Assembly (NCBI GenBank): GCA_044345405.1
Contig: JBIJBE010000040.1
Span: 1 to 31,546, forward strand
Length of the DNA stretch: 31,546 bases
Direction: 5' to 3'
DNA from: Bdellovibrionota bacterium
GTDB lineage: Bacteria > Bdellovibrionota_C > UBA2361 > OMII01
Below are positions 1-31,546 of the stretch, one piece after another; positions within the stretch are counted from its first letter, which is position 1, and every line of letters starts with the position of its first letter. The translations under genes and the position numbers were made by a program. The notes below the pieces were generated by a model. It was given only the letters and a program-made list of their open reading frames with translations, made no database searches and was not told the DNA's origin.

Positions 1-1099
1 TCAGGAGGGTTATTAACGTGGTCGCTAAGACGGTGACGATCGGAATCTGCCACGGCATATAAAAAGCGAGCTCGGAGTTTTTGGAGATAATGCTTGTGAG
101 CGAGGCTATCCCCATACCGATTCCACTTCCGATCGCTCCGACGAGAAAGGTTTGAAGAACGATCATCGCGAAGAGGACGTTATTCTTGGCGCCCATCGCC
201 TTAAGGATGCCGAGATAGCGCAAGTTGTCCGTTATGAAGCTATAGAAGGTCTGTCCAACGATAGCGACCCCGACAAGAAATCCCAGACCAACCGCGATTC
301 CGAAGTTAATCGGAATCCCGGTGTTCTTCATGAAGTAGCGGATGGTAAGTCCTTTCAGCTGAGGGCCGGTATAGGCCGCAAGTCCTGTCTGAGCGTTGAT
401 GCGACGAGCGACCTCTGTGAAATCCTCCCCAGGTTTAACTTTGGCGAGGATGAAGGAGAGGAGCTTTCGTTCGCGAGGCGCAAACCGTGTAGCGCGGGAA
501 TAGGTTGTGTACACTACTGGCTGAGATTGGAAGGTGCGGGTCGTTCGAGCGATACCGACCACTACGGCGCGATTGTCGTTGAGCTCAAGGAGGTCACCGA
601 CCTTGAGCGGGGTCTTTGGGCTCTGTGGGGTTGGCCCAGGTTTCGCGAGCTTTCCATTCGCTCCAGCTTCGTCAACGATGACGGAGTCCGCGAGGCGGAG
701 GTCAGCGACCCTTCCCTCGAGCATCGTGGGGGGGCCTCCCACAAGGGTCGCGTCATCGAGTCCGATTACGTTGCACGTCTGGAACGTTCCGTTCGCTAAG
801 CGAGCGCGGATAGATCCTTTGTAAAGTGGCACAGCCCACTCCACCCCTTGTACACCACGGACCTTAAGAAGCTTGGTGTCCTGCAACGGCTTAATGTCAT
901 CGACGAATTGCACCTTCGGGTCCATGACCCACAGGTCGGGCAGGGGAGTGTCGAAGATAAAACCGACTGTGCGAGACATCAGTCCCACAAAGATCGACGA
1001 TTGTTGCGTGATGATCAGGGAGGTGAGCGCCACGCCAAATATCATGGCGAAGAACTTTCCCTTGTTTCCGACCAACATTTTGAGCGCGATGAGGTACAC
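1..1099 (-). CDS. ABC transporter permease, FtsX/MacB (DevC-like) family; 3' end runs off the window
   Basis: Not in the ORF track because it has no stop in the window. Manual translation from GTG at 1099 gives MYLIALKMLVGNKGKFFAMIFGVALTSLIITQQSSIFVGLMSRT, and near the left edge TGIPINFGIAVGLGFLVGVAIVGQTFYSFITDNLRYLGILKAMGA, a typical FtsX C-terminal segment. Confidence 0.88.
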   Translation of the reverse strand, partial: MYLIALKMLVGNKGKFFAMIFGVALTSLIITQQSSIFVGLMSRTVGFIFDTPLPDLWVMDPKVQFVDDIKPLQDTKLLKVRGVQGVEWAVPLYKGSIRARLANGTFQTCNVIGLDDATLVGGPPTMLEGRVADLRLADSVIVDEAGANGKLAKPGPTPQSPKTPLKVGDLLELNDNRAVVVGIARTTRTFQSQPVVYTTYSRATRFAPRERKLLSFILAKVKPGEDFTEVARRINAQTGLAAYTGPQLKGLTIRYFMKNTGIPINFGIAVGLGFLVGVAIVGQTFYSFITDNLRYLGILKAMGAKNNVLFAMIVLQTFLVGAIGSGIGMGIASLTSIISKNSELAFYMPWQIPIVTVLATTLITLL

Positions 1100-1263
1100 G
1101 GGGTGAGTGTACTTGGTAATGAGGGGGAGGGGAACCCGGGGATGGAGTGGAAGGTGAGCGGTATGAGACCCTATCATGTCGGGTGCGTTCACGTTCACGT
1201 CCGAATTACCGGGGCGGATGTTCATCTAAGACGTGAAAGGGCGTCTTTGACCAGGCAAGAGGG

Positions 1264-2277
1264 TTATTCGGGCCGAATCATACCGTGCGCGAGGAGGTCC
1301 TGAATATCGATCAGGCCGACCGGGATGTTGCGGTTATCCACAACCATGAGCTGGTCGATCTTGCGCTCTTGGATGATGCGAGCGGCCTCGGTCGCGAGCT
1401 TGTCGGAAGTTATTGTGATGGGAGTGCGGGAGCAGAGCGTTCCTATAGGTTTTGACAGGAACTCAACGTCATGTTCGAGGCACCGTCGAAGGTTTCCGTC
1501 AGTGAATACACCGACGATAACGCCCGAGTCGTCTACGATACTCGCCGCTCCGGGGCGTCCTTTCGTCTCGGTGATGAGGTGTAATGCCTTCTTGGTCTCC
1601 ACGGACTCGTGAACAACGCAACAGCTTTCTCCAGTGCGCATTATGTCGGAGACGAGCATAAGTGAGCGCCCGAGATCCCCGCCTGGATGGAACGCGGCGA
1701 AGTCTTCCTTGGAGAATCCTCGGCGCTTCACAAGTGTCATCGCGAGCGCGTCACCGAGCGCCATCATCACGGTGGTGCTCGTAGTTGGCGCGAGTCCAAG
1801 GGGGCCGGCCTCTATAAATCTGCCCGTGGCGATAACAACATCGCTATGTCGACCAAGAGTTGACGCTGGTGTGCTTGTGATCGAGATGATGTGACTTCCA
1901 CGTTGTTTGAGTGTGGGAAGGAGACGAATGAGTTCGGATGTCTCGCCTGAGTTTGAAAGAAGAAGCGCGAGATCGTTGGAGGTGAAACGTCCAAGATCTC
2001 CGTGCACCGCTTCAGCTGGATGAAGATAGAAACTTGGGAATCCGATACTTGAGAGGGTCGCGGAGATCTTTTGCGCGACGAATCCCGCCTTCCCCATGCC
2101 TGAGACGACGATGCGAGAGCCCGCTGGGAGGGCGAGGATCGTCTCAAGGGCGGTGGTGAACGAATCGTCGAGGAGATCCGCCACCTGATTGAGGGCAGCG
2201 ATCTCCTCTTTGATTATCGAGCGACCGTACGCGATGTCCGCCGCTGTGTTCGATTTTGTTCGAATAGGATCGCCCAT
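1264..2277 (-). CDS. kdsD: KpsF/GutQ family arabinose-5-phosphate isomerase (SIS + 2 CBS)
   Basis: Motifs SGMGKAG, LHPAEAVHGDLG, SNSGET, LAPTTSTT, HPGG; C-terminal CBS pair (FTDGNLRR). Confidence 0.95.
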   Translation of the reverse strand: MGDPIRTKSNTAADIAYGRSIIKEEIAALNQVADLLDDSFTTALETILALPAGSRIVVSGMGKAGFVAQKISATLSSIGFPSFYLHPAEAVHGDLGRFTSNDLALLLSNSGETSELIRLLPTLKQRGSHIISITSTPASTLGRHSDVVIATGRFIEAGPLGLAPTTSTTVMMALGDALAMTLVKRRGFSKEDFAAFHPGGDLGRSLMLVSDIMRTGESCCVVHESVETKKALHLITETKGRPGAASIVDDSGVIVGVFTDGNLRRCLEHDVEFLSKPIGTLCSRTPITITSDKLATEAARIIQERKIDQLMVVDNRNIPVGLIDIQDLLAHGMIRPE

Positions 2278-2358
2278 AACCCAGATAGTATAGCTGGTCC
2301 CGCCGGCTTAATCCAACCCTTTGAAAACGTGATGGAAAAAGGCGCTTATGGAGCGAGG

Positions 2359-4506
2359 TTACGAGATTGAGCGGTACTTAATTCGCAGCGAGTTCCCCAC
2401 GATTATGAGGTCTGAGAAGGTCATCAGGAGCGCCCCAGCCAACGGCGATATGTAGCCGCTCGCCGCGAGAGGAACCGTCGCAACGTTGTAGACAAGAGCC
2501 CAGAAGAGGTTTTGCTTAATCGTTCGCACCGTGAGACGAGAGAGTCGAATCGCGGACGGAAGCGCCCCGATCGTTCCCCCGGTTAAGAGGACCTGCGCTG
2601 ATTGCATCGCGATGTCTGAGCCCGAGCTTAATGAGACTCCGACCGCGGCCTCGGCGAGCGTTGGCGCGTCGTTGATACCATCACCCACGTACGCCACCGG
2701 TTGCTTATCTTGGAGCGCTCGAAGGAGTCCGAGCTTCTGGTCAGGGAGCTGTTGCGCGTGAATCGTATGTATACCAACGGCGGTCGCTACTTCACGACAT
2801 TTCTCGGCGGTGTCTCCACTAATCAAAGAGGTTCCGCACGCAAGCGCATCGAGTTGTTTAATAACTGATGGTGCCTCAGGACGGAGCTCATCCTGTAGTT
2901 GAAGTGAAGCGATAACCACGCCGTTTCGCGTGAGAATGATGTCGTCAAAAAGTTGAACGCCGATCTGAGTCGCGAGATTTCGCCCTCCGCATTGATAAAG
3001 CGCTCCATTATCTCCTTTGCCGGAGAGTCCAACTCCTTTGGTCTCTACGATATCCGATAGGTGGATAGAGTTCAGCTCGGTGGACTGAAGGTCTCGAACG
3101 ATCGCTTGGGCGATTGGGTGAGAAGAGGCGCGCTGGAGAGAGACGAGAACGGATCGAGCGGAGCGTTGATCCTCATCGTTATGAGTTCGGAACTTCTTAA
3201 CGCTCAACGTGCCCTTGGTAAGTGTCCCGGTTTTATCAAACGCTACGTGGGATATCTGACCAAGTCGCTCCAGGGTATCTCCTCCTCGGATAAGGATACC
3301 GGAGCGAGCCGCGCGACCGATCGCGACCATAATAGCGCTTGGTGTCGCGAGTCCCATCGCGCATGGGCAGGCAACCACAACTATCGCGAGCGAGCGAACA
3401 ATCGCTTGCGCCATTGTCACATCAAATACGAGTGTGCTGAGGACGAAGGTAAGGACCGCTATCGCGAGCACCGATGGAACGAAGACCGCGCTAACCGCGT
3501 CGCCGATGCGCTGAATGGAGGGTTTTCGTTGCTGCGCGTCGCGTACGAGGCGGATGATCCCCGCGAGTGTGGTGTCATCTCCGACCGCGGATGTTTGAAC
3601 AACCACTGAACCCTCGACGAGCACGGTGCCGCCGATTACCTTATCACCTTGCCTGTGATCAACGGGAAGCGACTCTCCGGTGAGCATCGATTCATCGAAG
3701 CTTCCTGTGCCGCGAACGATAACGCCATCGGTTGGGCTTCTATCGCCGGTGTTAATTTGTATCAGGTCTCCAACTTTGAGCTCCTCAAGAGGGATGGTTT
3801 CGAGGAGGTCTAAACCGGACTCCTGTGAGCGTAGCCGTCGTACCTCTTGAGGTTGGAGTTGGGAGAGCTCCTCAATAGCTGAGGTCGTTTTTTTCACCGC
3901 GAGCTCCTCAAGGAGGTGGCCGATAAGAACGAATGTTACGATGGATCCAACCGCCTCAAAGAAGAGGAGGTCGTGAGAGAGCCCGAACGTAACGGTAAGC
4001 ATGCTCGCGATGTACGCGGCGAGAATTCCCGCCGTGATGAGCACGTCCATGTTCGCGACTCCAGCCTTGAGCGACCGAAGCCCGCTACTTCCGAAGTGAA
4101 GAATTCCGATGATGAACACGGGGGTCGCGAGGATCGCTTGAAGGATGGGGTCGTGAAGGGCGTGAATAGAGAAGAACATCCCAGCGAGCATCGGCAGGGT
4201 GAGCACCGCGCTGATAATGGTCATTATGTAGAGGAGGGTATCTCGCCCGTGGTGCGCGTGGTCGTGAGCGTTCTCCTCAACGGAGTAGCCGAGCTTTTGT
4301 ATGCTTTTGATAATATCAGGGAGCTTCGTGGGGTCTTGGAGCGAGAAGCTCGTGCGGCCGCTCGCGAAGTCGACGGTTGGTTTTTCGACCCCGACTCGAG
4401 TGAGGTGCTTCTCAATAGAGAGCGCGCAGTTGGTACAGTGAAGTCCCGATACGTGAAGGGTAACCTCTTGAGCGGGGCGTCGTGGATCGAAATGGCCGTC
4501 AGTCAT
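2359..4506 (-). CDS. copA: Heavy-metal (Cu-type) P1B ATPase
   Basis: N-terminal GLHCTNC metal-binding domain, His-rich linker, TGES, CPCAMGLATP, DKTGT, HP, GDGIND and YN in the late TM helix. Start moved to ATG 4506 (alternative 4515) because the track start at 4668 overlaps the thermonuclease gene. Confidence 0.92.
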   Translation of the reverse strand: MTDGHFDPRRPAQEVTLHVSGLHCTNCALSIEKHLTRVGVEKPTVDFASGRTSFSLQDPTKLPDIIKSIQKLGYSVEENAHDHAHHGRDTLLYIMTIISAVLTLPMLAGMFFSIHALHDPILQAILATPVFIIGILHFGSSGLRSLKAGVANMDVLITAGILAAYIASMLTVTFGLSHDLLFFEAVGSIVTFVLIGHLLEELAVKKTTSAIEELSQLQPQEVRRLRSQESGLDLLETIPLEELKVGDLIQINTGDRSPTDGVIVRGTGSFDESMLTGESLPVDHRQGDKVIGGTVLVEGSVVVQTSAVGDDTTLAGIIRLVRDAQQRKPSIQRIGDAVSAVFVPSVLAIAVLTFVLSTLVFDVTMAQAIVRSLAIVVVACPCAMGLATPSAIMVAIGRAARSGILIRGGDTLERLGQISHVAFDKTGTLTKGTLSVKKFRTHNDEDQRSARSVLVSLQRASSHPIAQAIVRDLQSTELNSIHLSDIVETKGVGLSGKGDNGALYQCGGRNLATQIGVQLFDDIILTRNGVVIASLQLQDELRPEAPSVIKQLDALACGTSLISGDTAEKCREVATAVGIHTIHAQQLPDQKLGLLRALQDKQPVAYVGDGINDAPTLAEAAVGVSLSSGSDIAMQSAQVLLTGGTIGALPSAIRLSRLTVRTIKQNLFWALVYNVATVPLAASGYISPLAGALLMTFSDLIIVGNSLRIKYRSIS

Positions 4507-4588
4507 GCCCGACATAGTAGCACAAAAGGGGTGCTTGCAACCACTCGGGCATCGTTGCGAGGGGTCGCGGTGAGGGGGCCGGAGAGGG

Positions 4589-5128
4589 TTAGTTCTGGAA
4601 GCCTCCGGAGGCCCATAGCCCCCGTTTCTCTCTTTGGCTCTTGGCGAGGGCCTTCTTAAAACGGTCAACGTACTTAACGTTTGGGGGTATGGTGAGGAGC
4701 TGAGCGTATCCCTTTGCCACCATCTCCTCGTTCACCATGGCGTTATCTGGAGTGTACACGTACCCCAAGAGTCGACCGTACTTGTCCCGCTTCTGAACAT
4801 CGTACTCTATTCGAACCTCCGTTCCCTTGGGGAGGAGTCCTTTGAGGGTATCCTTCGCGCGACGCCCGAACTCCATAATCGTTTTGATGTCGCGGTTGCT
4901 TCGCTCGGCCTGCAGCGCGGCGCGCTCGTTTTTTCGTGACTCCGGTGTGTCGATGCCGATCAATCGAACCTTCTCCAGCCCGCGATCAATGCGAACCGCG
5001 ATCGTATCGCCGTCCACCACGTACGCGACGAGGGGCTTCTTCGTGGGAAGGAGGGGGATGAATTCAGCGGACGCTGACGACACAGTTGCACAGACAGTGA
5101 CGAGGAGGGCGGTGAAGATTCGAATCAT
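4589..5128 (-). CDS. Thermonuclease (SNase-like) family secreted nuclease
   Basis: Signal peptide; VVDGDT, RLIGIDTPE, DKYGRLLGY and KRGLW motifs. Confidence 0.93.
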   Translation of the reverse strand: MIRIFTALLVTVCATVSSASAEFIPLLPTKKPLVAYVVDGDTIAVRIDRGLEKVRLIGIDTPESRKNERAALQAERSNRDIKTIMEFGRRAKDTLKGLLPKGTEVRIEYDVQKRDKYGRLLGYVYTPDNAMVNEEMVAKGYAQLLTIPPNVKYVDRFKKALAKSQREKRGLWASGGFQN

Positions 5129-5251
5129 AGCTCATGGAGCGTAGCACTGTACCTGAATTTGGCGAAGGGGGTGTTCCATGGGATGGATTCGGGTTTCCTT
5201 TCCGTTACGGGGGCGCCTCAGACACGCAACTGTGGTATACCTCCAGATATT

Positions 5252-6103
5252 ATGGGTGTGATCGCAACTTTACTATCGGCGTGTACCTTGACCGCCAAAG
5301 ATCTTGTGAGCAAGGCGGTCGCCAGCAAGGTGCATCCCGATATCTCAACCTTCGCGTCGTTTCTCTTCGCGTTGCCCTTTTACGGTTTGATATTCGTGGC
5401 GCTCCTCCTCTTCGGAGGGGAGTGGATTGTGCTCTCTCAAACCTTTCTCCTTCTCGTGTTGATGCGCGGCATCTCCGACGTGTTTGCCGAAGGGTGCAAA
5501 ATGCGAGCGTTCGACAAGGGAGACGTCTCCCTGGTGAGCGGGTTGCTCTCGCTCTCGCCTCTTATCCTTACCGTGATCTCTCCCTTCATCACAGGAGATC
5601 CGGTGAGTGCCTCTGAGGCGGTAGGTATGGCTCTTATCGTTTTGGGTGGTCTCGTTATTGTTCGTCGTGATAGGACGACCGGAAAGGTGGTTCAGCCGGT
5701 GGCGATCGTGTATGCCTTAGTTGGCTCAGTAGCGTTCGCGCTCAACAGCGCGTTGGATAAGCTCGCTGTTGGCCACGCTGGACCGGTCACTTCAGCTTTT
5801 TCCGTTACGCTGTGCGCGGCGCTCCTGACGCTGCCGGCGTTGTTCCGAGTTCCGGCGGCGAAGGGTCAGTTGGGAGGAAACGCGCGGGCTTTTCTTCTGA
5901 GAGGATTCTTCGAGACGGTTTTCATGGTCGCGAAGATGGTGGCTCTCACAACTCTCCCGGCTCACATAGTTGTTGGGATCATGCGGATCTCGATGATCCT
6001 GACGGTTGTGGTGGGTGGTGCATGGTTCCATGAGAAGGATAGGGGGCGTCGGGTAGTGGGAACCCTGCTTATGTACGTGGGCCTGATATTCTTGCTTTGG
6101 TAG
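5252..6103 (+). CDS. EamA/DMT family transporter
   Basis: About 10 hydrophobic helices in two repeats (DVSLVSGLLSLSP; ALDKLAV). ATG at 5252 preferred over the TTG at 5159. Confidence 0.85.
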   Translation: MGVIATLLSACTLTAKDLVSKAVASKVHPDISTFASFLFALPFYGLIFVALLLFGGEWIVLSQTFLLLVLMRGISDVFAEGCKMRAFDKGDVSLVSGLLSLSPLILTVISPFITGDPVSASEAVGMALIVLGGLVIVRRDRTTGKVVQPVAIVYALVGSVAFALNSALDKLAVGHAGPVTSAFSVTLCAALLTLPALFRVPAAKGQLGGNARAFLLRGFFETVFMVAKMVALTTLPAHIVVGIMRISMILTVVVGGAWFHEKDRGRRVVGTLLMYVGLIFLLW

Positions 6104-6122
6104 AGAACCGCAGAGGGACCCG

Positions 6123-6171
6123 TTGACGATGACGCGGACGTATGACGTTGAACGTGAATCGTCATCGTCAA
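6123..6171. repeat. Hexamer-based (GATGAC) palindrome between convergent genes; possible bidirectional terminator
   Basis: Perfect 12-bp inverted repeat TTGACGATGACG (6123-6134) / CGTCATCGTCAA (6160-6171). Confidence 0.75.
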
Positions 6172-6184
6172 AGCCAGGTAAAGG

Positions 6185-9034
6185 CTACTTTACCCCAATC
6201 GCTGAAAGCGAATCTCGGTGCGTTTGGTTCCACGGCACCGCAGTGAAGCTCTCCTGCCCGAGTGCCACGCGTTGCAGCATCGCGAGATACGCCGGGACAC
6301 GGTCAGACCACGTATGCCGCGCGCTGCGAGCGTTCGCCACTAACATCGCATACACCGTTGGATCCTCACTTGAGGCGAGTGCCCAGTGTGCGGTATTCGC
6401 GAAGGCGGTTGGGGTATAATCATTGAAGAGGAAGCCGTTGCCGGTTCGATCATCTTGATTGTAGTTCTCAATCGTCGCCGAGATACCGCCGATATTTCGG
6501 CCAATAACGAGCGTTCCGGCCGCGAGGGCCTCAAGTTGCGTAATTCCTCCCGGCTCAAATCGTGATGGCATGAGGAAGAAGGCGCTTCCAAAGATTATCT
6601 CAAGTGCCTTGGCATGAGGAATGTAGTCAAAGTGCGTCGCCACGCGGCCTGGGTACTTCCAGGCGAGGTAATTGAGGGTGTTTCTCAGATCTATCGACGC
6701 TCTATCCCCTTCGGTCGTTGGTCCAGCGACGAGGAGTTGCATCGTCTCATGTCGGAGTAAGAGCTCCTCCAGCGCGGAGCAACCGCCGCCGACATAGCCC
6801 GAGAGAAGGGATAATCCCTTTTGCTCCGCGAGTCGTCCTACAAAACTTACGAGTTGAGCGTCCTGGCGGATGTTCAATCCGAATCGGCGCTGCAGCGATT
6901 CGCGGGTAGCCGCTTTCGCCGTGATAAGCGCTTCGGTGGAAGTGAGCTCTGCCTCAGAAACGCCACTTAGTGATGAGAGGTAACGGTCGATATCGGCCCG
7001 GCTTACCGCGTTGCTGATTCCAAATACCTTGTCGCGCTTGTGTCGAAGCACGTAGTCGATTCCATCTCCGCCACCTGGTTGGCTCATCTGATGGGCGTAC
7101 GGCTGACTGACTGTGAGAATTGCCCCAGAAACATGTTGAGAGGCGGCCATGGTGAGGTTAAGTAACTCGTAGTTGTGCGGGTCTCTGAACCCGAAGAAAT
7201 GCTCAGGCGCGAGATTTAAGAGGGGCCAGAGATCCTCATGATTCGCGTGAGTGGGGAGTCGTCCATGATAATCCGCTCCACCGTTGTGGATCATGTGGAT
7301 GGTCTTCGCCTCTTTGAGCCATGGAACCTGTTGATAACGAGGATCGAGCGCGGCGAACGCGGGAACGCAGGCCGTCATCCAGTCGTTGGAGATGATTGCT
7401 GAGGGTCGAATGCCGAAGTGGGAGGTGATGATCGTCTCAAGGGTCGCGCGTGAGAAGATGATCGCGCGTCGTAGCTGTTCATCGGCGTACACAGGCTGAT
7501 AGAGGCGATCGAACACCGAGCGGTTTGAGAGTAAGAATACTCGAAGACTTCCGGATTGCGCGAGGAACACCTTTACCGGTACGGCGGATGGCGCGCGGCG
7601 GTGAAAGGTTGTCCCAGTGTGATAGGTGGGGCCAAGATTGACGGTTACTGATCCGAGGTAGGTAGGAATCACCTTCTCCGCGCCAAGTTGAATACCTTGG
7701 CTTAGGATGTGTTGCGCTGAAGCGTGTTTGTTTCCGTTCTCATACGCATAGAGTGGTGTGATAACGGTGACGGGAATTCCCGCTTTTTGCAGCTCGCGAG
7801 GAAGGCCAGAGATTACTTGGGCTAAACCGCCAGCGGCGGCGTGTGGGCCCTCTGGGGTTGTGAAGACAGTCTCGCCGACGCCGTATATGGAGAGAAGAGA
7901 TATCACCTCCGCGCTCGCTGGATCGGCGGTAAGTGTATCGTGGAGACGCTCAAGGCACACCTCCTCACCGAGAGAATCGACCGCTTCCTTCATGAGCGCG
8001 CCGAGTCCCAGGTGAGGGGCGTACGATCGGATCGTTTGAATCTGTTCAGGGAGTGTGTGTGGATACTGAACGCTCAAGGTCAACATGCTCAGCGCAATCT
8101 CGCGCATCTCGTTCAACATTCGTTCGCGTTCTTGTGTAATCTCGACGTCATCGTGAGAGATGGTGAAGCGAGCGTCATCAGCGCGGAGGGCGCCGAGCCA
8201 TACCGACTCTTGCGTTCCTCGGGGACGCGCGAAGATGGTAGCGCCGTAGTGGCCTTGTTGGGGCACCGAGATCTGGTGCGCTAACGGGATGGTTGTCGCT
8301 GTGGCGCACTCGGAGGTGCCGATGAGTTCATCTTGCCATGCGGGAGCCACGACATCGTAACTTCCCCAATGGAGGTAGAGGTCAACGGTTGTGTCGGGAA
8401 GCGCCGGGAGTGTCACCGCGCACGACAAATCTACGGTATTGTCATGAACGTTTATCCGAAGAGGGGATTGAAGTCGGGCTTCGCGGCGAAGAAGTTCTAG
8501 GGCTGGGCCCGACCGCTCTCCGGACTCCTCAGGGATTATGAGGGTGGGAGACTCGTCGATATCCAGTAGGATAGTTGGGGCGATGGTCCCAAGGATCTCG
8601 ACACTTCGGACGATCTTGGTCGCCGAGGAGGCGGTCGTTGGGGGCTGAAACTCAAGGTCCTTCCGGTACACGGCAAGGCTCTCGCGGTTGAGGTGAGGGG
8701 TGGCGTTGATAATATCCTGGATAAGGGCCACGAGGTCGGCCGCCTCTTGTTCTTTGAGGGACGTGGCGATCAGGCCGGTTATGTTGTGGTGGGTCCGGCT
8801 GCCCGGCTTAACGGCCATAGTGGTGGGGAGTCGGTGCTTCCCGAGGGCGCTTACCGAGTAGCTTCCAGAGGTAAGGTTGAGCTCGAGGGAGGCCTTTACT
8901 GGGCGTGTAAGGGTGCGAATAGCATAGGGCTCTACCCCCTCATCTCGAAGGCTTGCGACCATCGATTGGTAGGCCGCGCCGTTGATGGCTATTTCGAACC
9001 GAACAACCTCGGTTCCCGTTCCTTGGGTACTCAT
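6185..9034 (-). CDS. glgA: Glycogen/starch synthase (GT5) with about 380-aa N-terminal extension
   Basis: GGLAQVISGLP, NDWMTA, IHN, GRLAEQKG, MPSRFEPGGITQLEAL, GGISATI and GNGFLF motifs. At 949 aa it is about twice the length of a typical bacterial GlgA. Confidence 0.85.
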   Translation of the reverse strand: MSTQGTGTEVVRFEIAINGAAYQSMVASLRDEGVEPYAIRTLTRPVKASLELNLTSGSYSVSALGKHRLPTTMAVKPGSRTHHNITGLIATSLKEQEAADLVALIQDIINATPHLNRESLAVYRKDLEFQPPTTASSATKIVRSVEILGTIAPTILLDIDESPTLIIPEESGERSGPALELLRREARLQSPLRINVHDNTVDLSCAVTLPALPDTTVDLYLHWGSYDVVAPAWQDELIGTSECATATTIPLAHQISVPQQGHYGATIFARPRGTQESVWLGALRADDARFTISHDDVEITQERERMLNEMREIALSMLTLSVQYPHTLPEQIQTIRSYAPHLGLGALMKEAVDSLGEEVCLERLHDTLTADPASAEVISLLSIYGVGETVFTTPEGPHAAAGGLAQVISGLPRELQKAGIPVTVITPLYAYENGNKHASAQHILSQGIQLGAEKVIPTYLGSVTVNLGPTYHTGTTFHRRAPSAVPVKVFLAQSGSLRVFLLSNRSVFDRLYQPVYADEQLRRAIIFSRATLETIITSHFGIRPSAIISNDWMTACVPAFAALDPRYQQVPWLKEAKTIHMIHNGGADYHGRLPTHANHEDLWPLLNLAPEHFFGFRDPHNYELLNLTMAASQHVSGAILTVSQPYAHQMSQPGGGDGIDYVLRHKRDKVFGISNAVSRADIDRYLSSLSGVSEAELTSTEALITAKAATRESLQRRFGLNIRQDAQLVSFVGRLAEQKGLSLLSGYVGGGCSALEELLLRHETMQLLVAGPTTEGDRASIDLRNTLNYLAWKYPGRVATHFDYIPHAKALEIIFGSAFFLMPSRFEPGGITQLEALAAGTLVIGRNIGGISATIENYNQDDRTGNGFLFNDYTPTAFANTAHWALASSEDPTVYAMLVANARSARHTWSDRVPAYLAMLQRVALGQESFTAVPWNQTHRDSLSAIGVK

Positions 9035-9136
9035 AACACATCCCTGTGATGGGATGATGATGCGACCGGCTAAAACGGTGCTTGGATAAAGATTCAGATA
9101 AAGATTGTGCAGAGTTGGTACAAAATGGGCACACGG

Positions 9137-9841
9137 CTATCGGTTTAGCCCAGTCGCCGCAAAGCCCCTTCGAGCCTCGGCCACAAAGCGGGCTACGAGG
9201 TGCGCACATTTGGCACCTGTGCTGTCCTCGACCCCCGTATGAGCGTCCACCGCGGCTGGTCGGATCTCACAGATAGCGTCATATACGTTAGCGGGAGTGA
9301 GCCCACCGGCCACTATAAGAGGCTTTCGAACGAGCCGCGCTATTCGGGCGCTCACCCTCCAATCGTGAGGACGCCCGGTCGCTCCCGTGGCCCCTGAGGT
9401 GGGATCGTAGGTGTCGGTAATGAAGGCGTCGACCCACGGTTCAAGTTCTTTTGCCAGAGTGTAGATCGGATGGTCCGGTTCGACACACTCGGGACGAACG
9501 ATTAAGCTCTTGATGATTGAGAGTGTGGGGTCGAGCTCTTTGAGCCTTTGAAGCTCCCCTGGTGACACGTCAGCGTGAAGTTGCACCGTGGAAACACCGA
9601 TCTCTTTGGTGAACGTGAGGATCTCCCGCGCATCGGTCACATAGGTGATGAGAACGGCTCTTCTTGGCTCTTTCATGTGAGCAATAATCGTTCTCGCGTC
9701 ACGCTCCGTTATGTCAGGTGAGTGATAACCGAGGCGCAAGGGAAAGCCGATTAGGTCAACTCCGAGCTCCTCGAGCATAGTCGCCTCCCCGACCGAGCGA
9801 ACTCCAGCGATTTGGATAGTCGCGTTAAACGCCGATGACAT
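9137..9841 (-). CDS. trpF: Phosphoribosylanthranilate isomerase (TrpF)-like TIM barrel
   Basis: VQLH, ITDT, GATGATG, HDW, AGGLTPANV and VDAHTGVE motifs. The N-terminal KICG motif reads QIAG (see findings). Confidence 0.78.
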   Translation of the reverse strand: MSSAFNATIQIAGVRSVGEATMLEELGVDLIGFPLRLGYHSPDITERDARTIIAHMKEPRRAVLITYVTDAREILTFTKEIGVSTVQLHADVSPGELQRLKELDPTLSIIKSLIVRPECVEPDHPIYTLAKELEPWVDAFITDTYDPTSGATGATGRPHDWRVSARIARLVRKPLIVAGGLTPANVYDAICEIRPAAVDAHTGVEDSTGAKCAHLVARFVAEARRGFAATGLNR

Positions 9842-9878
9842 AGAGGTGACCCTTACGCTCTTCGAGGATGCTTACCAA

Positions 9879-10850
9879 TTACCAGTGCTGGTCGGCCTTC
9901 ATGAGGTGGTTGGTTATGTAATCCTTTACTCCGTCCTCAAGGGTGTGGAGTGGCGCGGTATAGCCAGCCGCGCGAAGTTTCTCCATCGGTGCCTCAGTAA
10001 AGTATTGGTACTGAGTCTGAAGCTCCTGCGGCATATCGATGTAGGAGATGTTTACGGGCTTGCCCATGGCGGTGAACACCGCGTTGAGGAGATCGTTCCA
10101 CGAGCGAGCCTTGCCCGATCCAATGTTAAAGATCCCGTTGATCGAGGGATTGCGTAACAGCCACCACATTATTTCGCAGCAATCCTTTACGTAGACGAAA
10201 TCACGCTTCTGTTCTCCGTCTTTGTAGTCCGGTCGATGTGACTTGAAGAGTGCGAACTTTCCGGTCTCTTGTATCGTGTTGAAGGCCTTCCAGGCGACGC
10301 TCGCCATGGACCCTTTATAGTACTCGTTCGGTCCGTAGACGTTGAAGAACTTTAAGCCCACGACCTTGTCGAGGATGCCCTGATCTCGCGCCCAGATATC
10401 CATCCTCTGCTTCGAGTCACCGTATGGGTTCAGAGGCTTGAGAGAGTCGAGATGACCAATGTCATCACTGTATCCTTCCGCGCCATCGCCGTACGTGGCG
10501 GCGCTACTGGCGTATATGTATCTAATGTTATTGGTGAGACAGTAGGTCGCGAGGTCGCGTGAGTACTCAAAGTTGTTCTCGCGGAGATAGTCGAGGTTTT
10601 TCTCCGTTGTGCTCGAGCACGCGCCGAGATGAACGATGGCTGTAATATCTTTTTGGAGGGAGTTGTTTCGAACGGACGCGATGAACTCTTTCTTACCGAC
10701 ATACGATACGTATGACTTGTTAGCGAGGTTCTTAGCCCGAGCGTTTGAGTCGAGCTCATCTACAACGATGATCTCTTTGACCCCTTCCGCGTTCAGCTTC
10801 GCGACGAACGCGCTGCCGATAAATCCTGCGCCACCTGTTACGATAATCAT
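9879..10850 (-). CDS. hldD: ADP-L-glycero-D-manno-heptose-6-epimerase
   Basis: MIIVTGGAGFIGS, HLGACSST, YASSAATYG, YGDSK, FNVYGPNEYYKGSMASV, RDFVYV and YQYFTEA. Confidence 0.97.
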   Translation of the reverse strand: MIIVTGGAGFIGSAFVAKLNAEGVKEIIVVDELDSNARAKNLANKSYVSYVGKKEFIASVRNNSLQKDITAIVHLGACSSTTEKNLDYLRENNFEYSRDLATYCLTNNIRYIYASSAATYGDGAEGYSDDIGHLDSLKPLNPYGDSKQRMDIWARDQGILDKVVGLKFFNVYGPNEYYKGSMASVAWKAFNTIQETGKFALFKSHRPDYKDGEQKRDFVYVKDCCEIMWWLLRNPSINGIFNIGSGKARSWNDLLNAVFTAMGKPVNISYIDMPQELQTQYQYFTEAPMEKLRAAGYTAPLHTLEDGVKDYITNHLMKADQHW

Positions 10851-10978
10851 GCGGGTAGGTTACCTGGCTTGGAGGGGCGCTGTCTAGTTTGCTCGCCCTA
10901 GACGATAGGGGGAACTCCACCAGTTCTCGCCGATCTCTTTGTGACCATCATCTCTGCCCGAAGTGCCTTGAAATGTTC

Positions 10979-11048
10979 ACAAAGAGGGCAGCGAGACGGG
11001 AAGAGGGGGGGGGAGACTCACCTCTTTGTTCTCGCTGTTCTCTTTGTT
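10979..11048. repeat. Nonamer-periodic imperfect palindrome
   Basis: ACAAAGAGGGCAGCGAGA (10979-10996) pairs with TCTCGCTGTTCTCTTTGT (11030-11047), with two G-T pairs. The right side is CTCTTTGTT-CTCGCTGTT-CTCTTTGTT (11022-11048). Confidence 0.7.
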
Positions 11049-11123
11049 CACAAAAGTAGCTTCCGAAGTACTTTCAAACTTTAACGAATGGCAGGGCCAT
11101 GCGAAGCGGCTTCAGGAAGCAAT

Positions 11124-11254
<131 letters not shown>

Positions 11255-11268
11255 CGCGATTTGAACCC

Positions 11269-11919
11269 CTAAAGCTCCACCACAACCTGCGCTCGGCTCT
11301 GCCGTACCTTCGCGTAGGACGCGGAAGCGTCCTCAGCTGAGCGGTATCCAAGCGCGCACGCGACCTTCGTCGAGTAGCCGGATTGATTCAGCCCCAAGGC
11401 CTCGTCGTACGCGACGGGATTGATTCCTTCAAGTGGGCAGGCGTCGACCTTGATCACCGCGGCTGTTGAGAGGAGCATGCCGAGCGCCAGATACGCTTGT
11501 CGGGTAGACCAGTGCTCGCATGTTCCCTGCTGCGCAAGGGCGTCTAAGAATCCCTTCATCATTCCGCCGTAATCCTGCAGGGCAGCGACAGGTACGCCAC
11601 GAGTCTCGGAGATGCTCGCGAGAAACCCGTCTACATCGGCGTGAGTCACCTCTTTCTTCGCGGCGATAACGACAAGATGAGAAGCCTCAACAAGTTGAGG
11701 TTGGTTCCATGAGAGTGGTTGAAGCTGTTTGCGGATCTCTGGATTCTTCACCACGATGAACTTCCACGGCTGGAGTCCGAAAGAGGAGGGAGCGAGTCGA
11801 AGGGACTCCTCAAGGGTGTGCCAGTCCTTCGCTGAGATCTTTTTCGTTGGATCGAAACGCTTCGTCGCGTAGCGCCATGAGAGTTGTTGCTCAATAAGTG
11901 CGTTAATGTCTTGGTTCAT
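11269..11919 (-). CDS. NAD(P)H nitroreductase, NfsB/YfkO-like
   Basis: WRYATKRFD, LAPSSFGLQPWKF, NQPQL, DACPLEG and LGYR. Confidence 0.93.
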   Translation of the reverse strand: MNQDINALIEQQLSWRYATKRFDPTKKISAKDWHTLEESLRLAPSSFGLQPWKFIVVKNPEIRKQLQPLSWNQPQLVEASHLVVIAAKKEVTHADVDGFLASISETRGVPVAALQDYGGMMKGFLDALAQQGTCEHWSTRQAYLALGMLLSTAAVIKVDACPLEGINPVAYDEALGLNQSGYSTKVACALGYRSAEDASASYAKVRQSRAQVVVEL

Positions 11920-11951
11920 CGTATGCTCCAGGTACTAAGTTGTGGTTAGTT

Positions 11952-12824
11952 CTACTTTGAATCAGCTGAATGGAACAGGGTAATCAGCGAACCGGCCGGG
12001 AGTAATCGTGAGGTGCTCTTCTCGGGGAGCGAGAGGCTCTCAATCGAGATCTCAACTCCCTTATCGTCGTACATATCCAGCGATATGTTGCGTACGACAT
12101 CAGAGGTGCTGGCGGTTGAGTGATTCGTGAAGAAGACGGCTCCTTGCTCGGGATTAAGAACGTTCAACATGAGCGCCACAATATCTGGCGCCTTCTCCTC
12201 AAGGGTCCAGGAGTTGTTCTTGGACACGCGACTGAACGATGGTGGGTCGATGATGATGATATCGTAGAGGTTGCCCTTGCGGTGCTCTCGCCCCATAAAG
12301 CCGAGCGCGTCGTCGACGATCCACCGGATCTTATCTTCTTGGATCTTATTGAGTGACGCGTTCTTCTTAGCCCATTCGATGGCTCGTTTCGCCAGATCCA
12401 CATGGGTGACGGTCACGTTGGGAAGTGAGGCGCAGTAGCATGTCGCGAGTCCGGTGTAGGCGAAGAGATTTAACACTTTGAGGGGGCGAGTGCCTTTGTC
12501 GCTCAGTCGCTCAGCGACAGCTCGTACCTTCGGGAGGTAGAGGGCGTGCTCAGGAAATATGCCGAGCTGTCCGTTGGACATGAGCTCAAGCTCAAGGCGT
12601 ATTCCCGCGATGGTCGCTTCCCAGGTCTTGAACGGCTTCCCTTCAACCCGCCATCGGTCGGGCGGCATGTAGGAGGCATCAGCCTCCTCCCATAGCGAGG
12701 GTTTTTGGCGTCGGCGCCAGGTGCTCAACGAAGATGGCCTGTCGATAATGGTGGAACCGTATTGCTCTAATTTACGCCCCTCTCCGGAGTCCAGGAGGGT
12801 ATAGCCTTCAAATGGGGTCGTCAT
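11952..12824 (-). CDS. Class I SAM-dependent methyltransferase (RlmI/RlmK-like)
   Basis: YTLLDSGEGRKLE, GIFPEH, VLNLFAYTG, THVD and IIIDPPSF. Confidence 0.9.
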   Translation of the reverse strand: MTTPFEGYTLLDSGEGRKLEQYGSTIIDRPSSLSTWRRRQKPSLWEEADASYMPPDRWRVEGKPFKTWEATIAGIRLELELMSNGQLGIFPEHALYLPKVRAVAERLSDKGTRPLKVLNLFAYTGLATCYCASLPNVTVTHVDLAKRAIEWAKKNASLNKIQEDKIRWIVDDALGFMGREHRKGNLYDIIIIDPPSFSRVSKNNSWTLEEKAPDIVALMLNVLNPEQGAVFFTNHSTASTSDVVRNISLDMYDDKGVEISIESLSLPEKSTSRLLPAGSLITLFHSADSK

Positions 12825-13105
12825 GCGGGGGAGTATGGCACGCTGGCGTCGTTATTTCGACAGCACCTCCTTGCCAAAGAGGCTCCCCCCCGCCGCTCAT
12901 CGTGTTGGAGGCGGCCTTAACCTGTTGAAAAAACGTGATCCCCGCCCCTATCAAGTGTTGTGGGTGTCAAAAAAATGCCGTGAGCGCTCAGAAAGTACTC
13001 CTGAAAGAGAGAGCCCCTGTCGATAAGTCTCTGTGAAGGCAGAAGCAGTACCAAATGCCATTCAGCAGTGATGAAGTGTTGATGTAGCAGTGAAGGAGTA
13101 TTGCA

Positions 13106-13408
13106 GTGATTAAAAATAGTAAGTTACAGGAAGTTCAATTTTACCTCGATCGAAGTCAGGATTCCTTGCTCACGGTGCTTCGCAGTATCGTTGGCAACCC
13201 CCGCTTACAAGGAGATGAACGGCTCACCGCTCTCAAGATGATGGGAGACTTCCATCATGAGGTGGCGAACTTCATCTGGCAGAAGATCTGCGAGGGTGAG
13301 TCGAAGGGATACGCTCTCGCGAGTGATCATAACGCGGAGGTGCGACAATCGCCGGCTCCCGCGAGTGCCCAAAAGACCTCAGGTCTGGAGATTGAGAAGA
13401 CCGCGTAA
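13106..13408 (+). CDS. Hypothetical protein (100 aa)
   Basis: AAGGAG RBS at 13093-13098 before a GTG start. Fills the gap between genes and converges on the GT2 gene. No family recognised. Confidence 0.7.
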   Translation: MIKNSKLQEVQFYLDRSQDSLLTVLRSIVGNPRLQGDERLTALKMMGDFHHEVANFIWQKICEGESKGYALASDHNAEVRQSPAPASAQKTSGLEIEKTA

Positions 13409-13414
13409 GGCGGA

Positions 13415-14254
13415 CTACTCCTTGGGAGATTCGCTGGTCTGCTCTTCGAATTGATCGAAGCAGGCTCGATCTATCCCACGGTGGACAACTCTGAACCGGA
13501 AAACGTCGCGAAACATCGCGAGTGAGTCGCGGACCAAGTTAACCTTGGAGCCGGGGACGTTTGTCCAGTTAATGGCGACCTCTTTAATATTCAAGTTGGC
13601 CTTGTGCGCCATGTAGAGCAGCTCTACGTCGAAGCTAAATCTATCCGCGCGTTGTCTCCTAAACAGGAACATCGCGGTTTTGCGCGTGAACATCTTAAAT
13701 CCGCACTGTGTGTCCGCGATCGTGGGTAGCAAGATCAGATTTACGCATTTATTAAAAACTCTCCCGAGAAAACGACGGTGAATCGATGTCGCGACCTTGG
13801 TGTCGGTGGAAGCGAGCGCTCGGGATCCTATGGCGATATCCGCTCCAGCCGACACCGCTGTCTCTAATCTATCGAATTCCTGGATCGGGGTCGCGCCATC
13901 GGCGTCGGCGAAGAGGATGCGGCCCCCTCTACTGTTGAGAACTCCTAACCGTACCGCGTGCCCCTTGCCGTAATTTTTGGGCAATTGAATCAGTCGGACC
14001 TGGTTGCGCACTCGCTCGAACTTGCGGACTACCTCCGCGGTGCTATCGGTACTGCCATCGTCGATCACGAGAACCTCGTACGACATCGCCTTGCGGTCGA
14101 AGAAGTCGATGATATCGATCAGCGTTGGCGGGAGGCGTCGTTCCTCATTAAAGGCGGGCACGATGACACTCAGATCGACCTGCGGTGAGGTGATCGGCTG
14201 TTGTTCAATCCAGTTGTTAACGCGCTCGTTCCCTTGCGCTGATGTAGGGGTCAT
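13415..14254 (-). CDS. Polyprenyl/dolichyl-phosphate glycosyltransferase (GT2, ALG5/DPG-synthase-like)
   Basis: LSVIVPAFNEERRL, DDGSTD, GKGHAVRLG, FADADGAT, DTQCGFK, FDVELL and GSKVNL. Start is ATG 14254 or 14290. Confidence 0.9.
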   Translation of the reverse strand: MTPTSAQGNERVNNWIEQQPITSPQVDLSVIVPAFNEERRLPPTLIDIIDFFDRKAMSYEVLVIDDGSTDSTAEVVRKFERVRNQVRLIQLPKNYGKGHAVRLGVLNSRGGRILFADADGATPIQEFDRLETAVSAGADIAIGSRALASTDTKVATSIHRRFLGRVFNKCVNLILLPTIADTQCGFKMFTRKTAMFLFRRQRADRFSFDVELLYMAHKANLNIKEVAINWTNVPGSKVNLVRDSLAMFRDVFRFRVVHRGIDRACFDQFEEQTSESPKE

Positions 14255-14615
14255 AACATGTAACGTGTACGATGCTACGGGAGCATACATGATTCGTGGT
14301 GGCGCTGCGATACCCTCTGGCGCCGGACTCTTCTCGCTAACTTATCGAGATGTCTCGGTATAGATGAGTGATGACGGCTTGGAAAGTGGGATTGATGTCC
14401 AGTTCCGCAGTTCCGCTCGCTGTCACCGGACAAGTAGATTCGGGAAGACCAAAAAGGCGCTTTCGCGGGTTGAGCATGCGCTTCATAGTGAGTTTGAGTT
14501 TACAGAGTGGTGACGCAGTATTGAAGCTTCGTTCCGGATGAGGCAAGCCGGGGCGCTCGTGCCACATGTTCTCACAGTAAGACGTCTCCGCTAAGAGATG
14601 TCGTAGGGGATAGAT

Positions 14616-15137
14616 ATGCGAGTTGTAAGTTCTGAAATTCTCTACCAGGGTAAGCTCAAAGCGGTCCGCGATACCGTAGAGTATCCTGACGGGAGTTGTC
14701 ATCGTCATGAGACCATAGAGCATCCTGGTGCTGTGGTGATCCTTCCGATAACGGCGTCTGGCTCCGTCGTTTTCGTTGATCAATATCGCCACTCGATACG
14801 ACGAAATATCCTTGAGTTGCCAGCGGGGACCCTGGAAACAGGGGAGGACCCGAGTGTGTGCGCCGCTCGTGAGCTCATGGAGGAGATCGGAAAGGCTCCG
14901 GGTGAGCTTATCTCATTGGGCACCTTATTTCCGGCTCCCGGCTTCTGCAACGAGGTACAGCACCTTTTTTGTGCTCGCGACTTGAGAGACCAAAAGGCGA
15001 CGCCGGATGAGGATGAATTCATAACCACAGTGGAGCTATCTCGTTCTGAGATCGAGGCGTCGATTCGGTCGGGAAAGCTCAATGACGCGAAATCGTTAGC
15101 CCTCGTATTCCGGGCGATGATAGAGAATCTTTTATAG
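14616..15137 (+). CDS. nudF: Nudix hydrolase, ADP-ribose pyrophosphatase-like
   Basis: HPGAV, QYR, ELPAG and the Nudix box GTLETGEDPSVCAARELMEEIG; also PGF and DEDE. Confidence 0.88.
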   Translation: MRVVSSEILYQGKLKAVRDTVEYPDGSCHRHETIEHPGAVVILPITASGSVVFVDQYRHSIRRNILELPAGTLETGEDPSVCAARELMEEIGKAPGELISLGTLFPAPGFCNEVQHLFCARDLRDQKATPDEDEFITTVELSRSEIEASIRSGKLNDAKSLALVFRAMIENLL

Positions 15138-15147
15138 GGAGTTTCGT

Positions 15148-16122
15148 GTGGCGATAAAGTGGCGGTCTCTGAAAAAAGCTCAGGGATTATTCGGCGGTGG
15201 AATCCTAGTTGCTTGCGCGCTCGTGTTCATGTGGAGTGGGGTGTCCTCGGATGTTACCACTGACGAGCAGCTCAGTGACGTGATCGAGCAGGCTATTGAG
15301 ATCGACCCCAACCACCCGGATCCGAACAATAACGGCAAGATTGTGATCGCCGCGGCATCATGGCGAGCCGATGACCGCTATGAGGATGAGTTTTTACAGC
15401 CCATCGGCGAGCTTATCCTGCGACGACGAGTCGAAATGTTGCAGTGGGTTGAGAATCGGGGCGAAGGTAGTGCCGCTCCCACCTACTCTCTTGAGTGGGT
15501 GGAGGGGCAGGTCGATTTTTTCGCCTTCCAGGTTCCGGAGGGGCATGAGAATCCTTTGCTTCAGATCTCCCCATTAAACTATAAATCCGAGCAGTCGCGC
15601 TTCGGAGGTTTCGAGGGGGGACGGCTTCTCAACGTGATCTCCAAGTTAGAGCCCCTTGTTATCACTCCTGGGCTGCTCAAAAACTCCGCGGCTGAAATTT
15701 CTGACAACAAGATAGTGCTCCGACGCAATCCCGAGATGCAGCTTCCCTCCCTCGGAGATACGCGGGTGTGGTATGAGGTTTTACCGCAGGGTGACTACAC
15801 CGTTCTTACTGTTCAAGAGGATGAGCGAAGCCTGGTCGGAGCGAAGCCATCTTCGAAGCTCTTCGTTCAACGGGGCCTTTTAGATGCACACGACCTTCTT
15901 CAGCAACTTGAAGGTAAGGCGGACTCAAGCTTTCACGGGATGTTATACCTCGCTGGATTGCTTCTGTTCGCCGGACTTCTTTCTCTCTTGATGCCGCACG
16001 CCGCGAAGTTCGATTTGCAGCCTCATCTCAACGTAAAGGGGCCCCTCGCCGTTGTAATTGTGAGCGTGGGTGTTTCGTTCGTAGTGACGGCTTTGTTCTA
16101 CCTACTCTCCTTCGCGAAATAG
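15148..16122 (+). CDS. TMEM43 (DUF1625)-like membrane protein
   Basis: N-terminal TM helix, NNGKIV, LRRRVEMLQWVE and LGDTRVWY motifs resembling TMEM43, and C-terminal TM helices. Confidence 0.75.
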   Translation: MAIKWRSLKKAQGLFGGGILVACALVFMWSGVSSDVTTDEQLSDVIEQAIEIDPNHPDPNNNGKIVIAAASWRADDRYEDEFLQPIGELILRRRVEMLQWVENRGEGSAAPTYSLEWVEGQVDFFAFQVPEGHENPLLQISPLNYKSEQSRFGGFEGGRLLNVISKLEPLVITPGLLKNSAAEISDNKIVLRRNPEMQLPSLGDTRVWYEVLPQGDYTVLTVQEDERSLVGAKPSSKLFVQRGLLDAHDLLQQLEGKADSSFHGMLYLAGLLLFAGLLSLLMPHAAKFDLQPHLNVKGPLAVVIVSVGVSFVVTALFYLLSFAK

Positions 16123-16147
16123 CCTTCGATGGGGGCTCCGCGATCGA

Positions 16148-16873
16148 TTAATGATATCGAGTGGTGGGATCGGAATCGTCCTTCGACCCCTTGACGACCC
16201 GCAAGCCAGACTTGCCCTTGAGGCGTTTGAGTTTCCAATTGTAGTAGGCCAGCTCAATTTTTCGCCGTGTCTCGGCAAGATTAAAGAGTCCCCGCTTATA
16301 CATGTAGAGGTAGGTGAGGCCCGCGGCGATGAGGTCGGGGAGTACTACAAGGACTCCGGAGAAGACGGCACTCAGAACCACGAAACCCAGACCGATCAAC
16401 GCGAACGTTTCACCCTTGAGAGGCGACCCCCAGAAGTTTAGGAGCTGCCGTGAGAAAGCGGCTCGCAAACCGTACGCTATCCAGATCGTCGAGATGATAG
16501 TCGACGCTCCGTGGTAGGGAACGGGATAAGCGGTTGGCACCAGGATATAGAACGCTAGGGTGAAAAGCTCAGCGATAAACGGTATGCCGAGCGCGACCAT
16601 CAGAAACCGTCGTTTGCCCCAACTATCCTCAAGCGACCCACCGATGCTGTAGATGATCAGAGCGCCAAATATAATCTCCATGGGATGTACCGCCACAAGG
16701 AGGCTCGTAAAGGGGCGCCATACCTGGAGGTGCGAGATCACCGCGGTGGGAATAAAGAGGAGCGCGAGTCCCCCAAGCAGCCCGTTCACGACCGACATGG
16801 CGATCATGGCGATTGCTAATTGATGAGCTGCGTTGTGGAAGGAGATCGCTGGGAGAACGGCTCTGGATTTCAT
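16148..16873 (-). CDS. Rhomboid-superfamily membrane protein (possibly catalytically inactive)
   Basis: QVWRPFT (WR motif), GGSLEDSWGKRRF and YHGAS. The basic C-terminal tail LRVVKG...YH is common in bacterial rhomboids. Confidence 0.75.
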   Translation of the reverse strand: MKSRAVLPAISFHNAAHQLAIAMIAMSVVNGLLGGLALLFIPTAVISHLQVWRPFTSLLVAVHPMEIIFGALIIYSIGGSLEDSWGKRRFLMVALGIPFIAELFTLAFYILVPTAYPVPYHGASTIISTIWIAYGLRAAFSRQLLNFWGSPLKGETFALIGLGFVVLSAVFSGVLVVLPDLIAAGLTYLYMYKRGLFNLAETRRKIELAYYNWKLKRLKGKSGLRVVKGSKDDSDPTTRYH

Positions 16874-17213
16874 GGCGATAGAATATCGAAAGTTGCTGTT
16901 CTTTTCCCATGTTCCATCCCCGCGCGAACGAGGAAAAAGCAGGGAACGAATTGTTTCTGTACGCTACCTCGAACGAGGTAGGGTCGCAAGAAATCGTATC
17001 AGTGAGACTTTCCGCCCAAAGTATATCAGGACTCCGTTCAGCTATGCCCGGTTTTTCGTCGTTTTTGGCGCGGTTCGCCTCGGGACGCTATGTCCCCCCA
17101 TTTTATGGGCCAAAAACAGCGATTTCGTAGCCTCGACTTGTTACATCTTCGCGCGAGCCTGCCATACCGTATGTATAGGGGAAGTCCATCCCCGCGTTTT
17201 TTGGAGGTTCCTT

Positions 17214-17420
17214 ATGTCGTTTTCCTTCCTCGCAGATACTCACATATCAACTAACCTCAGCCCTCGTAACGCTCGCCAGCGGGGCGCTTCCATGGTGGAG
17301 TATGCCCTCCTTGTCTCGCTGATCGCGATCGTCGCGATCATCGCTCTTAAAGAGCTTGGAAACTCGACCGCCAATCAATTCGTTAAGATAGCGACGGACC
17401 TGGGTGGCGCTGTAGAGTAA
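17214..17420 (+). CDS. flp: Flp family type IVb pilin
   Basis: GGAGG RBS at 17203-17207 and ATG at 17214. RG/ASMVEYALLVSLIAIVAI contains the prepilin cleavage site and the Flp EY motif; 68 aa. Confidence 0.92.
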   Translation: MSFSFLADTHISTNLSPRNARQRGASMVEYALLVSLIAIVAIIALKELGNSTANQFVKIATDLGGAVE

Positions 17421-17451
17421 ACCGCCATTCAACGTCCGCCAGCCGCATTCA

Positions 17452-19080
17452 TCACTGGGCGAGCAATTTTCGGATCAGGATGATTCGCTCGCGAAGTTGT
17501 GTTTCGGTGCACGCCGTTTGGCTTTTGAGCTTCTGCATCGCGTTGAGTTGCGCGTGAATCTGCGCGTGAGGGCGGGCGGTGCGTTTATGATACATGTTTA
17601 CCAGCTTTCGCACCTCGGCGCTCAAGTAGGCTTTTTCCTCGGCACGAGTGCGTCGCTCATCGAGACGTGCTGTGACCTTCTCTGTGACGACCGAATGTAG
17701 CTCCTCCTGGTGACTCGCGCCGAAGAGGTTGAGTTGATTTCCATGAACGATAACTGAGTTAAGGCCGCTATTTCGCGAGGCGAGCGCCTCCCAGGAGGGC
17801 TTCTCTTTCGGCTGTTCGCGTTCGCGGTCCCGATCAAATTCGTCATCGTTCTCGCCTTTCGGTCGAATGCAGTGTCGAATCTCGTTCTCTATCTCCTCGG
17901 CGAGGCGGGTAAGAGTTGGATCGGCTGGAAGATAGCAGTACGCCACCTGAAGGATGTTCAGGGTAGGGATTCGACGAACGATTCGACCGAGGAACTGTCG
18001 GAAGTACATCTTTGTTCGAGTCGTCGTCGCGTAGACTCCTACTCGAAGTCGGGGTATGTCCACGCCCTCGCTCACCATGTTGCACGCCACAAGCCAAGGT
18101 TCTGATGAATCTCTAAATCGTTTGAGTTTTCGAGCCGCTTCGGCTTCTTCGGAGAGCACAACAACCGGTGGAATCTTCGTTATCGAAGTAAGGAGTCTCG
18201 CGAGCTTGCGCGCGGAGGTCTGATCGGCGGCGACAAGAAGGGCGCCAGCGTCCGGCTGTTCCCGGCGGGTCTTCATGAGCATCTCATGAGCATCTCGAAG
18301 CATCGGCTCAATCCATCCGCTCTCGGTGTCAAGCGCGGATCGGAGTCTGCGCGACTGACCCATCGCGTCGAGTTCGTCGGAGAAGAGGGCGCTCGCGTCG
18401 CCGGCCGCGTCTCTCCAGGCTACCTCGCCTCCGTAGGTGAAGAACGCGGTGGGACGGCAGACCCCCTCCTCGACAGCTCGGCTGTATGAGTAGGAATAGT
18501 CGGCGAGTCCGAACCCTGATTCGTCGTAACTTACGAAGGGGATAGGGGAGTTGTCGCTACGGAAGGGGGTCCCACTCAAACAGATGATGAATCGAGCTTC
18601 GTGGAAGGCCGCTCGCAGTCCATCGCCCCACGAGAGTCCGTCTCCAGCGTGGTGGACCTCATCGAGGATGATGCATGCGTTGTTTGTAAGCTTTCTAAAG
18701 AGCCCTGGCTTCTGGGCCACCTGGTGATAGGTAACCACAAATCCGTCGTAGTCGCCGCTCAGTATGCCCTTACCGTTTGAGAAAGAGCTGTCGAGGTGAA
18801 GGTCCATGTTCGCCGCGGATCGAGCCCACTGCACCTTGAGGTGCGCTGTCGGAACGACGATACCGATACGGGTTGCTCCCCGTTTGCGAAGTTGGTGCAT
18901 CGCGAGCACGAGCGCGGCGGTAGTCTTTCCTGCCCCAGGTGTCGCCTCGATCAGAATGGTGTTGTCTCCGCGCAGCACGCAGTCTCGGTAGACACCGAAC
19001 GCCTCCTGTTGCCAGGGACGAAGTTTAATTTCTGGGGATGACTGCTGGGGCGGAGCCTTAACAGCGCGGGCGACACTCAT
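17452..19080 (-). CDS. SF2 DEAD/DEAH-box helicase (ResIII-like)
   Basis: LRPWQ, ATPGAGKT, DEVHH, SGTPFRSD, MVSEGVDIP and QFLGRIVR. Confidence 0.92.
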   Translation of the reverse strand: MSVARAVKAPPQQSSPEIKLRPWQQEAFGVYRDCVLRGDNTILIEATPGAGKTTAALVLAMHQLRKRGATRIGIVVPTAHLKVQWARSAANMDLHLDSSFSNGKGILSGDYDGFVVTYHQVAQKPGLFRKLTNNACIILDEVHHAGDGLSWGDGLRAAFHEARFIICLSGTPFRSDNSPIPFVSYDESGFGLADYSYSYSRAVEEGVCRPTAFFTYGGEVAWRDAAGDASALFSDELDAMGQSRRLRSALDTESGWIEPMLRDAHEMLMKTRREQPDAGALLVAADQTSARKLARLLTSITKIPPVVVLSEEAEAARKLKRFRDSSEPWLVACNMVSEGVDIPRLRVGVYATTTRTKMYFRQFLGRIVRRIPTLNILQVAYCYLPADPTLTRLAEEIENEIRHCIRPKGENDDEFDRDREREQPKEKPSWEALASRNSGLNSVIVHGNQLNLFGASHQEELHSVVTEKVTARLDERRTRAEEKAYLSAEVRKLVNMYHKRTARPHAQIHAQLNAMQKLKSQTACTETQLRERIILIRKLLAQ

Positions 19081-19252
19081 GGAACAACGTACTTCCGAAC
19101 TACGAGACCAACGTATGTGGTAGTAAAACGGCGATCGTCTGTCGAGAGATAAAAAAGGCGCGCGAAAAAATTATCTCTCTTGCGTAGTGTCGAGTGAGTT
19201 GTATGAGCACGAGGGGACCGCTAATGCTCACGAAAATAGCGTAGCTAACAAT

Positions 19253-19281
19253 AAAAAAGGGCTGGCCAGCGGCCAGCCCTT
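19253..19281 (-). terminator. Rho-independent terminator of the DUF5666-like gene
   Basis: Stem AAGGGCTGGCC-agc-GGCCAGCCCTT, with an A6 tract on the + strand (U tract on the minus strand), about 30 nt after the stop at 19310. Confidence 0.85.
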
Positions 19282-19309
19282 CTGAGATCAGGCTTTCTTG
19301 TCCGTAAGC

Positions 19310-19885
19310 CTAGTCATCATTACTATCACCCCTTCCTCCAGATCCGCCGCAGCGATCGGAAGCCTCGATCTTTTTAGCGATATTGACATTTGAGGCGTCG
19401 ACGTATGCCTCTACTTTCACGCATGCTCCGGCTACTAGCCCTGCTTTTGAGGAGATGCCGCGTCGGAAGAACGTCGAGTTGGTAACCACAAACGTCTTGC
19501 CGCCGACAACGAGAGATGGATCATCAAAAGACGTTACGGACCCTCGGATTTCCACCTCGCCTTGCTTATCTCCGTCTTTCTCGTAGCCGTCATTTCGATC
19601 GTCGATACCATCATCATCTGAATCCGCGTCGCAGACGTTACTACCGCGCACGCGCTCGAAAAGGTCACTCACGCCATCCGCATCTGAATCGACCCCCAGG
19701 GAGGCGAGCGCAGTCTTGAGTTTCTCTCGGTCGGCGGCGCTGAGGCTCGAGATGGCTTTAGCGAGCTTGAGCTCTGACTTTCGGAGATTCTTCGCTGACG
19801 AGAGTGTTGACCGATAGCTGGGAGTCGCTTCGGCGCTCATAGCGAAAAAGGATGTGACAAGTAGCGCGGTGATGAGATGTTTCAT
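19310..19885 (-). CDS. Secreted protein with Asp-rich Ca-binding-like repeats and a DUF5666-like domain
   Basis: Signal peptide; DSDADGVSD and DADSDDDGIDD repeats; EIRGSVTS...LVVGG.TF.V...T.F...L.AG..VKVE...AKKIE pattern. Confidence 0.78.
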   Translation of the reverse strand: MKHLITALLVTSFFAMSAEATPSYRSTLSSAKNLRKSELKLAKAISSLSAADREKLKTALASLGVDSDADGVSDLFERVRGSNVCDADSDDDGIDDRNDGYEKDGDKQGEVEIRGSVTSFDDPSLVVGGKTFVVTNSTFFRRGISSKAGLVAGACVKVEAYVDASNVNIAKKIEASDRCGGSGGRGDSNDD

Positions 19886-19931
19886 GAGGTGTGGCTCCGT
19901 AATACTTAGACCTCACCTAGGATAAAGCACG

Positions 19932-19947
19932 CGCATGGGCAGTGCCA
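19932..19947 (-). promoter_or_regulatory. Putative sigma-54 promoter
   Basis: The minus strand reads TGGCAC-TGCCC-ATGCG, with exact GG-N10-GC spacing, about 47 nt upstream of the ATG at 19885. Confidence 0.5.
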
Positions 19948-19982
19948 CAAAAGTTTTGAGGTTTGTAATAGCTCGAATATAT

Positions 19983-20675
19983 TCAGAAATGTAGGATTGC
20001 TAGTGCCGCGATTGCGCTGACCCACCGTTCGTCGCTCCCAAATCGCTTGGCATGCTCTCCCAGATACCCTATTTCATATCGCGCGACCCCGACCTGCCAG
20101 TAAGGTCCAACAAAGAAGCGGTTTCGATCGTACCCGCTCCACGGGCCTCCCTCGATGGAGTTGAGGTTCACCATGAACTCGTCGAAAGCTGTGATTCCAA
20201 AGTTATTCTCGTCGTTGAGGGGGAGACTTCCTCGAAGCATGTAACGAGTACGGTTTGAGACGCCATTAGTATGTTCAATCCATCGCTGCTCTTGTCGTAT
20301 CCGATGTTGCCACGTGATATCCCAAAGGTCGTGCGTATACAGCAGTTGTTGCCACAGCCGCTGCTCATCTCGGTAGCTCCGATAATAGTTGGAGTCGTAG
20401 AAGGTCGGAAACCACGCGTAGCCACCGAACAGTGAAAGGTTTGAGGTCGCGTTATAGACAAGCGCTGCTCTGGTGAGAACTGAAGCCATGCGTTGCCAGT
20501 TGTCTCCTAGTCGGGGCTGTAATTCGAGAAAGAGTTGATACCTCTTTGTTTCCTCAAGTGACACGAACGCTATCGTGGAGTCCCAGACCTCGAAGTCGTG
20601 GGGTGTGGCACAACTGAGACGGTTCGTGATTGCGGTAAGCAGGAGTAGGGTAATGAGCCGAAGGCGGGAGGGCAT
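19983..20675 (-). CDS. DUF2490-like outer-membrane beta-barrel protein
   Basis: Signal peptide; EQRLWQQ, HRIRQEQRW, RTRYMLR, DEFMVNLN, YDRNRFFVG and EIGY; ends in Phe. Confidence 0.85.
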   Translation of the reverse strand: MPSRLRLITLLLLTAITNRLSCATPHDFEVWDSTIAFVSLEETKRYQLFLELQPRLGDNWQRMASVLTRAALVYNATSNLSLFGGYAWFPTFYDSNYYRSYRDEQRLWQQLLYTHDLWDITWQHRIRQEQRWIEHTNGVSNRTRYMLRGSLPLNDENNFGITAFDEFMVNLNSIEGGPWSGYDRNRFFVGPYWQVGVARYEIGYLGEHAKRFGSDERWVSAIAALAILHF

Positions 20676-20763
20676 CTTCGGGTTTTACATGAGGGGCTGG
20701 CTCCTCGTGGATGACGCTGGCGACGTCCCCGGCGAGTTTAGGAGGGTTGGCGCCTTGGAATCA

Positions 20764-21549
20764 TTATCCTCTTGAGGCCGTGGTAAGGTATCCCTTCGAA
20801 CGGACGTAGGTAAGCGTCTTCGCGAAGAACGTTCCCGTGACGCAAAGCCATACAAGCGTTAGTAGGAACGACGCTCCCATCTCCCTCCATGGAACGCCGC
20901 CAACGCGAAGAACCTCACGCATCCCCTCAAAGATATGAGTGCATGGAAAAATTTGGGCGAAGGTCTGAAGGTACGGCGGAAGCGCCGATACTGGATAAAA
21001 TACGGCGACGAACGGTTGAATGAGGAATGGCACGATCCACGCGAGCGACTCGGCCGCCTCTCCGTATCGTAAGATGAGGCCGGAGGTAAAGAGCCCAACG
21101 GTCCACCCGAAAAAGAGGAGAAGTCCGAAAAGGGGAACGAGAGAGAGCCCAAGGTCCATCATATTGAAGGCGTACAGGGTGTAGGCGCAGATCCCGAGTC
21201 CCGTTGCCGTAATGGTGGCTCGGATGAAGCCGACGATAGCGGTGGATATAATCAGTTCGTGTGGCCGAATCGGTGAGACGAAGAGGTTGAGTGTGTTACC
21301 AACCCACATCTCTTGCAGGACCGACATTCCAACCGCCTGTTGCGCTCTAAAAAAGATATCCCAGAGGACGATTCCTCCGAGCATAAAGAGTACGGTCTTC
21401 GATTGCGTGACCTGTTCGAGGTACAGAGTCACAAATCCCCACACGAGGAGATCCATGAGAGGGAAAAAGATAAGCTCCGCGATTCGTATAAACGAACGCT
21501 TGTAGATAAACATGTAGCGCAAGACCATCGCGACGATTCGTGAAATCAT
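20764..21549 (-). CDS. ABC-2 type transporter permease
   Basis: Six TM helices; NLFVSPI and VFYPVSALP..LQ...P.THIFEGMR. Overlaps the ATPase gene by 4 nt. Confidence 0.92.
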   Translation of the reverse strand: MISRIVAMVLRYMFIYKRSFIRIAELIFFPLMDLLVWGFVTLYLEQVTQSKTVLFMLGGIVLWDIFFRAQQAVGMSVLQEMWVGNTLNLFVSPIRPHELIISTAIVGFIRATITATGLGICAYTLYAFNMMDLGLSLVPLFGLLLFFGWTVGLFTSGLILRYGEAAESLAWIVPFLIQPFVAVFYPVSALPPYLQTFAQIFPCTHIFEGMREVLRVGGVPWREMGASFLLTLVWLCVTGTFFAKTLTYVRSKGYLTTASRG

Positions 21550-22301
21550 CCCTCCTCCTTCTCATCGCTGTCGCGTAGCTCTCCATCTCGAGCGATCGTG
21601 ACGAAGACCTCCTCAAGGCTCTTAAGCTTCGAGCGTTCCCGGATCTCGGTCGGCGTTCCAGTCGTAACGATCGAGCCGCGCGCGAGGAAGATAGCCCTGT
21701 CGCACAACTCCTCGACCTCTTGCATGTAATGCGAGGTGTAAATGATCGTGGTGCCGTAGGTCCGTCGCAGCTTCTTCAAAAGCTCTCGGACTTTAATCGC
21801 GATGTCGGGGTCGAGGCTCGCGGTAGGCTCATCGAGGAAGAGCACCTCGGGCTTGTTAAGCAGCGCTTTGCAGATATTGAGACGGGTTTTTTGCCCCGCG
21901 GAGAGCGTGCCGATGAGGCTCTTACCGGGCAGGTCTACTTCAAGTTCTGAAAGAACTTCGCGAGCACGTTGGGTCGGATTCTCGACGCCGTACAGCTTGG
22001 CGTACACGTAGAGGCTCTCATCGATGGTGAGATTACCGGGGAGCGAAACGTATGCGGAGGCGAAATTAACCCGCTGGAGAATCGCGTAGCGATCCCGGGG
22101 CATATCGAGCCCAAGGATGGAGATGTTGCCCTCATCGTGCGAGGTGAGGCCAAGTAGCATGTGAATCGTGGTCGTCTTGCCAGCGCCGTTGGGTCCAAGA
22201 AGTCCGAGGATCTCTCCACGTTCAGCGGCGAACGAGATTCCTTTTACCGCGGGCGTTGCTCCGAATCTCTTCCAGAGGTTGTTGACGATAAGTGAGTGCA
22301 T
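21546..22301 (-). CDS. ABC transporter ATP-binding protein (ABC-2/NodI-like)
   Basis: GPNGAGKTT, LSAGQK, FLDEPTASLD and TSHYM. Confidence 0.95.
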   Translation of the reverse strand: MHSLIVNNLWKRFGATPAVKGISFAAERGEILGLLGPNGAGKTTTIHMLLGLTSHDEGNISILGLDMPRDRYAILQRVNFASAYVSLPGNLTIDESLYVYAKLYGVENPTQRAREVLSELEVDLPGKSLIGTLSAGQKTRLNICKALLNKPEVLFLDEPTASLDPDIAIKVRELLKKLRRTYGTTIIYTSHYMQEVEELCDRAIFLARGSIVTTGTPTEIRERSKLKSLEEVFVTIARDGELRDSDEKEEG

Positions 22302-22409
22302 AGGGGGAGGAGGCAGTTTCCATCGAAACGCTTGGTAAGTCCAGAAGAAGACCTCCGGACAACGTAAGGGGGTCGGCCCTTAAGGAAGAGAGCCCCCTGG
22401 GATGTGTGT

Positions 22410-23159
22410 TTAACGACTTTCCCACAACGCCATCCACTCTCCGAACACCTCCAAGGCGCGTTCTTGAGAGGTGAATGGCTCAGGACCATCAGGATCGAAG
22501 TGCGAGATCGTATTCTTGGTGATGGTGATAGATTCCGTCGGACGAGAGTCGAAGGGACGTGGGAAGGGAATCATCTCCAGGATGAAGCGTTGCTTCGGTT
22601 CTTGGAAGGTGATGAGGAGGTGGCGAACGACCTTGCCCGAGTCGTTGGTGATCGCGCGCTCAATGTGCTTGGTCGCGGTAGGTGATTGAAGGAGCGCGTC
22701 AACGGCGGCCCACGCCTTCACGACTTGGTTCTCGTCCTTCGTATGTGAAACCGCCTCCCCCCGAACCAATAACGGCTTGGGGGTAAGTTCCTCTCGAACA
22801 GAAAGCGCCACGTCGTTTGAGATCTTATGGATTTTCCCGGTGCGATAGGCCCTTCGTATCGCGTTGGTGAGGTGTATGAGCGCGGCATCCCCTTGTCCGA
22901 GCTTTTCGTGGAAGGGGCCGAGTGGAGTGTCAGGTGAAAGCTTCCATGAGTCTGTCGTTGCGGAGAGAAGAAATCGTCGTGTGTTCTTAGAGGTGAGCCC
23001 TTCGAGCGCAATCGTTTTTTCGTTCAGTGGAATAATTCGTAGTGAGCCGGTTTTGAGGGAAATCTCGCACGTTTCAAATCGCGATATGGCCATCTGGCCG
23101 TGGTTGTACAGCACCGCGGTAGGTGATTCAGTTAGATGTGGTAATCCCCATGCTTCCAT
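22410..23159 (-). CDS. Hypothetical protein
   Basis: Long open frame filling the gap. Start is probably ATG 23159 or 23093, since the track start at 23384 overlaps the next gene. No family recognised. Confidence 0.65.
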   Translation of the reverse strand: MEAWGLPHLTESPTAVLYNHGQMAISRFETCEISLKTGSLRIIPLNEKTIALEGLTSKNTRRFLLSATTDSWKLSPDTPLGPFHEKLGQGDAALIHLTNAIRRAYRTGKIHKISNDVALSVREELTPKPLLVRGEAVSHTKDENQVVKAWAAVDALLQSPTATKHIERAITNDSGKVVRHLLITFQEPKQRFILEMIPFPRPFDSRPTESITITKNTISHFDPDGPEPFTSQERALEVFGEWMALWESR

Positions 23160-23295
23160 ATTTCCCCGCCTATGTTCCCCTACATAGGATGAGAAGAGCA
23201 CTGGAAGAAAAAAACCAGGTTCGATGAAGCGAATGAAGTGTCGTGAGACAGTCCATATGCTTATCAAAAACCTCTTCTCATCGTGTAGTTGTGGG

Positions 23296-23772
23296 TTAGC
23301 GCTTGAAGATGCCGTTAATAAGATCAGTCGCGACCTTACCACCAGCAGCTCCCGCACCCATACCCAACGCCTCTTTGCCCACATTACGACCAGTCACGGC
23401 GCCCAAAATCGCACCCTGAGCAGCACCGCCGGCACCAGTGACAAGAGTGTCACCGACATATTTTCCGACGGCATTGCCTTGGGGCTGGGCAGCCTGCTGG
23501 ACGTAGACCACCTGAGGCTGTTGCACCACCGGCGCCGCCATAACGGGCGCGGGGGCAACGACGACAGGAGCGGGCTTCGCCACAGGTTGGAGCACAACCT
23601 GATAACGATTACCGGCACCGTCTTCAACAAATCCACCGAGGGGCACCATGGTGCCGCTCTGGATCTGTTGCGCCTCGGCAGTGACCGTCAAGAGAACCAC
23701 CAGGGTGGCGCTCTTGATGATGTTGGAAATGCTCATCGCGGAGGCGATGAACGAATTTTTGATGATGTTCAT
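23296..23772 (-). CDS. Secreted glycine-zipper protein
   Basis: Signal-like segment ending AEA-Q, a Pro/Val/Gln-rich linker and a C-terminal GAGGAAQGAILGAVTG...GMGAGAAGG glycine zipper. Start uncertain (ATG 23772 chosen). Confidence 0.72.
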   Translation of the reverse strand: MNIIKNSFIASAMSISNIIKSATLVVLLTVTAEAQQIQSGTMVPLGGFVEDGAGNRYQVVLQPVAKPAPVVVAPAPVMAAPVVQQPQVVYVQQAAQPQGNAVGKYVGDTLVTGAGGAAQGAILGAVTGRNVGKEALGMGAGAAGGKVATDLINGIFKR

Positions 23773-23867
23773 GTTTGTATTGTCGTGACCAGAGGAATCG
23801 AACGCTCTCCGTTTGCTGTTAACCACTCAGTTAACGGCTCGTAGAGTTAATCCGATTCCAAAATTTG

Positions 23868-23922
23868 ATTCTTCTGGTCCCACAACTGACCGACCTAAGA
23901 TCCGCTGTAGGACCAGAAGAAT
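23868..23922. repeat. 13-bp perfect inverted repeat in a divergent intergenic region
   Basis: ATTCTTCTGGTCC (23868-23880) / GGACCAGAAGAAT (23910-23922). Confidence 0.7.
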
Positions 23923-24290
23923 GGCACCACACAATCATGACCGTGAAGTTCGCCGAGGCGATCCTTCACAAACCATACTTCTTCCAGTGCTATTTCTCGC
24001 TCGTGAGGCGCGTAGCCCTCATCAGCGAGAAATAGACACGTTGTTCTTCTACCCTAACCAGTGATGTATCTCAGAACGGGTGTATCGAGGGAGAACCCCG
24101 CATTTCACCGCTTCGCATAGGTGTTATCCGTCTTTTTGGGTTCAATGCTTCATCTAAAATAGACATGATTGAAAATGCCAATAAAACCAAGTTGTTAGGA
24201 ATTGCTTCCGGTTCGTTTTTTCGGGGTCGTTGAAGGGGTAAGGGGATTATCCCTCGTTGGCTCTGCCCACCACCTGGTACACTGCAAGCA

Positions 24291-25910
24291 GTGCAAACCA
24301 TTCGCTTTCTCCTCGCCCACCTCTCGACCTTCCGGCGCATGTTCTGGACTCTCCTCCTCGTGGGCGCGCTTGATGGGATCTCAACCTTCTCGGTTCCCAT
24401 CCTCCTCGCTGAATGTACAAAGCCACCGATCACTATCGACCTCCTCCACCGCCTCGTTCCCATCATCGCGACCTGTCTCACCCTCTCGCTCTTCTTTCAG
24501 TGGTGCTTGCGATCGTGGGGAGAGAGCCTCACGGGATGGTTTGGCAACGAACTACGCGTCAAACTCTTTGAGCGCGCGGAGCGACTCAGTATCGACGCGC
24601 TCTCGGCGTATCATTCTGGCTATATAGCTTCCTTAATCAATCAGGTGGCGAGCTCCGTCGGCACCCTGTCCTCAACGATCGTGTGGCTTCTTGGACATCT
24701 CTTCACGGTGCTCGCTCTCTTTATGATCTTCACCGCGCGGGAATCAGCTGAGATGGCGATGGTGAATTTTGGCATCTTCGCGGTGTTCGTTGGTGTTGGA
24801 GTAGTGCTCGCTCGAAAGATCGTTCCGCTCGCCGATGATAAGAACAAAACGCAAGCTGTTGTGATGGAGCGCTTTATCGATCTTCTCACCAATATCTCAA
24901 CGGTGAAGAAGCTCGGTATCATCTCTTGGGCTGACAAAAAACTTCGCGCCGACTCAGCACTCAGTGATGCCTCGATTTTTCGGTTTCAACGATTTCACGC
25001 CAATCGTTGGAGCCTGCTCCACGGGATTTTCTATGCCGCTTTCATTACGACCCTCGCATTCCTTCTCGGTGGCGTTGGTGCCGGAACTATCTCCGCCTCC
25101 ATCCTTATCCTGTTCGTCGCCGGTTTCGGTCGAGTGCAAAACCTCGCGGAACGGCTGTCGGAGCTTATTAAATCGCTTCTTGAGACGAACGCGTATGTGG
25201 CTAAGCTCGACGAGGTGCTACGCAAGGAGCGCGCATTCGGAGAGCGACCAGCTGGCGAGATGCGAGAGATAGTGTGTTCCTCGGTCGTTCACCGTCACGG
25301 TGACCGTTCGCGGGAGATCATGATTCCATCATTTTCTCTGAAGGCGGGAGAGCGAGTGTTGATAACTGGAGCTTCGGGACAGGGAAAGAGCACCTTTCTA
25401 AGCATCTTGGCGAATCATCGCGAGCCAGGCGAGGGCCGATGCCTTTGGAACGGAACGCCGTACGGTGAGTTTGACGAATCGCTCACGCACTCGTTCGCGG
25501 TGGTATCCCAGGAGGCGGAGCTCTTTAATCTCTCGCTGCGCGAGAACCTCACGATGGACGGGAGGATCTCGGATGAGGAGGTCTTTAAACTCCTCCATGA
25601 ACTTGGGTTGGGTGACCTTCTTCACTCACTCCCCGAGGGGCTCGATACCAAGGTAGGGGAGAAGGGTATGCGTCTCTCTTCGGGGCAGAAGCAGCGAATC
25701 AATATCGCGCGCTCCCTTCTTCTTAAACGTCCCATCCTCCTGCTCGACGAACCCACCTCGCATCTTGATAAGGGAAGCGAGGAGCTTGTGGTGCAATGCC
25801 TCAAGCGACTCCCCCGTGATGTCACGCTCGTGATCGTCTCTCACCACGGAGCTCTTACGTCGCTGTGCGATAGAGCGTGCGTTTTTACACACGGCCGCCT
25901 TGAGGGGTGA
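24291..25910 (+). CDS. ABC exporter, fused permease and ATP-binding domains
   Basis: N-terminal TM domain; GASGQGKST, VSQE, LSSGQKQR, LLLDEPTSHLD and VSHH. Confidence 0.93.
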   Translation: MQTIRFLLAHLSTFRRMFWTLLLVGALDGISTFSVPILLAECTKPPITIDLLHRLVPIIATCLTLSLFFQWCLRSWGESLTGWFGNELRVKLFERAERLSIDALSAYHSGYIASLINQVASSVGTLSSTIVWLLGHLFTVLALFMIFTARESAEMAMVNFGIFAVFVGVGVVLARKIVPLADDKNKTQAVVMERFIDLLTNISTVKKLGIISWADKKLRADSALSDASIFRFQRFHANRWSLLHGIFYAAFITTLAFLLGGVGAGTISASILILFVAGFGRVQNLAERLSELIKSLLETNAYVAKLDEVLRKERAFGERPAGEMREIVCSSVVHRHGDRSREIMIPSFSLKAGERVLITGASGQGKSTFLSILANHREPGEGRCLWNGTPYGEFDESLTHSFAVVSQEAELFNLSLRENLTMDGRISDEEVFKLLHELGLGDLLHSLPEGLDTKVGEKGMRLSSGQKQRINIARSLLLKRPILLLDEPTSHLDKGSEELVVQCLKRLPRDVTLVIVSHHGALTSLCDRACVFTHGRLEG

Positions 25911-25940
25911 ACGGAGGTGTCTGGTGCGTCGTTATCCTCA

Positions 25941-26061
25941 CAAACGCGTTCGTGCGTCACCCTCTTGGGCGAATCGTGATGCGCGGCCTATGCCCAGGTA
26001 GAGACGTTTTGCGAACGGTATCGTTGGTCTGGCGATGGCCCGCTCTCTCCGGCACCGTTGA
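25941..26061 (+). pseudogene. Probable decayed 3' end of a paralog of the 28003-29886 gene
   Basis: Collinear short matches to 29765-29918: CAAAyGC, GGCGA..TGATGCGC, TTGGTC, GCCCG and CGTTGAGGCT. The last frame reads ANGIVGLAMARSL, against VNAYIGRALARKL in the intact gene. Confidence 0.42.
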
Positions 26062-26310
26062 GGCTTGTTGATGTGTAGGGCCCGACTCCTGGCTAGAACG
26101 ATCAATAGACTGGCCTCAGCACTCACCGGAAGGGCTCTGTCCCCAGAGTCCGCTTATGCAATTACATAGCGAATTGGATCGCGATAATCGGTGCGTTATG
26201 CAATCTCGGTTGCCGCGCCGGCTCGTCGGGAGACGAGCCCTCCGGGAGAGGATAATCTGCATAGTATTGTGGGACCAACTTCAAGCCCCTCCACGCCAAA
26301 CGGCCCGTAA
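26057..26310 (+). repeat. Structured non-coding repeat, copy A
   Basis: Aligns by eye with 30187-30439 over its whole length, and from 26140 onward with 27687-27854. Confidence 0.9.
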
Positions 26311-26334
26311 TTGGCACGCTGTCCTCTCTCGCTG

Positions 26335-27537
26335 CTAGTCCAAAAAGTCGAAGTTGAGGGGGCTTCTCATGAGCCAGCCTTCTGCCACGACAGTGCCGAC
26401 GAGTGATGGGGAGTTCAGCGTTGTGGCAGATATGACCGCTCCTGTTTTCCAATCGGGCTCGGCGAAGCGTTCGCGTGACAGAAGATCTCGCTGATTCGGA
26501 AAACCGAGTTTCACCTCAATAGGGGTTACACCGCGGGATGTGCTGACTATAAAATCAACCTCATCTCCGTCCCGTGTTCGCCAGAAATGTATCTCGACAG
26601 GACGTGTTCGGTTGAGGCAGTGGCGCACAATTCCGCCGAGCATGTGGGTCTCGAAAGCAGCTCCGCCGAGTGGGCCATGCAGTAGGCTTTCAACGGAGTT
26701 CCAGCCTCCAAGGTATGCGGCGAGCCCCATGTCCAAAAAATAGAGCTTGGGGCTCTTGATGAGTCGTTTCGTTCGATTCGAATGGAGAGGATGAACGAGC
26801 TTTATGATGAAGCTATCCTCAAGGACTGAAAGCCACCCCTTGATAGTTGACGCGGAGACTCCAACATCTCTGGCAAAGTCGTCGTAGTTCACAATCTGTC
26901 CGGTGCGAAGGGCGCACATCTTAAGAAACACCTCAAACTCCCGGCGCTTCTGAACGCCGAGAAGTGCTTGAATGTCCCGCTCTACGTATGTTTGGAGGTA
27001 GCTGTTAAGAAAAAGCGCTCGTTGATCGAGGTCGCGGATCGAGAAGAGACGAGGAAAGGATGTTTCTAAAATGCTTTCGAAGAGCGATTGCGCGTTATCG
27101 GCGTGGAGTTGCTTCTCTTCATCGCTGAGTCCCAGCAGATGTATGATTCCGACCCGTCCGGCCAGGGACTCCCTCACTCCCCGCATCACGTCGAAGTTTT
27201 GTGAGCCTGTCAGCCAGACACTTCCAGGCTCGCCACCCTGATCGATGAGAAGTTTCAGGTGGCTCAAGACCTGGGGGGCGTACTGAATCTCATCAATGAG
27301 TACCGGCAGCTTGATGCTCTGGGTGAACAGTTCGGGAGACTCAGTGGCTCGACGACGAGTTGGGAGGTCGTCGAGTGAGATGTACTGACGGCCTGAGGAA
27401 CTACAGTGCTTGAGAAGGGAGGTTTTTCCTACCTGGCGTGGTCCAAGGAGTAACCAAATCGGAAAGAGATCGAGTGATGATGGCGATACGAGGGGAGTCT
27501 CTAAAGTCCTTGTAATCCAGTCACTTGGCATTTCCAT
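26335..27537 (-). CDS. AAA_14 ATPase with DUF4143 / PD-(D/E)XK-like C-terminus
   Basis: GPRQVGKT, LIDEIQ, LTGS, ESLAGR, TYVERDI, KSPKLYFLDMGL and FWRTRDGDEVDF...PIEVK. Confidence 0.93.
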   Translation of the reverse strand: MEMPSDWITRTLETPLVSPSSLDLFPIWLLLGPRQVGKTSLLKHCSSSGRQYISLDDLPTRRRATESPELFTQSIKLPVLIDEIQYAPQVLSHLKLLIDQGGEPGSVWLTGSQNFDVMRGVRESLAGRVGIIHLLGLSDEEKQLHADNAQSLFESILETSFPRLFSIRDLDQRALFLNSYLQTYVERDIQALLGVQKRREFEVFLKMCALRTGQIVNYDDFARDVGVSASTIKGWLSVLEDSFIIKLVHPLHSNRTKRLIKSPKLYFLDMGLAAYLGGWNSVESLLHGPLGGAAFETHMLGGIVRHCLNRTRPVEIHFWRTRDGDEVDFIVSTSRGVTPIEVKLGFPNQRDLLSRERFAEPDWKTGAVISATTLNSPSLVGTVVAEGWLMRSPLNFDFLD

Positions 27538-27556
27538 AGTCTACTATGGAAATGCC
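27527..27556. promoter_or_regulatory. Perfect palindrome over the AAA_14 start codon (candidate operator)
   Basis: GGCATTTCCATAGT-ct-ACTATGGAAATGCC, 14-bp arms. Confidence 0.65.
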
Positions 27557-27686
27557 GGGCAATCAAGAGGTAAACGTTAAGCTCCCCACCTGATTGACTC
27601 ACTACTCATCCCCCACACACAAGCGACCGAGCAATCGTACGCGCTACGAATAGAGCGAGAGTCTTTAAGAACATACATGGTGCCTC

Positions 27687-28002
27687 TCCCCAGAGTCCGC
27701 TTATGCAAGTACATGACGAATTGGATCGCGATAATCGGTGCGTTATGCAATCTCGGTCGCCGCGCCGGCTCGTCAGGAGACGAGCCCTCCGGGTGGATGC
27801 TCACCATGGTGTTGTAGCCACAACCTCAAGCCCCTACACGCTAAATGCCCATAAACATCCTTCGTCCAGTAGGGTCTAAATAGACGCAATCTGTATGTAT
27901 CAGAGGAATGCCGCTTGGCGGACGTAGCTTAGCGCCTGGCTATCGTTACACTACTACTGTGGCTGTCAGCCGCGCAAAGAAACGGAGACGGTGGAGAGAC
28001 CT
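27687..28002 (+). repeat. Structured non-coding repeat, copy B (5'-truncated), plus conserved leader of paralog 1
   Basis: TCCCCAGAGTCCGCTTATGCAA...GGCTCGTCAGGAGACGAGCC is shared with copies A and C. 27851-28002 is highly similar to 30436-30587. Confidence 0.9.
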
Positions 28003-29886
28003 ATGAGTGGCGGGATGCAAGTAGTAAGTCGTCAGCAAATCGACGGTGGTAATCAAGGATCCACGATGGTACCTGAATCGCCTCTCGTTGCGGATTCGAC
28101 GCCGCAGCTCACCCCGCCAGCGCGGGTAAGCCCTGAAGTGGCGTTGATGGGTATGGCGCGAGAGGGTTTGCAAGTCCTCAATCAGCTTGTTCAAGCATTA
28201 ATCAAAGGTGACCCCGAGGGTGCTGGTGCGGATGAGCAACTGCAGACGTTCAGTGCGCTGATTGACAGAGCTCGGACCGAATTCAGACTTTGTGGAGACG
28301 CGGTCGACCCAGAACTATTGGCGGGGGCCTTGTTGGAACTCCATCGGGTTCTCAACCAATTCGAGGTGATTGACGAATCGGAAAACGTGGTTCTTACAAA
28401 GATGCGGATGTTTCTCGATGAGATAGCCGCTGGCCTGGAACAACCCGCGTCGGCGAACCTAGAAAAAGTGTGCAGCACCCAAGCGCAAGCGAGGGAGGCT
28501 TTCGAGGAGGAACTGAAGCACATTCAAGAGCGGGTGGATCTTGTTTCTAGTCATTCGGAACTAACGGCTCTCTATCGTAAACGCTTCGATTCTCAAGAGC
28601 AGCGCAAGGAGAAGGCCGCCGAATTTCAAGCGCTCGGGGCCCGTCTTATGAAGGTAGCTGCGGGCGGTGATCTTACCACTGCCTTGGAGCAGCTCATCGA
28701 ACGCACGTATGCGTCTGTGAGAGCGCTTAACACCTCCGCGGCAGAGAGCGCCGACTTCGAGGATGCGCTAAAGAATGTTCTTATCACCGCGGGCAAGCTA
28801 CGGAATGCTGGCTTTAAGGATGCCTCACTTGACGAGCTCATCGCAGGGAGCGTTGTTGCGCTTGTTGCCGCTCAGACGGGGCAGATAGCGCTCGTAGAAA
28901 AGGCTGAGCGAGGTCTCGTCGATCGGCTCATGGGAACCTCTCGGCGTCGTTCAGAGAAGGCGCTTGTAGCAGCGTTCGAAGAGGATTACGTCTTGGGGCA
29001 GGCAGCGCAGCTTGTGAGTAAGTATTTTGATGTCAACGTCTTGAGTAGAGAGGAGACGTGTAAAATAAGGCTGGCGGAGCTATCAGAAGAGATGGCGAAG
29101 ATCTACCTCTCAGAGGGGATGGAAGGTGCGAAGCGGTTCGAGGCTTCCATCCAGGGTTGGGTACGGGAGGGAATGCGGTACGGCCTCAAGGAGGAGCTTC
29201 CCCGCGTTGCCGACATAGTTGTGCCAGCGTTGCTTGGAAAAAACTTTCTTGGTCCCAAAGAGTGGAATGCGCAGGGGATATATGTGGGCACTCCACCACC
29301 GCTCCCCTCGTCGATAACGGAGGCGCTCTTAAACTCGTATTGTCCGCTTCATCATGGAGAGAAGATTAAGGACACGCATGTCTTAGTGCTTGTTCCTAAG
29401 ACGGTGAATGGGAGGCCGTATACGGCATTAGAGCTTGATAAGCTGTGCGCTGAGAGGAAGGGGTCGGGGGATAAGTTGATCTACCGTGGAGCAGATTTTG
29501 CGAACACCTGGAAGAAGTGCGGTTGGGCGAAAGCTGCGCAAGTTAAAAGTGAATGGGTGTTAATGCCGAAGAGCGATCCTGACCCGTTTGTGTCTCCAGT
29601 CAAGCATTTTAGGAGGAAGAACATAGCGGAGCAGCAGAAGGTGCACGATGATCACTACCGAGAGTATCGGCAGGTGAAAGCGCGTGAGGTTATGACGCTA
29701 GCGTTACTGTATGACCTTGTGAACAAGGAGCGACTGCTTCCTGACCAACTTCGTTGCGAAGAACCAAATGCTTCTGGCGGGGAGGTCTGCGTTGGCGACT
29801 TTGATGCGCATGGGTTGTTGGTCCGCGTTTGCTGGGACGGCAACGTCAATGCCTACATTGGTCGTGCCCTTGCCCGGAAGTTGTAG
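28003..29886 (+). CDS. Large helical protein with C-terminal CLec-like domain; candidate DGR target (paralog 1)
   Basis: ATG 28003 is chosen because it is conserved in paralog 2 (GAGACCTATGAGTGGC). About 400 aa of helical N-terminus precede a domain FLGPKEW...PPPLP...CPLH..EKIKDTHVLVLVPKTVNG...WVLM...RC...VCVGDFDAHGL...IGRALARKL. The ORF is secure; the functional call is inference. Confidence 0.8.
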   Translation: MSGGMQVVSRQQIDGGNQGSTMVPESPLVADSTPQLTPPARVSPEVALMGMAREGLQVLNQLVQALIKGDPEGAGADEQLQTFSALIDRARTEFRLCGDAVDPELLAGALLELHRVLNQFEVIDESENVVLTKMRMFLDEIAAGLEQPASANLEKVCSTQAQAREAFEEELKHIQERVDLVSSHSELTALYRKRFDSQEQRKEKAAEFQALGARLMKVAAGGDLTTALEQLIERTYASVRALNTSAAESADFEDALKNVLITAGKLRNAGFKDASLDELIAGSVVALVAAQTGQIALVEKAERGLVDRLMGTSRRRSEKALVAAFEEDYVLGQAAQLVSKYFDVNVLSREETCKIRLAELSEEMAKIYLSEGMEGAKRFEASIQGWVREGMRYGLKEELPRVADIVVPALLGKNFLGPKEWNAQGIYVGTPPPLPSSITEALLNSYCPLHHGEKIKDTHVLVLVPKTVNGRPYTALELDKLCAERKGSGDKLIYRGADFANTWKKCGWAKAAQVKSEWVLMPKSDPDPFVSPVKHFRRKNIAEQQKVHDDHYREYRQVKAREVMTLALLYDLVNKERLLPDQLRCEEPNASGGEVCVGDFDAHGLLVRVCWDGNVNAYIGRALARKL

Positions 29887-29997
29887 CAATCGAGCTACCG
29901 CCGTCGCACGTTGAGGCTCTATCGCGAGACAGACTATGATCAACCGGCGAAGTACGAGGTTCAATTGCCACCCTCTCGTTCACCCCACCCTCGCTAC

Positions 29998-30178
29998 GCT
30001 CGGGAGCCCCTTCAAGGGGCTGCCTTGATCGTTGGGACTTGGATCATTGGGAATGGCACATTCCCCTTCGTTAAACCTTCCACCTTCGCTCCTATCGGGG
30101 GCTTCGGTGGATAAGACGGGGGACAAGTTAGAAGCCGTAGCGCAGCGGAGGCGTGGCCGTTTGGTTCTTGGGCGGCCA
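29998..30178. repeat. Cluster of short REP-like hairpins
   Basis: AGCCCCT-tca-AGGGGCT (30005-30021), GGGAATG-gca-CATTCCC (30049-30065), TCCACC...GGTGGA and TGGCCGT...GCGGCCA. Confidence 0.55.
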
Positions 30179-30186
30179 TCGCAACG

Positions 30187-30587
30187 GTTGAGGCTTGTTG
30201 ATGTGTAGGGCCCGATTCCTAGTGAGAACGATCAATAGACTGCCCTCAGCACTCACGGGATCGCCTCTGTCGTCGGAGGCCGCTTAAGCAATGACATAAC
30301 GAATTTGATCGCGAGGATCGGCGCGTTATGCAATCTCGGTCGCCGCGCCGGCTCGTGGGGAGAGGAGCCCTCCGGGGGAGGATAATCTGCATAGTGTTGT
30401 GGGACCAACCTCAAGCTCCTGGACGCCAACCGCACATAAACATCTTACGCCCAGTAAGGCGTAACTAGACGCAACGTGTATGTATCGGAAAAATGCCGCT
30501 TGGCGGACGTAGCTTAACGCCTGGCTATCGTTACACTACTACTGTGGCTGTTAGCCGCGTGAAGAAACGGAGCCGGTGGCGAGACCT
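30187..30587 (+). repeat. Structured non-coding repeat, copy C (longest), plus conserved leader of paralog 2
   Basis: Contains both the 5' part shared only with copy A and the 3' leader shared only with copy B. Confidence 0.9.
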
Positions 30588-31546
30588 ATGAGTGGCATGA
30601 TGCGAGAAGTATTTCCTCAGCAAAGCAACGGTGGCAACCAAGAGGCTGTGATGGCGGCTCAATCATCTATCGTCGCAGAGCCCAACCAGGAGCTCATCCC
30701 GCCAGCGCGGGTAGGTCCTGAAGTCGCGTTGATGGGTATGGCGCGAGAGGGTTTGCAAGATCTCAATGAGGTTGTGAAAGCATTAGCCCAAGGGGAGCTC
30801 CAGGCCACCGGAACGGATACGCACTTACACAATCTCAGTGGCCAGATTATCAATGCCGCGGCCCATTGCAAAGTCGGGGCTGATGGTGTCGACGGACTCG
30901 TGTTGGCAGGGGCTTTATTTGAACTTGAACGGGTTATTCGTAAATCCGGGCGGATTGATGAAACCGGAAACATAGCTTTTACAACGATGAGGGAGTTTCT
31001 TGAGCAGATAGCATCGGGTCTTAAAAATGTAGAGACGGCGAACCTAGAGACCTTGTACGCCTCACAACGGGAGGCTAAGCACGCTGTCGAGGAGTATCTG
31101 AACCAGTTAAAAGAGCAGGGGCTTCCTGTTCGTTGTGATGAGCCAAAAACGGTTCTGTATCGGGAACTTTACGGTACGGAGGAACGGCGCAGAGAGAACG
31201 CCGCCCCATTTGAAGAGCTCGCGTCCCGTCTTTTGAAAGTAGCTGTGGACGCGGATGCTACAGAGACCTTGGCGCACCTCTGCAGGGACGCATATGCTGC
31301 TCTCTGTGCGGTTCGCTCCTCTGTGAAAACGGGCTCTCAATTAAAGGATGCACTGAAGAGTGTGCTCTCTACCTCCGTGAAGCTGCGAAAAGCTGGCTTT
31401 GACGCGGCTCTCCTCGACGAGGCCATACAAGAGAGCGTCGCCGGGCTTTTCGCTGCGCATGTGGGAGTTGAGGGACGACTCGTCAAACCTGAGCGAAGTC
31501 TTGTCGATCGCCTCTTTGGAGTCTCACGGCGTCGGTCAGAGAAAGC
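30588..31546 (+). CDS. Paralog 2 of the 28003-29886 gene; runs off the window
   Basis: Not in the ORF track. Manual translation is open to the edge: MSGMMREV...PPARVGPEVALMGMAREGLQDLN...LAGALFELERV...KLRKAGF...ERSLVDRLFGVSRRRSEK, collinear with paralog 1. Confidence 0.92.
   Translation, partial: MSGMMREVFPQQSNGGNQEAVMAAQSSIVAEPNQELIPPARVGPEVALMGMAREGLQDLNEVVKALAQGELQATGTDTHLHNLSGQIINAAAHCKVGADGVDGLVLAGALFELERVIRKSGRIDETGNIAFTTMREFLEQIASGLKNVETANLETLYASQREAKHAVEEYLNQLKEQGLPVRCDEPKTVLYRELYGTEERRRENAAPFEELASRLLKVAVDADATETLAHLCRDAYAALCAVRSSVKTGSQLKDALKSVLSTSVKLRKAGFDAALLDEAIQESVAGLFAAHVGVEGRLVKPERSLVDRLFGVSRRRSEK

Follow-up and report, generated by a model that had tools for sequence, protein, structure and literature searches.

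Diversity-generating retroelements (DGRs) use a reverse transcriptase (RT) and an accessory protein, bAvd, to copy a template repeat (TR) into cDNA, and adenines are misread in the process. The mutagenised cDNA replaces a variable region (VR) at the 3' end of a lectin-fold domain, and only residues templated by AAY, GAY, AAG and ATT codons change.

In the portions available to us, two sources describe DGR-diversified lectin-fold (FGS) sensors that are linked to MoxR-like AAA ATPases, STAND NTPases and kinases (PMC7159879; bioRxiv 10.1101/2023.09.22.558884). The available portion of the second (Dore et al. 2023, bioRxiv 10.1101/2023.09.22.558884) also describes remote DGR targets and 'inactive remnants'. 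The full-text literature yielded no paper joining DGRs with Bdellovibrio or Bdellovibrionota, and large surveys may still include such DGRs.

The DNA analysed here (the window) is a stretch of 31,546 nt, contig JBIJBE010000040.1 of a Bdellovibrionota assembly (GCA_044345405.1). A first-pass annotation, made from the letters of the window, had proposed a DGR variable region at the extreme 3' end of a C-type-lectin-fold gene; this placement is upheld by the cassettes and the predicted fold described below. With moderate confidence, we take 29770-29882 to be a genuine DGR VR that has been orphaned and is probably a frozen product of past homing. The features are listed in Table 1.

Table 1. Features of the locus, with positions in the window and the basis of each call
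Feature	Position	Strand	Basis or remark
Target gene	27991..29886	+	631 aa from GTG at 27991 (ORF and translation)
N-terminal region of the target protein	residues 1 to ~400	+	Orphan, predicted mostly helical
Predicted C-terminal lectin-fold domain	29188..29883 (modelled residues 400-631; 232 residues)	+	AlphaFold2 model, structure matches
DGR variable region (VR), ~113 nt	29770..29882	+	Homologous to TRs of same-genus and metagenome cassettes
Sixteen variable codons	29797-29799, 29803-29805, 29809-29811, 29818-29820, 29824-29859	+	Match adenine-bearing template codons
Invariant VR 3' end, GRALARKL	29860..29883	+	Six VR and four TR flanks, aligned
Repeated, partly palindromic intergenic element	29945..30062	.	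Similarity to other repeat copies
Tandem paralogue	30576..31546, off contig end, onto contig C1	+	537 aa in all; 127-nt contig overlap

Codon usage at the 3' end of the gene

The third bases of the 30 codons at 29785-29874 are 15 C, 10 T, 5 G and 0 A, and the earlier count of 25 C/T, five G and no A was exact on recount. Over all codon positions, adenine accounts for 10 of the 90 bases. The third positions of the whole gene (G 237, T 154, C 134 and A 107) bear out the NNG and NNA codons that had been claimed upstream. Among all 602 thirty-codon windows of the gene, no other is as extreme and no other reaches 25 pyrimidines. Where the amino acid leaves the choice free, 15 of its 19 codons end in C or T, versus 171 of 363 (47%) upstream (binomial p = 0.005, post hoc).

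The same statistic was scanned across the genome in stop-to-stop frames of at least 200 codons (2,865 frames). Twenty-five pyrimidines at the third position occurred in 9,921 of 1,055,694 thirty-codon windows (0.94%), and well over 100 of the frames contained such a window that was also without third-position A. The pattern is by itself only mildly unusual and weak as a chance test, so its meaning has to come from comparative evidence. Such a stretch might arise with no DGR involved, through its amino-acid composition, a local bias in codon use or the ordinary rapid evolution of a surface loop; in keeping with this, the statistic is not rare among the genome's windows, and 10 of the 25 pyrimidine-ending codons are forced to C or T by the amino acid (C, D, F, H, N and Y codons).

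Related cassettes and their template repeats

A pattern of the deduced TR matched three metagenome contigs, and there were 0 matches in viral contigs. At locus L053, the 3' end of a target is accompanied by a TR, by bAvd (PF22296, 58 bits) and by an RT gene (RVT_1, 49.8 bits). VR and TR agree there at 95 of 110 positions, with 14 of the 15 mismatches at TR adenines (alignment read by eye). Of 24 genomes from the genus, 7 have RTs of the cassette clade at E <= 1e-40. The cassette TR adjoins the RT in two genomes of the genus (G026 and G027), and the VR/TR pair of G026 differs at 15 of 27 adenine sites and 0 of 68 other sites. The 95-nt TR core is identical in the G026 cassette (L056) and a separate metagenome contig (L054). 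bAvd was encoded on the strand opposite to the RT in the cassettes seen. RT fragments interrupted by internal stops were seen in G024, G021 and G030, which belong to the same genus and order.

The variable region of the window

Comparative evidence settles that the gene ends in a DGR variable region. When the cassette loci L054-L057 were run against the genome by blastn, they aligned at 29770-29882 with 76-77% identity, the VR ending 4 nt before the end of the gene. Set against the L056 TR, the 95-nt VR core (29785-29879) has mismatches at 15 of 27 TR adenines and at 6 of the 68 remaining sites (Fisher p = 3e-6). In a codon view of homologous tails, invariant codons are interspersed among the 16 variable codons of 29797..29859. 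Fourteen of the 16 variable residues of the window can be reached from the template by adenine-only change. The remaining two are a Cys at a GAC codon and a Trp at an AAC codon; opposite the third base of the Trp TGG codon stands C in every TR seen and in five little-diverged VRs. The template guessed from the window, VGNFNANGL.VNNNWNNNNNNNIG, came close to the real same-genus TR, which translates as VCVGNFNANGLKVNDDNDDNDNDNIG.

Homology between VRs and TRs stops at CGGAA and divergence follows directly after, in six VR flanks and four TR flanks alike. The VR 3' end of the window is identical to those of two little-diverged VRs (L003 and L005), and the invariant segment is presumed, from these alignments, to be an IMH-like homing boundary.

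Non-adenine mismatches to the TR were commoner in the window (6/68) than in five little-diverged VRs (7/340; p = 0.011). Five decayed paralogues had 113 such mismatches at 333 sites.

Variation across the family

The tails of 44 of the 53 other homologues fit a 31-residue frame; the nine left out were length variants. At template-adenine codons of these 44, 691 of 704 residues can be reached by adenine-only change, 500 of them being changed, and the fixed tail residues are identical in 643 of 660 cases. Each kind of template codon has its own spectrum in the 44 proteins: GAC columns hold only D, G, A or V with four exceptions, the AAG column K, E, R, G, W, V or L with one N, and the ATT column I, V, F or L with one R and one A. 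In homologues whose proteins are 50-72% identical, the fixed tail codons are the same even at synonymous sites, and each variable codon column keeps its own third base. Judged from these alignments, tail variation in the family is confined to template-adenine positions.

This makes an origin in composition, codon bias or loop evolution highly improbable. The column-specific spectra are exactly those that a real TR predicts, and the synonymous sites of fixed codons are conserved between genomes with proteins 60-68% identical. The excess of mismatches at adenines in the window's own VR (p = 3e-6) also tells against it, as do the physical TR-bAvd-RT cassettes that adjoin homologous targets.

The target protein and its lectin fold

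No Pfam or NCBIfam family matched the target protein, for which a public protein cluster (P0005) sets the start at Met53 (28147), giving 579 aa. Residues 400-631 were modelled with AlphaFold2 from a 45-sequence alignment (mean pLDDT 96.4, pTM 0.93), as the first-pass annotation had suggested for the C-terminal residues, and the lectin fold that it expected was found. The best VIA-align 2 matches to the model were EgtB (Z 7.5), PvdO (7.5) and TvpA (2y3c; Z 7.2), followed by the C-terminal domains of Bd2740 (6.7) and Lcl (6.3), Mtd (6.1) and TaqVP (4.7); animal C-type lectins ranked after TaqVP. Z values of 4.7-7.5 are middling on the tool's own scale, and the matches are uniform in fold: nearly all of the top ones have an FGE/C-type-lectin fold, the DGR targets TvpA, Mtd and TaqVP among them. 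Foldseek returned nothing from the PDB at E <= 0.001, and its weak rows were lectin folds. The C-terminal domain is thus predicted, from the model, to have a C-type-lectin/FGE-like fold.

The FGE-sulfatase (PF03781) and DUF1566 (PF07603) profiles were not matched by the target protein at E <= 0.1, nor by 18 diverse homologues at E <= 0.001; the likeness to the FGE-sulfatase and Lcl families is at the level of the fold only. The domain family numbers 1075 representatives at E <= 0.001 in a 50%-identity library. Most close homologues carry an N-terminal MoxR-like AAA_5 domain, and farther ones have a protein kinase with TCAD9, NACHT with HEAT, a GTPase, or TPR, LRR or ankyrin regions as partners; relatives in metagenome-assembled genomes (MAGs) of amoeba-associated Bacteroidota and Chlamydiae have F-box-like N-termini. 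An adenine-tolerant scan of the Amoebophilaceae, Cytophagales and Chlamydiae members gave only other tails and no TR. The site that recurred in the scan of distant members (L027:3203) is itself a domain tail.

The N-terminal 400 aa had no homologue but the protein itself among the scored candidates, and no same-genus genome matches the protein upstream of about residue 382. In the Atlas, this region gave no feature match and its structure rows were all at TM < 0.4. Inspected by eye, the full protein shows no obvious signal peptide. The gene is probably chimeric, with a lineage-specific helical N-terminal region joined to the DGR-target domain, and its product most likely serves as a receptor for ligands or antigens, with a specificity that could once be tuned.

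Tandem paralogue and downstream repeat

The gene had been called tandemly duplicated, and this stands for the N-terminal ~411 residues, to which similarity with the downstream paralogue is limited (47% identity over 323 aa in the window). It does not stand for the C-terminus, which in the paralogue is a different domain, with a tail of A-ending codons and Q, E and K residues; compared with the small DGR target of L052, that C-terminus had no similarity (blastp E = 2.9). The proposal that the gene and its paralogues form a hypervariable family fails here, as the paralogue has no VR signature and the genome holds no second copy of the lectin-fold domain.

The intergenic element downstream of the target gene is 82-84% identical to DNA 3' of VR genes in L003, L012 and L014, and equally so to C5:18711-18820 in the same genome. 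It is found at higher depth in other contigs of the same metagenome runs and, by its copies, is probably a REP-like repeat and not DGR-specific.

Search for a cassette in the genome

The genome of the window is metagenome-assembled in 85 contigs and is 99.39% complete, a value that counts marker genes and not accessory elements. No second VR copy was found by blastn (word size 7). An adenine-tolerant scan of all 85 contigs, both strands included, gave no compatible TR site; its best site was compatible at 115 of 171 positions with only 50 identical. RVT_1 (PF00078) had 0 matches in the genome and matched the control genomes; a protein search with the cassette RT had 0 matches in this genome, and tblastn with the L053 RT reached a best E of 4.6. 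bAvd (PF22296) likewise had 0 matches, with a best tblastn E of 0.94 for the L053 Avd. When seven cassette loci were compared with the genome by blastn and tblastx, only the VR and unrelated repeats matched. The whole-genome BLASTN comparison proposed for the VR therefore brought up no TR copy, and RT and bAvd were not found in the assembly either.

A four-helix-bundle gene (PF05635; C77:10736-11047) was considered as Avd and rejected; it is not bAvd, and no RT-sized ORF lies beside it in the ORF list. An 'empty site' was sought by synteny: the gene that follows the L056 RT is similar to C5:18935-20077 and, as one of a multi-copy AAA_14/DUF4143 family, is uninformative.

Absence of a cassette from the bin is weak evidence of its absence from the cell, because cassettes and targets in the genus tend to lie on separate contigs and genomes with near-perfect VRs show no RT. 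The contigs are often short or cut at the end: L056 starts 43 nt upstream of the TR, L057 and the G026 target contig both break off at the repeat, and in G026, which bears RT and TR, a contig end leaves no more than the final 46 codons of the target. No RT was found in four genomes with nearly template-perfect VRs (L002-L005); at L002 and L003, with 0-1 non-adenine VR mismatches, no TR was found in the 2.8-3.5 kb downstream. No TR was found beside the target in the loci with close VRs.

Across four lake metagenome runs (X2, X13, X16 and X19; 2020-2024), the VR was unchanged, with 0 differences in the contigs; the comparison is at contig level, where rare variants are dropped, and X13 and X19 cover the locus partly. 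Lake metagenome runs X1-X10 contain the locus in full.

An orphaned or a remotely serviced target

In the sequence of events that we propose, a DGR cassette would once have written the ~113-nt VR at the end of the gene, the cassette would since have become absent from this genome, and the VR would then have gained ordinary point changes. It is the absent cassette together with point changes at non-adenine sites that leads us to read the VR as orphaned and currently frozen. Against this, the six non-adenine differences (in the codons GCG, GGG, TGC, TGG, GGT and GCC) could stem from a cognate TR unlike that of G026; at GGT and GCC, the observed TRs themselves vary. Also against it, the 3' boundary of the VR is, by alignment, intact. 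As no cassette was found anywhere in the assembly, 'remote' and 'lost' are indistinguishable for this genome.

A less probable reading, to which we give roughly half the weight, is that the VR is still an active target in trans and that the organism does have a cassette, which the bin lacks because it lies on a contig that is short, mobile or bounded by repeats. In that case, the 'distant TR/RT' of the first-pass annotation would be right. A matching cassette is present in same-genus genomes, on short contigs or at contig ends (L056, L057 and the G026 target contig), and the near-perfect VRs of L002 and L003, without a TR downstream or an RT, suggest that remote targeting or loss in binning is common. 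The VR 3' end shared with little-diverged VRs fits this reading as well, and remote targets are 'not uncommon' according to the available part of Dore et al. (bioRxiv 10.1101/2023.09.22.558884). On the other side, six different searches of a 99.4%-complete assembly gave no TR, RT or bAvd, and the VR assembles cleanly and identically from four runs, whereas active loci in relatives break assemblies. Non-adenine changes are commoner than in the little-diverged VRs (p = 0.011), and the Trp TGG stands where every TR seen and all five of those VRs have C as the third base. The claim of ongoing diversification by a distant TR/RT thus finds neither element in this assembly and also runs against the six non-adenine changes, the unreachable Cys and Trp and the identity of the VR across the four runs.

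We put forward more speculatively, as a rather unlikely extension, that a small and possibly mobile cassette with a nearly invariant TR circulates in this freshwater Bdellovibrionota genus and services dispersed lectin-fold targets in trans, this gene included. If so, targets in different species would be repeatedly overwritten from one template. The unmodelled domain, which also occurs in fusions with MoxR-like ATPases, kinases and NACHT NTPases, would then define a wide range of tunable receptors.

On the orphaned reading, the gene would be a snapshot of a diversified receptor once its diversifier is gone, or out of sight. The VR was recognised in a single raw sequence by its codon pattern, with a guessed template near the real one, and codon signatures could find targets where the bin lacks the cassette. 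In this genus, cassette and target rarely share one metagenome-assembled genome, so a survey that asks for RT, TR and VR together, whether per contig or per bin, would overlook them. The locus adds a lectin-fold DGR target family outside all Pfam and NCBIfam models and documents DGRs in a freshwater Bdellovibrionota genus.

Comparison with described systems

As in the remote and decayed loci treated in the available part of Dore et al., a VR-bearing target here has no adjacent cassette, and RT fragments occur in the genus and order; unlike the remote targets described there, it has no cassette anywhere in its assembly. The homologues have the same kinds of partner domains as the FGS sensors in the accessible parts of Kaur et al. 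2020 and Dore et al. 2023. Unlike the sensors described in those parts, their ATPase is fused to the lectin-fold domain and not encoded beside a vWA-lectin protein, and the protein of the window is without such partners, with its orphan helical N-terminal region instead.

The mutagenic-retrohoming archetype, the DGR of Bordetella phage BPP-1 (Mtd, TR, Avd and Brt), is similar in having substitutions at TR adenines, an AAY-rich template and a 3' VR; the related cassettes also have a bAvd-family gene (PF22296) and an RVT_1 RT beside the TR, and the domain matches Mtd (Z 6.1). The BPP-1 system concerns a phage tail fibre, whereas this one is chromosomal in freshwater Bdellovibrionota, has bAvd on the strand opposite to the RT, and is represented in the window by the VR only.

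From Treponema denticola TvpA (2y3c) and Thermus aquaticus TaqVP (5vf4), the domain differs in sequence (identity only 11-13%), in its ~220 residues with a conserved N-terminal part of its own, and in that no cassette was found. It resembles both in carrying the VR at the extreme C-terminus of a lectin/FGE-like fold, scoring Z 7.2 over 150 aligned residues (rmsd 3.6) against TvpA and Z 4.7 against TaqVP. The variable residues are likewise set amid an invariant scaffold and are presumably closed by a comparable G-R/F-x-L/A-x-R-like motif.

Target gene and tandem paralog

The target gene (27991-29886, + strand) encodes 631 residues, and searches against Pfam and NCBIfam assigned its protein to no family. 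The halves of the downstream paralog were joined by an overlap of exactly 127 nt between the window's contig and contig C1 of the same assembly. The paralog was 47% identical to the target gene over its first 323 residues (the window part), and similarity continued to approximately residue 411 on C1, past which its C-terminus was unrelated. The C-terminal ~130 residues of the paralog are a different domain with no family assigned and with a motif (…GYRIATRKEHRAFIQGLL…) that may resemble lectin-like domains. Codons ending in A and the residues Q, E, and K were present in the paralog tail; no repeat of this tail was found elsewhere, and no similarity to the other target (L052, see below) of a diversity-generating retroelement (DGR). 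Because the paralog C-terminus is unrelated and its tail lacks the traits of a variable region (VR), the tandem duplication claimed in the first-pass annotation stands for the N-terminal part and fails for the C-terminal domain.

No homolog of the N-terminal region was found among the proteins scored from a 5.8-billion-sequence collection or across 34 same-genus genomes. In the target gene, a helical region specific to the lineage is fused to a C-terminal domain that is widespread, making the gene a chimera.

The two paralogs were also preceded by duplicated DNA (30276-30575 vs 27693-27990, 300 nt at 84% identity). A third partial copy (30184-30432 vs 26054-26302, 87.5% over 249 nt) lies between ABC-transporter and AAA_14/DUF4143 genes and suggests a lost or moved third copy. 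AAA_14/DUF4143 ATPase genes were located just upstream of the target gene and also just downstream of the reverse transcriptase (RT) in the same-genus cassette locus L056, which may be coincidence, since the family is multi-copy.

Features located in the window, its own genome (contigs C), and related loci (L)
Feature	Location	Strand	Remarks
VR	window 29770-29882	+	blastn alignment to four template repeat (TR) loci
Paralog	window 30576-31546, then C1:128-~740	+	537 aa, split over two contigs
AAA_14/DUF4143 gene	window 26335-27537	-	
AAA_14/DUF4143 gene	L056:2022-3023	-	
AAA_14/DUF4143 gene	L056:1513-2133	+	
AAA_14/DUF4143 gene	C5:18935-20077		
Intergenic element	window 29945-30062; C5:18711-18820; L003:1335-1439; L012:438-530; L014:1-93		partly palindromic, …GAGCCCCTTCAAGGGGCT…
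Copies of L054:1-650 repeat	C49:16988-17443 and 27881-28182; C51:7325-7898; C25:5415-5665; C77:14536-14749; C52:45-294; C57:6281-6438		

C-terminal domain and its family

Residues 400-631, used as the query, retrieved 55 proteins with 34-100% identity. An N-terminal AAA_5 was present in 30 of them (precomputed Pfam column), 11 of which carried the source name 'MoxR-like ATPase'. The exhaustive search extended the family to 1075 representatives at E ≤ 0.001, the distant members bearing kinase/TCAD9, NACHT/HEAT, GTPase, TPR, LRR, or ankyrin regions; no Pfam model covered the lectin-fold domain in the distant members checked.

The AlphaFold2 model of residues 400-631 (45-sequence alignment) had a mean pLDDT of 96.4. 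Foldseek gave zero matches at E ≤ 0.001, and its weak rows were lectin folds. With VIA-align 2, the Z values, middling by the tool's own warning, were highest for EgtB (7.5), PvdO (7.5), SenA, CalU17, TvpA (7.2), and CarF, followed by the C-terminal domain of Bdellovibrio Bd2740 (6.7), InvE, pFGE, and the Lcl C-terminal domain (6.3), and further by Mtd (6.1), TaqVP (4.7), and dozens of animal C-type lectin domains. Because these matches are uniform in fold, the model supports a divergent C-type-lectin/FGE-like fold, as had been foreseen from the sequence.

Distant domain members (28-37% identity) were also observed in Amoebophilaceae, Cytophagales, Bacteroidota, Verrucomicrobiae, and Chlamydiae MAGs (L020-L048); genomes had numerous copies, tandem domains were frequent, and some proteins carried F-box-like N-termini (by eye). 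In their tails (…VVGGFSSGGL-x-V-variable-GV..LRKF), the residues Y, D, S, G, F, H, and C are abundant, as AAY mutagenesis would give; neither TR nor RT was found in the DNA examined for these loci.

Codon pattern and adenine-restricted variation

The third bases of the 30 codons at 29785-29874 were C in 15, T in 10, G in 5, and A in none, matching exactly the counts first reported, and this is the gene's most extreme 30-codon window for the pattern. Taken alone, the statistic is weak evidence, because ten codons have a pyrimidine ending dictated by the amino acid (C, D, F, H, N, Y), the excess at codons with a free choice (15/19 C/T-ending vs 47% upstream, p = 0.005) is post hoc, and 0.94% of windows in all long frames of the own genome met the same pyrimidine count. 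Contigs C16, C81, and C42 departed from the remaining genome in that C or T ended 27-30 of 30 codons in many of their long frames, which suggests a different codon usage, owing to either foreign DNA or contamination (genome contamination estimate, 3.5%).

In the protein alignment, the domain was strongly conserved except for the tail VCVG-x-F-x-A-x-GL-x-V-(11 x)-x-GRALARK. Between genomes with proteins only 60-68% identical, the fixed tail codons were identical, synonymous sites included, and each variable codon kept its own third base, one column being always NNG. The TR of L056 was used as the reference for family spectra; its 31-residue frame fitted 44 of the 53 other homologs, and the remaining nine were length variants. 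At adenine-bearing codons of the 44 homologs, 691/704 residues were reachable by adenine-only change and 500/704 were changed from the template, and at adenine-free codons 643/660 were identical. Apart from a few exceptions, D, G, A, and V occupied the GAC/GAT columns; K/E/R/G/W/V/L and one N were seen in the AAG column, and I/V/F/L with two exceptions in the ATT column. On these alignments, the tail variation is the textbook outcome of DGR adenine mutagenesis.

Cassettes in metagenomes and the genus

A template was deduced from the family codon pattern and used as the search pattern, which gave zero matches in the viral collection and three contigs in the metagenome collection. Locus L053 contained, in order, a homologous target 3' end with VR, a spacer of ~400 nt, TR, the gene for the accessory protein bAvd, and RT. 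The bAvd gene, which scored 58 bits with PF22296 and 75.5 bits with the NCBIfam DGR Avd model (narrowly below its cut-off of 80), lay on the opposite strand, and the RT had 350 residues (RVT_1, 49.8 bits). VR and TR were identical at 95/110 positions, with 14 of the 15 mismatches at TR adenines (read from the printed alignment). The TRs of L054 and L055 translate to VCVGNFNANGLKVNDDNDDNDNDNIGRAL; L055 additionally holds bAvd and the start of RT. Beyond the L054 TR, where bAvd and RT were expected, positions 1-650 are a repeat with several own-genome copies (74-81% identity), some of which lie at the ends of contigs; the repeat resembles an insertion element that displaced the cassette or interrupted it.

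The RT clade of L053 was present in 7/24 same-genus genomes at E ≤ 1e-40, and both the genus and its order contained genomes with RT fragments interrupted by internal stops. The family TR adjoins RT in two genomes (G026 and G027), and the final 46 codons of the G026 target lie at a contig end, the VR differing from TR at 15/27 adenine sites and 0/68 others. The lectin-fold family was found in 10/35 genus genomes, one of them with 17 matches. Five VRs (L002, L003, L004, L005, and L012a) had 0-2/68 non-adenine mismatches to heterologous TRs, and other paralogs 20-26, which is background divergence. No RT was found in the genomes holding L002-L005. When the domain alone served as query against five genomes with RT, no strong match over the whole domain emerged, and the best rows were the VR fragment of G026 and the TRs. 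Cassette and target are thus seldom together in these genus MAGs, probably, at least in part, because the VR/TR repeat breaks the assembly.

Locus L052 (G004:C65:1-1790) contains another DGR, with bAvd and an RT from the same clade (56% identity), that diversifies a different, much smaller target (VR …GSVPGFVLYTDPDNGVFVVRCLDDFGHAVVAASGSPSPESK; TR …GFALNTNQNNGVNVNRYNDDNDNDNVAAS).

The window's variable region

Mutagenic homing by a DGR almost certainly gave rise to the stretch, which lies in a lectin-fold receptor domain; the fold, the adenine-specific family variation, and the genus cassettes are all shown here, as is the lack of cassette parts in the assembly. Compared with the G026 TR, the window VR differed at 15/27 adenine sites and 6/68 other sites (p = 3e-6). 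Its non-adenine mismatch exceeded that of the five little-diverged VRs (7/340, p = 0.011) and was far below that of decayed paralogs (113/333). Of the six non-adenine differences, two (GGT, GCC) fall where the TRs themselves vary. From the G026 TR, adenine-only change could not yield two of the 16 variable residues, Cys (TGC at a GAC codon) and Trp (TGG at an AAC codon); in 36/44 other family members all 16 were reachable.

A distant TR/RT had been predicted for this genome, and neither TR nor RT nor bAvd was found across the assembly (3.59 Mb, 85 contigs, 99.39% complete). There was no second VR copy (blastn), no adenine-compatible TR site, and no match to RVT_1, bAvd, or, by tblastn, the L053 RT or Avd. 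Seven cassette loci, compared as DNA and translated, were similar to the genome only at the VR itself and at unrelated repeats. The 690-nt spacer after the target gene contains repeats, was assembled through to the paralog, and held no TR. A cassette that is in the cell and missing from the bin is the less likely alternative. We lean towards a VR that is orphaned in this genome, frozen, and has begun to drift: homing would once have written it, and the extra non-adenine changes may be later drift. Contigs from four lake-water metagenome runs (one each of 2020 and 2023, two of 2024) covered the VR with 0 differences, which agrees with a static VR, although contigs may miss rare variants.

In one run (X2, contig record 16), a second family member of the same lake sample aligned to window 29360-29796 with 67 differences, ending exactly at the start of the first adenine-templated codon. 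The partly palindromic element in the spacer, probably a REP-like repeat, is found again after VR genes of several genomes, and other contigs of the same metagenomes carry it at higher depth.

Relation to known systems

The full-text literature search found no paper joining DGRs with Bdellovibrio or Bdellovibrionota; large DGR surveys and their supplements may list such loci. DGRs, lectin-fold targets, remote targets, and decayed loci are all established. Passages of Kaur et al. 2020 (PMC7159879) and Dore et al. 2023 (bioRxiv 10.1101/2023.09.22.558884) connect lectin/FGS domains diversified by DGRs with MoxR-like ATPases and with STAND NTPases. The window VR therefore falls within a known kind.
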